64,000 nt of DNA. Origin: Escherichia coli (GTDB taxonomy: Bacteria > Pseudomonadota > Gammaproteobacteria > Enterobacterales > Enterobacteriaceae). The notes under the pieces were generated by a model. The model was not told where the DNA came from, ran no database searches, and was given only the letters and a program-made list of their open reading frames with translations. The stretch lies in the NCBI RefSeq assembly GCF_050920415.1, contig NZ_CP169309.1. One strand, written 5' to 3'. The translations under genes and the position numbers were made by a program. Below are positions 1 through 64,000 of the stretch, one piece after another. Each line of letters starts with the position of its first letter. Positions within the stretch are counted from its first letter, which is position 1.

Positions 1-13223: not shown

Positions 13224-14867
13224 TTAACGAATGTTAATCAGCGCATCAAAAATCGCGTTTGCCGTCTGCAGAACCTGTGCATTCGCCAGATAATACTGCT
13301 GAAAACGTTGCAGATTTCCGTACTCCTCATCGAGATTGACACCGGAAATCGACTGCTGCTGATTGGAAAGCTGCGTTACCACATTACCTTGCGTGGTGCT
13401 ACTGGTTTTCAACGTCGCGGTTTTATTACCGATATCACTCACTAACGATGCATAAGCGTCGTTAAAGGATTTCGCACCGCCCACCGTTTTACTGTTGCTT
13501 TGCAGATCCAGCAGGGCCTGACCGTTGCGGTTGTCGCTATCACCCGCATCTTCTTCGCTCGCCATGGCGATTTTCGCTTCGTCAGTGATTAATACATCCA
13601 TGTTGACGATGGCGTCACTTACCGGTTTCAGCGTGAAGCTGTCGTTAACGGCAGGCGTTCCTGTAAACGTCAACTCCAGACCATCAAATGCCACTTTACC
13701 GTTGGCATCCGGCGTCACCGTAAAAGTGGTATTGCTGGCAAGGCGGGTGACCTGCCACTGATTATTATCGAACGAGATTTTGTAATCTGTCGCCAGTACC
13801 GCGGAGGCATCAGTTACCGTGGCACCGATCGCAACGTCACCGTTGTTTTTAGTGTTTTGCAGAACCGCGGGCTTACCGATAGCAAAGAAATCTTCACCGG
13901 CATCGCCGTTAGCATCAAATCCGGCTTTGTGTTGGGTGTTGAAAGCCTCGGCAAATGCCAGCGCCAGTTGTCCGAGCGTATTACGCGTCTGGTCCAGATC
14001 CTGAGAACGGAATGTCAGAATGCCGCCCAGTGACCCGGTATTCAGCAATTTCTCCGGGATCTCAAGATTGCCCGCAGTCCCATCAACATAAGCGACAGTC
14101 GTACGAGAAGGGTCGGCGCTGGAAGGAACTGCCGCTAGCTGCCGCGCCGTACTACCCTGAACCAGTGAGTAACCATTGGCCATCGTGATGTTATAAGTGC
14201 CGCCATCCTGAACGCTGACTTCTACACCAACAATCTGGTTTAATTCGCTCACCAGTTGATCGCGTTGATCCAACAGATTGTTAGGTGACGCCCCTGCTCC
14301 CACGCCTGTCAGACGGGAGATTTGATCGTTCAGGCTGGCGATTTGTTTAGCGTAATTGTTGATCTGATCAACGCTGGCACCTATCGCGATATTGACCTGT
14401 TTGTCCTGGTCGCGCAGATATTGATCGGTGGTTTTAAACTGATTCACCAACCCTTCTGATTTCCCAATCAGCGCCTGGCGTGCTGCCGGGTCTTCCGCGT
14501 TACTTACCAGCGTTTGCAGGCTTGTGAAGAAATCCTGCATCTGTGTTGCCAGCGAAGAGGTACTGGTGGAGAGCATATTGTCGATTTTCGACATCTGCTC
14601 ATAGCGGGCAGTCAGGCCGCTACTTTGCGTCTGCGCAGCACGTAACTGGTTGGTAATAAACGCATCATACTCACGCTGCACACCAGAAACGTAGACGCCA
14701 TTGCCAACCCAGCCGCCAGCGCCCAACGTGCTATTGGCCTGCGCCATAATAGTGGTTTGGCGGGTATATCCGGCAACGTTATAGCTGGAGATATTATTAC
14801 TTGCCGTATTTAACGCCGCCTGGGCCGCGTTCAGTCCGCTCATGGCGTTATTGATCAAGCTGGACAT
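13224..14867 (-). CDS. flgK: Flagellar hook-associated protein 1
   Basis: 547-aa ORF; conserved N-terminal flagellar rod/hook motif. Confidence 0.95.
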   Translation of the reverse strand: MSSLINNAMSGLNAAQAALNTASNNISSYNVAGYTRQTTIMAQANSTLGAGGWVGNGVYVSGVQREYDAFITNQLRAAQTQSSGLTARYEQMSKIDNMLSTSTSSLATQMQDFFTSLQTLVSNAEDPAARQALIGKSEGLVNQFKTTDQYLRDQDKQVNIAIGASVDQINNYAKQIASLNDQISRLTGVGAGASPNNLLDQRDQLVSELNQIVGVEVSVQDGGTYNITMANGYSLVQGSTARQLAAVPSSADPSRTTVAYVDGTAGNLEIPEKLLNTGSLGGILTFRSQDLDQTRNTLGQLALAFAEAFNTQHKAGFDANGDAGEDFFAIGKPAVLQNTKNNGDVAIGATVTDASAVLATDYKISFDNNQWQVTRLASNTTFTVTPDANGKVAFDGLELTFTGTPAVNDSFTLKPVSDAIVNMDVLITDEAKIAMASEEDAGDSDNRNGQALLDLQSNSKTVGGAKSFNDAYASLVSDIGNKTATLKTSSTTQGNVVTQLSNQQQSISGVNLDEEYGNLQRFQQYYLANAQVLQTANAIFDALINIR

Positions 14868-14900
14868 GGAGGTTCCTTATAAGCCTTCAATTACAGAGTA

Positions 14901-14931
14901 TTATCGGCAGCGACCCGCCGGACTTGAGTTA
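14901..14931 (-). promoter_or_regulatory. Probable sigma-28 (FliA) class 3 promoter for flgKL
   Basis: Minus-strand GCCGATAA -10 element (ttatcggc at 14901-14908 on + strand) with a partial TAAA-like -35 upstream; lies in the flgJ 3' end / flgK upstream region. Confidence 0.45.
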
Positions 14932-14932
14932 T

Positions 14933-15874
14933 TCAGAACAGATTATCAATGTTCATGCTGTAGGTTTTGCTCACCTTGTCGCTTATCGATTTCATCTGCT
15001 GAATCATGCTGGTGAGTTTGCGGGCATAGTGAGGATCGGTGGCATAGCCCGCGTCCTGTAGGGCCTGCGCCCCCTGCTCAGCACTCGCGGCGGTCGTCAC
15101 GGCGGCGTAGCGCGGGTTACGCGTTAACAGCCCAACGTAATCCGACAATGCTTCCAGATACGAGCTGTAGACCCGAAACTTCGCTTTTACTTTCTTCGCT
15201 TCGCCATTTTCATATTCAGTCGTGGTGATTTCAGTGACTGGCCCTTTCCAGTTGCCAGAGGCTTTGACGCCAAACAGGTTATAGCTCGGCTCGCCGTTTT
15301 CACGGCGGATTTGCCGTTGTCCCCAGCCAGATTCCAGCGCCGCCTGAGCGAGGATCAAATGATGTGGCACACCGCTTTGCTGGCTTGCCAGTTGGGCGGG
15401 CAACGAGAGTTGCGCGAGGAATGCTTTACTGTCACCCGGCAGCGAATCATCGTAGTTACGTGGTACGGCCTTTTGCACCAGCTGCGAAAGCGTCTGATTT
15501 TGATAACGCACCACGGTTTCGAGCGGGAATTTCATCGGTGCTGCTGGCGTGGACTCATCTGGCAACGGTTGTTCTGGCGTCATCTGTTTAACAATCATCT
15601 CTGCCAGCCCCAGGCCTTTGCCCGCCGTCATCTGTTGGGCAATCTGCTGGTCATACATACTGGTGTAGAGGCGAGTGTGCTCGCTGCTGAACAGGCCATC
15701 TTTTGGCAAAGCGTCGCGCATGCTTTTCAGCATCATCTGCACGAACATCCCTTCCACCTGGCGGGCCACCGGACGGATATTTGCCGCCGGATCTTCGCCC
15801 GCTTTCGCCTTAAGTTCGTTGAGCGATTGTGCATCCCAGGCCGCACTTGCCAGTAGTTTGCTGTCGCTGATCAT
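14933..15874 (-). CDS. flgJ: Flagellar rod assembly protein / peptidoglycan hydrolase FlgJ
   Basis: ORF 14933..15904; start chosen at MISDSK (313 aa); ATGA overlap with flgI stop. Confidence 0.93.
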   Translation of the reverse strand: MISDSKLLASAAWDAQSLNELKAKAGEDPAANIRPVARQVEGMFVQMMLKSMRDALPKDGLFSSEHTRLYTSMYDQQIAQQMTAGKGLGLAEMIVKQMTPEQPLPDESTPAAPMKFPLETVVRYQNQTLSQLVQKAVPRNYDDSLPGDSKAFLAQLSLPAQLASQQSGVPHHLILAQAALESGWGQRQIRRENGEPSYNLFGVKASGNWKGPVTEITTTEYENGEAKKVKAKFRVYSSYLEALSDYVGLLTRNPRYAAVTTAASAEQGAQALQDAGYATDPHYARKLTSMIQQMKSISDKVSKTYSMNIDNLF

Positions 15875-16974
15875 CAGATGATTTCCAGTTTTGCCCGCAG
15901 ACATCCCGCACTTTGCATTGATTGCAAAATAGACATCAGATCCATCGGCGTAGCACCCAGCGCATTGAGCGCGCGCACCACGTTATTGAGGCTGGCACTG
16001 GAGCGTACGCTTTGCAGCGAACCGCCGCTCTGGCGTAAGTCGATCTGTGTTTGTGGAGTAACCACAGTCTGCCCGCCACCAAACGGTGTATCTGGCTGGC
16101 TGACATTGGCCTGCCGATTTACCGTAACCGAGAGATTACCCTGCGCTACCGCGCAGCTGTCGAGGGTCACTTCGCGATTCATCACCACCGAACCAGTGCG
16201 CGAGTTAATCACTACTTTAGCGTCCTGCGGGGTAACATTAACCTGCATATTCTGGATATCGGCAAGGAAACGGACCTGGGAACTGTTGCCACTCGGTACG
16301 CGCACCTGAATAGTCCGCGCATCTAACGCGGTGGCGCTGCCATATCCACGCACGCGGTTGATGGTGTCAGCGATTTGCTGCGCCATACTGAAATCTTCGT
16401 CGTTAAGTTGCAAATTAAGGGTATTCCCGACGCCAAACTGGCTGGGCAATTCACGTTCAATAACCGCACCATTGGTGATCCGTCCACCGTTCAGTTGGTT
16501 CACCTGAACACTGCTACCGCCAGCGGAGGCCCCTGCGCCGCCAACCAGAATATTGCCCTGTGCCAGCGCATACACCTGACTGTCAACGCCCTTAAGCGGT
16601 GTCATCAATAACGTACCGCCACGCAGACTTTTGGCATTTCCCATGGAAGAAACCACCACGTCAATGGTTTGCCCCTGACGTCCAAACGGTGGAAGTGACG
16701 CCGTCACCATTACCGCAGCGACGTTTTTTAGCTGCATATTAGTGCCCGTCGGAACGGTAATTCCCAGCTGTGAGAGCATGTTATTAAGCGTTTGTGTGGT
16801 AAACGGCGTCTGAGTTGTCTGGTCACCGGTGCCATCCAGCCCCACCACCAGGCCATAGCCAATCAGTGAGTTTTGCCTTACCCCCTGAACACTGGTGAGA
16901 TCGCGAATACGCTCAGCCTGAGCTGCCGTGATAACCAGTAGAAGAATTAATGCAGAGAGAAATTTAATCACCAC
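15874..16974 (-). CDS. flgI: Flagellar P-ring protein
   Basis: 366-aa ORF with signal peptide ([11 protein letters not shown]); the true start may be the second codon. Confidence 0.95.
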
Positions 16975-16982
16975 AGCCTCAC

Positions 16983-17681
16983 TTACATTGGCGACAGGTT
17001 AAGGAAGAAACGCTGCAACCAGCCCATATTTTGCGCTTCGTTAATGTAGCCATTGCCTACGTATTCAATGCGCGCATCCGCCACCTGAGTAGACGGTACG
17101 GTATTACTGCCGCTGATGGTGCGAGGATTAACTACACCAGAGAAGCGAATAAATTCGGTACCCTGATTAATGGCGATCTGTTTTTCACCCACCACATGCA
17201 GGTTGCCGTTGACCAGTACCTGGTCAACCGTCACCGTCAACGTGCCGCTAAAGGTATTGCTGGCATTGGCCCCGCCTTTTCCGTTGAACGTGTTACCACC
17301 GGAGGCTTCGACATCGGCACGAGCGTTTCCAAACAGCCCCTGCAAATAGCGCGGCACAGTATCAAAGCCAAAATTAGTTTTACCGTCACGGCTGGCATTC
17401 GCAGAGGAGCTTTTGCTGGCGCTGACGTTCTCCTGCAACACGATGGTCAGCGTATCGCCAATATTGCGTGGTCGACGATCTTCAAACAGCGGTTGATAGC
17501 CATAGTTAATCGGCTGAGCAGACTGGAAAATAGAACCGTTGGCGACGGGCGTCGGACCGGGAACCGGTTGTGCACTGGTCGCCCCCTGTACCAGCGGCGT
17601 GGAGGGTATCCAGGCGCAGCCGGTTAGTGAAAGCACCAACAAGCTGGAAATGGCATAAGTATGCGCAGCGTTTTTTTGCAT
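16983..17681 (-). CDS. flgH: Flagellar L-ring lipoprotein
   Basis: ORF 16983..17696; start chosen at [10 protein letters not shown] (232 aa); lipobox LTGC. Confidence 0.93.
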
Positions 17682-17733
17682 GGCTATCATCTTCAAAAAT
17701 CAGTAAACCGGTGAATCTGCCACCGGTTATGCC

Positions 17734-18534
<801 letters not shown>

Positions 18535-18561
18535 TTATTGACAAAATGCATATGTCTTCAT

Positions 18562-18595
<34 letters not shown>

Positions 18596-18686
18596 AAGGG
18601 ATAGAAAAATCAATAAATTGCGATGTACCCCGTAGACCGATAAGTTTGCACACTGGGCAACTTACATTTGTCATGTATCCGTTCAA

Positions 18687-19442
18687 TTAACTCATCGACA
18701 GCAGTTGGTTGGCACGGCCTGCGTTATCATCAACGCTGCTGATCACCTTCATCTGCATTTCAAAACGCCGCGCGCTGGCAATCATGTCGCTCATTGCCGC
18801 AACGGCATTGACGTTACTGCCTTCCAGAACCCCCGACATCACACGTAAGGTTGGATCTGCCTGCAGTACCGGCCCACGCGTAGCCTGGCTTTCTGCGCTT
18901 AAACGAAACATGCCGTCGTCACCGCGCTGCACTTCGCTGCCCGTGGCTTTCACCAGCTTCAGACGCCCCACTGGCGCGACAGTATTTGCCGGATCGCCAG
19001 AATTCAGCGCCGAGATTGTGCCATCGGCAGCAACAGTGATTTCCGCCCCTTCCGGCACAGCAATTGGCCCCGCCTCGCCGATCACCGGATGCCCCTGAAT
19101 TGTCAGTTGCCCGGTGGGATCAACCTGAATGCTGCCATTACGCGTATATCCTTCGCTGCCGTCAGCGGTCTGCACGGCCAGCCAGCCGTCCTGCTGCAAC
19201 GCGACGTCCAGCGGGCGCGAGGTGTAATCCATCTTACCGGGCGTCATGTCAGCACCCGGTGTTGACGCCGTAACCAGCGTGCGCGTGGGTAGTGAAAGCC
19301 CTTCCACCGGCACTGCACGCAAGGCGTTTAACTGTGCGCGAAAACCGGGCGTAGAGGCATTGGCCAGATTACTGGCGGTCACCGCCTGTTGATTCAGCGT
19401 CTGGCTGGCTGCCCCCATCGCGGTATAAATTGCGTGATCCAT
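18687..19442 (-). CDS. flgF: Flagellar proximal rod protein
   Basis: 251-aa ORF recognised as FlgF. Confidence 0.95.
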   Translation of the reverse strand: MDHAIYTAMGAASQTLNQQAVTASNLANASTPGFRAQLNALRAVPVEGLSLPTRTLVTASTPGADMTPGKMDYTSRPLDVALQQDGWLAVQTADGSEGYTRNGSIQVDPTGQLTIQGHPVIGEAGPIAVPEGAEITVAADGTISALNSGDPANTVAPVGRLKLVKATGSEVQRGDDGMFRLSAESQATRGPVLQADPTLRVMSGVLEGSNVNAVAAMSDMIASARRFEMQMKVISSVDDNAGRANQLLSMS

Positions 19443-19461
19443 TGAGCTATCCCGTCAGCGA

Positions 19462-20667
19462 TTAGCGTAAGTTAACCAGCGTGTTGAGGATCTGGTCCTG
19501 AGTTTTGATGGTCTGGGCGTTAGACTGATAGTTACGCTGGGCAACGATCATATTGACCAGTTCTTTGCTGAGATCGACGTTGGACGCTTCCAGCGCACCG
19601 TTGGTCAGGGTGCCAAAGTTGCCCGTCCCGGCAGTCCCCAACAGCGCCACGCCAGAAGATTGCGTCGCAGACCAGACATTGTCACCTTCAGATGCCAAAC
19701 CTTCGTTGTTGGCAAAGTTCGCCAGTACAATCTGCCCCAGCAGTTGGGTTTGTTCGTTGGAATAGTTGCCGACAACCGTACCGTCATCATTGATTTGATA
19801 ACTCACCAGATCGCCCGGTTTATAGCCGTTCTGGGTGGTTGCCACAATGTTGTTAGCACCGGTATTTTGCTGCATGGAGTTGAGGAAGCTCAGGCTAAAC
19901 GTGGCGGGATCTGCGCCGTTAATTGCGCCGGTGGTAATATCCTTTGTTGGATCTGAGGTCAGAACGCCATTGGCATTAAACAACAGCGTCGTTGCAGGGT
20001 TAGCTGTGCCTTTTGGATCACTGCTATCCAGGGTGTAAACATCCCAGTTATTATCCCCGGTCTTCACAAAATAAACGCTCATATCATGAGCATTACCCTG
20101 ACTATCGAAAACAGTCACCGAACCTTTTTTGTTATAGCTATCCGCATTGCTGGCATCGAATCCTTTAACAGAGGGAAGCGGATCACTGGAATTCAGGTTG
20201 ATCTGCATCGACGCCGTGGTGGTAGTTTTCGCTGCCATCAGGGTATTCGGGATCGAAATATTGGTCGGATTCGCCCCTTGTTGAATAGTCGGCGGCGTAC
20301 CGGTTGCCGGGTAACCCGTCAGCTGTAAACCTTGCATATTCACCAGGTTACGGTTTTCATCCAGCTTAAATTGTCCGTTACGGCTGTAGAACACCGAACC
20401 GTTGCTGTCTACCAGACGGAAAAAACCGTTCTGGCTGATAGCAACGTCCAGACCACGCCCGGTGTTGGTGGTCGTGCCATCGGTAAAGTCCTGAGTGATA
20501 CCGGCAACTTTTACCCCCAGTCCCACTTTCGAACCGGCAAACATATCGGCAAAAGAGGCCGTGCCTGATTTAAAGCCGTAGGTGGCGGAGTTGGCGATAT
20601 TGTTGCCAATAACATCGAGGTTGGTGGCGGCAGCGTTTAATCCGCTAACCGCTTGAGAAAAGGCCAT
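19462..20667 (-). CDS. flgE: Flagellar hook protein
   Basis: 401-aa ORF recognised as FlgE. Confidence 0.95.
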   Translation of the reverse strand: MAFSQAVSGLNAAATNLDVIGNNIANSATYGFKSGTASFADMFAGSKVGLGVKVAGITQDFTDGTTTNTGRGLDVAISQNGFFRLVDSNGSVFYSRNGQFKLDENRNLVNMQGLQLTGYPATGTPPTIQQGANPTNISIPNTLMAAKTTTTASMQINLNSSDPLPSVKGFDASNADSYNKKGSVTVFDSQGNAHDMSVYFVKTGDNNWDVYTLDSSDPKGTANPATTLLFNANGVLTSDPTKDITTGAINGADPATFSLSFLNSMQQNTGANNIVATTQNGYKPGDLVSYQINDDGTVVGNYSNEQTQLLGQIVLANFANNEGLASEGDNVWSATQSSGVALLGTAGTGNFGTLTNGALEASNVDLSKELVNMIVAQRNYQSNAQTIKTQDQILNTLVNLR

Positions 20668-20692
20668 GACTGACTCCTGAAATTTGAGGGCT

Positions 20693-21388
20693 TTAAATTA
20701 TCTGCCGTACTTCGTCGAGGGTGGTGGTGCCGTAAGTGCCGAGATCCAGCGTATTACCGTTGTTGCCGCGGATCACCCCCTGCACCAGAGCAAACTGCAG
20801 CGGCTGGGCAACCAGTTGTGTACCACCGCTACTGGCGCTAATCGCTACATTGTAAGAACCGTTCGGCGCAGTGCTGCCGTCAGTCAACGTACCGTCCCAG
20901 GTGAAACTGTGGACTCCGGCAGTCAGTTCACCGATATCAATGGTACGGACAACCGCGCCGTTTTTATCGGTGATGGTGGCCGTAACTTTGTCTGCCGCCT
21001 GCTGCAACTCAACACCAAACGGTGTGGTCGTGGTCACAGCCCCTTCTTCACTGCCGGTTCCGGCAAGAACTGTGGTGCCGGGGATCATCACACCGTGACC
21101 GATCAGGTTACTGGCCTGTAACGACTGGCTGTTATCAATCTGTCCGGAAATAGATCCGAGCGTGGTATTGAGTTTTTCAATCCCGCTGACCGTGCTGATT
21201 TGCGCCAATTGCGACGTCAGCTCGTTGTTTTCCATTGGATTGGTCGGGTCCTGGTTTTTCAGCTGCGCCACCAGCAAAGTCAGAAAACTGCTTTGTAAAT
21301 CTGCGGCGTTGCTACCCGTGAGCGAGCTACTGCTGGTGGTGCTAACGCCGGTATTTGTCGGATCGGTGGTGGTTACCGCAATGGACAT
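20693..21388 (-). CDS. flgD: Flagellar hook capping / assembly protein
   Basis: 231-aa ORF recognised as FlgD. Confidence 0.94.
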   Translation of the reverse strand: MSIAVTTTDPTNTGVSTTSSSSLTGSNAADLQSSFLTLLVAQLKNQDPTNPMENNELTSQLAQISTVSGIEKLNTTLGSISGQIDNSQSLQASNLIGHGVMIPGTTVLAGTGSEEGAVTTTTPFGVELQQAADKVTATITDKNGAVVRTIDIGELTAGVHSFTWDGTLTDGSTAPNGSYNVAISASSGGTQLVAQPLQFALVQGVIRGNNGNTLDLGTYGTTTLDEVRQII

Positions 21389-21399
21389 AGCTTTCTCCT

Positions 21400-21804
21400 T
21401 TATTGACCGAGCGTAAGGGTTTTCAGCATCATGCTTTTCACCGTGTTGAGCACTTCAACATTGGCCTGATAGCTGCGTGACGCCGACATGGTGTTAACCA
21501 TCTCCCCGACAACATCAACGTTTGGCATTTTCACGTAGCCCTTTGCATCCGCCAGCGGATTACCCGGTTCATAAACCAGTTTGTCCGGAGCCTGACTTTC
21601 TATAACATCGGCAACCTTTACGCCGCCTGTCGCAGCACCTGGCGCAGCGTTAACCTGAAATACCACCTGTTTTGCCCGATATGGCTGTCCATCGGGACCG
21701 GTCACGCTATCAGCATTCGCCAGATTACTGGCCGCCACGTTCAGGCGCTGGGACTGGGCAGTTAACGCCGACCCGGCGATATCAAAAATATTCAGCAGTG
21801 CCAT
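21400..21804 (-). CDS. flgC: Flagellar basal-body rod protein
   Basis: 134-aa ORF recognised as FlgC. Confidence 0.95.
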
Positions 21805-21807
21805 CCG

Positions 21808-22224
21808 TTAATTTCCGCTCTGTAAAACGTTCATCATGCCTTTGATTTGCCCGCTCAACGCGCTAAGGCTCATCTGGTATTGCAGGCTATTATCGGCAAA
21901 CTGGGTGCGTTCGCGATCCATATCGACGGTATTACCATCCAGCGAAGGCTGGTCCGGAATACGGTATTGCAGTTCTGCGGTAGGAGGCGTCAGCGCCTGC
22001 GCCGGAATGTGTTGCGTTGAGGTCATCGTCAGCGCAACCATGCTGGTTTCATCCCGTCCACGCTGCATGACCTTTTTAAGTTCACTGGCAAAATCGATAT
22101 CGCGTGCCTGATAACCAGGGGTATCGGCATTGGCGATGTTTGCTGCCAGCACTTCCTGACGCTGGGCGCGCAGATTGAGCGCCTCTTGTTGAAAACGTAA
22201 GGCGGCGTCGAGCTTATCGAGCAT
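21808..22224 (-). CDS. flgB: Flagellar basal-body rod protein
   Basis: 138-aa ORF recognised as FlgB; first gene of the flgB operon. Confidence 0.95.
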
Positions 22225-22378
22225 ATCTCCTCCGCAAGTATCAAAATTCTGCCATCAGCTTAAATGCCTTTACGCGCGCGTTATCGGCGGAATAAACGCA
22301 AAATGGGTCGCTATTTATGCCGTTGATGGTCATTGCGTACAGGTACAATTCACGTTGTAGAAATGGCTGGGAGCGAAA
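22225..22378. promoter_or_regulatory. Divergent flgB / flgA class 2 flagellar promoter region (FlhD4C2-dependent)
   Basis: 154-bp interval between divergently transcribed flgB and flgA; FlhDC control of both is established knowledge; individual boxes not resolved here. Confidence 0.55.
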
Positions 22379-23038
22379 ATGCTGACAATAAAACGTAGCG
22401 TGGCGATCATTGCGATACTGTTCAGTCCGTTAAGTGCGGCGAGCAATCTCACATCGCAGTTACAAACCTTTTTTAGCGCCCAGCTCGCGGGAGTAAGTGA
22501 TGAGGTTCGTGTTTCTATTCGTACATCGCCCCATCTACTTCCGCCGTGCGAGCAACCACTGCTTTCGATAAGCAATAATTCCCGCCTGTGGGGAAATGTG
22601 AATGTGCTGGCACGCTGCGGTAACGACAAACGATATTTGCAAGTCAATGTACAGGCCACAGGAAATTATGTGGTTGCCGCGATGCCCATTGTGCGGGGAG
22701 GAAAGCTGGAAGCTGGCAATGTAAAACTGAAACGCGGACGACTGGACACCTTGCCGCCGCGTACTGTGTTGGATATCAATCAACTTATTGATGCCGTTAG
22801 CCTGCGCGATCTATCACCCGAACAACCTATCCAATTAACCCAGTTGCGCCAGGCCTGGCGTGTAAAAGCGGGACAACGCGTCAACGTGATCGCCAGTGGT
22901 GATGGGTTTAGCGCCAACGCTGAAGGTCAGGCGCTGAACAATGCTGCCGTCGCACAGAATGCGCGGGTGCGCATGGTATCGGGACAGGTGGTCAGCGGCG
23001 TTGTTGATGCAGATGGGAATATTCTTATAAACCTGTAA
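22379..23038 (+). CDS. flgA: Flagellar P-ring assembly chaperone
   Basis: 219-aa ORF with signal peptide, recognised as FlgA. Confidence 0.94.
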   Translation: MLTIKRSVAIIAILFSPLSAASNLTSQLQTFFSAQLAGVSDEVRVSIRTSPHLLPPCEQPLLSISNNSRLWGNVNVLARCGNDKRYLQVNVQATGNYVVAAMPIVRGGKLEAGNVKLKRGRLDTLPPRTVLDINQLIDAVSLRDLSPEQPIQLTQLRQAWRVKAGQRVNVIASGDGFSANAEGQALNNAAVAQNARVRMVSGQVVSGVVDADGNILINL

Positions 23039-23043
23039 GCTAT

Positions 23044-23070
23044 TAAAGATTACCCGTCCCTTGCCGATAA
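23044..23070 (+). promoter_or_regulatory. Sigma-28 (FliA) class 3 promoter for flgMN
   Basis: TAAAGATT (23044-23051) - 11 nt - GCCGATAA (23063-23070), a near-perfect sigma-28 consensus just after the flgA stop and 44 nt upstream of the flgM ATG. Confidence 0.8.
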
Positions 23071-23113
23071 ATAAGCAACACATGATAAAAGCGCCCTCAA
23101 TGAGGAATAAACC

Positions 23114-23407
23114 ATGAGTATTGACCGCACTTCACCTCTGAAGCCCGTAAGCACCGTTCAACCGCGTGAAACCACTGACGCGCCGGTAACGAATACCCGG
23201 GCGGCAAAAACAACCGCCGCCACCAGCACCAGTGTGACGTTAAGCGACGCGCAAGCAAAACTAATGCAACCCGGCAGCAGTGATATCAATCTTGAACGTG
23301 TCGAAGCGTTAAAACTGGCGATTCGTAACGGTGAACTAAAAATGGACACCGGCAAAATTGCCGATGCGCTAATCAACGAAGCGCAGCAAGACTTGCAGAG
23401 TAACTGA
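23114..23407 (+). CDS. flgM: Anti-sigma-28 factor
   Basis: 97-aa ORF recognised as FlgM. Confidence 0.96.
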
Positions 23408-23411
23408 TCGT

Positions 23412-23828
23412 ATGACGCGTCTTGCAGAGATCCTCGACCAGATGTCCGCAGTGCTTAACGATCTCAAAACGGTAATGGATCAAGAGCAGCAACATCTCTC
23501 AATGGGGCAGATCAACGGCAGCCAGTTGCAATGGATTACAGAACAAAAAAGCTCACTGCTGGCGACGTTGGATTACCTCGAACAGTTACGCAGAAAAGAA
23601 CCCAATGCAGAAAATAGCGTTGATATTAGTCAACGTTGGCAGGAAATTACGGTGCAAACTCAGCAACTACGTCAAATGAATCAACATAATGGCTGGTTAC
23701 TGGAAGGACAGATTGAGCGCAATCAACAGGCGCTGGAAATGTTAAAACCGCATCAGGAACCGACGCTGTACGGGGCGAACGGTCAGACATCAATACCCCA
23801 TCGCGGCAGTAAAAAGATTTCGATCTGA
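23412..23828 (+). CDS. flgN: Flagellar export chaperone for FlgK/FlgL
   Basis: 138-aa ORF recognised as FlgN. Confidence 0.95.
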   Translation: MTRLAEILDQMSAVLNDLKTVMDQEQQHLSMGQINGSQLQWITEQKSSLLATLDYLEQLRRKEPNAENSVDISQRWQEITVQTQQLRQMNQHNGWLLEGQIERNQQALEMLKPHQEPTLYGANGQTSIPHRGSKKISI

Positions 23829-23837
23829 AGATTATCT

Positions 23838-23858
23838 CCGGCCTGCAGTGCAGGCCGG
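23838..23858. terminator. Bidirectional terminator between convergent flgN and murJ
   Basis: Perfect palindrome ccggcctgca-g-tgcaggccgg between the two stop codons. Confidence 0.7.
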
Positions 23859-23867
23859 AATGCATTG

Positions 23868-25490
<1,623 letters not shown>

Positions 25491-25512
25491 CTACCGCCAG
25501 ATGTTACAGGGT

Positions 25513-26436
25513 TTATTCACTCATCGCATCGCGCCAGATCTTGTCAACGATGCGTTGCGCCAGTATTGCCTGTTCTCCGGCAGTTTGTGGAACTGTCTGA
25601 TTTTGCACGCAATCAATGAAGTGACGCGCACAGCCAACAAATCCACGTTGCTCAAGAGTACTCTGCCAACCTGGAATAGGTTTATGCACCACGCCCTGCC
25701 CGCGCTCCTCACGCCATTCGCGCATATCCGTAATGTCGATGAGCGCACCGTCAGTCACGGCCTGCACGGTTTCACGCTGACTTCCGGCACGGCGATGCAT
25801 ACAGGTGGTGATCTGCAAAGGACCGGCCGAAAAATGGTGCTCGGCAAACAGCATTTCGCCAGCGTCATTAGTCAGTAGCGTACCGCCATCCAGAGAGACT
25901 TTGCCGCCCGACAACCACAGCACGGTATCCACCACATGCAGATAATCATCCAGCAACGTGAAATAAAGGTCGTGTGGCCCGACGCTATTACTACGATGTT
26001 TATCCATTCTTAGCGAGGCGGCGGTGGAGAGTTGTGTTTTTAACTCAACGTAGAGTGGTGCGAAGCGACGGTTAAAACCGACCATCAACGTCAGTTTTTT
26101 CCGCGCCGCCAGTTCAACCAGCCGTTCAGCATCGCGCAGATTTTCTGCCAGCGGTTTATCGACACAGACATGTACCCCCGCATTGAGTAACGCACTGACC
26201 ACGTCAAGGTGGCTGGCGGTGCTGGAATGCACAAAAACTGCATCGCAACTGGCGGCAAGGCTGGATAACGAATCGGCATAAGGAATGCGCCAGCTGTCAC
26301 AAATTGGCAAGGCTTTCGCGCGCGTAGGCGACCACGCACCTTGTAACGTCCAGTCAGACGCTGCCGCCAGCACCGGTAACCACGCCTTTTGCGCGATGCC
26401 GCCTAACCCCACTACGCCGATACGTAATTTTTTCAC
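25513..26436 (-). CDS. yceM: Gfo/Idh/MocA-family oxidoreductase YceM (MviM)
   Basis: ORF 25513..26469; probable GTG start at 26436 one nt after the yceH stop (307 aa); Rossmann motif GVVGLGGIA. Confidence 0.88.
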   Translation of the reverse strand: MKKLRIGVVGLGGIAQKAWLPVLAAASDWTLQGAWSPTRAKALPICDSWRIPYADSLSSLAASCDAVFVHSSTASHLDVVSALLNAGVHVCVDKPLAENLRDAERLVELAARKKLTLMVGFNRRFAPLYVELKTQLSTAASLRMDKHRSNSVGPHDLYFTLLDDYLHVVDTVLWLSGGKVSLDGGTLLTNDAGEMLFAEHHFSAGPLQITTCMHRRAGSQRETVQAVTDGALIDITDMREWREERGQGVVHKPIPGWQSTLEQRGFVGCARHFIDCVQNQTVPQTAGEQAILAQRIVDKIWRDAMSE

Positions 26437-26437
26437 T

Positions 26438-27680
<1,243 letters not shown>

Positions 27681-27915
27681 TCTATACCTACTCCTTCCCG
27701 TAACGTCTTTAATACGCTGTAAGTATTACTATACCTGCGCAACCAGACCCTGTGAAAAGTCCAGAATGCCGTTTTCTGCATTATTCACATATTTGATAAA
27801 AACTCTCTATCAAAGCGACGTTTTGATAAAAAAATATTGTCCCCGAAGTGATGGGAAAAGTCTTAGCGGCAATGCAGAATAGAAAGTGCTCATCTTTTAT
27901 TTCCCGGGAGGGGAA

Positions 27916-29124
27916 ATGTCCCGCGTGTCGCAGGCGAGGAACCTGGGTAAATATTTCCTGCTCATCGATAATATGCTGGTCGTGCTGGGGTTCTTTGTTG
28001 TCTTCCCGCTGATCTCTATCCGCTTCGTTGATCAAATGGGCTGGGCCGCCGTCATGGTCGGTATTGCCCTTGGTCTACGTCAGTTTATTCAGCAAGGTCT
28101 GGGGATTTTCGGCGGCGCAATTGCCGACCGCTTTGGTGCCAAACCGATGATTGTCACCGGTATGCTGATGCGTGCCGCCGGATTCGCCACAATGGGTATC
28201 GCCCACGAACCGTGGCTACTGTGGTTTTCATGCCTGCTTTCGGGACTCGGCGGCACGTTGTTTGATCCTCCGCGTTCGGCGCTGGTGGTGAAACTAATCC
28301 GTCCACAACAGCGTGGTCGTTTTTTCTCGCTGTTAATGATGCAGGACAGTGCCGGTGCGGTCATTGGCGCATTGTTGGGGAGCTGGCTGTTGCAATACGA
28401 CTTTCGCCTGGTCTGCGCCACAGGGGCAGTTTTGTTTGTGCTGTGTGCAGCGTTCAATGCGTGGTTGTTACCGGCATGGAAACTCTCCACCGTACGCACG
28501 CCCGTTCGCGAAGGCATGACCCGCGTGATGCGCGACAAGCGTTTTGTCACCTATGTCCTGACGCTGGCGGGTTACTACATGCTGGCTGTACAAGTGATGC
28601 TGATGCTGCCAATTATGGTCAACGACGTCGCGGGCGCGCCGTCTGCCGTTAAATGGATGTATGCCATTGAGGCGTGTCTGTCGTTAACGTTGCTCTACCC
28701 TATCGCCCGCTGGAGTGAAAAACATTTTCGTCTGGAACACCGATTGATGGCTGGGCTATTAATAATGTCATTAAGCATGATGCCAGTGGGTATGGTCAGC
28801 GGCCTGCAACAACTTTTCACTCTGATTTGTCTGTTTTATATCGGGTCGATCATTGCTGAGCCTGCGCGTGAAACCTTAAGTGCTTCGCTGGCAGATGCAA
28901 GAGCACGCGGCAGCTATATGGGGTTTAGCCGTCTGGGTCTGGCGATTGGCGGCGCGATTGGTTATATCGGTGGTGGCTGGCTATTTGACTTGGGTAAATC
29001 AGCGCACCAACCAGAGCTTCCGTGGATGATGCTGGGCATTATTGGCATCTTCACTTTCCTTGCGCTGGGTTGGCAGTTTAGCCAGAAACGCACCGCGCGT
29101 CGTTTGCTGGAACGCGACGCCTGA
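27916..29124 (+). CDS. mdtH: MFS multidrug efflux transporter MdtH
   Basis: ORF 27886..29124; start chosen at ATG 27916 ([14 protein letters not shown]..., 402 aa) preceded by a GGGAGGGG Shine-Dalgarno; 12-TM MFS profile. Confidence 0.93.
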
Positions 29125-29187
29125 TTTGATACTCCCCCCTGACTCCTCCATACTGAAAGTGAACTGACAGCCAAATGGAGGAGTCAC

Positions 29188-29835
29188 GTGAAGCTATACA
29201 TTTACGATCACTGCCCTTACTGCCTCAAAGCCCGCATGATTTTCGGCCTGAAAAATATCCCCGTCGAATTACATGTTCTGCTCAATGACGACGCAGAAAC
29301 ACCCACCCGGATGGTCGGTCAAAAACAGGTTCCCATTCTGCAAAAAGATGACAGCCGCTATATGCCAGAAAGCATGGACATCGTTCACTATGTCGATAAA
29401 CTCGACGGCAAACCGTTACTGACCGGCAAACGTTCACCTGCCATTGAAGAATGGCTGCGCAAGGTCAACGGCTACGCCAACAAACTGCTGTTACCGCGTT
29501 TTGCCAAATCGGCATTTGATGAGTTTTCTACTCCCGCCGCACGCAAATATTTTGTCGACAAGAAAGAAGCCAGCGCGGGTAATTTTGCCGACCTGCTGGC
29601 CCACTCTGACGGTCTGATTAAGAATATCAGCGATGATTTACGTGCGCTGGACAAACTTATCGTCAAACCGAACGCCGTGAATGGCGAACTTTCGGAAGAC
29701 GATATTCAGCTATTTCCGCTCCTGCGTAATCTGACGCTGGTAGCCGGAATCAACTGGCCAAGCCGCGTTGCTGATTACCGCGATAATATGGCGAAACAGA
29801 CACAAATCAATTTGTTATCATCAATGGCGATTTAA
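29188..29835 (+). CDS. grxB: Glutaredoxin 2
   Basis: 215-aa ORF with CPYC active site. Confidence 0.96.
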   Translation: MKLYIYDHCPYCLKARMIFGLKNIPVELHVLLNDDAETPTRMVGQKQVPILQKDDSRYMPESMDIVHYVDKLDGKPLLTGKRSPAIEEWLRKVNGYANKLLLPRFAKSAFDEFSTPAARKYFVDKKEASAGNFADLLAHSDGLIKNISDDLRALDKLIVKPNAVNGELSEDDIQLFPLLRNLTLVAGINWPSRVADYRDNMAKQTQINLLSSMAI

Positions 29836-29968
29836 TCCTGACCCGCCGCGGCAGCCTGTATTCGTGGGTTGCCGCCGTTTTCAGTTTTTTCTGCTGGCGA
29901 GTTTATCGCTGGTGACACATGCTGCGTTGTGTCAGGATATTGACGCAGATTTCATGTCGAGGACTACC

Positions 29969-30529
29969 ATGAACAAGTTTTTATTTGCCGCTGTATTGTT
30001 CGTCAGTGGCCTGCTCGTTGGCTGTAATCAACTCACCCAATACACCATCACCGAACAAGAAATTAACCAGTCGCTTGCGAAACATAATAATTTCTCAAAA
30101 GATATCGGTTTACCCGGCGTGGCTGACGCTCATATTGTTCTGACAAACCTGACCAGCCAAATTGGTCGCGAAGAGCCGAATAAGGTTACCCTAACCGGAG
30201 ACGCCAATCTGGACATGAACTCCCTGTTCGGTAGCCAGAAAGCGACCATGAAACTGAAGCTGAAAGCGCTGCCTGTGTTTGATAAAGAAAAAGGCGCGAT
30301 CTTCCTGAAAGAGATGGAAGTAGTCGATGCGACGGTACAACCGGAAAAAATGCAAACGGTGATGCAAACGTTGCTTCCCTATTTGAACCAGGCATTACGC
30401 AATTACTTTAACCAGCAACCTGCTTATGTCCTGCGCGAAGATGGCAGTAAGGGCGAAGCAATGGCGAAGAAACTGGCGAAAGGTATTGAAGTGAAGCCTG
30501 GTGAAATTGTCATTCCGTTTACTGATTAA
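29969..30529 (+). CDS. yceB: Lipoprotein YceB (DUF1439)
   Basis: ORF 29768..30529; start chosen at MNKFLFAAVLFVSGLLVGC (186 aa) with lipobox LVGC. Confidence 0.9.
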   Translation: MNKFLFAAVLFVSGLLVGCNQLTQYTITEQEINQSLAKHNNFSKDIGLPGVADAHIVLTNLTSQIGREEPNKVTLTGDANLDMNSLFGSQKATMKLKLKALPVFDKEKGAIFLKEMEVVDATVQPEKMQTVMQTLLPYLNQALRNYFNQQPAYVLREDGSKGEAMAKKLAKGIEVKPGEIVIPFTD

Positions 30530-30533
30530 TCAC

Positions 30534-30562
30534 GAGGGCGCATTTGCGCCCTTTATTTTTCG
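30534..30562 (+). terminator. yceB intrinsic terminator
   Basis: gggcgcatttgcgccc hairpin followed by TTTATTTTT. Confidence 0.75.
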
Positions 30563-30565
30563 TGC

Positions 30566-30583
30566 AAAGGAAAACGTTTCCGC
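30566..30583 (+). promoter_or_regulatory. PurR operator in the pyrC promoter
   Basis: aaggaaaacgtttccgc matches the PurR box core (AAACGTTT palindrome); PurR control of pyrC is established knowledge. Confidence 0.7.
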
Positions 30584-30593
30584 TTATCCTTTG

Positions 30594-30623
30594 TGTCCGG
30601 CAAAAACATCCCTTCAGCCGGAG
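30594..30623 (+). promoter_or_regulatory. pyrC leader hairpin sequestering the Shine-Dalgarno (pyrimidine-dependent translational control)
   Basis: tccggc (30596-30601) pairs with gccgga (30617-30622), overlapping the GGAG Shine-Dalgarno upstream of the ATG at 30635. Confidence 0.65.
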
Positions 30624-30634
30624 CATAGAGATTA

Positions 30635-31681
30635 ATGACTGCACCATCCCAGGTATTAAAGATCCGCCGCCCAGACGACTGGCACCTTCACCTCCGCGAT
30701 GGCGACATGTTAAAAACTGTCGTGCCTTATACCAGCGAAATTTATGGACGGGCTATCGTAATGCCCAATCTGGCTCCGCCCGTGACCACCGTTGAGGCTG
30801 CCGTGGCATATCGCCAGCGTATTCTCGACGCCGTACCTGCCGGGCACGATTTCACCCCGCTGATGACCTGTTATTTAACAGATTCGCTGGACCCTAATGA
30901 GCTGGAACGTGGATTTAACGAAGGCGTGTTCACCGCTGCAAAACTTTACCCCGCAAACGCAACCACTAACTCCAGCCACGGCGTGACGTCGGTTGATGCA
31001 ATCATGCCGGTACTTGAGCGCATGGAAAAAATCGGTATGCCGCTACTGGTGCATGGTGAAGTGACACATGCAGATATCGACATTTTTGATCGTGAGGCGC
31101 GCTTTATAGAAAGCGTAATGGAACCGCTTCGCCAGCGCCTGACCGCGCTGAAAGTCGTTTTTGAGCACATCACCACCAAAGAAGCTGCCGACTATGTCCG
31201 TGACGGAAATGAACGTCTGGCGGCCACCATCACTCCTCAGCATCTGATGTTTAACCGTAACCATATGCTGGTTGGTGGCGTGCATCCACACCTGTACTGT
31301 CTGCCAATACTCAAACGCAATATTCACCAACAGGCATTACGTGAACTGGTCGCCAGCGGTTTTAATCGTGTATTCCTCGGCACGGATTCTGCGCCGCATG
31401 CACGTCATCGCAAAGAAAGCAGTTGCGGCTGTGCGGGCTGCTTCAACGCACCTACTGCGCTGGGCAGTTACGCTACCGTCTTTGAAGAGATGAATGCTCT
31501 ACAGCACTTTGAAGCATTCTGTTCTGTAAACGGACCGCAGTTCTATGGTTTGCCGGTCAACGACACATTCATCGAACTGGTCCGCGAAGAACAGCAGGTT
31601 GCTGAAAGCATCGCATTGACTGATGACACACTGGTGCCATTCCTCGCCGGGGAAACGGTACGCTGGTCCGTTAAACAATAA
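30635..31681 (+). CDS. pyrC: Dihydroorotase
   Basis: 348-aa ORF with metal-binding HxH motif (DWHLHLRD). Confidence 0.97.
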
Positions 31682-31717
31682 AAATCGTAGCTTCCTGTTG
31701 TCATTAGGTTATTTTAA

Positions 31718-31733
31718 CTGTATAAATAACCAG
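31718..31733 (+). promoter_or_regulatory. LexA box (SOS operator) of dinI
   Basis: CTGTATAAATAACCAG fits CTG-N10-CAG, 22 nt upstream of the dinI ATG. Confidence 0.85.
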
Positions 31734-31754
31734 TATATTCAACAGGGGGCTATT

Positions 31755-32000
31755 ATGCGAATTGAAGTCACCATAGCGAAAACTTCTCCATTGCCAGCGG
31801 GGGCTATTGACGCCCTGGCTGGCGAACTTTCCCGCCGTATTCAGTATGCGTTTCCTGATAATGAAGGCCACGTATCGGTACGTTATGCCGCAGCGAATAA
31901 TTTATCGGTTATTGGCGCGACAAAAGAAGATAAACAGCGCATTAGCGAAATTCTCCAGGAAACGTGGGAAAGCGCCGATGACTGGTTTGTCAGCGAATAA
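31755..32000 (+). CDS. dinI: DNA damage-inducible protein I
   Basis: 81-aa ORF MRIEVTIAKTSPLPAGAIDALAGEL... inside ORF 31623..32000. Confidence 0.95.
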   Translation: MRIEVTIAKTSPLPAGAIDALAGELSRRIQYAFPDNEGHVSVRYAAANNLSVIGATKEDKQRISEILQETWESADDWFVSE

Positions 32001-32019
32001 TATGCAGTGATTTTTTTTT

Positions 32020-32046
32020 GCCGGGTCGCCCCGGCTTTTTTATTTT
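32020..32046 (+). terminator. dinI intrinsic terminator
   Basis: gccgggtcgccccggc hairpin followed by TTTTTTATTTT. Confidence 0.75.
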
Positions 32047-32287
32047 ACTTACGAATTTCGAGTACAAAATTTCTACACTTCCTCAAAATAATTGCACAAT
32101 ATGCTAAAAAAATATGAATGACATGCTGTTTTATTGTTCATATAAATCTTAAAAGCAAAAATTTATCTGTTCCCCCCTTTAAAAATTCGGTGAATACCCT
32201 TACTTATTGGTATACTGAAGTTGCTTCAGATAAAAACGCATTGAACCTCGAATAACGTTGTCTAGTAACACGAATTAGGGGGCCATG

Positions 32288-32542
32288 ATGGAAAAAAATA
32301 ATGAAGTCATTCAGACTCATCCGCTCGTAGGGTGGGACATCAGCACCGTTGATAGCTATGATGCGCTGATGTTGCGTTTGCATTACCAGACCCCAAATAA
32401 GTCCGAGCAGGAAGGGACTGAAGTTGGTCAGACGCTCTGGTTAACCACTGATGTTGCCAGACAATTTATTTCGATATTAGAAGCAGGAATCGCCAAAATT
32501 GAATCCGGTGATTTCCCGGTAAACGAGTATCGGCGTCATTAA
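32288..32542 (+). CDS. bssS: Biofilm regulator BssS
   Basis: 84-aa ORF MEKNNEVIQTHPLVGWDIST... Confidence 0.92.
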   Translation: MEKNNEVIQTHPLVGWDISTVDSYDALMLRLHYQTPNKSEQEGTEVGQTLWLTTDVARQFISILEAGIAKIESGDFPVNEYRRH

Positions 32543-32570
32543 CATGACATGACCATCCACCCAAAAGGCA

Positions 32571-32600
32571 CCTCACTGGTGCCTTTACCATTTCTGGGTT
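32571..32600 (+). terminator. bssS intrinsic terminator
   Basis: ggcacc-tcact-ggtgcc hairpin followed by a T-rich tract. Confidence 0.6.
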
Positions 32601-32656
32601 GTATATCTGCATTCAGTTAATTACTCTGCTTAAACCATGAGAGCAGAGAGAAAAAA

Positions 32657-33775
32657 ATGAAATACGATCTCATCATTATTGGCAGCGGTTCCGTAGGCGC
32701 TGCCGCCGGGTATTATGCAACCCGTGCCGGTTTAAACGTGCTAATGACCGACGCCCATATGCCACCGCATCAACACGGCAGCCACCACGGCGATACGCGA
32801 TTAATTCGCCATGCTTATGGTGAAGGCGAAAAGTATGTCCCGCTGGTCCTCCGCGCGCAAACGCTGTGGGATGAACTCTCCCGCCACAACGAAGAAGATC
32901 CCATTTTTGTACGCTCTGGCGTCATTAACCTTGGCCCGGCTGATTCCACATTTCTCGCCAACGTCGCCCACAGCGCCGAACAGTGGCAACTCAACGTTGA
33001 AAAGCTCGATGCGCAAGGGATTATGGCCCGCTGGCCGGAAATACGCGTCCCGGACAACTACATCGGCTTATTTGAGACTGATTCCGGCTTTTTACGCAGC
33101 GAACTGGCGATTAAAACCTGGATCCAACTGGCGAAGGAAGCGGGTTGTGCGCAGTTGTTCAACTGCCCGGTCACCGCAATTCGTCATGACGATGATGGCG
33201 TAACTATTGAAACCGCTGACGGTGAGTATCAGGCGAAAAAAGCGATCGTCTGCGCGGGAACATGGGTAAAAGATCTGCTCCCGGAACTGCCTGTCCAGCC
33301 CGTACGCAAAGTATTTGCCTGGTATCAGGCCGATGGTCGCTATAGCGTGAAGAATAAATTCCCGGCGTTTACCGGTGAACTGCTCAATGGCGATCAATAT
33401 TATGGTTTTCCGGCAGAAAACGACGCGTTGAAGATTGGCAAACATAACGGAGGCCAGGTTATCCATTCAGCGGATGAACGTGTTCCGTTTGCGGAAGTGG
33501 CCAGTGATGGGTCAGAAGCCTTCCCGTTCTTGCGCAATGTATTGCCGGGTATCGGTTGCTGCCTGTACGGCGCTGCCTGCACCTATGATAATTCGCCTGA
33601 CGAAGATTTTATTATCGATACTCTACCCGGCCACGATAATACACTGCTCATTACCGGCCTGAGCGGGCACGGTTTTAAATTTGCGTCAGTTTTAGGGGAA
33701 ATAGCTGCCGATTTTGCGCAAGACAAAAAAAGCGATTTTGATTTGACGCCATTCAGGCTTTCCCGCTTCCAATAA
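32657..33775 (+). CDS. solA: N-methyl-L-tryptophan oxidase
   Basis: 372-aa ORF with FAD-binding GSGSVG motif. Confidence 0.96.
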
Positions 33776-33783
33776 TCATCATT

Positions 33784-33809
33784 ACGGCCTCCAGAATGAG
33801 GCCGTTTTT
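33784..33809 (+). terminator. solA intrinsic terminator
   Basis: cggcctc-cagaatg-aggccg hairpin followed by TTTTT. Confidence 0.7.
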
Positions 33810-33936
33810 ACAGGAGTATTTAATGCGTCGGCTGTTGCACTATCTCATCAATAATATTCGCGAGCATCTGATGCTTTATCTTTTTCTCTGGGGTCTGTTG
33901 GCAATTATGGACCTGATCTACGTGTTTTATTTTTAG
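33796..33936 (+). CDS. yceO: Small membrane protein YceO
   Basis: 46-aa reading from ATG 33796 ([46 protein letters not shown]); this start lies inside the solA terminator, and ATG 33823 with an AGGAG Shine-Dalgarno (37 aa) is an alternative. Confidence 0.6.
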
Positions 33937-34197
33937 TTTTTCCGCACTGACATAAACTGACAAATATTTAATCTCCCTTTCATTTAGCGTGAAAAATTGA
34001 ATGAGATTCTTCCTGCCTCTACAGCACTCACCAGACCTTCCAGATGCTGAACCCACTAAACTTATGAAGATTCTTTCATTATTAATTCAAAATTATTGAA
34101 ATAAAAATAAATATCATTCAATTTGTTATTTTTGTGTTGCAATTCATTCTCCGACACGCCATTTTCTTTCTCTCGCAAATTCGTTTTGGATGCACTT

Positions 34198-34764
34198 ATG
34201 TCATTCACAAATACCCCTGAACGCTATGGTGTTATATCTGCGGCCTTACATTGGCTAAGCGCAATTATTGTCTATGGCATGTTTGCTTTAGGTCTGTGGA
34301 TGGTCACGCTCAGCTATTACGATGGCTGGTACCACAAAGCACCCGAATTGCATAAAAGCATCGGCATTTTGTTAATGATGGGGCTGGTTATTCGCGTTCT
34401 TTGGCGCTTCATATCTCCACCGCCGGGTCCGCTGCAAAGTTATTCGCCCATGACTCGTGTTGGCGCAAAGGCAGGACATCTTGCATTGTACCTATTGCTG
34501 TTCGCCATCGGCATCAGCGGCTATCTGATCTCCACTGCCGATGGTAAACCGATCAGCGTTTTTGGCTGGTTTGACGTCCCCGCGACCCTCGCCGACGCTG
34601 GCGCACAGGCTGACTTTGCCGGTGCCCTGCATTTTTGGCTCGCGTGGAGCGTCGTAGTACTGTCCGTTATGCACGGATTTATGGCCCTGAAGCATCATTT
34701 CATCGATAAAGACGACACTCTGAAGCGCATGCTGGGAAAGTCGTCATCTGACTATGGAGTATAA
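34198..34764 (+). CDS. yceJ: Cytochrome b561 family protein YceJ
   Basis: ORF 34123..34764; start chosen at MSFTNTPERYGVISAALHW (188 aa). Confidence 0.9.
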   Translation: MSFTNTPERYGVISAALHWLSAIIVYGMFALGLWMVTLSYYDGWYHKAPELHKSIGILLMMGLVIRVLWRFISPPPGPLQSYSPMTRVGAKAGHLALYLLLFAIGISGYLISTADGKPISVFGWFDVPATLADAGAQADFAGALHFWLAWSVVVLSVMHGFMALKHHFIDKDDTLKRMLGKSSSDYGV

Positions 34765-34767
34765 AAA

Positions 34768-35343
34768 ATGAAAAAAAGCCTGCTTGGTTTAACCTTCGCT
34801 TCCTTGATGTTCTCTGCGGGTTCAGCGGTTGCCGCCGATTACAAAATTGACAAAGAAGGTCAGCACGCCTTTGTTAACTTCCGCATCCAGCATCTTGGCT
34901 ATAGCTGGTTATATGGCACCTTTAAAGATTTCGACGGTACTTTTACCTTTGATGAAAAAAATCCAGCTGCCGATAAAGTGAATGTGACAATTAACACCAC
35001 CAGCGTCGATACTAATCACGCCGAACGCGATAAACATCTTCGCAGTGCAGATTTCCTCAATACCGCAAAATATCCACAGGCAACATTCACCTCCACTAGC
35101 GTAAAGAAAGACGGTGATGAGCTGGATATTACCGGCGATCTGACGCTGAACGGGGTCACCAAACCCGTCACGCTGGAAGCGAAATTAATTGGTCAGGGCG
35201 ACGACCCGTGGGGCGGTAAACGTGCAGGCTTTGAGGCCGAAGGCAAAATTAAGCTCAAAGACTTCAATATCAAGACAGATTTAGGTCCAGCTTCTCAGGA
35301 AGTGGATCTGATTATTTCAGTGGAAGGCGTACAGCAGAAGTAA
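34768..35343 (+). CDS. yceI: Periplasmic polyisoprenoid-binding protein YceI
   Basis: 191-aa ORF with signal peptide. Confidence 0.94.
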
Positions 35344-35353
35344 GCGTGAAATG

Positions 35354-35378
35354 TTGCCGGATGACACGCATCCGGCAA
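35354..35378. terminator. REP-like palindrome / bidirectional terminator between convergent yceI and yceA
   Basis: ttgccggatg-acac-gcatccggcaa hairpin. Confidence 0.6.
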
Positions 35379-35384
35379 TGATAT

Positions 35385-36437
35385 TTATTCTGTTGGATCA
35401 GGAATGCCCAGTGTTGTATTCAGACGTCCACGAGACTTATTAAAGATCTTATTGCCATTTTCACGTCCTGCCCGACGGCGTCGCTGTTCTTCTGGCGGTA
35501 ACGCGCTTTCTTCGCAGCAAATCTCACTACAACAACCTTTGTATTTTTCTGCACATACTGGACACTGAATAAACAGCAGGTGGCAGCCATCATTTTTACA
35601 GTTGGTATGGCTGTCGCACGGCGCACCGCACTGGTGGCAATGCGCGATAATCTCATCAGAGATACGTTCGCCCATCCGCTCGTCAAACACAAAATTTTTG
35701 CCAATAAAACGCACTGGTAAGCCCTGCTCGCGCGCCTTACGGGCGTATTCAATAATTCCGCCTTCGATATGCCAGACTTTATTGAATCCGTTATGTTTCA
35801 TCCAGGCACTGGCCTTTTCACAACGAATGCCGCCGGTGCAGTACATAATGATTTTTTTATCTTTATGTTCCTGCATCATCTCGACTGCTTTTGGCAGCTG
35901 CTCACGGAAGGTATCTGCCGGAATTTCCAGCGCGTTTTCAAAGTGCCCCACTTCATACTCATAGTGGTTACGCATGTCGATAAACAGTGCATCGGGATCG
36001 TCAAGCATGGCGTTCACTTCTGCCGCTTGCAGATACTCACCAACATTACTGGCATCGAAGTGAGGATCGTCAATACCGTCGGCTACGATGCGATCGCGCA
36101 CCTTCATGCGCAGTACCCAGAAGGATTTCCCGTCATCATCCAACGCGATATTCAGGCGTAAGCCATCTAAAGCCGGGTCGAAGCCGTATAGCTGTGCGCG
36201 AAATGTTTCAACATTGCTCGCAGGTACACTGATTTGCGCGTTAATCCCCTCATGCGCCAGATACACTCGCCCAAAAATATTCAGCGCAGTAAACAGCTGA
36301 TATAAAGCGTCACGGGTCGCTTTCGGATCGGCGATGTGGAAATACTTATAAAACGAAATGGTGGTGCGCGGTTCGCGCTCAGCCAACATTTTGGCTTTCA
36401 GCGCGTCGTTGGAAATGCGGTTGTGTAACACTGGCAT
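35385..36437 (-). CDS. yceA: tRNA uridine(34) hydroxylase (rhodanese-domain protein YceA/TrhO)
   Basis: ORF 35385..36491; start chosen at [16 protein letters not shown] (350 aa); rhodanese CxGGxR motif (CTGGIRC). Confidence 0.9.
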
Positions 36438-36661
36438 GGTGTACGGTTCCTGCGAGATGGGAAAGTAAAAATCCGCGGCATGATATAGCAATTATCGATA
36501 ATTAACATCCACACATTTTACGCTACATTTGCGCATTAAAAATTATTTATTATTTACAAGCGCGGTAATTTCGCCCAGTCTTCAGCCACAAATTTTGGTT
36601 GCGGGCGAAAAAATGCGACAATACATACAATTGCCCGAATAGGTTGAAAAACAGGATTGAT

Positions 36662-37582
36662 ATGACGAATCTACCCAAGTTCTCCACCGCACTGCTTCAT
36701 CCGCGTTATTGGTTAACCTGGCTGGGTATTGGCGTACTTTGGTTAGTCGTGCAATTGCCCTACCCGGTTATCTACCGCCTCGGTTGTGGATTAGGAAAAC
36801 TGGCGTTACGTTTTATGAAACGACGCGCAAAAATTGTGCATCGCAACCTGGAACTGTGCTTCCCGGAAATGAGCGAACAAGAACGCCGTGAAATGGTGGT
36901 GAAGAATTTCGAATCTGTTGGTATGGGGCTGATGGAAACCGGCATGGCGTGGTTCTGGCCGGACCGCCGAATCGCCCGCTGGACGGAAGTGATCGGCATG
37001 GAACACATTCGTGACGTGCAGGCGCAAAAACGCGGCATCCTGTTAGTTGGCATCCATTTTCTGACCCTGGAGCTGGGTGCGCGGCAATTTGGTATGCAGG
37101 AACCCGGGATTGGCGTTTACCGCCCGAACGATAACCCACTGATTGACTGGCTACAAACCTGGGGCCGTTTGCGCTCAAATAAATCGATGCTCGACCGCAA
37201 AGATTTAAAAGGCATGATTAAAGCCCTGAAAAAAGGCGAAGTGGTTTGGTACGCACCGGATCATGATTACGGCCCGCGCTCAAGCGTTTTTGTCCCGTTA
37301 TTTGCCGTTGAGCAGGCGGCGACCACGACCGGAACCTGGATGCTGGCACGGATGTCCGGCGCATGTCTGGTGCCCTTCGTTCCACGCCGTAAGCCAGATG
37401 GCAAAGGGTATCAGTTGATCATGCTGCCGCCCGAGTGTTCTCCGCCGCTGGATGATGCCGAAACCACCGCCGCGTGGATGAACAAAGTGGTCGAAAAATG
37501 CATCATGATGGCACCAGAGCAGTATATGTGGTTACACCGTCGCTTTAAAACACGTCCGGAAGGCGTTCCTTCACGCTATTAA
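36662..37582 (+). CDS. lpxL: Lipid A biosynthesis lauroyltransferase
   Basis: ORF 36599..37582; start chosen at [17 protein letters not shown] (306 aa). Confidence 0.94.
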
Positions 37583-37589
37583 ATCTCCC

Positions 37590-37620
37590 ATGCCGGATGC
37601 TTCAAAATGGCATCCGGCAT
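37590..37620 (+). terminator. lpxL terminator / REP-like hairpin
   Basis: atgccggatgc-ttcaaaatg-gcatccggcat palindrome directly after the lpxL stop. Confidence 0.6.
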
Positions 37621-37753
37621 TACCACAGCAAATCCCCCTGATTTAGCGATAAAAGCTCTCTGGATTGCGCCCCCTGGAAGTCGGGCGCATAATTAGTGTG
37701 CTTATCTTTTCTTCTTATGTTCACCGCGCCTGGCGCACCAACAGCGGATTGCT

Positions 37754-38980
37754 ATGTCACCCTGTGAAAATGACACCCCTATAAACTGGAAACGAAACCT
37801 GATCGTCGCCTGGCTAGGCTGTTTTCTTACCGGTGCCGCCTTCAGCCTGGTAATGCCCTTCTTACCCCTCTACGTTGAGCAGCTTGGCGTTACCGGCCAC
37901 TCCGCCTTGAATATGTGGTCCGGTATTGTCTTCAGCATTACATTTTTATTTTCTGCCATCGCCTCACCGTTTTGGGGTGGGCTTGCCGACCGTAAAGGCC
38001 GAAAACTCATGCTATTACGCTCTGCCCTCGGCATGGGCATCGTGATGGTGTTGATGGGGCTGGCACAAAATATCTGGCAGTTTTTGATCCTGCGGGCGCT
38101 GCTTGGTTTGCTTGGCGGATTTGTTCCCAACGCTAACGCACTGATCGCCACACAAGTACCGCGTAATAAAAGCGGCTGGGCGCTGGGTACGCTCTCCACA
38201 GGCGGCGTTAGCGGCGCGTTGCTCGGCCCAATGGCTGGTGGTTTGCTTGCCGATAGCTACGGCTTACGTCCGGTATTCTTTATTACCGCCAGTGTGCTGA
38301 TACTTTGCTTTTTCGTCACCCTGTTTTGCATCCGAGAAAAATTCCAGCCAGTCAGCAAAAAAGAGATGCTGCATATGCGGGAAGTGGTGACATCACTTAA
38401 AAACCCGAAACTGGTACTCAGCCTGTTTGTCACCACGTTAATCATCCAGGTGGCGACGGGTTCAATTGCCCCTATTCTGACGCTGTATGTCCGCGAACTG
38501 GCGGGTAACGTCAGTAATGTCGCCTTTATCAGCGGCATGATCGCCTCGGTGCCAGGCGTGGCTGCTCTGCTGAGTGCACCACGACTCGGCAAACTTGGCG
38601 ATCGAATCGGCCCCGAAAAGATCCTGATTACGGCGCTGATCTTTTCTGTACTGCTGTTGATCCCAATGTCTTATGTTCAGACGCCATTGCAACTTGGGAT
38701 TTTACGTTTTTTGCTCGGTGCCGCGGATGGTGCACTACTCCCCGCCGTACAGACACTGTTGGTTTACAACTCGAGCAACCAAATCGCCGGGCGTATCTTC
38801 AGCTATAACCAATCGTTTCGTGATATTGGCAACGTTACCGGACCATTGATGGGAGCAGCGATTTCAGCGAACTACGGTTTCAGAGCGGTATTCCTCGTCA
38901 CCGCTGGCGTAGTGTTATTCAACGCCGTCTATTCATGGAACAGTCTGCGCCGTCGTCGGATACCCCAGGTATCGAACTGA
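37754..38980 (+). CDS. mdtG: MFS multidrug efflux transporter MdtG
   Basis: 408-aa ORF recognised as MdtG. Confidence 0.95.
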
Positions 38981-39062
38981 TTTTTCGCCTTTCATACTTG
39001 CAAAAGCGGAGAATCAGCTATCCTTTTCCCTGAAACCTCATCAACTCAAAGGGAGAATCGTG

Positions 39063-39437
39063 ATGACCATGTACGCAACGCTTGAAGAAGCCATTGACGC
39101 TGCACGCGAAGAATTTCTTGCAGACAACCCCGGCATCGACGCCGAAGACGCGAATGTGCAACAGTTCAATGCCCAAAAATACGTTTTGCAGGACGGCGAC
39201 ATCATGTGGCAAGTTGAGTTTTTTGCCGACGAAGGGGAAGAAGGTGAATGTTTACCCATGCTTAGCGGTGAAGCCGCGCAAAGTGTCTTTGACGGCGACT
39301 ATGATGAGATAGAGATCCGCCAGGAGTGGCAGGAAGAGAATACATTACATGAATGGGACGAGGGGGAATTTCAGCTTGAGCCACCGCTGGATACGGAAGA
39401 AGGACGGGCAGCTGCTGATGAGTGGGATGAACGCTAA
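39063..39437 (+). CDS. msyB: Acidic protein MsyB
   Basis: 124-aa highly acidic ORF MTMYATLEEAIDAAREEF...; GGGAGAA Shine-Dalgarno upstream. Confidence 0.93.
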   Translation: MTMYATLEEAIDAAREEFLADNPGIDAEDANVQQFNAQKYVLQDGDIMWQVEFFADEGEEGECLPMLSGEAAQSVFDGDYDEIEIRQEWQEENTLHEWDEGEFQLEPPLDTEEGRAAADEWDER

Positions 39438-39665
39438 TTACTCATACGGGCCATGATGAATGTCGATCGGCAGCAGTAAAGTATCAAAAACCAGGGAGAA
39501 TGGCAGATCAAGGATCGTGACATAACGCCAGGCGGAGTCACGCACATCCCATTGCACACCAGGATAATATTGGTTGCCATGCCCCTGCCCCGGTATAGTG
39601 CGACTAATAATACTGCCGCAGCCACTCAACAAGGTCACCATAATACTGACCATGATGAAACGCAT
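39438..39665 (-). CDS. yceK: Lipoprotein YceK
   Basis: 75-aa ORF with lipobox LSGC; stop codon abuts the msyB stop. Confidence 0.88.
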   Translation of the reverse strand: MRFIMVSIMVTLLSGCGSIISRTIPGQGHGNQYYPGVQWDVRDSAWRYVTILDLPFSLVFDTLLLPIDIHHGPYE

Positions 39666-39679
39666 TTGATACCTCTCCC

Positions 39680-39710
39680 GTAAAAAAATACCGGCATAAC
39701 GCCGGTATTT
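39680..39710. terminator. Bidirectional hairpin terminator downstream of opgH
   Basis: A-run, taccggcataacgccggta hairpin, T-run. Confidence 0.6.
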
Positions 39711-39717
39711 TTATTGG

Positions 39718-39816
39718 CTCGTTGTTTTTGCCGGATGCAGCGTGACCGCCTTGTCCGACCTACAAAATATTGCAAAATCAATACATCGTAGAACGTTGTA
39801 GGCCTGATAAGCGTAG
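39718..39816. repeat. BIME: two REP elements downstream of opgH
   Basis: gccggatgcagcgtgaccgccttgtccgacctac and gtaggcctgataagcgtagcgcatcaggc, REP palindromes in opposite orientation. Confidence 0.75.
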
Positions 39817-39835
39817 CGCATCAGGCCACTACGTT

Positions 39836-44018
<4,183 letters not shown>

Positions 44019-44300
44019 TCAGCACGCTGGCTCATGGATTAAGCACCTGATTGCAACCGTTTTCACTTTCCGTGCTTCTCCTAAAGACAGAAGCATCGAC
44101 TTCGTGTAGGGTTTGCCAGCAAATTTATTTATCAACCGTCTTACAGACGCTTCCATTCTGGTTAGTGGTAGCGATGATGCTATGCATAAAAACCTTGAAG
44201 CCTGCGCCTGGCGCGGTCAGGTCGGTGTCGCTATGGCAACAAGCCTAAAGGCATAACCCGACAGAGATAAGACGAAAAATCCGAGATTAGTTAACCATAT

Positions 44301-45458
44301 ATGAACCCAGTACCCGCGCAACGTGAATATTTCCTCGACTCCATCCGCGCCTGGCTGATGTTGTTAGGGATCCCTTTTCATATTTCTTTAATCTATTCGA
44401 GCCATACATGGCATGTGAATAGCGCCGAACCGTCATTGTGGCTGACCCTTTTTAATGACTTCATCCACTCGTTCCGCATGCAGGTATTTTTCGTTATATC
44501 CGGGTACTTTTCCTACATGCTTTTTTTACGCTATCCCTTGAAAAAATGGTGGAAAGTACGTGTCGAACGTGTAGGGATCCCGATGTTAACAGCCATCCCC
44601 CTACTGACATTGCCGCAATTTATTATGCTGCAATACGTCAAAGGGAAAGCGGAAAGTTGGCCTGGACTGTCATTGTATGACAAATATAATACGTTGGCCT
44701 GGGAATTAATATCGCATCTGTGGTTTTTATTGGTGCTAGTGGTCATGACGACGCTGTGCGTATGGATATTTAAACGCATCAGAAATAATTTAGAAAATTC
44801 TGATAAAACGAATAAAAAATTCTCGATGGTAAAATTATCGGTGATTTTTTTGTGCCTCGGCATCGGTTATGCGGTAATAAGAAGAACGATTTTTATTGTG
44901 TATCCACCCATTCTGAGTAACGGCATGTTCAATTTTATTGTCATGCAAACGCTATTTTATTTGCCGTTCTTTATCCTCGGCGCACTGGCTTTCATTTTCC
45001 CTCATCTTAAAGCCTTGTTTACCACGCCGTCTCGTGGCTGTACCCTCGCAGCAGCATTGGCATTTGTCGCTTACTTACTCAACCAGCGCTACGGCAGTGG
45101 CGATGCCTGGATGTACGAAACCGAGTCGGTGATCACGATGGTCCTCGGTCTATGGATGGTGAATGTGGTCTTCTCCTTTGGCCACCGTTTGCTTAATTTC
45201 CAGTCGGCGCGGGTGACTTACTTTGTTAACGCATCGCTGTTTATCTATCTGGTTCATCACCCGTTAACGCTGTTTTTCGGCGCGTACATTACACCGCACA
45301 TCACCTCCAACTGGCTTGGTTTTCTCTGTGGCCTGATATTCGTAGTAGGGATTGCGATAATTCTGTATGAAATTCATTTACGCATCCCGTTACTGAAGTT
45401 TTTGTTCTCTGGTAAACCGGTTGTTAAGCGTGAGAACGATAAAGCACCAGCCCGTTAA
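44301..45458 (+). CDS. opgC: Glucans biosynthesis protein C (membrane acyltransferase family 3)
   Basis: 385-aa polytopic membrane ORF, divergent from opgGH. Confidence 0.93.
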
Positions 45459-45465
45459 GCCGCGT

Positions 45466-46887
45466 TTACAATAACCATTCCACAGGCAATATCGACGCCA
45501 GTCTGACCATAACCCGCTTCCAGAAACTGGTAGCGGGTTCTTTTTTGAGAACAATTTCTTTCTTTGCATGACGATCAACCCAGTTGATCCGCCCCCACCT
45601 GTCCAGACGGAGCTGCCAGGCCGCATCATACTGGCTCTGAATAAAGCGTTTATCAATTAACTCTGCCAACGTTTCGCTCTCTATCACGAACCCCATTTCA
45701 GTATTGAGCAATGTCGAACGTGGATCGAAATTGAAAGAGCCAATAAACACCGTTTTACCATCGATGCTAAAGGTTTTAGCATGCAGGCTGGCACCGGAAT
45801 TACCGGTTATGCCGCGATCGTGTAACGTACTACTTTGTTCACGCGTCGGTTTGAGTTCATATAATTCCACGCCGTAGCGGAGCAATTTTTTGCGCCAGCG
45901 CGCGTATCCGGCATGGACGACAGCAACATCGTTAGCGGCAAGAGAATTGGTTAGGATCGCAATCTTTACCCCTTTTCTCACCATCCGTAAGAGTTGCGCC
46001 ACACCTGCGCGTGTCGGTACAAAATAGGAAGAGATAATATCGATGCGTTCACTGGGTGAGCCCATGATATCGAACAGGCGTTGCGGTAACAGTGAATGCC
46101 GTTTTGCCTTGCCTTCCCCTTTCGCCGGATCATCACTTAATAAACGTGTTTTCGCCCAGATAAGCGGCAACGTTCCATCAACCAGATGATTTATAAACGG
46201 GCTGGATTCCATTTTGCGTAAATAACGATGCGTCATGGCATCGTCATGCCAGGAGGCGGGTAACTCGATGCGATCCGCCATTTCACCTTCCGGGACATCC
46301 AGCACCTGCTGTAAGGGTGAAACCGATTTACAATACCAGTAGCGGGCGAAATCATCGGCAACGTCCTCTACAACTGGTCCTATTGCCATGACATCTAAAT
46401 CCGAAAAAAGTGGCTCTTCCCCTGCACCAAAATAGGCATCACCAATATTTCGCCCCCCTACCAGCGTCACCACGCCATCGACAGTGAAACTTTTATTGTG
46501 CATACGGCGATTGAGACGGGAAAAGTCGGTGATATAACCAAGCGGACGTAGCAAGCGAAACGAGAAAGGATTAAAAAGCCGGACTTCAATGCGGGGATGA
46601 CTGTCAAGCAAGCGTAAAATGTCGTCAAGTCCGGGTGTATTGTTGTCGTCCAGCAACAAACGGACGCGAACGCCACGCTTTGCTGCGGCTAACAGGGCGG
46701 AAAACAGTAACCGACCCGACATATCGTCCTGCCAGATGTAATACTGAACATCCAGCGTATGCTCTGCCATTTCGGCCAGACGATACCGGGCGGCAAACGC
46801 ATCCAGACTTTTCTCCAGAGGGAAAAGGCCACACTGACCGGGATGTTGCGAACACAGTGGCAGCACCGCGCTCGCCAGCCGGGGCAA
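45466..46887 (-). CDS. clsC: Cardiolipin synthase C
   Basis: ORF 45466..46956; PLD-family HxK motifs (HNKSF, HAKTF); annotated length suggests a TTG start at 46887 (473 aa), with in-frame ATGs further upstream overlapping ymdB. Confidence 0.85.
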   Translation of the reverse strand: MPRLASAVLPLCSQHPGQCGLFPLEKSLDAFAARYRLAEMAEHTLDVQYYIWQDDMSGRLLFSALLAAAKRGVRVRLLLDDNNTPGLDDILRLLDSHPRIEVRLFNPFSFRLLRPLGYITDFSRLNRRMHNKSFTVDGVVTLVGGRNIGDAYFGAGEEPLFSDLDVMAIGPVVEDVADDFARYWYCKSVSPLQQVLDVPEGEMADRIELPASWHDDAMTHRYLRKMESSPFINHLVDGTLPLIWAKTRLLSDDPAKGEGKAKRHSLLPQRLFDIMGSPSERIDIISSYFVPTRAGVAQLLRMVRKGVKIAILTNSLAANDVAVVHAGYARWRKKLLRYGVELYELKPTREQSSTLHDRGITGNSGASLHAKTFSIDGKTVFIGSFNFDPRSTLLNTEMGFVIESETLAELIDKRFIQSQYDAAWQLRLDRWGRINWVDRHAKKEIVLKKEPATSFWKRVMVRLASILPVEWLL

Positions 46888-46888
46888 A

Positions 46889-47422
46889 TCATTCATCTCC
46901 TTGTTGGGTAAGGAGTCTTTCGTAGAGGTGGGCGTTTTCTTCATCATAACAGACAAAGTATACCTGTTCGGGTAAAGCGTGACGGGTAATAAATTCTGAA
47001 ACGGTTTTTACTGCGATTTCAGCCGCTGCCGCACGAGGGTAACCATAAACCCCAGTACTAATTGCAGGAAAAGCCACTGACGTATAGCTGTTTGCCGCCA
47101 CCAGTCGTAGGCTATTGAGATAGGCATCCTGCAAAAGCTGGTCTTCGTTTTGTTCACCACCACGCCAGACTGGCCCGACGGTGTGCACTACGGCTTTAGC
47201 GGGAAGATCGCCTGCAAGCGTAATAACGGCATGCCCCGTAGGGCAATCGCCCTGCTGTTGCCTGACTTTTAAACAGGCATCCAGAAGGGCCGGACCCGCT
47301 GCGCGATGAATGGCTCCATCGACGCCGCCGCCTCCCATTAATGACGGATTAGCCGCATTCACAATCACATCAACGGCCAGTTTGGTAATATCACCCTGCA
47401 CAACATGAATACGCGTTTTCAT
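46889..47422 (-). CDS. ymdB: O-acetyl-ADP-ribose deacetylase (macro domain) YmdB
   Basis: 177-aa macro-domain ORF. Confidence 0.94.
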
Positions 47423-47516
47423 AACGCCTCCTTACACCTTCTTGTTTCTTAAGTGTACAGCAGGCTTTTTGGTTAAATCGCATTTTTCTGCTCAGCAAGG
47501 TGAGTTGTTCAGAAAC

Positions 47517-47896
<380 letters not shown>

Positions 47897-47897
47897 C

Positions 47898-48281
<384 letters not shown>

Positions 48282-48339
48282 ATTCATCTCCCGAAAAAAA
48301 ACAGGGCTTACGCCCTGTTTCTGTAATACGAAATATAAA

Positions 48340-48795
48340 TTAGTACTGATGAGCGGTCGCGTTGTTGCCAAAACCAACCTGAGTAACGTTTACGCTAGAG
48401 TTAGATGCAGTTTGATCAACTGCAGCACCGTTACCACCACCAAACTGTTTAACAGTCATTTCAGAGTTTTTACCGTTCCACTGATCAAGAGTGGCACTGT
48501 TACCGAAGCCACGTTGGGTCAGATCGATTGAGCTGTCATCAGAGCCCTGACCAACATCTGCACCGTTACCGCCACCGTGCTGGGTAATCGTCAAGTCAGA
48601 GTTACGAGCATCAGTTTGCAGAGCAAGTGCAGAGTTACCACCACCGTACTGGTAAATATTCAGCTCTGAATTTGGGCCGCTATTATTACCGCCACCGCCA
48701 TGGTGACCACCACCGCCATACTGAGGAATAGAACCTGCCAGAGCGCTACCAGAGAATACGATTGCTGCAATTGCTGCTACTTTTAAAAGTTTCAT
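48340..48795 (-). CDS. csgA: Major curlin subunit CsgA
   Basis: 151-aa ORF with five imperfect amyloid repeats (S-x5-Q-x-G-x-G-N-x-A). Confidence 0.97.
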   Translation of the reverse strand: MKLLKVAAIAAIVFSGSALAGSIPQYGGGGHHGGGGNNSGPNSELNIYQYGGGNSALALQTDARNSDLTITQHGGGNGADVGQGSDDSSIDLTQRGFGNSATLDQWNGKNSEMTVKQFGGGNGAAVDQTASNSSVNVTQVGFGNNATAHQY

Positions 48796-48835
48796 GTAAA
48801 ACCCCCATCGGATTGATTTAAAAGTCGAATGGAAA

Positions 48836-49291
48836 TTAACGTTGTGTCACGCGAATAGCCATTTGCGACTGTCTCTGCACTACAATTGCCGTTTTTTGAG
48901 TACCATACTGTGTAATATTTGCTTTATTACCAGAACCTTTCTGGATAATCATCGCAGTATTACCATAAGCACCTTGCGAAATACTGGCATCGTTGGCATT
49001 GCCCGCCTGATCAATATATGCAAGGTTATAATCTCCTGTCTGGTCAATCTTTGCCCGGTTGCTACTACCTTCTTGCGCAACAACCGCCAAAAGTTTTGAG
49101 CCTCCCTGCCGTAACTGCGCACTATTATTAGTCCCAGCTTGACCAATTATGGCTGCCTGATTAAATGAAGACTTACTCAATTCATTTACCGCGAAGTTAT
49201 ATTCTGAATTAGCTAAATCATAACCTGCTGCGGCTGCAATCCCAGGCGCACCCAGTATTGTTAACATCATAAATAACAATTTGTTTTTCAT
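48836..49291 (-). CDS. csgB: Minor curlin nucleator subunit CsgB
   Basis: ORF 48836..49318; start chosen at MKNKLLFMMLTILGAPGIAAA (151 aa). Confidence 0.95.
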   Translation of the reverse strand: MKNKLLFMMLTILGAPGIAAAAGYDLANSEYNFAVNELSKSSFNQAAIIGQAGTNNSAQLRQGGSKLLAVVAQEGSSNRAKIDQTGDYNLAYIDQAGNANDASISQGAYGNTAMIIQKGSGNKANITQYGTQKTAIVVQRQSQMAIRVTQR

Positions 49292-50045
49292 GTTGTCACC
49301 CTGGACCTGGTCGTACATTTAAGAAATTAAATCATTTCAACTTGGTTGTTAACGCAACCTGTATTTTGTTAACGCTGCGTTACGATGGAAAGTATGTCTG
49401 CGGAAATATTTTTAATAACTCACCCGCGCGTTGTATTTTTCTTTTTTTGTTCATACCAAAGTATTAAAACCCACGTAAATACGCTGTTATCTACGCAAAA
49501 AAATATTTTGTTTTCTTTTAAATTTCGGTTTTCCGCAATCAAAAATCACCAGACAGTCATTCTTCTTGCCCGTCGCTGATTGCTGCGATATGTCTTGCGC
49601 ACAAGCCGTGACAAACCTCGTCTTTTTGCAGTAAAAAATTGTCCACGGAGGTGTGGAGAAAAAACAAGAACGTTTTACATGACGAAAGGACTACACCGAA
49701 ATATTTTTTATATGCATTATTAGCAAGTTAGCACCATTTGTATGATTTTTTAAAATTGTGCAAGAAAAACCAAATGTACAACTTTTCTATCATTTCTAAA
49801 CTTAATAAAACCTTAAGATTAACATTTTAATATAACGAGTTACATTTAGTTACATGTTTAACACTTGATTTAAGATTTGTAATGGCTAGATTGAAATCAG
49901 ATGTAATCCATTAGTTTTATATTTTACCCATTTAGGGCTGATTTATTACTACACACAGCAGTGCAACATCTGTCAGTACTTCTGGTGCTTCTATTTTAGA
50001 GGCAGCTGTCAGGTGTGCGATCAATAAAAAAAGCGGGGTTTCATC
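49292..50045. promoter_or_regulatory. csgBAC / csgDEFG divergent intergenic control region including the csgD promoter and 5' UTR
   Basis: 754-bp AT-rich interval between divergent csgB and csgD; established binding region for OmpR, CpxR, IHF, H-NS, RstA and MlrA, and the csgD leader is an sRNA target. Confidence 0.75.
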
Positions 50046-50696
<651 letters not shown>

Positions 50697-50700
50697 AGCC

Positions 50701-51090
50701 ATGAAACGTTATTTACGCTGGATTGTGGCGGCAGAATTCCTGTTCGCCGCAGGGAATCTTCACGCCGTTGAGGTAGAAGTCCCGGGCTTGTTAACTGACC
50801 ATACTGTTTCATCTATTGGCCATGATTTTTACCGAGCCTTTAGTGATAAATGGGAAAGTGACTATACGGGTAACTTAACGATTAATGAAAGGCCCAGTGC
50901 ACGATGGGGAAGTTGGATCACAATAACGGTCAATCAGGACGTTATTTTCCAGACTTTTTTATTCCCGTTGAAAAGAGACTTCGAAAAAACTGTCGTCTTT
51001 GCACTGATTCAAACTGAAGAAGCACTAAATCGTCGCCAGATAAATCAGGCGTTATTGAGTACGGGCGATTTGGCGCATGATGAATTCTAA
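50701..51090 (+). CDS. csgE: Curli secretion specificity factor CsgE
   Basis: 129-aa ORF with signal peptide. Confidence 0.95.
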
Positions 51091-51114
51091 ATAAAAAATT
51101 GTTCGGAGGCTGCA

Positions 51115-51531
51115 ATGCGTGTCAAACATGCAGTAGTTCTACTCATGCTTATTTCGCCTTTAAGTTGGGCTGGAACCATGACTTTCCAGTTCCGTAATCC
51201 AAACTTTGGTGGTAACCCAAATAACGGTGCTTTTTTATTAAATAGCGCCCAGGCACAGAACTCGTATAAAGATCCGAGCTATAACGATGACTTTGGTATT
51301 GAAACGCCATCAGCGTTAGATAACTTTACCCAGGCCATCCAGTCACAAATTTTAGGTGGGCTACTGTCGAATATTAATACCGGTAAACCGGGCCGCATGG
51401 TGACCAACGATTATATTGTCGATATCGCTAACCGCGATGGTCAATTGCAGTTGAATGTGACGGATCGCAAAACCGGACAAACCTCGACCATCCAGGTTTC
51501 GGGTTTACAAAATAACTCAACCGATTTTTAA
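51115..51531 (+). CDS. csgF: Curli assembly protein CsgF
   Basis: 138-aa ORF with signal peptide. Confidence 0.95.
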
Positions 51532-51557
51532 GCCCCAGCTTCATAAGGAAAATAATC

Positions 51558-52391
51558 ATGCAGCGCTTATTTCTTTTGGTTGCCGTCATGTTACTGAGCG
51601 GATGCTTAACCGCCCCGCCTAAAGAAGCCGCCAGACCGACATTAATGCCTCGTGCTCAGAGCTACAAAGATTTGACCCATCTGCCAGCGCCGACGGGTAA
51701 GATCTTTGTTTCGGTATACAACATTCAGGACGAAACCGGGCAATTTAAACCCTACCCGGCAAGTAACTTCTCCACTGCTGTTCCGCAAAGCGCCACGGCA
51801 ATGCTGGTCACGGCATTAAAAGATTCTCGCTGGTTTATACCGCTGGAGCGCCAGGGCTTACAAAACCTGCTTAACGAGCGCAAGATTATTCGTGCAGCAC
51901 AAGAAAACGGCACGGTTGCGATTAATAACCGAATCCCGCTGCAATCTTTAACGGCGGCAAATATCATGGTTGAAGGTTCGATTATCGGTTATGAAAGCAA
52001 CGTTAAATCGGGCGGTGTTGGGGCAAGATATTTTGGGATCGGTGCAGACACGCAATACCAGCTCGATCAGATTGCCGTGAACCTGCGTGTCGTCAATGTG
52101 AGTACCGGTGAGATCCTCTCCTCGGTGAACACCAGTAAGACGATACTTTCCTATGAAGTTCAGGCGGGGGTCTTCCGCTTTATTGACTACCAGCGCTTGC
52201 TGGAAGGGGAAGTGGGTTACACCTCAAACGAACCCGTTATGCTGTGTCTGATGTCGGCTATCGAAACAGGGGTCATTTTCCTGATTAATGATGGTATCGA
52301 CCGCGGTCTTTGGGATTTGCAGAACAAAGCAGAACGGCAGAATGACATTCTGGTGAAATACCGCCATATGTCGGTTCCACCGGAATCCTGA
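51558..52391 (+). CDS. csgG: Curli secretion channel lipoprotein CsgG
   Basis: 277-aa ORF with lipobox LSGC. Confidence 0.96.
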   Translation: MQRLFLLVAVMLLSGCLTAPPKEAARPTLMPRAQSYKDLTHLPAPTGKIFVSVYNIQDETGQFKPYPASNFSTAVPQSATAMLVTALKDSRWFIPLERQGLQNLLNERKIIRAAQENGTVAINNRIPLQSLTAANIMVEGSIIGYESNVKSGGVGARYFGIGADTQYQLDQIAVNLRVVNVSTGEILSSVNTSKTILSYEVQAGVFRFIDYQRLLEGEVGYTSNEPVMLCLMSAIETGVIFLINDGIDRGLWDLQNKAERQNDILVKYRHMSVPPES

Positions 52392-52396
52392 TAGAT

Positions 52397-52426
52397 AAAA
52401 ATGCCGGAATTATCATCCGGCATTTT
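52397..52426. terminator. Terminator hairpin after csgG (convergent with ycdZ)
   Basis: atgccgga-attatca-tccggcat hairpin followed by TTTT. Confidence 0.65.
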
Positions 52427-52454
52427 ACTGTTCAAGCGAAAGCGTGAGTGCCCC

Positions 52455-52946
52455 TCACGCTTTATTTTTGATTTGCTGCTCACGGTGAGCGGTCTTCGTA
52501 CTACGCGCCGCCAGCCACAAGCCGCTGTTTTTCATTGCGTAACCAAATACCAGTCCAAGCGCCAGCGAAGGTAACACCAGTTTCCAGTCACCCTGCCCGG
52601 CAAACGTCGCGCATGCGCCTATAAACGTCCCCGGAACAAATGAAAGCAGCAGCTGTTTCGCCTGAATACACATCAGAAACGCGACAATACCGGTTATGAC
52701 ATAACCGAGAATTTCCAGATGTGGTGCCAGTGCACTACCGTAAATAATGACCATCGCCCACACCACGCCACTAAGCAGGGTTGCAGCGGAGATCGCCAGC
52801 CCTTTCAGCCCACCTTGCGGGCAGGCAAAGTAGGCCGTACAGCCCAGGAAGCCCGCCCAGCTTAGTAAGCCCAGGGAAACAGCCACCCATCCCCAGATAC
52901 CGGAGAGAATGCCTGTTGTGATTGCAATAGAGAGAAGTATGTTCAT
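52455..52946 (-). CDS. ycdZ: Inner membrane protein YcdZ (DUF1097)
   Basis: ORF 52455..52994; start chosen at MNILLSIAITTGILSG (163 aa). Confidence 0.88.
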   Translation of the reverse strand: MNILLSIAITTGILSGIWGWVAVSLGLLSWAGFLGCTAYFACPQGGLKGLAISAATLLSGVVWAMVIIYGSALAPHLEILGYVITGIVAFLMCIQAKQLLLSFVPGTFIGACATFAGQGDWKLVLPSLALGLVFGYAMKNSGLWLAARSTKTAHREQQIKNKA

Positions 52947-53047
52947 GCCGCGCATGATAGCAGAAAACGCGGCCATGAATGAGATCGAGCACACATTTTA
53001 TGCAACAACAAATTATCTGTTGCAGTTATGAGTGATGGAGATCACAT

Positions 53048-53602
53048 TTACTCTTCAGAATCTTCTTCCAGCTCGTCCCACATTGCACTAATAGCATCGC
53101 GGGTTAGCGGTGCCATGGTGCGCCAGAAAGGCGTAGTTGCATGGGCCTCCACTTTGCCAAGGAACGCACCACACCAGGGTAACAGATACTCACTGAACAG
53201 TGTTTCCAGTGCTTCGCTCTCATCTTCCGTTGACTGATCTTCCAGCCAGGAAGCCGCGAGCAGCAATGTACCGATGTGATCGGCTGGCGTATCCGCTAAT
53301 GGCATCCCTCGTTCGGAAAGAAAAGCGCGCACTTCCGCTTCCGTCGCGCCCTCAACCCATGCGCTACGATATGGCGGCACAGCACATTCATCGCCGATAA
53401 ACAACGCATTGTAATCGGCAGAGACTTGCGCCATATCACAGCTTTTCTGTAAACGTGTCAGTAACTCATCCTGCTCCAGTGGCCAGTTCGCAGCCAGTTT
53501 CCCCTCACGAATCAGGGTAAACAGCGGCACCAGTAAAGGATCTTGCGGTTGGCGGTAATAGAGCGAACCCAGCACACGACAGAGGATAGAAAACTCGTTC
53601 AT
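53048..53602 (-). CDS. ycdY: TorD-family redox enzyme maturation chaperone YcdY
   Basis: 184-aa ORF recognised as YcdY. Confidence 0.92.
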   Translation of the reverse strand: MNEFSILCRVLGSLYYRQPQDPLLVPLFTLIREGKLAANWPLEQDELLTRLQKSCDMAQVSADYNALFIGDECAVPPYRSAWVEGATEAEVRAFLSERGMPLADTPADHIGTLLLAASWLEDQSTEDESEALETLFSEYLLPWCGAFLGKVEAHATTPFWRTMAPLTRDAISAMWDELEEDSEE

Positions 53603-53625
53603 TAATATATTTCCATTACTAGTAA

Positions 53626-54363
53626 TTAAAGGTCTGCAAATTCCGCAATCGGTGCCATACCGCGAGATTCAAGGAAGTTCAGTAAGCGGCGCGGAGAAAC
53701 ATTCAAAATGCGCTCTGGCGGAAAATCTACCGCGTCGAGGATTTTAAGACACTCTTCAAATTCACCCATGGTAAACGCGGTGTGAGAATCCGAGCCTAAT
53801 GCCACCCAACCTCCAGCGTCACGTACCGCTGCGGCTACCGCACGACAGTTGTCTTCACTGCCCTTACGTGAGTGTAAAAATGAGGAATTATTGATTTCCA
53901 GCGCCACCTGATGTTTCGCAGCTGCTTCAGCAACGGCTTTAACATCTATTTCATATTTCGGATTTCCGGGATGGCTTATTATATGCACATTGCCGCTGGC
54001 GATAGTGGCGATCATCGCTTGCGTATTGGTCGCTTTGTCATGCGGCGCAAACACCGGCTCATGAAAACCGGCAATAATCAGATCCAGCGAATCAAACATT
54101 TTGCCACTGCAGTCAATTTCACCGTCAACATTTTTAATGTTAGCTTCGATGCCGCGCAGGATCCCAACCCCATCAACCACTCGCGGCCAGATACGCATGT
54201 TAATGAAGTGCCAGTGATGCGGCGCATCTTCCATATCCGGGCCATGATCGGTGATCGCAAAAAGTTTAATGCCCTTTTGTTTGGCCTGGGCAATGTAATC
54301 ACTCAATGTGCTATATGCATGCGTGCTGGCAACGGTATGCATATGAAGGTCGACGGGATACAT
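53626..54363 (-). CDS. ycdX: PHP-family zinc phosphatase YcdX
   Basis: 245-aa ORF with PHP-domain HxH (DLHMHT). Confidence 0.94.
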
Positions 54364-54417
54364 AACTCTCTCCTGTATTCAATTCCCGCCAAGGATAGCA
54401 GGAAACCTGATGCTTTA

Positions 54418-55407
<990 letters not shown>

Positions 55408-55588
55408 CTACAAAGGCCACCAGCATAACAAATCCGTGGTCGGTGGCAAAAAAAGCAGATTTCGCTTATTAAAACTGCATATTGATTGAAGTTTGAATAA
55501 ACGCGCGATTTTTTAAAAAAGTTTGTTGACCTCAGGTCATGATTTCCCTAAATTAGCGCCCGTTCCAGCAAGACAGGAACGACAATTT

Positions 55589-55676
55589 GGTGAGGTGTCC
55601 GAGTGGCTGAAGGAGCACGCCTGGAAAGTGTGTATACGGCAACGTATCGGGGGTTCGAATCCCCCCCTCACCGCCA
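55589..55676 (+). tRNA. serX: tRNA-Ser (anticodon GGA)
   Basis: 88-nt cloverleaf: acceptor stem GGTGAGG/CCTCACC, long variable arm, T-loop GGTTCGAATCC, anticodon loop CTGGAAA, 3' GCCA. Confidence 0.93.
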
Positions 55677-56323
55677 TCTTTAAAGAAGAGCTCGTACGAA
55701 AGTACGGGCTTTTTTTTCGTATATTGCACACGCCGGGGGGATGAGAAGCCCCGACAGGGGTTCGACAACTGGCGACAGCCAGTTGGACAGACCGTGAACG
55801 CAGTGAGCGGGCTGCCCGCAGGGCGAGCGAAGCGAGTCAATCCCCCCCTCACCGCCATCTTTAAAGAAGAGCTCGTACGAAAGTACGGGCTTTTTTTTCG
55901 TATATTGCACACGCCGGGGGGATGAGAAGCCCCGACAGGGGTTCGACAACTGGCGACAGCCAGTTGGACAGACCGTGAACGCAGTGAGCGGGCTGCCCGC
56001 AGGGCGAGCGAAGCGAGTCAATCCCCCCCTCACCGCCATCTTTAAAGAAGAGCTCGTACGAAAGTACGGGCTTTTTTTTCGTATATTGCACACACCGGGG
56101 GGATGAGAAGCCCCGACAGGGGTTCGACAACTGGCGACAGCCAGTTGGACAGACCGTGAACGCAGTGAGCGGGCTGCCCGCAGGGCGAGCGAAGCGAGTC
56201 AATCCCCCCCTCACCGCCATCTTTAAAGAAGAGCTCGTACGAAGGTACGGGTTTTTTTTTTCGTATATTGCACACACCGGGGGATGAAAAGCCCCGACCG
56301 GGGTTCGACAACTGGCGACAAAC
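55658..56323 (+). repeat. Tandem array, about 3.6 copies of a 181-bp unit, starting inside the serX 3' end
   Basis: Units start at 55658, 55839, 56020 and 56201, each beginning with aatccccccctcaccgcca (the last 19 nt of serX) followed by a terminator hairpin and T-run; copies 1-2 identical, copy 3 has one substitution, the last partial copy is more diverged. Confidence 0.9.

Positions 56324-64000: not shown

Follow-up and report, generated by a model that had tools for sequence, protein, structure and literature searches.

FlgM keeps sigma-28 (FliA) inactive until it is exported by the hook-basal body, and the sigma-28 that is then freed increases flgN as well; FlgN is the chaperone of FlgK and FlgL, two proteins made from a second promoter. 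The genes concerned lie in the overlapping operons flgAMN/flgMN and flgB-L/flgKL of Escherichia coli K-12, where flgAMN read-through is documented (PMC4183435). The FliA motif retrieved for flgMN by ChIP-seq in K-12 is TAAAGATTACCCGTCCCTTGCCGATAAA, with a fold-above-threshold of 48 (Fitzgerald 2014, PMC4183435, Table 2), which places flgMN among the stronger of the 52 FliA ChIP-seq sites. Genomic SELEX in vitro with the sigma-28 holoenzyme alone likewise gave a peak in the flgA-flgM spacer, with an intensity of 15.0 (Shimada 2017, PMC5493296).

In Salmonella enterica, flgMN is also dual class 2/3 (PMC8527033), and its class 3 promoter shares with that of E. coli the -35 element TAAAGATT, the 11-nt spacer, the GCCGAT core and the placement just after the flgA stop codon. 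The two differ in that the last two bases of the Salmonella -10 element are GA (GCCGATGA), the sequence of the spacer is unlike that of E. coli, and the leader is about 16 to 17 nt longer, the -10 element being 59 nt from the ATG versus 43 nt in E. coli. The pure class 3 operon tar-tap-cheRBYZ (TAAAGTTT-N11-GCCGATAA) has the two-block sigma-28 architecture in common with flgMN but, unlike flgMN, is no longer expressed at all when fliA is deleted (251 to 0).

The window analyzed here is the whole 64,000-nt stretch of DNA. It belongs to an E. coli chromosome, is 100% identical to strain MFDS1022581 and runs in the orientation opposite to that of the K-12 reference; the region is found in 5,425 of 5,426 complete E. 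coli genomes. The genes flgA, flgM, flgN, flgK, flgJ and flgB pass their NCBIfam cut-offs, in agreement with the RefSeq annotation, and flgC to flgI and flgL were named by matching the positions of their open reading frames to the K-12 annotation (Table 1). Between the stop codon of flgA (TAA, 23036 to 23038) and the ATG of flgM at 23114, which lies 75 nt downstream on the same strand, a terminator scan found no terminator and a sigma-70 promoter scan found nothing relevant.

Table 1. Features of the flg region, with positions counted from the first letter of the window
Feature	Position	Strand	Remarks
FlgO small RNA	12182-12259	-	78 nt; K-12 annotation b4826 and alignment
flgL	12259-13212	-	flgKL operon
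flgK	13224-14867	-	operon under the second sigma-28 promoter
flgKL sigma-28 promoter, 28-mer	14900-14927	-	in the 65-nt flgJ-flgK spacer
flgB to flgJ	14933-22224	-	
flgB/flgA divergent class 2 control region, FlhDC-bound	22225-22378		K-12 FlhDC ChIP-seq peak centre maps to ~22313
flgA	22379-23038	+	TIGR03170; upstream class 2 gene
-35 element TAAAGATT	23044-23051	+	7/8 to TAAAGTTT
11-nt spacer ACCCGTCCCTT	23052-23062	+	between the flgMN -35 and -10 elements
-10 element GCCGATAA	23063-23070	+	8/8 to consensus
Inferred transcription start, A	23078	+	8 nt past the last -10 base
Class 3 flgM leader	23078-23113	+	36 nt; RBS GAGG at 23102-23105, preceded by its complement CCTC at 23095-23098
flgM	23114-23407	+	anti-sigma-28 factor, 97 aa; TIGR03824, E = 9.9e-20; RefSeq annotation
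flgN	23412-23828	+	export chaperone for FlgK/FlgL, 138 aa; second gene of the operon; NF012003, E = 4.8e-83
Palindrome TCCGGCCTGCA g TGCAGGCCGGA	23837-23859		perfect, 11-bp arms; read directly; between convergent flgN and murJ
murJ	23868-25442	-	convergent with flgN

Positions 23044 to 23070 of the plus strand read TAAAGATT-ACCCGTCCCTT-GCCGATAA, which agrees with the sigma-28 consensus TAAAGTTT-N11-GCCGATAA at 15 of 16 positions and has the canonical 11-nt spacer. The original prediction had placed a near-consensus promoter here, immediately after flgA, and both points are borne out by the exact reading, with the -35 element starting 5 nt past the flgA stop. On the same strand, 43 nt separate the end of the -10 element from the flgM ATG. 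This is the sole match to the consensus with at most one mismatch on either strand of the 64 kb, and none of 100 dinucleotide-preserving shuffles contained any such site. When up to three mismatches are allowed, the window holds three sites, the flgK site among them, versus 0.68 expected. With a position weight matrix trained on 23 other FliA ChIP-seq sites, flgMN and flgKL being left out, the flgM site obtains 27.0 bits, a value close to the upper end of the training range and rank 1 of the approximately 128,000 positions of the window. The flgM site has all the sequence-level features that define a sigma-28 promoter.

The window and K-12 MG1655 differ at three bases in a 171-nt stretch that runs from the 3' end of flgA through the spacer into the beginning of flgM. 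The first is in flgA; the second, A23042 (G in K-12), precedes the -35 element by 2 nt; and the third is a synonymous change in the fourth codon of flgM. The 28-mer, the leader down to the ATG and the position after flgA are all the same as at K-12 flgMp, and the 28-mer is letter for letter the motif of the K-12 flgMN FliA ChIP-seq site, in keeping with the description of the element in the original prediction as known biology and a useful anchor for annotation. Mapped through the K-12 alignment, the center of the ChIP-seq motif falls at about 23056 and the center of the peak at about 23081, which is the position expected for polymerase at the start site.

The element is almost certainly the class 3, FliA (sigma-28)-dependent promoter of flgMN, which provides negative feedback and belongs to a dual class 2/3 operon. 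Motif, uniqueness, identity to K-12 and conservation were computed, while binding, FliA dependence and the start site come from the literature; we infer that these last three also hold in this strain. The K-12 promoter flgMp is already well characterized, and the site adds no new biology. As an annotation anchor, it establishes what the flg region is and which way it runs and, together with the flgK site, marks the two FliA inputs, to flgMN and to flgKL (with FlgO). The strain keeps its FlgM feedback promoter intact.

To follow the conservation of the promoter, each species was represented by a single genome, which was scanned for a 12-letter FlgM peptide with a degenerate DNA pattern that is independent of the promoter. 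This retrieved 120 loci from Escherichia, Salmonella, Citrobacter, Enterobacter, Kosakonia, Pantoea, Erwinia, Edwardsiella, Serratia and other genera, and the promoter was counted in the 106 loci (Enterobacterales) with a recognizable flgM start and sufficient upstream sequence. In every one of these 106 species, the best sigma-28 match within 140 nt upstream of flgM agrees at 12 to 15 of 16 positions and has a spacer of exactly 11 nt. Random 140-nt windows drawn from these loci reach a score of 12/16 in only 1.4% of cases. Among the 96 unique sequences, TAAAG is invariant, and so is GCCGAT save that its first C is replaced by A in two of them. The sequence of the spacer is free except at its last base, which is T in 94 of 96, and nearly all sequences have an A 8 nt past the -10 element. 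The comparison thus yields a clean phylogenetic footprint made up of TAAAG, GCCGAT, the 11-nt spacer and the conserved start-site A, and this sigma-28 footprint could act as a positive control for promoter-finding methods.

The sole mismatch of the flgM site to the consensus, A at position 6 of the -35 element, is the majority state across species (81/96); it is ancestral and no defect of this strain. It is conceivable, though rather doubtful, that the A found almost universally here has been selected because it tunes the feedback between FliA and FlgM. Of 5,425 E. coli genomes, 4,813 match the 101-nt stretch around the promoter at 99% identity or more, whereas identity over the surrounding 1.8 kb is only 95 to 99% in most. 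How far the -10 element lies from the ATG varies by group: 43 nt in E. coli and Escherichia albertii, about 46 nt in the Citrobacter youngae group, about 59 to 63 nt in Salmonella and most Citrobacter and Enterobacter loci, and about 70 to 75 nt in Pantoea, Erwinia and Edwardsiella. The Escherichia leader is without a GC-rich block of approximately 17 to 20 nt that is present in Salmonella, Citrobacter and Enterobacter.

Transcription from the flgM site probably starts at A23078. The flgM::gfp fusion of Romilly 2020 is described as containing "nucleotides +1 to 105" and ends after codon 23 (PMC7549644); since 105 nt correspond to the leader plus 23 codons, the leader would be 36 nt long. This start agrees with the ChIP-seq peak center and with the conserved A at the same offset in other species. 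It lies 8 nt after the -10 element and so, at flgM, within the 7 to 10 nt or so that the original prediction had named. The supplements of the SMRT-Cappable-seq study make no mention of flgM.

The following sequence of events is expected at the locus. Sigma-28 RNA polymerase would recognize TAAAGATT (-35) and GCCGATAA (-10) across the 11-nt spacer and would start transcription at about A23078, giving an mRNA that encodes FlgM and FlgN behind the 36-nt leader. The two genes would additionally be transcribed by read-through from the FlhDC-dependent flgA promoter. On completion of the hook-basal body, FlgM would be exported and sigma-28 freed, and the freed sigma-28 would then promote more flgM transcription from the flgMN promoter, exerting negative feedback on its own activity. 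The flgK site would act likewise for flgKL and, via processing of the flgL 3' untranslated region, also for FlgO.

The original prediction held that the flgM and flgK sites delineate the class 3 tier of the flagellar hierarchy in this window. The part of this claim that stands is that the two sites mark the class 3 inputs; neither operon is purely class 3, as both receive read-through, from the FlhDC-dependent promoters of flgA and flgB, respectively. A pure class 3 operon has zero class 2 input, and flgMN is not of this kind. It is classed as dual class 2/3 because flgA lies just upstream on the same strand with no intervening terminator and flgAMN read-through is documented. The survival of flgMN expression in a fliA deletion is explained by this class 2 read-through.

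How much the class 3 promoter contributes is where the alternatives to this assignment begin. The FliA site might be functional but a near-silent back-up, with flgMN in essence a class 2 operon under the flgA promoter. This would fit the RNA-seq data from motile MG1655, in which flgM went from 451 to 318 in a fliA deletion, a change that was not significant (Fitzgerald, PMC4183435), and was lost about 100-fold in an flhD deletion (PMC4183435); the levels of flgMN and flgKL were barely altered by the deletion of fliA in this one K-12 RNA-seq data set (PMC4183435). Against it, microarrays of a fliA deletion showed drops of 6.9-fold for flgM, 4.6-fold for flgN, 5.5-fold for flgK and 4.9-fold for flgL, and all four genes rose about 2-fold upon FliA induction (Zhao 2007, PMC1935009). 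Moreover, overexpression of FliA in an flhD deletion restored the expression of flgM and flgK, with flgM returning to the wild-type level or above (PMC4183435), and the fact that neither the two elements nor the length of the spacer vary across 106 species argues for selection on function. A near-silent site is therefore unlikely. The share of the class 3 promoter is condition-dependent, as seen in the RNA-seq values (451 versus 318) and the 6.9-fold drop on microarrays, and class 2 read-through dominates under the conditions of the Fitzgerald RNA-seq experiment.

A different or additional promoter of the sigma-70 type could also provide an independent flgM transcript in place of the sigma-28 site. 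The only flgM 5' end reported by Kim 2012, at position 1129417 of NC_000913.2 with 14 reads (PMC3415461, supplementary file 2), maps to G23048 inside TAAAG, 66 nt before the ATG, and is not the sigma-28 start; a weak TAAGCT hexamer (23036 to 23041) can be read directly 7 nt upstream of it. The candidate hexamers nevertheless agree at just 3/6 and 3/6 positions, the sigma-70 scan is empty here, and the read count is low, so that this reading is quite improbable, the more so as FliA ChIP-seq, SELEX and FliA dependence all favor the sigma-28 site. The end at 23048 may be a minor sigma-70 start, or it may arise by processing of the flgAMN transcript, and the cells used by Kim 2012 probably contained little active FliA. 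That the flgM motif is a chance occurrence without function has a negligible probability. It is true that GCCGATAA by itself occurs 8 times in the window and that a 17-bit motif within flgD is unbound in vivo, but this explanation was rejected on the absence of comparable sites from all 100 shuffles, the top matrix score of the window, the identity to a strongly bound K-12 ChIP-seq site and the retention of the site in 106/106 species. The class 3 sigma-28 promoter of flgMN is thus the reading retained.

The octamer GCCGATAA alone is not diagnostic, because its 8 copies in the window compare with 2.4 expected. A usable -35 element accompanies the copies at flgM and flgK only. The remaining copies, at 1593, 21890, 22281, 24195, 34969 and 53393, were rejected as promoters, since they have a poor -35 region, score at most 10.7 bits and correspond to no ChIP-seq site. 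The copy at 22281 to 22288 (minus strand), within the FlhDC-bound flgB/flgA control region, matches GCCGATAA exactly and precedes flgB by about 57 nt; its -35 region, CCCATTTT, is not of the TAAAG type, and it scores 10.7 bits. FliA is reported to be unable to rescue the expression of flgB or flgA.

A further motif is found within flgD, in sense orientation, at 20963 to 20990 (minus strand). It reads CAAAGTTA-N11-ACCGATAA and scores 17.3 bits, the second-best value in the window and above that of the flgK promoter. It was considered as a third promoter and is not claimed as one, because its K-12 copy is identical and yet absent from the list of 52 FliA ChIP-seq sites.

The second sigma-28 promoter of the region is that of flgKL. 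On the minus strand it consists of TCAAGTCC (14927 to 14920), an 11-nt spacer and GCCGATAA (14908 to 14901), the latter being the element that the original prediction had located upstream of flgK. The FliA ChIP-seq motif for flgKL in K-12 is TCAAGTCCGGCGGGTCGCTGCCGATAAT, with a fold-above-threshold of 47 (Fitzgerald 2014, PMC4183435), and the 28-mer of the window is identical to it. Sigma-28 SELEX gave a peak of 27.2 in the flgJ-flgK spacer (Shimada 2017, PMC5493296). The flgKL and flgMN promoters have the -10 element and the 11-nt spacer in common, and flgKL is also dual class 2/3; the -35 element of flgKL is weaker, with 5/8 matching positions, and the site scores 16.5 bits (rank 3 in the window) versus 27.0 bits at flgM. 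Among the 14 species whose loci reach flgK, 10 retain TCAAGT-N11-GCCGATA. In both cases the promoter starts exactly 5 nt past the stop codon of the preceding class 2 gene, TAA of flgA on the plus strand (23036 to 23044) and TGA of flgJ on the minus strand (14927 to 14935).

Downstream of flgKL, the small RNA FlgO is processed from the flgL 3' untranslated region (PMC10578931) and depends on sigma-28 through the flgK promoter. The FlgO sequence of the window carries 4 substitutions relative to K-12, one of which converts a G-U pair of the terminator stem to G-C. The Rfam scan of the window did not report FlgO.

The flgM leader contains a complement of the ribosome-binding site (RBS) just ahead of it, in the arrangement CCUC-AAU-GAGG. 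In 75 of 93 unique orthologous upstream sequences, which are related to one another, the RBS can be covered by a Watson-Crick hairpin of 4 bp or more, compared with 17 ± 3.7 in shuffles. The upstream arm varies together with the RBS by family, with CCUC/GAGG in Enterobacteriaceae, CCUG/CAGG in Erwiniaceae and UCCC/GGGA in Chimaeribacter. The helix is tiny, a single-sequence fold of the E. coli flgM leader is no better than shuffled sequence (z = -0.21), and RNAalifold on 43 sequences returned no consensus pairs, because the two types of hairpin fail to align column for column. It is conceivable, though rather doubtful, that a small conserved hairpin formed by CCUC and GAGG covers the flgM RBS; the pattern is suggestive only and is offered as a suggestion rather than a finding. 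If true, the hairpin could be the cis element behind a transcript-specific translational control of FlgM.

Several other features of the window lie outside these promoters. The flgF-flgG spacer (18517 to 18686, minus strand), inside the flgB-J operon, is unusually long at 170 nt and holds the REP-like palindrome GCCGGATAAGGCGTTTACGCCGCATCCGGC; in K-12, a weak sigma-28 holoenzyme SELEX peak of 6.7 falls in this spacer (Shimada 2017, PMC5493296). The perfect palindrome between the convergent flgN and murJ genes has no U tract on either strand and was not flagged by the terminator scan; it likely marks the 3' end of the flgMN operon as a bidirectional 3'-end hairpin. Rfam matches at the gathering threshold comprise the SraB small RNA (6489 to 6657, minus strand), the RNase E 5' UTR element (8518 to 8854, plus strand), the PyrC leader (30585 to 30634, plus strand), the ES056 small RNA (49899 to 49990, plus strand) and a tRNA (55589 to 55673, plus strand), all of which are ordinary features of this E. 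coli region.

Follow-up and report, generated by a model that had tools for sequence, protein, structure and literature searches.

A conserved TTYGAT repeat array between rimJ and mdtH of Escherichia coli is a candidate operator region for the weak mdtH promoter

The spacer between the divergent genes rimJ and mdtH of Escherichia coli has a cluster of short repeats related to TTTGATA, which raises the question of what the repeats are for and what kind of protein, if any, would bind them. The window analyzed here is a 64-kb stretch of 64,000 nucleotides. It is a piece of the E. coli chromosome, as it matches E. coli chromosomes at 99-100% identity. A 401-bp stretch around the cluster is present at 95-100% identity in 5,425 of 5,426 complete E. 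coli genomes, where the flanking genes are annotated as rimJ and mdtH. The rimJ coding sequence is on the minus strand (27096-27680) and that of mdtH, which encodes an MFS efflux transporter, is on the plus strand (27916-29124); the spacer between them is 235 bp long (27681-27915). The genes near the cluster are rimJ, yceH, mdtH and grxB, and a LysR-type regulator is encoded by none of the four. The rimJ product modifies ribosomal protein S5, and yceH, the gene directly after rimJ, encodes a DUF480 protein of solved structure.

The cluster has three copies of a motif in the order forward, reverse, forward. Site 1 (27792-27802, plus strand) is TTTGATAAAAA. The same 11-mer occurs exactly a second time at 27822-27832, 30 bp further on from start to start, as site 3 within the 21-bp block TTTTGATAAAAAAATATTGTC (27821-27841, plus strand). 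Site 2 (27805-27814, minus strand) is the inverted copy CTCTATCAAA, which reads TTTGATAGAG on the minus strand. The TATCAAA of site 2 (27808-27814) and the TTTGATA of site 1 (27792-27798) are perfect inverted arms with 9 nt between them. The two exact 11-mers and the inverted TATCAAA are as the sequence-only reading of this DNA had described them. That reading had also set the cluster at 27781-27840, which is right as to the place but not as to the extent; the repeats run from 27792 to 27832, or from 27791 to 27841 if the conserved flank is included.

There are two exact matches to TTTGATAAAA in the window and both are in the cluster. The cluster is also the only place where at least three TTYGAT/ATCRAA words fall within 41 bp, out of 88 such words in the whole window. 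When the 235-bp spacer was shuffled 3,000 times with its dinucleotides preserved, 0.17% of the shuffles had two direct copies of a sequence of 11 nt or more inside 60 bp, and in 0.3% a stretch of 60 bp held two direct copies and one inverted copy of some 7-mer. The A+T content is 75% at 27781-27841, as opposed to 60% for the spacer and 50% for the window. The A-tracts in the cluster are approximately three helical turns apart.

The cluster can be placed relative to both promoters by means of published transcription start sites (TSSs). Kim et al. 2012 (PMC3415461, supplementary file 2) list a single TSS for mdtH with 58 reads and a single TSS for rimJ with 20 reads. The mdtH TSS is the G at 27888 (plus strand), located here through the upstream sequence printed in that source (...GGGAAAAGTCTTAGCGGCAATGCAGAATAGAAAGTG, PMC3415461), and gives a 28-nt leader; the rimJ TSS (PMC3415461) is at 27720 on the minus strand and gives a 40-nt leader. 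The Cappable-seq TSS files have no entry at the rimJ and mdtH start coordinates, and no matching entry was found in the Klebsiella TSS data. The repeats had been assigned to a rimJ-mdtH divergent promoter region, and this assignment is borne out, with rimJ on the minus strand, mdtH on the plus strand and two experimentally mapped divergent promoters flanking the repeats.

The published TSS sets the position of the mdtH -35 hexamer, TGGGAA (27852-27857, plus strand), which matches the consensus at 3 of 6 positions. It is followed by a 17-bp spacer and the -10 hexamer CAGAAT (27875-27880, plus strand), which matches at 4 of 6 positions. The mdtH core promoter is therefore weak. For rimJ, a promoter scan gives the -35 hexamer TTCACA (27751-27756, minus strand) and the -10 hexamer TATAGT (27728-27733, minus strand) with a 17-bp spacer, for a total of 10 of 12 consensus positions. 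The mRNA level reported in the supplement of the ChIP-exo study of y-gene transcription factors is a baseMean of ~45 for mdtH versus 326 for rimJ. The low mdtH mRNA level fits a promoter that is normally off, and a weak core together with low mRNA is what is seen in the kind of promoter that depends on upstream factors.

The whole cluster is located at -96 to -56 of the mdtH promoter (PmdtH) and at -72 to -112 of the rimJ promoter (PrimJ), in untranscribed DNA upstream of both TSSs. Counted from the mdtH TSS, site 1 is at -96 to -86, the TATCAAA of site 2 is at -80 to -74, and the site 3 11-mer is at -66 to -56 within a block that covers -67 to -47. Counted from the rimJ TSS, the same three elements are at -72 to -82, -88 to -94 and -102 to -112, respectively. 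Since the mapped TSSs are both downstream of the cluster, the array would act as DNA and not as RNA.

The three sites can be described as two dyads of 17 bp each. Dyad 1 is formed by sites 1 and 2 and is a perfect GAT-N11-ATC (27795-27811). Its center at 27803 is at -85 of PmdtH and -83 of PrimJ, which is at most one base from the midpoint between the two TSSs. Dyad 2 is formed by site 3 and its conserved flank and is an imperfect GAT-N11-GTC (27825-27841) with its center at -55 of PmdtH. The two dyads are separated by exactly 30 bp, and the same step leads from the start of site 1 (27792) to that of site 3 (27822) and on to that of the mdtH -35 hexamer (27852).

Conservation was assessed in a scan of species-representative genomes with RimJ, which returned 80 Enterobacteriaceae loci. 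In 74 of these mdtH is divergently adjacent, and the 74 spacers were aligned to the window. The sample represents Enterobacteriaceae sensu stricto with RimJ at least 90% identical and covers approximately 25 genera; a protein search for more distant mdtH orthologues returned close relatives only. Because the sample consists of close relatives, part of the conservation reflects limited divergence. The variable stretches between the blocks would argue against limited divergence as the explanation for all of it. The 75 spacers (the 74 and the window) have a clear phylogenetic footprint, in which conserved blocks stand between freely varying sequence. The majority-base frequency is 0.90 in site 1 and 0.87 in site 2, and its mean is 0.98 across the block at 27821-27841. 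In the variable stretches it is 0.52 (27815-27820), 0.53 (27842-27851), 0.57 (27860-27872) and 0.52 (27738-27749).

What is conserved across genera is TTYGAT(D)AA; sites 1 and 3 are identical over the full 11-mer only in Escherichia. Site 1 contains TTYGAT in 70 of the 74 spacers (TTCGAT in 45 and TTTGAT in 25) and reads TTCGATGAA in most genera. The conserved form of site 2 is CTCWATCRA, with CTCWATC present in 55 of the 74 spacers. Site 3 has AAAAAATATTGTC in 68 of 74, and the 20-mer at 27822-27841 is letter-perfect in 56 of 74. The rare variants of site 3 fall on Y and D, which are also the variable positions of site 1; therefore, the copies look like instances of one motif. Conservation follows individual bases and not composition: TTYGAT hardly ever varies at its G, A and T, its Y is either T or C, a toggle that lowers the A+T content, and the G+C-containing CTC is kept.

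The spacing is conserved as well. The offset from site 1 to site 2 is 17 bp and that from site 1 to site 3 is 30 bp, each in 73 of 73 spacers. The mdtH -35 hexamer starts 30 bp from the start of site 3 in 61 of the 74 spacers and 31 bp from it in the other 13, and the start spacing of the mdtH -35 and -10 hexamers is 23 bp in 74 of 74. The hexamers themselves are conserved in 64 (mdtH -35), 61 (mdtH -10), 64 (rimJ -35) and 70 (rimJ -10) of the 74 spacers. Within E. coli, the 65-bp cluster is at least 99% identical in 5,337 of 5,422 genomes, with no annotation beneath it. Conservation in orthologous intergenic regions had been proposed as a check on the repeats, and both the cores and their spacing are indeed kept across ~25 genera. 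The proposed motif TTTGATA was correct in that the repeats are non-random, but the conserved unit is TTYGAT(D)AA. The direct and inverted arrangement had been taken as typical of a dimeric regulator binding site; the arrangement is there, but in place of a single dimer site it is better described as two 17-bp dyads 30 bp apart, in register with the mdtH -35 hexamer, and the dimeric regulator is a protein presumed from it.

A few natural variants have lost part of the array. In Kluyvera species, mdtH is lost together with sites 2 and 3 and the mdtH promoter, while the rimJ -10 hexamer and a single TGTGATAAAAAA are kept. Intestinirhabdus has lost sites 1 and 2 and its site 3 is degenerate. In E. 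coli strain WCHEC000837 an IS1 is inserted between sites 1 and 2, which splits the array. Most of the array is thus dispensable for rimJ, but as the losses are deletions of contiguous DNA, the variants are no clean test of a role at rimJ versus a role at mdtH.

The spacer and its shuffles were searched for matches to approximately 57 consensus sequences of transcription factors and sigma factors, including those of Fur, FNR, CRP, IHF, Fis, Lrp, ArcA, ArgR, MarA/SoxS/Rob, PhoP, OmpR, CpxR, GlpR, DeoR, H-NS and the alternative sigma factors. None of them matches the cluster better than it matches shuffled sequence, in agreement with the sequence-only reading, which had found no operator consensus that fits and had stated that the arrangement is not a Fur box. 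The Fur consensus is the 19-bp GATAATGATAATCATTATC or at least three GATAAT-like hexamers. The best match to it in the spacer has 8 mismatches out of 19, is located outside of the cluster (27882-27900) and is equalled by 76% of shuffles. The FNR site is TTGAT-N4-ATCAA and the CRP site is TGTGA-N6-TCACA. The cluster does have TTGAT and ATCAA half-sites, but they are 11 bp apart instead of 4. Nothing in the spacer comes closer than 3 mismatches to FNR, a level reached by 78% of shuffles, or closer than 4 mismatches to CRP. For IHF, with the consensus WATCAANNNNTTR, the best match is TATCAAAACGTCG. It has 1 mismatch, is equalled by 32% of shuffles and has its TTR part in the non-conserved stretch 27815-27820 (0.52).

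Lrp-type phased arrays have a period of ~30 bp, which is similar to the exact 30-bp periodicity of site 1, site 3 and the -35 hexamer. However, the Lrp SELEX consensus YAGHAWATTWTDCTR is unmatched in the cluster; its best match is elsewhere in the spacer, has 3 mismatches and is equalled by 45% of shuffles. The MarA/SoxS/Rob box, AYNGCACNNWNNRYYAAAY, is relevant because mdtH encodes an efflux pump. Its best match has 4 mismatches, is outside of the cluster and is equalled by 95% of shuffles. The trinucleotide GCA is absent from both strands of the conserved block. The sole striking match of the scan is to the DnaA box 9-mer TTATNCACA, of which a perfect copy, TTATTCACA, is found at 27781-27789. 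It adjoins site 1 and is not within it, and the TTTGATAAA copies match only 4 of the 8 specified positions. The DnaA box cannot explain the array, since it is exact in only 19 of the 74 species.

Other types of element were also rejected. Against a structured RNA element, Rfam has no match at an E-value <=1 and the cluster precedes both mapped TSSs. If TTGATA is taken as a -35 hexamer, no -10 hexamer follows at 16-18 bp on either strand, and site 1 reads TCGATG in most genera. A terminator-like hairpin (27857-27840, minus strand) has a stem that is not conserved and, like the cluster, precedes both TSSs. A minus-strand open reading frame (27781-28035) has its frame broken by the 30/31-bp spacing variants. 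A full-text literature search found no paper on rimJ together with mdtH/yceL, or containing the block or dyad sequences, and searches on mdtH with H-NS, on rimJ binding sites and on the short motif words brought up nothing beyond lists of resistance genes and 16S primers. The IPOD-HR supplements list nothing for mdtH or rimJ, and neither gene is a target among the entries listed in the ChIP-exo supplements for uncharacterized E. coli transcription factors. The published occupancy found for this spacer is that of the nucleoid protein H-NS and a weak UlaR DAP-seq peak, both in the PPTP-seq data (PMC10505187, Supplementary Data 6).

The cluster could also be explained by its AT-rich DNA. H-NS (and StpA) may nucleate on the curved AT-rich tract, and H-NS spreading would then silence PmdtH with no dedicated regulator. 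The tract is suitable for this, being 75% A+T at 27781-27841 with A-tracts about three helical turns apart. The core TYGATAAA also resembles tCGATAAATT, which is reportedly the high-affinity H-NS motif of Lang et al. 2007, with matches at 7 of 10 positions in E. coli and 8 of 10 in Klebsiella site 1; however, a 7/10 match to this motif is found in 96% of shuffled spacers. In the PPTP-seq data (PMC10505187, Supplementary Data 6), the cloned mdtH promoter is more active when hns is knocked down by CRISPRi (FC_Glu 1.93, -logP 10). The same table gives mdtH an H-NS gSELEX value of 6.8% and a positive ChIP-seq result, and flags the interaction as not previously known (PMC10505187). Both H-NS occupancy and derepression on depletion are thus on record for mdtH, at the resolution of the promoter fragment and not of the motif, and the knock-down effect could be indirect. 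The position-specific pattern, with its invariant G, T/C toggle, CTC and rigid spacing, is not needed for compositional binding. Nucleation of H-NS as the whole explanation is possible but rather unlikely. An UP element extends from -59 to -38 and has the distal subsite AWWWWWTTTTT and the proximal subsite AAAAAARNR. The 3' half of the block is an A7 run followed by TATTGT at -60 to -47 of the mdtH TSS, and it may be that the block serves chiefly as an UP element and as curved DNA to which the alpha C-terminal domain of RNA polymerase binds, with the upstream copies kept for DNA geometry. As in UP elements such as that of rrnB P1, an A/T tract at -60 to -47 is followed by a poor -35 hexamer. 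The sequence at exactly -57 to -47 agrees with the distal subsite in 9 of 11 positions, and that at -59 to -38 agrees with the full consensus in 10-11 of 14. Unlike rrnB P1, the proximal subsite is missing here (2-4 of 8 positions), and an UP element does not require the invariant G27825, G27839 and C27841. It also leaves unexplained two more conserved sites beyond -70, namely sites 1 and 2 at -74 to -96 with their conserved G and C. A role that is mainly that of an UP element is improbable.

The remaining explanations call on known families of regulators or on chance. UlaR, or another DeoR-type repressor, might act on rimJ through the repeats. UlaR has a 10.5-fold DAP-seq peak at the rimJ promoter, and ulaR knock-down raises this promoter slightly in LB with an FC of 1.07 (PMC10505187, Supplementary Data 6). 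The ulaG-ulaA spacer has three copies of the 18-nt TGTGATTNNTTTTGAWWA, from which we infer an operator role for this unit, and site 3 contains the 3' half of the unit, TTTTGAWWA, to which site 1 also comes close. DeoR-type operator arrays (UlaR, GlpR) are similar to the cluster in having multiple T-rich half-sites with TTYGA/TTCGAT over several turns in a divergent region, in addition to the weak UlaR DAP-seq signal. However, only half of the presumed ula unit is shared, the form TTCGATGAA of site 1 in most genera is less like it, the 20-bp palindrome of GlpR has 6 mismatches, and the spacing of 17, 13 and 30 bp is unlike that of the ula and glp operators. The 10.5-fold peak is weak for a protein that has one strong site and many weak ones (PMC12059191), and ulaR knock-down moved many unrelated promoters. 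Since the TTTTGAWWA half is all that is present and UlaR has so many weak sites, the peak is read as weak cross-binding to the half-motif; operators of UlaR or a relative are very unlikely here. A box for Nac or another LysR-type regulator, with a tetramer on recognition and activation sites 30 bp apart, is more doubtful still. LysR-type boxes have a T-N11-A dyad, their sites are at approximately -65 and -35, and the divergent gene is usually that of a LysR-type regulator. The cluster resembles them in having two dyadic sites about three turns apart, as in the recognition/activation layout, in a divergent region and abutting a promoter. Dyad 1, GAT-N11-ATC, contains T-N11-A, and ATAAAAACTCTCTAT (27796-27810) fits the Nac pattern ATA-N9-TAT. 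However, the ATA and TAT are not conserved, as most genera have ATG-N9-AAT, and 11% of shuffles contain ATA-N9-TAT. The arms here extend outward to 17 bp (GAT...ATC), dyad 2 breaks the pattern with T-N11-G, and the centers are at -85 and -55 and not at approximately -65 and -35. There is also no adjacent LysR-type gene, the divergent gene rimJ encodes no regulator, and the locus is not among the targets listed in the searchable ChIP-exo data for LysR-type y-gene factors. Finally, A+T-rich spacers generate short repeats, and the cluster could be such a repeat in AT-rich intergenic DNA with no function; three clustered TTYGAT words are expected an estimated ~0.1 times per 64 kb. The shuffles reproduce the repeats at only 0.17-0.3%, the cores and their spacing are kept in at least 70 independent species, and the 65-bp cluster is nearly uniform within E. 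coli. From the sequence comparisons, a chance origin is effectively excluded.

The cluster is almost certainly a conserved protein-binding control region for the weak mdtH promoter, as judged from the conservation of the repeats and their spacing. Its most plausible form, which we favor tentatively and with slightly less than even confidence, is a predicted operator array in which two 17-bp dyads, GAT-N11-(A/G)TC, would be recognized by an oligomeric, sequence-specific protein that regulates the mdtH promoter, with the proximal copy fused to an UP-like A-tract. A sequence-specific regulator is favored because the base-specific conservation and the fixed spacing are not demanded by H-NS or an UP element alone. 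Against an operator array, much of the AT-rich conservation could in principle be due to H-NS binding in combination with an UP element. In addition, with its half-sites separated by 17 bp, a dyad has its two arms on different faces of the helix, and simple dimers do not usually bind in this way.

The operator-array reading suggests the following mechanism. An oligomeric sequence-specific protein would bind both dyads on one face of the helix and, from -85 and -55, would control the weak mdtH promoter; it may also influence rimJ. The A7 run and TATTGT at the distal UP position probably also help to bring in the alpha C-terminal domain of RNA polymerase. In E. coli, H-NS is likely to enter at this AT-rich tract as well and would silence PmdtH from there. 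Since silencing would use this tract, the most plausible role for the specific factor is that of an activator or counter-silencer acting from upstream. The binding of a specific protein, its oligomeric state and the sign of its regulation are predictions of this model. The proposed arrangement is similar to H-NS-silenced promoters with upstream activator or counter-silencer sites, such as those of LeuO and SlyA/RovA. Both have a weak core, an AT-rich upstream tract and conserved sites upstream of -45, and the H-NS occupancy and the derepression on H-NS depletion recorded at mdtH are further points in common. In contrast to these systems, no cognate activator is encoded near mdtH and the SlyA consensus is without a match. 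The rimJ-mdtH spacer also differs in being conserved core-genome DNA that was not horizontally acquired. The array could be the operator of an uncharacterized regulator of the Enterobacteriaceae through which the H-NS-repressed mdtH promoter is switched on or counter-silenced in response to a signal; this more specific proposal is speculative and on balance unlikely. Such a regulator is possibly a y-gene factor or, more speculatively, YceH.

The gene mdtH is on most E. coli resistance-gene lists, and no described dedicated regulator or physiological signal for it was found in the literature. A 60-bp bait and three mutable cores offer a handle on the factor and on the conditions under which the MdtH pump is expressed. 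If the array does serve an uncharacterized regulator, this would be the first dedicated regulator of mdtH and a pointer to the physiological substrate of the pump. The gain is incremental, in that the array is of a familiar kind and involves no new mechanism. It does indicate that well-studied intergenic regions of E. coli still hold operator-like elements without an assigned factor.

Site 1 (27792-27802, plus strand), the first of the three TTYGAT(D)AA copies in the rimJ-mdtH spacer, begins 2 bp downstream of a perfect match to the DnaA-box consensus at 27781-27789, TTATTCACA (TTATNCACA). The DnaA box is located at -61 to -69 relative to the rimJ TSS. A perfect box was found in only 1% of shuffled rimJ-mdtH spacers, and in the aligned spacers the exact box occurs in just 19 of the 74 other species (Escherichia and Citrobacter).

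The K-12 ulaG-ulaA spacer (L081) contains an 18-nt unit, TGTGATTNNTTTTGAWWA, in three copies at L081 positions 2665-2682, 2743-2760 and 2897-2914, which are presumably the UlaR operators. One of these copies includes TTTGATTAA, which matches TTYGATDAA exactly.

The array is disrupted in one clinical isolate among about 5,420 genomes, E. coli WCHEC000837 (L083, NZ_CP032879.1). An IS1 insert of 776 bp, including the target duplication, lies between sites 1 and 2 at window position ~27800; it splits the array and increases the distance between the rimJ promoter and mdtH. The Kluyvera spp. (L047, L054, L055, L062 and L071) have no mdtH beside rimJ, and the gene upstream of rimJ is a different one whose product starts MGEISVTKLL. 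All that is left of the spacer in these loci is the -10 element of rimJ and a single TGTGATAAAAAA. In the window, yceH (26438-27085, minus strand) lies on the other side of rimJ, 10 bp downstream; it encodes a DUF480 protein for which structures have been solved (5VYV, 5U8J and 3BZ6).

A perfect 9-nt inverted repeat, TTCTGCATT at 27774-27782 and AATGCAGAA at 27871-27879, has 88 nt between its arms; conservation of the first arm is only moderate, and the second overlaps the mdtH -10 hexamer. A weak match (11/14) to the RcsAB box, TAAGACTTTTCCCA (27852-27865, minus strand), overlaps the mdtH -35 hexamer, and a weak match to the degenerate Fis core, GAATAGAAAGTGCTC (27877-27891, plus strand), lies over the mdtH -10 hexamer and TSS. 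The distinguishing bases of both matches fall in non-conserved columns. A GAAAA-N13/14-TTTTC arrangement at 27752-27776 (CTGTGAAAA...CATTTTC) covers the rimJ -35 hexamer together with the sequence just upstream. This arrangement shows strong conservation across genera and may represent a distinct element of the rimJ promoter.

Follow-up and report, generated by a model that had tools for sequence, protein, structure and literature searches.

The short intergenic region upstream of pyrC in the window (the whole stretch of E. coli DNA that was analysed, 64,000 nucleotides) raises the question of which controls it carries and whether any of them departs from those already described for this gene. 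The region is almost certainly the native E. coli pyrC promoter and leader with two independent controls that have been characterised before, a PurR operator in the promoter and a hairpin at the start of the leader. The system is already known and nothing in it is new; the initial annotation had called it known rather than novel, and this judgement holds, the leader being a member of a curated Rfam family with a sequence identical to that of K-12. The region serves as a positive control, a classical regulatory region that is recognisable from raw sequence. pyrC offers one of the clearest examples of RNA polymerase itself sensing nucleotide pools, by start-site choice, and a two-base difference at the 5′ end of its mRNA decides translation. 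To this picture the present analysis adds the near invariance of the region in ~5400 E. coli genomes, the co-occurrence of operator and stem, and an AGAG insertion in Escherichia. The K-12 identity, Rfam membership, operator score, conservation and stability of the hairpin by 5′ end were obtained here, while the actual start sites, the nucleotide sensitivity, the translational block and the binding of PurR are taken from the literature.

Identity and boundaries of the pyrC control region

The open reading frame at 30635–31681 (+ strand), defined by the ORF list and by E. coli genome annotation, encodes a dihydroorotase of 348 amino acids and is annotated as pyrC in 5422 E. coli genomes. The stretch 30566–30634, aaaggaaaacgtttccgcttatcctttgtgtccggcaaaaacatcccttcagccggagcatagagatta, leads directly into the pyrC ATG at 30635. 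On its 5′ side the control region is bounded by the intrinsic terminator of yceB (30534–30560, +), recovered by the terminator scan as a stem at 30534–30553 followed by TATTTTT; the last base of the yceB stop codon is at 30529. These limits make the pyrC control region an intergenic unit of ~75 bp that stands by itself. The yceB terminator directly adjoins the −35-like hexamer of pyrC. An open reading frame of 44 amino acids at 30501–30635, considered as a leader peptide or small ORF, was rejected; it spans the yceB 3′ end and the terminator.

A stretch of 321 bases around the region (30440–30760) finds a match in 5425 of 5426 complete E. coli genomes, with annotated yceB and pyrC beneath it. 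From −89 to +91, counted from the pyrC ATG, the window and K-12 MG1655 (NC_000913.3) have the same sequence, and the comparison with the studied K-12 leader, which the initial annotation had proposed as a check, gives base-for-base identity. Promoter and leader are therefore the exact sequence used in the published experiments, and none of the control elements differs from those of the K-12 pyrC promoter-leader (RF02372; Wilson et al. 1992, Liu and Turnbough 1994, Choi and Zalkin 1990). The sole intergenic mismatch to K-12, a T where K-12 has C, is at 30545 in the yceB terminator loop. Over the final ~95 nt of the yceB coding sequence seven sites are unlike K-12, and within 30440–30760 the differences are clustered in that coding sequence. 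Of the 5425 E. coli genomes, only 20 reach at least 99% identity to the same stretch, and the others stand at ~97%. By these comparisons the window carries yceB of a less common allele or lineage and the common form of the pyrC control region.

Within E. coli the region is nearly invariant. The 85 nt at 30556–30640 occur unchanged in 5359 of 5424 genomes, even the poorest match having 84 of 85 bases, and the 41-nt core at 30590–30630, which holds the start sites, both arms of the hairpin and the Shine-Dalgarno sequence, is identical in 5414 of 5424. The weakest match to this core, in E. coli MS10495, has A changed to T at 30629, within the AGAG sequence and outside the stem. One genome, E. coli ST2747 (NZ_CP007393.1, 560–700), carries a deletion that fuses the yceB 3′ end to pyrC at roughly codon 95. 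The terminator, the promoter, the leader and the start of the PyrC protein (its N-terminus) are gone, and pyrC is annotated as a frameshifted partial pseudogene; this is gene loss and not a leader variant. The deletion could be that of a real pyrimidine auxotroph or an assembly error.

Promoter and PurR operator

The −10 hexamer TATCCT (30585–30590, +) agrees with TATAAT at four of six positions and constitutes the first six positions of the RF02372 model. Spacing and conservation point to GTGCAA (30562–30567, +), with three of six matches to TTGACA and 17 bp upstream of the −10, as the −35-like hexamer. A scan with the consensus promoter found no sigma-70 promoter at pyrC because the hexamers match just 7 of 12 consensus positions. 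Between these two putative hexamers, 16 of the 17 spacer bases are occupied by the PurR operator (PUR box) AGGAAAACGTTTCCGC (30568–30583, +), a 16-bp imperfect palindrome located with the PurR matrix. Its palindromic core, AAACGTTT at 30572–30579, had been described as intact in the initial annotation and is so. This placement of a PurR box between −35 and −10 is the arrangement found at 44% of PurR-regulated promoters (PMC3159470).

The PurR weight matrix was built from the 28 ChIP-supported motif instances in Table 1 of PMC3159470, a table from which pyrC itself is absent. With 17.0 bits, AGGAAAACGTTTCCGC ranks first among 127,970 positions on both strands of the 64-kb window, where the runner-up reaches 14.8 bits, and it outscores 7 of the 28 training sites. 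It also fits 11 of the 14 specified positions of the PurR consensus ACGNAAACGTTTGCNT given in the same paper (PMC3159470). The operator score is beyond chance. Two adjacent matches to the matrix, of 14.8 and 14.2 bits, lie at 50655–50686 on the − strand, in the 3′ end of a LuxR-type ORF (50046–50696) that is csgD by its sequence and its csgEFG-like neighbours, and another match, of 14.0 bits, lies at 9513. These are at background level and most likely due to chance.

A PurR dimer with hypoxanthine or guanine would bind the 16-bp operator across the −35/−10 spacer and, once bound, would compete with RNA polymerase, giving a modest repression of pyrC. Direct repression of pyrC by PurR, which in vitro binding and mutational work supports, is credited to Choi and Zalkin 1990 and to Wilson and Turnbough 1990 by two articles (PMC3159470, PMC6245113). 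Its extent is likened to the three- to fourfold repression at carAB P1 and said to be far weaker than that at pur genes (PMC6245113). PurR control of pyrC is weak. The papers of 1990 are said to have put it at about 2-fold.

These modest effects bear on a second reading of the 16-mer, in which it would be nearly or wholly inactive in vivo and kept as a promoter spacer, with purine control negligible or indirect. Besides the small size of the reported repression, the right half-site of the operator, TTTCCGC, lacks the G of the consensus TTTGCNT, and 27 of the 28 ChIP sites have GC there. ChIP-chip in vivo recovered 13 of 15 known PurR sites and did not detect pyrC, an absence for which the authors offer no explanation (PMC3159470). 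Set against this are the top matrix score in 64 kb, above a quarter of the ChIP-supported sites, the cited binding and mutational work, and the core itself, which four other lineages have at constant spacing from the −10 and which is lost alongside the hairpin in the distant leader L184 described below. We consider an inactive box unlikely and retain the reading of AGGAAAACGTTTCCGC as a working, weak operator.

Leader hairpin and start-site choice

The leader matches the Rfam family RF02372 (PyrC_leader) at 30585–30634 on the + strand, over model positions 1–50 of 50 and with 68.7 bits where the gathering score is 50; E is between about 1e-8 and 1e-11, by the stretch searched. The match ends at 30634, directly before the ATG at 30635 and on the strand of pyrC. 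The structure line of the family specifies a 5-bp CCGGC/GCCGG stem with a 15-nt loop, and the window has the same hairpin at 30597–30621 (+), with the 5′ arm CCGGC at 30597–30601, the loop at 30602–30616 and the 3′ arm GCCGG at 30617–30621. The initial annotation had drawn a hairpin of tccggc (30596–30601) and gccgga (30617–30622) overlapping GGAG; the hairpin and its overlap are present, but the 6-bp stem gives way to a conserved stem of 5 bp, as in Rfam. The additional outer pair, T30596–A30622, is missing in three of eight related leaders and can form only in transcripts that start at T6.

The Shine-Dalgarno sequence GGAG (30620–30623, +) lies 11 nt before the ATG and shares its first two bases with the 3′ arm, or three if the outer U–A pair is counted. 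Alignment places a second Shine-Dalgarno-like sequence, AGAG (30627–30630, +), between GGAG and the ATG. Liu and Turnbough in 1994 reportedly identified the upstream GGAG as the functional pyrC Shine-Dalgarno sequence. The alternative start sites T6, C7, C8 and G9, named by base and by distance past the −10, fall at 30596, 30597, 30598 and 30599 (+), a numbering that Wilson et al. 1992 and Liu and Turnbough 1994 reportedly used.

At high CTP/GTP, transcription of E. coli and Salmonella pyrC starts with C, 6–7 nt past the −10, and the two extra C residues let a 5′ hairpin form and sequester the ribosome-binding site; when CTP/GTP is low, G is the first base and translation of the mRNA proceeds (PMC6524683, PMC4491880). 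The C positions in the window fit the C starts given by the review at 6–7 nt after the Pribnow box, and this CTP/GTP-sensitive start choice was reported for the K-12 sequence to which the window is identical (PMC6524683). K-12 identity, the RF02372 match and the two reviews together uphold the classical pyrimidine-sensitive start-site switching that the initial annotation had named. The same mechanism is reported for S. Typhimurium pyrC (PMC6524683).

Applied to the window, this model would run as follows. RNA polymerase at the pyrC promoter would have a choice of several neighbouring start bases. At a high level of CTP relative to GTP it would start mainly at C7 (30597), giving a transcript with CCGGC at its 5′ end; CCGGC would pair with GCCGG 20 nt downstream to form a 5′-terminal hairpin that holds the first bases of GGAG, and ribosomes would be unable to load. 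When CTP is low and GTP high, the start would move to G9 (30599), the two C residues would be missing and a 3-bp stem would be left. GGAG would then be accessible and PyrC would be made.

Minimum free energy (MFE) folds were computed for transcripts with different 5′ ends, all ending at 30640, and the cost of unpairing GGAG is given as a range over three 3′ ends. A start at T6 gives an MFE of −9.7 kcal/mol and an unpairing cost of 7.1–7.8 kcal/mol, and a start at C7 gives −8.1 kcal/mol and 5.6–6.3 kcal/mol. The cost falls to 2.5–3.9 kcal/mol for a C8 start and to 0.4–3.6 kcal/mol for a G9 start, with an MFE of −3.0 kcal/mol for the latter. In C7 transcripts the hairpin is the MFE structure, with stem pair probabilities of at least 0.97. 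By this computation two 5′ nucleotides shift the accessibility of the Shine-Dalgarno sequence by roughly 2.5–5 kcal/mol, and the predicted difference between C7 and G9 narrows to about 2.5 kcal/mol with longer 3′ context, a narrowing that is a limit of the thermodynamic model. The computed shift has the direction and scale that the published model would require.

The whole leader is beyond chance. The hairpin taken alone is neither beyond chance nor a thermodynamic outlier: its fold z-scores are −1.3 to −2.1 against dinucleotide shuffles, and pyrC ranks eighth of 50 long ORFs in the window in the cost of opening the ribosome-binding region (−38 to +6 folded). The case for the hairpin is made by its identity to the studied sequence, by the Rfam model and by conservation, and not by thermodynamic oddity.

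A stem at the extreme 5′ end of the C7 transcript might instead act mainly on mRNA stability, shielding the message from RppH and RNase E rather than blocking ribosome binding. Stem-loops at the 5′ end are known to stabilise mRNAs such as ompA. In addition, translation status affects the decay of the longer transcript (PMC6524683). A stabilising element would, however, be expected to yield more PyrC from the C7 transcript, whereas repression at high CTP is what has been published (PMC6524683, PMC4491880); moreover, the 3′ arm reaches into GGAG, and the cost computed for opening it follows the 5′ end. A role mainly in stability is thus highly improbable, and sequestration of the ribosome-binding site remains the preferred function of the stem.

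E. coli pyrBI and pyrE use UTP-sensitive attenuation (PMC4491880), and the pyrC hairpin could by analogy be taken for a transcription attenuator or terminator. The stem, however, is followed by GCCGGAGCATAGAG and no T-run, from the start sites to the ATG the leader, of ~38 nt, encodes no leader peptide, and the terminator scan finds the yceB terminator alone and none in the leader. The lack of a T-run and of a leader-peptide ORF therefore excludes an attenuator of the pyrBI/pyrE type, and we assign a negligible probability to termination as the role of this hairpin. Like pyrC, the pyrBI, codBA and upp genes exemplify "repression without repressors", in which RNA polymerase senses nucleotide pools at initiation (PMC6524683, PMC4491880); they differ in using UTP-sensitive stuttering at T-runs and/or a terminator hairpin, neither of which the pyrC leader has. 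The closest parallel in mechanism is the pyrD leader of E. coli and Salmonella, with the same CTP/GTP start-site switching and a 5′ hairpin over the ribosome-binding site (PMC6524683). pyrD also has a PurR box, CGGAAAACGTTTGCGT; unlike pyrC, it is another gene at a locus outside the window, and its PurR site was detected by ChIP-chip (PMC3159470).

Conservation beyond E. coli

Related leaders were collected by pattern scans. DWHLHLRDG, run on genome contigs, retrieved dihydroorotases across Proteobacteria and Cyanobacteria, with three true Enterobacteriaceae loci among the matches listed; RRPDDWHLH, run on metagenome contigs, gave four Enterobacterales-like loci among the matches listed (L164, L195, L234 and L184), whose PyrC proteins are 93, 92, 87 and 72% identical to that of the window. 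The relatives compared are E. albertii (L050), Citrobacter werkmanii (L039), Superficieibacter electus (L064) and these four metagenomic loci, a small comparison with the Salmonella, Klebsiella, Yersinia and Serratia leaders outside the sample.

E. albertii is identical to the window over the whole control region. Citrobacter, L164, L195, Superficieibacter and L234 all have GTGCAA, a PurR box, TATCCT, CCGGC, GCCGG and GGAG, and the PurR box of Citrobacter, Superficieibacter and the metagenomic relatives is ACGAAAACGTTTCCGC, in the same place and again at 17.0 bits. In the alignment, GTGCA and GGAG are invariant in all eight related leaders and TATCCT in the seven that keep the system, with TATGCT in the distant L184. 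Both arms of the stem are invariant in seven of the eight, around a loop of 15 to 27 nt and variable sequence. Kept arms around a free-running loop would be the pattern expected of a functional stem. No compensatory changes occur in the stem among the eight leaders, with no pair altered on both sides; since the invariant arms are also constrained as start-site DNA and as part of the Shine-Dalgarno sequence, this comparison cannot separate RNA pairing from those constraints. The RF02372 threshold is passed by E. albertii, Citrobacter, L164 and L195, and failed by Superficieibacter and L234, which have longer loops, as well as by L184 and the outgroups.

The initial annotation had named leader variants without the complementary arm as evidence against its reading. 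One such variant was found, L184 (metagenome contig SMLE01000569.1; PyrC 72% identical), and it narrows the phylogenetic range of the system while leaving its function in E. coli untouched. The L184 arms read CCGCC/GCTGG, with a C–C mismatch and a G–U pair, and its predicted structure is independent of the 5′ end; TATGCT and GGAG are kept. The PurR box is gone, the best score being 1.3 bits, and both controls seem to be absent together. Upstream of Shewanella and Rheinheimera pyrC, neither a PurR box nor the stem was found. The range of the system is limited to Escherichia and close relatives, which has no bearing on its function in E. coli, where the arms are invariant.

Leaders of the Salmonella/Citrobacter type share with the window the −10, the CCGGC/GCCGG stem, GGAG and the place of the PurR box; the features given here for this type come from Citrobacter-like leaders, the Salmonella sequence itself lying outside the sample. 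They differ at position 2 of the PurR box (C, where E. coli has G), in the start region (TTGTTTCCGG versus TTGTGTCCGG in the window) and in a 17-nt loop of different sequence. They also have GGAG 7 nt from the ATG and no AGAG, compared with 11 nt in the window. AGAG between GGAG and the ATG is confined to Escherichia leaders, being absent from the Citrobacter-like leaders, Superficieibacter and L234, and the spacing of GGAG to ATG is accordingly 11 nt in Escherichia and 7 nt where AGAG is lacking. It is conceivable that the Escherichia PurR box is no longer an operator in vivo and is kept as a spacer, and that the AGAG insertion may have given the translational switch a different setting from that in Citrobacter- and Salmonella-type leaders. 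Such a loss of PurR function in Escherichia would fit the missing ChIP-chip signal; we regard this combination as quite improbable, and, if true, it would be a lineage-specific modification of a known system and not a new system.

One further candidate relative was set aside. L052 (CAMDRJ010000024.1), labelled as a metagenome-assembled genome of Klebsiella pneumoniae, carries a non-enterobacterial pyrC: its PyrC N-terminus, MMNQSIELTTPDDWH, is non-enterobacterial, its upstream region is GC-rich and a class A RNase P RNA lies on the contig, which was probably mis-binned. Elsewhere in the window, other Rfam matches above the gathering score are the rne 5′ UTR element (8518–8854, +), the SraB sRNA (6489–6657, −), the ES056 sRNA (49899–49990, +), which lies just upstream of the csgD-like ORF, and a tRNA (55589–55673, +).

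Follow-up and report, generated by a model that had tools for sequence, protein, structure and literature searches.

Conservation and sequence context favor the 37-residue over the 46-residue form of the small protein YceO in Escherichia coli

The window analyzed here is a stretch of 64,000 nucleotides from Escherichia coli (NCBI RefSeq assembly GCF_050920415.1, contig NZ_CP169309.1), in which the genes bssS-solA-yceO-yceJ-yceI follow each other in this order, all on the + strand. The region around the yceO start is 100% identical to E. coli chromosomes, and 5,414 of the 5,426 complete genomes of this species contain a 401-nt solA-yceO query at 95% identity or more. Of the 5,421 matches to this segment of the chromosome, five stand in plasmid-labelled records, which may represent mis-assigned replicons or plasmid-borne chromosomal segments. 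The features of interest at the locus are the following.

32657 to 33775, + strand: coding sequence of solA (N-methyl-L-tryptophan oxidase) with its stop TAA at 33773-33775, taken from the ORF list and from annotated E. coli records in RefSeq with the same or nearly the same sequence
33784 to 33805, + strand: GC-rich hairpin, a putative intrinsic terminator of solA, recognized by fold energy and covariation
33796 to 33798, + strand: upstream in-frame ATG, start of the 46-aa annotation of K-12 and UniProt, straddling the junction between loop and 3' arm and probably non-functional as a start
33796 to 33822, + strand: nine-codon extension of the 46-aa form (MRPFLQEYL), which carries the 3' hairpin arm, the T-tract and the Shine-Dalgarno (SD) sequence in frame
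33805 to 33809, + strand: T-tract TTTTT, seen in the sequence directly after the stem (TTTT if 33805 is counted in the stem)
33812 to 33816, + strand: SD sequence AGGAG, with an anti-SD duplex of -6.9 kcal/mol and purine-rich SD-like motifs at the same place in most relatives
33823 to 33825, + strand: downstream start ATG, preceded by AGGAG and conserved
33823 to 33936, + strand: coding sequence of yceO in its short form, 37 aa plus a TAG stop, from the PGAP coding sequence of RefSeq genomes that maps to the same coordinates, Pfam PF10968 and the comparison of loci

Both readings of yceO share the stop TAG at 33934-33936, giving 46 aa from ATG 33796 and 37 aa from ATG 33823. In the curated MG1655 record, yceO (b1058, NP_415576.1) has 141 nt and 46 aa, and the UniProt entry YCEO_ECOLI also has 46 aa. 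The PGAP-annotated RefSeq genomes of E. coli, K-12 DH10B included, carry a 114-nt coding sequence that maps exactly to 33823-33936 and is named either 'YceO family protein' (WP_001253418.1) or 'DUF2770 family protein'; the ORF from ATG 33823 is 100% identical to WP_001253418.1 (37 aa) as annotated in these genomes. Sequences of both lengths are abundant in public collections, those of 37 aa under the title 'MULTISPECIES: YceO family protein [Enterobacteriaceae]' and those of 46 aa under YCEO_ECOLI. The start ambiguity is real, yet one major annotation authority, RefSeq/PGAP, has already settled on the short form. The 37-aa boundary is already known from RefSeq/PGAP and Pfam, and the case is an ordinary annotation discrepancy with nothing conceptually new in it.

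The protein matches the Pfam family DUF2770 (PF10968) with 79.1 bits against a cut-off of 25 (E 2.4e-22), and positions 1-36 of the 36-position profile align to residues 10-45 of the 46-aa form, that is, from the methionine encoded by ATG 33823 onwards. Compared with the YceO/DUF2770 family (PF10968, WP_001253418.1) the short form displays no difference, the whole profile being matched, whereas the 46-aa version of K-12 and UniProt has nine extra N-terminal residues that fall outside the profile. A search of NCBIfam with the 46-aa query gave no match at E<=1; the RefSeq name 'YceO family protein' probably derives from a type of evidence other than an NCBIfam HMM, and the Pfam membership is unaffected. 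A reading made earlier from the sequence alone (hereafter the sequence-only reading) had described the product of ATG 33823 as a hydrophobic peptide of 37 aa. The length is right, and the hydrophobicity is that of the C-terminal half, which, judging from its residues, looks membrane-spanning.

For comparison, solA loci were sampled with one genome per species, which yielded 53 non-redundant loci, the window and 52 loci that each represent a species, drawn from over 15 genera of enterobacteria, among them Escherichia, Citrobacter, Salmonella, Kluyvera, Kosakonia, Leclercia, Yokenella, Pseudocitrobacter, Pluralibacter and Siccibacter. All 53 loci analyzed contain a YceO-like ORF at a distance of 40-131 nt past the solA stop. 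The codon aligned to ATG 33823 is ATG in 47 of them, GTG in five and ATA in one, and the ORF that begins at this conserved start has 37 aa in 45 loci, 38 aa in six and 39 aa in one, which together make 52 of the 53. The consensus of the protein starts with MRRlf.yL and ends with LWsLLAimD.iYi.ff, and the mean pairwise divergence of the core ORF at the three codon positions (0.288/0.093/0.509) is a clear protein-coding signature.

Several loci of this sample deserve a separate mention (L numbers are those of our comparison). The sole exception in length, Salmonella enterica subsp. arizonae CCUG 6322T (L030, 3660-3770), has an internal stop between MLYVIL and SIL and is probably a pseudogene. 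Citrobacter sp. wls619 (L025, 1322) has ATA at the conserved start and TTG one codon upstream. The GTG start occurs in L009, L026-L028 and L040, and in L026-L028 codon 2 is Leu (CTT), replacing the conserved Arg. No YceO-like match downstream of solA was found at E<=1e-5 in Enterobacter sp. BIGb0383 (L036) and Shimwellia pseudoproteus (L053), and therefore yceO is not universal beside solA. A 492-nt contig from an assembly of Terrisporobacter petrolearius (L059, NZ_JAHZMO010000143.1) codes for part of a SolA that shares 98% identity with that of E. coli (at a low coverage of 0.75), almost certainly an E. coli contamination in a Firmicutes assembly.

The 27 nt upstream of the conserved start diverge by 0.68/0.66/0.67 at the three codon positions. 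Within Escherichia, where the alignment is base for base, the extension shows no codon periodicity (0.143/0.095/0.127), the core diverging by 0.063/0/0.19. An ATG nine codons upstream is present only in four Escherichia loci and one Kluyvera of the 53, the copy in Kluyvera lying in the hairpin loop, apparently by coincidence; in three further Escherichia (E. whittamii, L006 and L038) the position of ATG 33796 is occupied by TTG. In addition, 18 of the 53 loci have a stop in frame somewhere in the nine codons before the start, and the distance between T-tract and start varies among clades (13, 15, 18 or 19 nt), not in multiples of three. The Citrobacter freundii group also has an in-frame ATG or GTG at the junction of loop and 3' arm (at -11 codons), and a short extension is open in several of its species.

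Within E. coli, polymorphism is too scarce to discriminate between the starts, strain S87 apart. A 61-nt region is identical in 4,998 of 5,413 genomes, ATG 33796 and its open frame being nearly invariant, which fits constraint on the hairpin and the SD equally well as use of the long frame. In strain S87 (L061, NZ_CM151376.1, 177-206) the TTA directly before ATG 33823 is changed to TAA, which destroys the long frame without affecting the 37-aa ORF. The same strain also carries a change of AGGAG to AGGGG and of T to C in the T-tract. The codons of the extension coincide with elements of another kind: M-R-P-F-L is made up of the end of the loop, the 3' arm and the T-tract, and Q-E of the SD, so that the invariance of the extension in E. 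coli can be ascribed to these constraints on the nucleotides. The in-frame open stretch upstream of ATG 33823 has 27 codons, in which about 1.3 ATG, GTG or TTG are expected at random, and for this reason an upstream in-frame start is not surprising. The best explanation for ATG 33796 is an Escherichia-specific coincidence, chosen by the longest-ORF convention.

The two candidate starts differ in the signals that surround them. AGGAG does stand upstream of ATG 33823, as the sequence-only reading had it, with six intervening bases (TATTTA), the spacing of 7 nt given there being the difference between coordinates. This start displays the features of canonical SD-led initiation, namely an SD at a spacing of 5-9 nt, conservation and low structure. 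Opening it costs 8.8-13.9 kcal/mol in silico in a 200-nt context, which is not negligible. The region from -17 to +48 is no better folded than its shuffles, with a z of +1.3 in the window and values mostly above 0 in essentially all species, and an initiation region predicted to be unstructured is as expected of a genuine start. A conserved helix sequestering the SD was considered and rejected: in the E. coli minimum free energy structure GAGUAUU (33814-33820) pairs with AAUAUUC (33853-33859), a weak pairing (z about -2 to +1.3) that other species do not share. ATG 33796 lacks the features of SD-led initiation, being preceded by a weak duplex, embedded in a hairpin and present as ATG in 5 of 53 loci. 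Within the 20 nt that precede it, no anti-SD duplex is better than -1.7 kcal/mol, which bears out the earlier statement that this codon has no SD, and opening a ribosome-sized window there costs about 16 kcal/mol, positions -12 to -5 belonging to the paired 5' arm. Its placement in the terminator loop is accurate for two of its three bases: A and T are the last two of the loop, and the 3' arm opens with G, which has a pairing probability of about 0.99.

The hairpin consists of a 5' arm ACGGCCTC (33784-33791), a 6-nt loop CAGAAT (33792-33797) and a 3' arm GAGGCCGT (33798-33805), and its stem of 8 bp comprises seven G/C-rich pairs and a closing A-U pair, six of the pairs being G-C. As RNA it folds with -14.5 kcal/mol against -4.2 +/- 2.0 for shuffled sequences (z -5.07; 0 of 200 shuffles as stable). 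In 52 distinct aligned sequences 90.2% of the cells are paired and 6 of the 8 pairs show double-sided changes (41 cells), with compensatory exchanges such as U-A for C-G at the penultimate pair and C-G for U-A at the base of the hairpin. The observed score was reached by 0 of 500 shuffles, and controls with slid partners pair at 60% at most. RNAalifold on a MAFFT alignment recovered 3 of the 8 pairs, owing to the placement of gaps, and the explicit pair count is more informative here. Nearly all relatives have the solA stop close to the hairpin, at about 4-10 nt. The T-tract is less uniform: in the 8 nt after the stem at least five T are found in 28 of 52 loci (Escherichia, Citrobacter) and three or fewer in 15, the tract being degenerate in other genera. 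Since in many genera the hairpin is kept where the T-tract is not, its conserved role may be broader than termination on the + strand alone.

In the window, a GC-rich stem-loop followed by TTTTT, with its base 8 nt past the solA stop TAA, has the sequence pattern of an intrinsic terminator, and in its 8-bp stem, 6-nt loop and U5 it resembles the intrinsic terminators found between co-oriented genes with read-through. It also resembles them in that the SD of the downstream gene, yceO, begins 3 nt past the U-tract, so that transcription of this gene requires either read-through or a promoter located before the hairpin. It differs from them in the conservation of the hairpin without a U-tract in many genera and in the Term-seq data, which place no 3' end here. 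The Term-seq supplements of Adams et al. 2021 (PMC7815308) list neither a 3' end at MG1655 11192xx-11194xx nor yceO by name, perhaps because its expression is too low, and the TERMITe supplements gave no 3' end at the solA-yceO hairpin. A simple consensus scan for terminators did not list the hairpin at 33784-33805, probably because the A-T extension of the stem leaves four T in the tail window. A search of both strands of 33300-34400 against Rfam gave no family at E<=1. Adams et al. 2021 (PMC7815308) do report, in their supplementary data, a Rho-termination region inside solA, at MG1655 1120419 (- strand), which corresponds to about position 32824 of the window, some 170 nt into the ORF. This suggests that solA transcription is largely aborted in LB, which would limit read-through into yceO still more.

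Between the T-tract and ATG 33823 there are 13 nt, too few for a promoter, and the yceO mRNA would therefore begin upstream of or at the hairpin, which would in that case sit in the leader of the yceO transcript. As a candidate sigma-70 promoter in the 3' end of solA, AATAAT (33771-33776) looks by eye like a good -10, but the sole TTGACG (33743-33748) lies 22 nt away and is unconvincing; a sigma-70 consensus scan of the + strand in 33300-34300 returned no match. If termination at the hairpin is efficient, as the 8-bp GC stem and U5 suggest, yceO would depend on read-through, and this dependence may explain the very low level of YceO. In fact, chromosomal YceO-SPA is reported as detectable by immunoblot at a level at least 10,000-fold below expression from pBAD (PMC12529367), which read-through-dependent expression would fit. 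The efficiency of termination, and hence the read-through into yceO, may in turn depend on the translation of solA.

The published work on YceO bears on the start in a limited way. In a 2025 study in MCP (PMC12529367) an 11-residue peptide sought by targeted MS was detected only when the 46-aa ORF was supplied on a pBAD24 construct, and thus has no bearing on the native start. YceO is also among the proteins that this study found by top-down MS, in a text that does not state the proteoform. YceO is also cited as an acid-stress small protein (PMC12997748, PMC8765455). In the accessible parts of Weaver et al. 2019 (bioRxiv 10.1101/511675), Meydan et al. 2019 (10.1101/520783), Saito et al. 2020 (PMC7043885) and a riboproteogenomic study of Salmonella (PMC11005335), we found no initiation-profiling table that includes yceO.

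Taken together, we consider the 37-aa form from ATG 33823 to be the native functional product of yceO, with a probability of roughly 0.88. The preference of the sequence-only reading for the shorter form is upheld by a start conserved in 52 of 53 loci, by the upstream stops in 18 of 53 loci and in strain S87, by a coding pattern confined to the core, by a covarying hairpin, a T-tract and an SD that explain the bases of the extension, by the energetics of the SD, and by the boundary common to Pfam and PGAP. We propose that yceO encodes a 37-aa small protein of the DUF2770 family whose translation would be initiated at ATG 33823, directed by AGGAG across a 6-nt gap. The 27 nt before this codon would be non-coding, composed of the 3' arm of the conserved hairpin, the T-tract and the SD of yceO, and the gene would be expressed from transcripts that read through the terminator-like hairpin.

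Three other readings of the locus have to be set against this one. The 46-aa annotation could be correct in E. coli, with initiation at ATG 33796 and the nine-residue extension as an Escherichia-specific gain; it is in use by the curated K-12 annotation and by UniProt, its frame is open and nearly invariant in E. coli, and the 46-aa ORF expressed from a plasmid yields a stable, detectable product (PMC12529367). Nevertheless, we regard it as very unlikely, given a start with no SD (-1.7 kcal/mol) whose G, together with the whole region from -12 to -5, is paired in a hairpin of -14.5 kcal/mol, its replacement by TTG in E. whittamii and the divergent Escherichia genomes L006 and L038 and, the apparently coincidental Kluyvera copy apart, its absence in other genera, the in-frame TAA before ATG 33823 in E. 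coli S87, and an extension that lacks coding periodicity and owes its conservation to the hairpin, the T-tract and the SD. That yceO is not a gene at all, merely a chance open frame downstream of solA, might be thought from the very short ORF, the very low native level and the native peptides, which went undetected by PRM (PMC12529367). The conservation of length and sequence across more than 15 genera, a divergence biased to the third position, a DUF2770 match of 79.1 bits against a cut-off of 25 and the chromosomal YceO-SPA seen by immunoblot (PMC12529367) speak against it, and the conservation pattern and the detection of the tagged protein effectively refute this possibility, to which we assign next to no weight.

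Somewhat different is the possibility that both starts are used, the 37-aa form by SD-led initiation and a minor 46-aa form by re-initiation at ATG 33796 after the ribosome terminating on solA has melted the 5' arm. The solA stop lies 21 nt upstream of ATG 33796 and 8 nt from the base of the hairpin. With the usual footprint, a ribosome terminating at this stop would intrude into the 5' arm. Moreover, most E. coli keep ATG 33796 open and in frame, and the short stop-to-hairpin distance of about 4-10 nt is kept in nearly all relatives. We hold this double use to be unlikely: the argument for it is purely inferential, ATG 33796 is not conserved, so that any long form would be dispensable, and solA seems to be poorly expressed or prematurely terminated in LB, as indicated by the Rho-termination region at 1120419 (Adams et al. 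2021, PMC7815308). A more elaborate and quite improbable version, which we mention as speculation, is that the hairpin couples three processes in E. coli and the species closest to it: the ribosome terminating on solA would partly melt the terminator, allow read-through into yceO and expose ATG 33796 for occasional re-initiation, so that a lineage-specific 46-aa proteoform would arise only when solA is actively translated, beside the conserved 37-aa form.

With the 37-aa form as the preferred product, the 46-aa annotation resembles the over-extension to the longest ORF that is known from early annotations. An in-frame ATG without SD, situated in the regulatory element of the preceding gene, was preferred to a conserved and SD-preceded start, and the shorter form is backed by comparative genomics and profile boundaries. 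The present case differs from others of this kind in that the MG1655 record has stayed unrevised and recent experimental work (PMC12529367) still uses the 46 aa. The consequence is mainly practical: experiments built on the long form, such as targeted-MS peptide assays and plasmids with the 46-aa ORF (PMC12529367), may target or make a protein that native cells probably lack, and functional studies of YceO conducted under the K-12 annotation would benefit from the correct N-terminus.

Some further observations concern the surroundings of yceO. In Pseudocitrobacter, Kluyvera ascorbata and Siccibacter (L043, L044, L046, L052) additional palindromic insertions, REP-like in appearance and strongly folding, widen the solA-yceO spacer to 78-131 nt, and the hairpin proximal to yceO is retained. 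Antisense to yceO and the spacer downstream of it, the mechanical ORF list contains a GTG-initiated ORF of 78 aa (window 33820-34056, - strand). The sole sigma-70-like match in 33300-34300 is also on the minus strand, at 34092-34121 (TTGAAT-18-AATAAT) in the AT-rich yceO-yceJ spacer; it points back to yceO and is at chance level by a shuffle control. In Kluyvera and relatives (L042, L044, L047, L049, L051, L056-L058), just past the solA stop at the equivalent of window 33776-33810, an A-tract (6-8 A of 9) precedes the hairpin and no T-tract follows. Read on the minus strand, this hairpin resembles a strong intrinsic terminator, with no annotated gene converging there, and it could reflect an antisense transcript across yceO or the remnant of a bidirectional terminator.

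Follow-up and report, generated by a model that had tools for sequence, protein, structure and literature searches.

A rare Escherichia coli csgA allele with a Ser-Ile docking hexapeptide in a short, probably recombined tract

Introduction

The N-terminal segment of the mature curli subunit CsgA, known as N22, targets the protein to the secretion channel CsgG, as an earlier note on this locus had stated and as the literature confirms (PMC6957492, PMC7217966). That note compared the N-terminus encoded in a stretch of 64,000 nucleotides of E. coli DNA (the window) with a K-12 sequence, and ascribed the difference to ordinary allelic variation. The question raised by this locus is what the difference consists of, how it could have arisen, and whether docking to CsgG would be affected. 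We consider it likely that the window carries a rare natural csgA allele, with a recombined tract of about 450 bp, whose product docks to CsgG essentially as K-12 CsgA does.

Results and Discussion

The csgA gene and its differences from K-12

The csgB, csgA and csgC genes of the window lie on the minus strand and csgDEFG on the plus strand, diverging from them, in an arrangement that is colinear without gaps with the csg locus of K-12 MG1655. The features needed for the comparison are as follows.

48340-48795, minus strand: csgA, curli major subunit, 151 codons plus stop (open reading frame list and translation)
48736-48795, minus strand: signal peptide, codons 1-20, MKLLKVAAIAAIVFSGSALA, the same protein sequence as in K-12
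48670-48735, minus strand: N22 segment, codons 21-42, GSIPQYGGGGHHGGGGNNSGPN, containing all three replacements
48718-48735, minus strand: N6 hexapeptide G1-S2-I3-P4-Q5-Y6 (GVVPQY in K-12), the part bound in the CsgG crevice (PMC6957492)
48727-48732, minus strand: codons 22-23, TCT ATT (Ser-Ile) for GTT GTT (Val-Val), from alignment to K-12
48703-48705, minus strand: codon 31, CAC (His) for AAC (Asn), from alignment to K-12
48343-48669, minus strand: amyloid core repeats R1-R5, codons 43-151, protein 100% identical to K-12
48836-49291, minus strand: csgB, minor subunit and nucleator, 2 nucleotide differences from K-12 (S98N)
47949-48281, minus strand: csgC, chaperone, 4 nucleotide differences from K-12 (T3A, V24M)

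The 151-residue protein scores 240.8 bits over its full length (1-151) with the NCBIfam CsgA equivalog model NF007470, for which the cut-off is 160, and only 34 bits with the CsgB model. The Pfam repeat Curlin_rpt (PF07012) matches in five stretches (E = 1.4e-27), in keeping with the five repeats R1-R5, and the RefSeq sequences identical to this gene carry the csgA annotation. In its length of 151 residues, signal peptide, R1-R5 core and csgBAC/csgDEFG context the window gene is like that of K-12, for which structures of the N22 peptide (PDB 6L7C) and of the fibril (8ENQ/8ENR) are available. Chain S of 6L7C is the K-12 N22 peptide, and the window segment aligns with it over positions 1-22.

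MG1655 csgA (b1042, NP_415560.1, NC_000913.3 1104447-1104902) was taken as the K-12 reference. Residues 21-36 read GSIPQYGGGGHHGGGG in the window and GVVPQYGGGGNHGGGG in MG1655. The difference is thus real; the K-12 sequence given in the earlier note agrees with b1042, and the alignment did not return an identical N22 from K-12. Exactly three residues of the protein are replaced, all of them within N22: V22S (GTT>TCT, 48730-48732), V23I (GTT>ATT, 48727-48729) and N31H (AAC>CAC, 48703-48705). The interval 48706-48735, to which the difference had been assigned, holds codons 21-30 (GSIPQYGGGG) and leaves the N31H codon 1-3 nucleotides outside, while the 16-residue peptide that was quoted with it spans 48688-48735. 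Residues 1-21, comprising the Sec signal peptide and Gly21, match K-12 exactly, with a single synonymous change (codon 15, TCC>TCT) in the signal peptide region; cleavage presumably takes place before Gly21, as we assume from K-12.

At the nucleotide level, csgA differs from K-12 at 35 of 456 positions (92.3% identity) with no indels. Thirty codons differ synonymously, 24 of them in R1-R5, and the replaced codons are clustered: all three fall in N22, as compared with none of the 24 differing codons in R1-R5 (Fisher p = 0.011). It is noted that codon 134 (48394-48396) keeps its serine and changes codon family, from TCC in K-12 to AGC in the window, which requires two base changes, either through a non-Ser intermediate or as a double hit. 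The AGC codon is common to many other alleles and is consistent with old allelic lineages.

A divergent tract in a nearly identical background

Comparison with EC42405 delimits the region in which the two sequences part.

48286-48732: divergent recombinant tract with sharp edges, 45 differences in 447 bp from EC42405

Within this tract the window is about 10% divergent from an otherwise identical background. Outside it, no difference is found across ymdB-ymdA-csgC and one in csgB, and the tract is flanked by difference-free stretches of about 1.4 kb and about 385 bp. One edge falls at the Ser-Ile codons and the other in the csgA-csgC spacer. EC42405, which has the same flanks as the window, carries a csgA allele of the Val-Val (VV) type. 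The same csgA DNA as in the window is found in two flank haplotypes about 0.65% apart, the second being that of the 2013C-4282 type.

The local character of the divergence is also seen against K-12. Mismatches amount to 35/456 in csgA and 7/58 in the csgA-csgC spacer, as compared with 2/456 in csgB and 4/333 in csgC; identity is 99.6% for csgB, 98.8% for csgC and 96-99% for the other genes of the locus. The synonymous divergence dS is 0.33 for csgA, versus 0.010 for csgB, 0.026 for csgC and a mean of 0.084 for 13 flanking genes.

Short-tract recombination that yields mosaic alleles is an ordinary process in E. coli. Among 17 E. coli csgA alleles, Rmin is at least 20 within 456 bp, neighbour-site incompatibility is lower than in all 1,000 permutations, and a table of the variable sites displays clear mosaics. 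Taken with the tightly bounded tract of 45 differences and the two flank haplotypes, these results argue for short-tract homologous recombination and not for mutation in situ; as read from these sequences, they indicate that the three N22 changes are part of a 447-bp recombinant tract and not isolated point mutations. Ordinary point mutation in the window's own lineage, without recombination, is very unlikely. Such a process would accommodate the nature of the changes, all of them simple base substitutions, and the absence of indels from csgA relative to K-12; however, the differences in the tract adjoin kilobase stretches that have none, and the Ser-Ile codons need three base changes in four adjacent bases while recurring as the same codons in six Escherichia lineages. 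The presence of the same csgA DNA on different flanks stands against point mutation as well, and so does a between-species divergence of csgA no faster than that of its neighbours, which speaks against a local mutational hot spot.

The spacer between csgA and csgC (48282-48339) is itself mosaic. Its 7 differences from K-12 are concentrated just past the csgA stop codon, and 9 nucleotides differ between the window and genomes of the 2013C-4282 type in which csgA is identical. It also contains the following element.

48294-48320, minus strand: terminator-like hairpin with a T-run, AAACAGGGCGTAAGCCCTGTTTTTTTT, from a ViennaRNA fold

The stem of this hairpin is conserved relative to K-12 and one loop base is changed. 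A simple consensus terminator scan did not call it, and the hairpin is given here as a structural observation only.

Possible sources of the tract

A scan of genome contigs with CsgA, which gave 42 species loci, found no donor for the tract, none of the loci exceeding 92% nucleotide identity to the csgA of the window. When the 35 csgA differences from K-12 are sorted by where else the window base occurs, 10 are found only in non-coli Escherichia, 16 in both groups, 3 only in mainstream E. coli and 6 in none. The three nucleotides that specify Ser-Ile belong to the 10 non-coli-only differences and are present in 6 of 6 non-coli Escherichia alleles. In the absence of a donor (non-coli alleles reach 88-92% at best), and with 6 of the 35 differences having no counterpart in the panel, the tract could as well stem from an old E. 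coli allele kept by descent as from a recent import.

In the explanation that we favor, a tract of about 450 bp, from csgA codon 22 through the csgA-csgC spacer, would have been swapped in by homologous recombination, out of a pool of deeply diverged Escherichia csgA alleles. With it would have come the Ser-Ile docking hexapeptide, which E. albertii, E. whittamii and the cryptic clades normally have, the Asn-to-His replacement in the glycine-rich linker and some 30 silent changes.

Rarity in E. coli and related alleles

The frequency of the Ser-Ile (SI) form was determined in 5,426 complete RefSeq E. coli genomes, a biased sample to which the window's own genome does not belong. A diagnostic 32-mer, designed so that each megablast seed is forced across the Ser-Ile codons, finds the SI form in 4 of these genomes, versus 5,343 for the matched Val-Val control 32-mer. 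A sensitive scan returns 5,341 exact VV matches, 13 with one mismatch, none with two, and 4 with three, the last being the SI genomes. The HH-type 30-mer occurs in 7 of the 5,426 genomes, comprising the 4 SI genomes and 3 VV genomes. At an identity of at least 99% to the window, csgA is found in only 3 of the 5,426, most genomes lying at 89-93%. The earlier description of the difference as ordinary allelic variation is right in that the variant is a natural one, but at 4/5,426 for SI and 7/5,426 for HH the word ordinary understates its rarity.

The exact CsgA protein is RefSeq WP_000771423.1, a known protein allele of a well-known gene. Carriers are E. coli 2013C-4282, WL297, MFDS1022581 and also AP025751.1, in all of which both the protein and the csgA DNA are identical to those of the window. 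Three complete RefSeq genomes have identical csgA DNA, as do six assemblies found by way of the exact protein, for which the index of a large assembly collection lists about 1,072 blocks. With such recurrence, a sequencing or assembly artefact is hardly credible. The nearest sequence found is AP025751.1 (GCA_030295195.1), with 1 mismatch to the window in 10,456 bp, whereas the flanks of the 2013C-4282-type genomes are about 0.65% different, the 9 spacer nucleotides included. With this nearest genome and a divergence of 2.9% from MG1655 over the whole window, the strain is not K-12, as the earlier note had concluded.

Three related alleles share parts of the same backbone. WP_000771422.1 (N96) combines SI and HH with DST in R3/R4; its gene is identical to the window allele over nucleotides 1-135, and its 3' half turns mainstream-like. 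WP_032183915.1 (2020CK-00188) has VV with HH and is identical to the window allele over nucleotides 91-360, while WP_039021652.1 (2017-02-2CC and strain 35) has VV, HH and DST. With their shared backbone parts and different breakpoints, these alleles are examples of the mosaic structure of csgA.

Over the region 36000-60000, the best 24-kb matches are EC42405, 2020CK-00188, WL297 and 2013C-4282, at 99.0-99.1%, and most genomes lie at about 97%. Only 14 of 5,464 records reach at least 99% over this region. The window comes from a lineage that is uncommon in E. coli, and the csgA allele can be used as a marker of lineage or of recombination.

The Ser-Ile form outside E. coli

All six sampled non-coli Escherichia lineages encode GSIPQ(Y/F) with the same TCT ATT codons. 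The six are E. albertii, E. whittamii, MOD1-EC7003, E1V33, 'E. coli' E69 and 'E. coli' SCPM-O-B-8794, the last two being separate GTDB species representatives; SCPM-O-B-8794 CsgA has HH as well as SI. The non-coli csgA genes are 88-92% identical to that of the window, and their flanks 81-96%. Their proteins have substitutions in the core (L57V, T61A, D91E and others) that are missing from the window CsgA. Judged by the 88-92% identity of csgA, no non-coli Escherichia lineage in this set is a plausible direct donor.

The universality of SI in these lineages, together with the small number of records that match the 24-kb region at 99%, would also fit a window that itself comes from a non-coli Escherichia or a cryptic clade, with SI as the norm of its species. 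This origin is highly improbable. The flanks are 98.1-98.6% identical to K-12, as compared with 81-96% in other Escherichia species, the entire window is colinear with MG1655 at 97.1%, the CsgG, CsgE and CsgF proteins equal those of K-12, and the close relative with the same flanks, EC42405, has a VV allele. By these sequence comparisons, the window is E. coli sensu stricto.

In a wider set of 40 Enterobacteriaceae CsgA homologues, position 2 of the mature protein is Ser in 19, Ala in 9, Val in 7, Leu in 4 and Met in 1, and position 3 is Val in 26 and Ile in 14. Gln5 is present in 40 of 40 parsable homologues, and the commonest heptapeptide is GSIPQYG.

Predicted docking of the Ser-Ile hexapeptide to CsgG

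The structure of CsgFG with the N22 peptide (PDB 6L7C) was described by Yan et al. in 2020 (PMC6957492), and the GVVPQY hexapeptide was seen by cryo-EM bound in a CsgG crevice. Val3, termed conserved, is buried in a hydrophobic pocket of CsgG formed by I121, L172, L236 and W237 (PMC6957492). Congo-red binding is abolished by V3D and Q5A and lowered by Y6A, and V3D abolishes secretion (PMC6957492). The Kd is 23.8 uM for GVVPQY with CsgG (PMC6957492) and 0.53 uM for the full N22 peptide (PMC7217966). A second role of N22 is to shape the conformational ensemble of CsgA (PMC7217966).

V22S and V23I affect two of the six CsgG-contacting residues, and V23 is the 'conserved Val3'. At position 3 the window CsgA has Ile and not the Val of the published motif (PMC6957492), while P4-Q5-Y6, and with it Gln5 and the aromatic sixth residue, is unchanged. 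The third replacement, His31, is in the Gly-rich linker, which is absent from the resolved structure and is His/Trp/Gly-rich and variable in length across the family. The receptor gene in the window is the following.

51558-52391, plus strand: csgG, secretion channel that recognizes N6, protein 100% identical to K-12

There are 24 synonymous and no nonsynonymous differences from K-12 in csgG, and the groove residues T31, G32, I107-R110, I121, L172, L236, W237 and D238 (mature numbering) are all as in K-12. CsgG, CsgE and CsgF taken together are 100% identical to K-12 in protein, with 47 synonymous and no nonsynonymous differences. The pocket residues are invariant in the window, K-12, E. albertii and the E1V33-type locus, where variation is confined to residue 107 of the loop and residue 171. 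Co-variation between N6 and the CsgG groove was considered and rejected, CsgG being that of K-12 and the pocket invariant in the SI species.

After Sec export and removal of the signal peptide, GSIPQY would dock in the periplasmic CsgG crevice that is used by GVVPQY, with Ile3 filling the hydrophobic pocket of I121, L172, L236 and W237 and with the unchanged Gln5 and Tyr6 supplying the critical contacts. L172 and L236 are described as relatively distant from Val3 (PMC6957492), so there should be room for one more methylene, that is, a larger side chain. Since Ile3 occurs in 14 of the 40 Enterobacteriaceae homologues, the requirement at position 3 appears to be for a hydrophobic, beta-branched side chain rather than for Val as such. 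From these comparisons we infer that the SI/HH N22 acts as a normal CsgG-targeting signal, possibly with a quantitative change in affinity or release. With GSIPQY docking like GVVPQY and R1-R5 unchanged, secretion and the behavior of the amyloid core should be essentially those of K-12. Congo-red staining is positive for E. albertii strains whose csg genes are intact (PMC11420993), which, should these strains carry the SI allele, would lend indirect support to secretion with this form.

An alternative is that the N22 changes tune function, by altering the affinity for or release from CsgG or the chaperoning of the repeats and hence curli output, with VV and SI held as a balanced polymorphism. 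We regard this as unlikely, for all that two of the three changes are among the six CsgG contacts, one of them at the key Val3, and that all replacements are confined to N22 (p = 0.011), a segment known to modulate the CsgA conformational ensemble (PMC7217966). The bimodality of the site in E. coli, with zero two-mismatch intermediates, and the narrow peak of silent diversity in csgA (5.7% versus 0.5% in csgB and 0.9% in csgC), of the kind expected near a balanced site, are also on its side. However, the frequency of SI in E. coli, about 0.07%, is far below the intermediate level of a balanced allele, and the diversity peak persists among VV alleles (5.3% in mainstream alleles only), so that it is not tied to VV/SI. 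The unchanged CsgG, CsgE and CsgF, the pocket that stays invariant in the SI species, the conservative nature of Val-to-Ile and the free variation of position 2 across the family argue against tuning as well.

In whole Escherichia species, Ile stands in place of the 'conserved' Val3 and Ser in place of Val2, with no change in the CsgG pocket. What the recognition motif appears to require is, accordingly, Gln5, an aromatic sixth residue and, at position 3, a hydrophobic residue that is beta-branched, a refinement of use for engineered living materials in which N22 is the secretion tag.

csgA as a possible peak of diversity across E. coli

The mean pairwise difference in the same 18 genomes is 5.7% for csgA, 0.5% for csgB and 0.9% for csgC; the panel is small and was picked along csgA identity, and the peak is to be read as a lead only. 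Between K-12 and the B2 strain NGF1, the differences are 8.3% in csgA, 0.4% in csgB and 1.5% in csgC. The csgA diversity is mostly synonymous and forms a narrow peak within 47949-49291 (csgC-csgA-csgB). A mutational hot spot in csgA was rejected: divergence between species is 10-13% for csgA, as compared with 8-14% for its neighbours. Because csgA is no more divergent than its neighbours between species, the peak suggests old alleles reshuffled by recombination and not hypermutation. Literature searches on csgA nucleotide diversity, on csgA alleles or recombination and on the SIPQYGG motif returned nothing relevant.

Inside E. coli, the silent-site-dominated divergence of csgA reaches 11%, which equals the divergence between E. 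coli and E. albertii. It is conceivable, if quite doubtful, that csgA is a long-lived trans-species polymorphism with the VV/SI hexapeptide dimorphism as one functionally relevant target. If so, allele lineages dating back to the origin of the genus would survive and exchange segments a few hundred bp long, with csgB and csgC on both sides remaining nearly identical, and VV/SI would act, for example, via secretion kinetics or via contacts of the surface-exposed N22 with host or phage. The peak of silent diversity may merit a proper population-genetic test.

Other differences in the window

CsgD (50046-50696) differs from K-12 by S19P and S110A. The idea that csgA is a unique outlier in the window was rejected: csgA belongs to the top 2.6% of 456-bp windows, but two other patches are more divergent. 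The strongest peak of divergence from K-12, up to 11.8% per 456-bp window, lies at about 19600-20350 and maps to flgE (about 1,133,400); it is probably another recombinant or variable-domain patch. A second strong peak of about 11%, at about 56280-57650, maps to K-12 dgcT (ycdT). Here the alignment to K-12 is interrupted at 56281/56367, adjoining the K-12 site of IS3D, ymdE and ycdU, and there may be a local repeat near tRNA-Ser (serX), to judge from short secondary alignments that overlap at 55658-56320.

Follow-up and report, generated by a model that had tools for sequence, protein, structure and literature searches.

The literature already covers the 754-bp region between the divergent curli genes csgB and csgD, with its regulators, the small RNAs that act on it and its curvature (PMC12713406, PMC12388358, PMC3535384, PMC6061853, PMC4152358). 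The regulators listed there include OmpR, CpxR, MlrA, IHF, H-NS, RstA, CRP, Cra, BasR, RcdA, RcsB and others (PMC12713406, PMC12388358, PMC3535384). On the csgD side, the OmpR activating site D1 is reported at about -51 (PMC13304067), the MlrA consensus is AAAATTGTACA(12N)TGTACAATTTT (PMC9662190), and the zone of the block ACATTTTAATA is reported to bind CpxR, RstA and OmpR (PMC12388358). Seven small RNAs, McaS, RprA, GcvB, RydC, RybB and OmrA/B, act as repressors on the csgD leader (PMC6061853, PMC4152358). Repression occurs partly via RNase E cleavage within an A/U-rich stretch, and a zone from -128 to -112 followed by an AUUUA hairpin has been described in this leader (PMC6061853). Two stem-loops were published for the same RNA, SL1 at -83 to -28, which was supported by structure probing, and SL2 at -10 to +16 (PMC4152358). 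A 92-nt transcript from the csgD start site, ES056, lacks a predicted terminator (PMC4676190).

We analysed the corresponding interval in a 64,000-nucleotide stretch of Escherichia coli DNA (contig NZ_CP169309.1 of assembly GCF_050920415.1), called hereafter the window. With a probability of about 95%, the interval is the known, intact curli control region, consisting of two promoter modules and a spacer that joins them. The region itself is already known, and an earlier note, made from the sequence, described the context of this textbook regulatory region correctly and brought nothing novel. We infer the assignment of proteins to sites from the literature, and the spacer role of the centre from comparative data. 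The features are collected in Table 1.

Table 1. Features of the csgB-csgD interval and its borders. Positions are those of the window.
Feature	Position	Strand	Details
csgB CDS (curli nucleator)	48836-49291	-	left boundary; ORF translation, RefSeq annotation (allele identical in WL297)
csgB-csgD divergent control region	49292-50045		754 bp, 34.5% GC
last 16 nt of csgB leader, including ribosome-binding site, CAGGTCCAGGGTGACA	49294-49309	-	conservation 0.95, 75 species
candidate csgB -10 hexamer CATACT, sigma-S-like	49391-49396	-	per-base conservation pattern only
CsgD box CGGGTGAGTTA (presumed)	49416-49426	-	upstream of csgB; block conservation 0.92
central spacer (putative)	49471-49731		261 bp, 37.9% GC; sequence not conserved, length and AT-richness kept
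largest predicted bend in the window (T5 ... A6TT)	49617-49641		peak 49628, ~-270 from csgD start site; wedge model
conserved block TTGTATGATTT	49738-49748	+	-160 to -150, just upstream of MlrA box; conservation 0.89
MlrA palindrome, AAAATTGTGCA + 12-nt spacer + TGTACAACTTT	49752-49785	+	-146 to -113
conserved block ACATTTTAATA	49822-49832	+	-76 to -66; conservation 0.88
OmpR activating site D1, GTTACATTTAGTTACATGTT	49839-49858	+	centre ~-50; identical to K-12
csgD -10 TAGATT (49887-49892) with C at -13, sigma-S signature	49886-49892	+	start site 49898/49899
csgD 5' untranslated leader, 148 nt	49898-50045	+	100% identical to K-12
Rfam RF02752 ES056	49899-49990	+	first 92 nt of csgD leader; 119.7 bits (gathering score 43)
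A/U-rich Hfq and RNase E cleavage zone, then small hairpin CCC-AUUUA-GGG	49913-49937	+	sequence
central leader stem-loop	49966-50016	+	outer stem 49966-49972/50010-50016; upper stem 49987-49993/49997-50003
csgD ribosome-binding site GGGG and start-codon hairpin	50035-50059	+	predicted fold
csgD CDS	50046-50696	+	right boundary; ORF translation and RefSeq annotation

Boundaries of the interval and its relation to K-12

The annotation used throughout is that of the RefSeq genes of strain WL297, carried over by gapped alignment. It gives the gene order fabF ... rne ... flg ... pyrC ... mdoGH ... csgCBA, csgDEFG ... dgcT ... pgaABC, with the interval lying between csgCBA and csgDEFG. Open reading frames and annotation agree that it is flanked on its two sides by the divergent genes csgB and csgD. 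On the minus strand, the CsgB frame (MKNKLL...) begins at 49291; the mechanical list of open reading frames prolongs csgB to 49318. The 754-bp gap that the earlier note had placed at 49292-50045 follows exactly from the starts of csgB and csgD. It was also rightly called the longest non-coding interval of the window, since it tops all annotation-free gaps, ahead of those of 647 bp (55677-56323), 590 bp (dgcT-pgaA) and 572 bp (rluC-rne). Of 5426 complete E. coli genomes, 5371 carry the interval.

The counterpart in K-12 MG1655 (NC_000913.3, 1103197-1103950) is likewise 754 bp long, colinear and 98.8% identical, with the same flanking genes. Nine substitutions and no insertion or deletion separate the two. 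The promoter core, the OmpR D1 box, the arms of the MlrA palindrome, the CsgD box and the whole 148-nt leader are shared unchanged, and no difference lies between -79 and the start codon of csgD. The neighbouring genes are also close to K-12, with two nucleotides and one amino acid differing in csgB, and five nucleotides and two amino acids in csgD. Synonymous differences amount to 1 out of 67 sites in csgB and 0 out of 83 in csgD.

The 1.2% divergence of the interval is therefore not in itself evidence of constraint, because the synonymous sites that adjoin it are equally similar. For this reason low divergence from K-12 was rejected as proof of purifying selection, and the argument for constraint is carried by the cross-genus comparison. 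The block formed by csgB, the interval and csgD may share a recent ancestry with K-12.

Conserved promoter modules and the csgD leader

A search for CsgD in species-representative genomes gave 80 loci. A measurable gap was found in 75 species, and 76 gaps were aligned. The 80 loci come from Escherichia, Citrobacter, Salmonella, Enterobacter, Lelliottia, Leclercia, Trabulsiella, Kosakonia, Atlantibacter, Franconibacter, Buttiauxella and other genera. The distance between csgB and csgD is 742-802 bp in 73 of the 75 species. In Kosakonia pseudosacchari and K. quasisacchari (L083 and L084) it is 586-589 bp, with a centre of 139 bp and neither of the anchor motifs, and one Escherichia locus (L068, Escherichia sp. 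MOD1-EC7003) has a 20-bp deletion within the csgB-proximal module.

Two conserved modules, at 49292-49470 and 49732-50045, flank a poorly conserved centre at 49471-49731 in the alignment of the 76 gaps. The modules are 0.6-0.98 identical across genera, with the four-fold sites of csgD at 0.35-0.68. At a conservation of at least 0.8, eight blocks are found, which make up 18% of the gap and coincide with mapped regulatory elements (75 species). Starting at csgB, the first four comprise the final 16 nt of its leader, the CsgD box, TTGTATGATTT and the MlrA right arm. Further toward csgD follow ACATTTTAATA, the zone from -47 to -23, the -10 with the start site, and the leader from +55 to +89.

Salmonella enterica and other Enterobacteriaceae (agfD-agfB) have the same architecture, with the CsgD box, the MlrA right arm, the -10 and the leader block. 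In contrast, the centre of Salmonella and other genera is unalignable with that of E. coli (identity 0.27-0.43), and the first part of the leader differs (PMC12388358). The Salmonella gap is given in papers as 582 or 754 bp (PMC7409106, PMC13304067). Between the two start codons, S. enterica subsp. diarizonae has 760 bp, which does not support a length of about 521 bp for the Salmonella gap.

In the csgB module, the stretch CAGGTCCAGGGTGACA upstream of the csgB start is conserved beyond the requirements of a ribosome-binding site. The four-fold sites of csgB are themselves unusually conserved among Escherichia species (0.84-0.91, versus 0.62-0.71 for all csg genes). The candidate -10 hexamer CATACT is followed by seven variable nucleotides and then by the conserved block GTAACGCAGCGTTAACAA. 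The consensus of the CsgD box, reportedly established by Brombacher and colleagues in 2003, is said to be CGGGKGAGNKA. It has a single match in the 64 kb, versus 0.19 expected, and we take this match, at 49416-49426 on the minus strand, to be the CsgD box. In the csgB module (~49292-49470), CsgD would act at this box and thereby switch on the fibre genes csgBAC.

On the csgD side, the block that holds the -10 and the start site (49886-49898) is 0.96 conserved. A start at 49898/49899 fits both the leader length of 148 nt (PMC4152358) and the 5' end of ES056. Conservation is 0.89 over the promoter-proximal half of D1 together with the -35 zone (49851-49875), and 0.99 in the right arm of the MlrA palindrome, both arms of which are as in K-12, with one base differing in the spacer. 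The MlrA palindrome and the OmpR box sit at the positions given in the literature. The csgD module (~49732-50045) would comprise a sigma-S-type promoter, an OmpR site near -50 and the MlrA palindrome further upstream, and the sites for CpxR, RstA, H-NS, IHF and RcsB would overlap those of OmpR and MlrA. That the region is a hub for OmpR, CpxR, RstA, IHF, H-NS and MlrA, as the earlier note had it, agrees with reported binding (PMC12713406, PMC12388358, PMC3535384). The same papers are the source for binding by RcsB and for dependence on sigma-S. Scans of the interval with the IHF (WATCAANNNNTTR) and CRP (TGTGA-N6-TCACA) consensus sequences gave counts at or below chance and no convincing site for either protein. 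A sigma-70 promoter scan gave two matches, versus 2.9 expected, and neither of them is the known promoter.

The same note had described the csgD leader as a target of several small RNAs, which holds for the seven reported (PMC6061853, PMC4152358). Since the leader is identical to that of K-12, the target sites are intact; the genes of the small RNAs lie outside the window. The central stem-loop matches the published SL1, and compensatory changes were found in 12 of its 24 predicted pairs (RNAalifold, 20 genera). The start-codon hairpin matches SL2, and the fold of the leader has a z-score of -2.2. On this structured leader, Hfq-dependent small RNAs would block translation or trigger cleavage by RNase E.

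The ES056 model is matched over all of its 92 positions. The simpler reading is that ES056 is a 5' fragment of the csgD mRNA leader and not a separate gene, because its 5' end is the csgD start site, it has no predicted terminator (PMC4676190) and it lies where the leader is cleaved by RNase E (PMC6061853).

Composition and predicted curvature of the interval and length of its centre

The earlier note called the interval strongly AT-rich, and this is borne out by a GC content of 34.5%, versus 49.8% on average over the window (sd 4.9%, tiles of 754 bp). Equal AT-richness is reached elsewhere in the window only at 56.7-58.3 kb. A-tracts, defined as AnTm of four or more, number 43 in the interval, versus a mean of 15.6 per tile. 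Only five of 1265 tiles hold at least 43, and the top tile (46 A-tracts, start 49201) overlaps the interval. However, shuffles of the interval that preserve dinucleotides already contain 36.1 +/- 3.2 A-tracts, and 10 out of 500 reach 43, so that most of the A-tract richness is due to base composition.

The note had further proposed that the A-tracts make the interval curved. Curvature was predicted with the Bolshoy-Trifonov wedge model. The proposal holds in part, for a single local peak at 49628, in the middle of the interval, where the predicted bend of 37.6 degrees is the maximum of the 64 kb and is reached by 8 of 200 shuffles. The mean predicted curvature of the interval is not above that of the shuffles, 155 of 200 of which reach it, and does not support a general curvature of the whole gap. 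By this model, predicted curvature is one local feature and not a property of the entire interval. A universally conserved position of the bend was rejected as well, the peak near -418 from the csgD ATG being kept in Escherichia and some Citrobacter only.

Between the two modules, the centre evolves freely in sequence. Its identity among Escherichia species is 0.64-0.73, versus 0.62-0.71 at four-fold sites, and its divergence from other genera is essentially saturated. Its length is 257-272 bp in 73 species, and its GC content is maintained at ~37%, versus 48.5% in the flanking coding DNA. Compared with four Escherichia species, the centre has 79-94 substitutions and no gap event (four of five pairs), whereas short intergenic spacers of the same loci have 3-11 gap events per 71-93 substitutions. 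The Poisson probability of observing no indel in the centre is ~4e-4. Over a larger distance, the CsgD box and the MlrA right arm are 353-366 bp apart in at least 15 genera, although the sequence between them is saturated with changes.

Divergence at the synonymous rate, together with almost no indels and a constant length and AT-richness, suggests that selection acts on spacing and not on sequence. We tentatively propose, from these comparisons, that the centre may serve as a ruler, in which a length of ~260 bp (~360 bp from CsgD box to MlrA box) and AT-richness would be selected and the sequence left free. This inference draws on few independent lineages. The 261-bp centre would most likely be a spacer or scaffold for nucleoid proteins, and the divergent promoters could be coupled through a nucleoid-protein structure (an H-NS bridge, an IHF bend) for which the contour length must be constant. 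The data do not support a strict helical phasing of the modules: distances of 356, 362 and 364 bp between CsgD box and MlrA box are all common, and with no quantisation in steps of 10.5 bp such phasing is unlikely. A full-text literature search found no description of a ruler role of the centre, which is weak evidence of novelty.

An alternative is that the constant length is unselected, and reflects a low local rate of indel mutation, or chance, in an otherwise neutral sequence. We regard it as plausible but on the whole doubtful. The clean pairwise counts come from only about six Escherichia lineages that share ancestry, one of the comparisons (L006) is not significant on its own (p = 0.11), and the length of the centre drifts by up to 15 bp among genera and falls to 139 bp in the two Kosakonia species. 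Against it stand the 3-11 indels accumulated by neighbouring spacers of the same loci where the centre has none in four of five pairs, the low Poisson probability, and the steady distance between CsgD box and MlrA right arm under saturated divergence. The centre also contains many A/T homopolymer runs, a context expected to be indel-prone. Selection on spacing and composition is the most economical, though tentative, reading of the centre.

A second TGTACAAC motif, similar to the MlrA right arm, is present inside the centre of several Enterobacter, Lelliottia and Citrobacter species (L028, L032, L036, L039, L049, L053 and L059, at gap positions ~222-290).

Alleles of the strain and its genomic background

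The nine bases by which the strain differs from K-12 are T at 49448, T at 49524, G at 49527, A at 49537, T at 49546, C at 49724, G at 49731, G at 49764 and A at 49818. The alignment with K-12 that the earlier note had asked for thus yields no change in any block conserved across species: none of the nine falls inside the eight blocks defined on 75 Enterobacteriaceae species, and column conservation at these sites is 0.08-0.56, versus a mean of 0.59 for the gap. A reading that put the G at 49764 (-134) into the palindrome's left arm was rejected, as the position belongs to the 12-nt spacer between the two MlrA arms, a part without conservation, where the column contains T in 27, A in 19, C in 14 and G in 9 cases among the genera.

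These substitutions, especially the G at -134 in the MlrA footprint and the C and G at -174 and -167, might retune csgD and alter the curli or rdar phenotype. Some of the alleles are rare, the exact 59-mer with 49764 G being found in 17 of 5322 genomes and the cluster of four substitutions at 49524-49546 in only 18, and the pair 49724C/49731G is exact in 200. Curli expression is reportedly altered by single-base changes in the region (PMC13304067, PMC11278976), and a 2026 preprint ties polymorphisms of the csgB-csgD gap to rdar variation among clinical isolates. Nevertheless such an effect is unlikely here, given that all nine sites are weakly conserved and outside the blocks, that 49764 lies in a freely varying spacer, that the entire leader, like the promoter core and the OmpR site, is as in K-12, and that 49448T (exact in 3171 genomes) and 49818A (2000 genomes) are common. 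Judged from the DNA, ordinary csgD regulation is expected in this strain, with a small chance of a quantitative effect of the alleles.

The earlier note saw no sign of an insertion or an extra gene, and we concur. With no indel relative to K-12, inserted DNA was rejected, and a permissive Rfam scan of the interval (E up to 1) found no family besides ES056. A hidden gene was rejected as well, the open reading frames having stops or lacking start codons in sister species and showing no codon-position bias. An unannotated small protein or independent small RNA is hence highly improbable. In its favour, eight open reading frames of 30-64 codons overlap the gap, five of six other Escherichia species keep the 64-codon frame (49385-49579) open, and ES056 is entered in Rfam as an sRNA gene. 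Against it, the 64-codon frame is interrupted by stops in E. albertii, Citrobacter, Salmonella and Lelliottia and has no start codon elsewhere; its substitutions, at 9:14:14 over the codon positions, show no third-position excess, and its conserved N-terminus is csgB promoter DNA. In addition, the centre diverges at the synonymous rate, and ES056, the one Rfam match, can be read as a fragment of the leader.

The strain is a member of a rare E. coli lineage. Among 5426 complete genomes, the best match over 14 kb is 99.3% identical, and 15 records reach 99%. In WL297 the 754-bp interval is identical, and the window is 98.9% identical over its first ~56 kb and 99.7% over the last 8 kb. Divergence of the 64 kb from K-12 is 2.9% overall and forms a mosaic. 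It reaches 7.7% of bases and 23% of four-fold sites in csgA (48340-48795, three amino acids) and 13-18% of four-fold sites in csgF and csgG, versus ~1% in csgB, the interval and csgD (48836-50696). This pattern suggests recombination or a species-wide block of low diversity.

Other peculiarities of the window lie toward its right end. The dgcT gene (ycdT, a diguanylate cyclase gene next to the pga operon; 56324-57780, minus strand) is split into open reading frames of 178 and 307 amino acids. The break, near 57247-57262, corresponds to one bp fewer than in WL297 at a T7CCA7 run, and the split reflects either a pseudogene or a sequencing error in the homopolymer. Divergence from K-12 has its maximum in the window, 7-10%, over the 5' half of dgcT and the gap between dgcT and pgaA (56000-58300), and this segment contains the most AT-rich 754 bp of the window (32.1% GC, start 57304). 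The 647-bp gap at 55677-56323 consists of tandem repeats that follow tRNA-Ser: a 181-bp unit is repeated 3.7 times at 55658-56320 with 98% matches, its first copy starting inside the 3' end of the tRNA gene (55589-55676). The repeat is also present in K-12, and WL297 has a copy number different from that of the window. The gap is devoid of IS3D, the ymdE pseudogene and ycdU, which occupy the dgcT-serX interval of K-12 (1094245-1097564).

The cross-genus footprint map separates the ~18% of the interval that is truly constrained in sequence from the remainder, and flags two conserved blocks, one at 49738-49748 and one formed by the final 16 nt of the csgB leader. The free sequence of the centre, set against its fixed length and composition, bears on how the two promoters communicate and on the reported bimodal expression of curli. 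For the organism itself, a strain of a rare lineage retains all conserved elements of the curli switch, and since every one of them is kept, its curli regulation is expected to resemble that of K-12-like strains.

Follow-up and report, generated by a model that had tools for sequence, protein, structure and literature searches.

What is a tandem array of tRNA 3' ends, each associated with a terminator-like hairpin, doing between two convergent genes? This question is raised by the segment downstream of the tRNA gene serX in the window, i.e. the whole stretch of 64 kb of Escherichia coli DNA analysed here. An earlier note, made from the sequence alone, had proposed either a scar of repeated integration and excision or a recombination-driven amplification of the serX flank.

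Layout of the array between serX and dgcT

Tandem Repeats Finder returns one array, at 55658-56320, with a period of 181, 3.7 (3.67) copies, 98% matches, no indels and a score of 1268; no other large tandem repeat was found in the 64-kb window. The array begins within serX, the sole tRNA gene detected by ARAGORN in the window, and lies on the same strand (+) as the tRNA, i.e. in the position and orientation of a tRNA-linked repeat (TLR). The last 19 nucleotides of serX (55658-55676; AATCCCCCCCTCACCGCCA) are those repeated at the end of each unit. An exact search for this 19-mer gives 55658, 55839, 56020 and 56201, and no further occurrence in the 64-kb window; as expected for TLRs, the 3' ends of the units are identical to the serX tail at 19 of 19 nucleotides at the last three positions. 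Both searches confirm the 181-bp tandem described in the earlier note, and three near-perfect copies of this length do not arise by chance. The features of the locus are as follows, the units being counted from after one CCA to the next CCA.

55526-55554, + strand: sigma-70-like promoter (TTGACC-17-TAAATT) upstream of serX, from a scan
55589-55676, + strand: serX, tRNA-Ser(GGA) (ARAGORN; Rfam tRNA, 53.8 bits)
55677-55857, + strand: TLR unit 1
about 55682-55717, + strand: terminator hairpin of unit 1, between the AU-rich trailer and the RtT-like body
55735-55742 / 55840-55847, + strand: closing stem of unit 1, enclosing three inner hairpins and followed by the 3' tail CUCACCGCCA
55858-56038, + strand: TLR unit 2, identical in sequence to unit 1
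56039-56219, + strand: TLR unit 3, differing from units 1 and 2 by a single substitution
56220-56320, + strand: truncated TLR unit 4, with trailer, terminator hairpin with 10 T, 5' arm, hairpin 1 and half of hairpin 2
56324-57780, - strand: dgcT, convergent, encoding a GGDEF diguanylate cyclase and here broken up by a frameshift

The relations between the copies are those given in the earlier note. The single substitution of copy 3 is a G to A change at unit position 75, and the terminal copy is the most diverged: its 120 nucleotides (56201-56320) show 4 substitutions and 2 single-base indels relative to copy 3, and it retains only the first half of hairpin 2. Three nucleotides separate its end from the stop codon of dgcT (56324-56326). 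On the - strand, the hairpin of unit 4 is the first terminator-like site for dgcT transcription (scan site 56249-56236).

In the window dgcT consists of two ORFs on the - strand, 57244-57780 and 56324-57247. Relative to the intact 456-aa gene of the closest genome, one T of a T8 run and 3 nucleotides of a G run are missing, near 57263 and 57215; the gene is either a frameshifted pseudogene or the product of a homopolymer sequencing error. The other above-threshold Rfam matches in the window are ordinary ones, i.e. the rne 5' UTR element (8518-8854), SraB (6489-6657), ES056 (49899-49990) and the PyrC leader (30585-30634).

Identity and copy number of the repeats

The Rfam family RtT (RF00391) matches each of the three full units over model positions 1-130, with E values of about 6e-6.

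55721-55857, + strand: RtT match, 41.4 bits
55902-56038, + strand: RtT match, 41.4 bits
56083-56219, + strand: RtT match, 41.7 bits

The curated gathering score of RF00391 is 45 bits, and the window units are thus 3.3-3.6 bits below it. The serX units of K-12 reach 46.3 bits, pass the threshold and are annotated “RtT sRNA” in RefSeq, while those of the closest genome carry no annotation; a score just under the threshold explains why the units are unannotated in some genomes. Many RefSeq records show “RtT sRNA” one to three times right after tRNA-Ser and ghrA. The tyrT-tyrV units score 133-137 bits against the same model. This places the serX units in a distant subfamily at the border of RtT. 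They have the structure of this family, i.e. a closing stem made of a 5' purine run and a tRNA-derived 3' strand, with internal hairpins.

Between K-12 and the window the units are 98.9% identical, the period is 181 in both, and the order ghrA-serX-array is the same; this synteny and this identity make the array orthologous to a catalogued TLR locus, rsX1-4. We hold it very probable that the serX array is the rsX TLR array, i.e. the orthologue of K-12 rsX1-4 and a distant relative of the RtT RNA of the tyrT operon. It is an already catalogued element and not a new type of integration scar, a membership that the earlier note overlooked. The appropriate label for it is that of a known repeat family (TLR / RtT-like, rsX), not that of a candidate new element. 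Weak Rfam matches to sX4, Thr_leader and a plastid element were rejected as noise, being far below threshold and overlapping the tRNA or the terminator. The Rfam search of the array gave no match to a ribozyme family, and a hammerhead-like reading of GAUGAG..CGAC was also rejected: the conserved GAAA core is missing and CGAC stands in its place.

TLRs number 22 at ten K-12 loci, with one to five at each, and every one ends in 18-19 nucleotides of the upstream tRNA or rRNA (PMC8144298). That paper credits their first description to Egan and Landy in 1978 and their cataloguing to Rudd (1999, Res Microbiol 150:653). For the 178-bp tyrT-tyrV repeats, called rtT, Egan and Landy (1978) and Bosl and Kersten (1991) are the sources cited in PMC8144298 and PMC3318445. 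The TLRs rsX1-4 (serX) and rsW' (serW) are among the 22 deleted in one strain (strain table of PMC8144298). A stringent-response effect once claimed for rtT was retracted, and the TLRs, although known since 1978, are still without an established function (PMC8144298). Expression of RtT-annotated loci has been reported from Klebsiella RNA-seq data (PMC4147364).

A megablast of the region gave a match in 5,425 of 5,426 complete E. coli genomes. The 181-bp period is seen at the serX locus in thousands of them, hence the array is not an assembly artefact, a doubt that the earlier note had raised. The comparison of one unit with E. coli genomes suggested there has now been made: at least one near-complete unit is present in 3,359 of the 5,426 genomes, with 1-13 matching places per genome (median 2). 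Copy number was read in evenly spaced samples of 40 and 60 genomes out of the 5,426. Match spans at serX go from the truncated unit alone (0.44 or 0.67) up to 4.45 units, i.e. from 0 to at least 4 full units. SCU-485, which has no full unit (0.67 unit), shares with the window the junction at the dgcT stop, so that the states of the array differ by whole units. Laboratory sublines of K-12 differ by exactly one 181-bp unit: serX and ycdU are 735 bp apart in an MG1655 derivative, compared with 916 bp in BW25113, PG20180062 and g62.

In each array the full copies all share the substitutions that separate the window from K-12. At one such site the terminal truncated copy of the window has the K-12 state (CGACC, not CGACA), which fits a weaker homogenisation at the edge of the array. 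The comparison of genomes thus shows that the array behaves as a variable-number tandem repeat with gain and loss of whole units and homogenisation within the array, presumably by unequal homologous recombination or slippage. The recombination-prone copy number anticipated in the earlier note is thus observed between E. coli strains and between K-12 sublines. Its mention of an invariant, already described repeat family holds for the description but not for the invariance. The array could serve as a typing marker, and it is liable to mislead short-read assembly. In E. coli SCPM-O-B-8794 the repeat interval that comes first after serX measures 106 bp and not about 181, corresponding to an internal deletion in the first unit.

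Fold, conservation and possible roles of the unit

Each unit carries a 16-bp hairpin, AAAGAAGAGCUCGUAC-GAAA-GUACGGGCUUUUUUUU, resembling an intrinsic terminator in both directions, as well as the palindrome caactggc-gaca-gccagttg. Sequence and fold agree in this with the unit as first described, i.e. a tRNA 3' end, a terminator and palindromes. In the predicted fold of the RNA strand the order is AU-rich trailer, terminator hairpin, spacer, closing stem with three hairpins, and tail. The closing stem has 8 bp (GGGGGGAU / AUCCCCCC), its 3' strand being the tRNA-derived sequence, and the unpaired 3' tail is CUCACCGCCA. The minimum free energy of the unit is -80.7 kcal/mol (z = -4.9 relative to dinucleotide shuffles).

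The promoter-like site at 55526-55554 is the only one on the + strand upstream of or inside the full units. At the threshold of the scan none was found within any full unit, and a model of independent transcripts was set aside on this basis. A second + strand match (56305-56334) extends from the truncated fourth unit into the 3' end of dgcT. A consensus terminator scan flagged the hairpins of the units on the - strand but not on the + strand, where the T run was probably absorbed by its stem extension; this miss was not counted as an absence of terminators.

To survey conservation we scanned one genome per species with the pattern GRTGAGAA-N4-CGAC-N3-GGTTCGA, the core common to Tyr- and Ser-type units. 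At least 120 loci match. The core is located 60-73 nucleotides, or one or more periods further, after tRNA-Ser(GGA) or tRNA-Tyr(GTA) in Enterobacterales and after tRNA-Ser(GCT) in Pseudoalteromonas; among the matches listed, this placement holds for almost every locus with a callable tRNA. The units measure 165-184 bp (Ser) or 171-180 bp (Tyr), end with the last 19 nucleotides of the cognate tRNA and are present in one to four copies per locus. Ser(GGA)-type units occur in Citrobacter, Enterobacter, Kosakonia, Pluralibacter, Superficieibacter, E. albertii and others.

When 28 distinct Ser-type units, drawn from many genera, are aligned, the mean column identity is 76%, the core columns being invariant partly by ascertainment, since the loci were found with the core pattern. 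The RNAalifold consensus of these units recovers the terminator hairpin, the closing stem and the inner hairpins, with 97.9% of cells paired. Changes on both sides of a pair affect 15 of the 44 pairs; column shuffles give 5.6 +/- 1.4, and sliding the partners by 1-3 columns gives no more than 8. This cross-genus covariation argues for selection on the Ser-type units as RNA, and the distribution of the array indicates that it is old and conserved across Enterobacteriaceae. It is a modest addition to the old question of TLR function, not a discovery.

Direct reading of the sequences indicates that the stem of hairpin 1 follows the cognate T stem: CCUU/AAGG for Tyr, CCCC/GGGG for Ser(GGA) and CCCU/AGGG for Ser(GCT). 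In each of these three contexts the closing stem likewise has a 5' arm complementary to the 3' strand of its own tRNA. In Pseudoalteromonas, outside Enterobacterales, the RtT-like core after tRNA-Ser(GCT) has a hairpin-1 stem altered to fit its T stem. In several units of this genus the tRNA tail is no longer at the end, and one locus (L115) has an extra, shorter tandem of terminator-containing units.

The structured body of the unit thus comprises about 125 nucleotides: the 5' G-run pairs with the tRNA-derived C-run and closes a three-hairpin junction, and the 3' end is that of the tRNA, CCA included. How could such units become RNAs? In the scheme that we propose, the units, devoid of their own promoter, would be transcribed only when polymerase reads past the terminator that follows serX. 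Through the tRNA 3' end that they repeat, they would then undergo 3' processing by RNase E and exonucleases as in tRNA maturation, and this processing would release discrete TLR RNAs. Termination of convergent dgcT transcription is probably a further effect of the stacked hairpins. For the TLRs of rrn operons, read-through transcription has been reported and recognition of the repeat by RNase E has been proposed (PMC8144298). With a strong terminator after every CCA, transcripts may cover little of the array, and an RNA function may be weak or absent, given the retracted rtT claim and the fact that a strain deleted for the 22 TLRs could be built.

A more specific role for the body of Ser- and Tyr-type TLRs would be that of a dedicated functional RNA mimicking the 3' half of a tRNA, i.e. 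a decoy or sponge for a factor acting on tRNA 3' ends. We regard it as unlikely. It is based on the closing helix, which tracks the 3' strand of the cognate tRNA, and on the match of hairpin 1 to the T stem. Purine-rich unpaired motifs, UGAGAA and GGGCGAG..CGAGUCA, are conserved between Tyr- and Ser(GGA)-type units, and a tandem G-A motif has been reported for RtT. If this role were true, the target could be a processing enzyme, a toxin, or a phage or island protein, and copy number would set the dose.

A somewhat less probable alternative is that the array acts at the level of DNA and transcription, as stacked bidirectional terminators insulating serX and dgcT, the rest of the unit being a passenger without RNA role. 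The hairpins stacked between the two genes, taken for terminators in the earlier note, are indeed terminator-like in both directions, with a - strand terminator-like site in each unit, and the genes are convergent. The terminator hairpin is moreover the helix richest in compensatory changes (5 of its 12 pairs) and is kept in every genus aligned. However, about 1 in 5 of the sampled genomes keep just the truncated unit, with a single hairpin beside dgcT; stacking is therefore dispensable. Insulation leaves aside the covariation and the conserved unpaired motifs of the unit body, and the tyrT version of the unit lacks an obvious terminator made of a hairpin plus a T run.

Integration at serX and comparison with known systems

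Repeated integration and excision by an integrase at serX, each cycle leaving the att core and flanking DNA of the element, would be a very improbable origin for the array, although one of its premises is correct. The last ~15 nucleotides of serX are a real att core, as the earlier note had supposed from the tRNA 3' end. In O157:H7 an island starts right after the CCA of serX, and in O111:H8 a gene for a tyrosine integrase adjoins “tccccctcaccgcca”, which is followed by 2.4 TLR units. However, these islands leave a repeat of only ~15 nucleotides, not 181 bp, with the array intact on the far side. A scar would have its repeats confined to the att core and come with an integrase element; what is found is a 181-bp unit with a structured body, whose non-tRNA part is homologous to the tyrT repeats and displays RNA-type covariation across genera. 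Arrays also exist without an integrase nearby: no integrase gene lies beside the array in the closest genome or in K-12. A query made of the 3' end of a unit fused to the island edge placed an O157-type island after a repeat copy in 0 of 5,426 genomes; among the matches listed, every island junction lay at a tRNA-Ser gene. This search covered the O157-type island family. Repeat copies as secondary attachment sites of islands were rejected on the same count. O111:H8 (L126 3330-3990) lacks the pga-dgcT region, and after the array come a DUF2726 gene and phoH.

Still less credible is a recent amplification, private to this strain, of an ordinary serX flank belonging to no family. The 99-100% identity of copies 1-3 and the greater divergence of the terminal copy speak for it, but a high identity within the array fits homogenisation. 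The cross-genus loci, with units of 165-184 bp and the same tail and core after tRNA-Ser(GGA), refute it. Furthermore, about 61 nucleotides of the unit are missing from the genomes that have no full unit, so the array is not a plain duplication of that flank. Taken together, the ~15-nucleotide island repeats, the homology to tyrT, the covariation and the missing 61 nucleotides argue against integration scars as well as against a recent amplification private to this strain.

Equally hard to credit is that the repeats encode protein, as small tpr-like peptides (a tpr peptide gene is annotated in the tyrT repeats) or as long - strand ORFs: each unit has a 43-aa GTG ORF on the + strand, and on the - strand the array is crossed by ORFs of 119-157 aa, but the + strand ORF spans the terminator hairpin, the cross-genus alignment shows indels of 1-2 nucleotides in the ORFs with substitutions that follow base-pairing and not codons, and long ORFs are an expected by-product of a tandem repeat; coding potential was rejected on the hairpin crossing and on indels that are not multiples of three.

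We return to the array as the rsX TLRs, and compare it with the systems that it resembles. The islands at serX/serW in O157:H7 and O111:H8 use the same serX 3'-terminal sequence as the array, and those at serX have one att copy at their far end, beside the array. Integrase att repeats differ from the units by their size (~15 nucleotides versus 181 bp), by their disposition, as two copies around an integrase-bearing island and not head-to-tail, and by having no structured RNA body.

The TLRs rrA, rrB and rrF are located between terminators T1 and T2 of rrnA, rrnB and rrnD (PMC8144298). Like the serX units they end with nucleotides of the upstream stable RNA (18 in their case), a proposed cleavage signal for RNase E. 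Unlike the serX array, they are single copy, have a 5S rRNA tail and contain GGA motifs that bind CsrA and Hfq (PMC8144298). The 19 TLRs of tRNA operons, including rsX, score below 0.01 in a predictor of CsrA binding (PMC8144298).

The RtT repeats of tyrT and the serX units are both in tandem directly 3' of a class II tRNA gene, have the last 19 nucleotides of the tRNA at their end and a 5' arm complementary to the cognate tRNA tail, and share the core GGAUGAGAA..CGAC..GGUUCGA..GCCCG.AGGGCGAG..CGAGU.A. They differ in score (133-137 versus 41-46 bits), in period (178 versus 181) and in stems that vary with the tRNA (CCUU/AAGG in tyrT units, CCCC/GGGG in serX units). The tyrT spacer has no obvious intrinsic-terminator hairpin, unlike that of the serX units.

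The rsX1-4 array of K-12 shares with the window the serX locus, the 181-bp period, the 19-nucleotide tRNA tail, the terminator hairpin and the body. The two arrays differ in copy number, 3.67 in the window versus 3.44 (MG1655 type) or 4.44 (BW25113 type) in K-12, and in their distal junction. The truncated last unit of the window lies directly against dgcT; that of K-12 breaks off earlier, and ycdU, a truncated ACP S-malonyltransferase pseudogene, IS3 and dgcT come after it. The K-12 cut falls inside the spacer (…cacacaccggg / tgccccc…) and not at the tRNA-tail sequence; the segment with ycdU, the pseudogene and IS3 starts at this cut, and IS3 replaces the 3' end of dgcT (L001 5160-5295 and 7849-7890). 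Finally, the array-wide substitutions of the window relative to K-12 lower the Rfam score from 46.3 to 41.4-41.7 bits.
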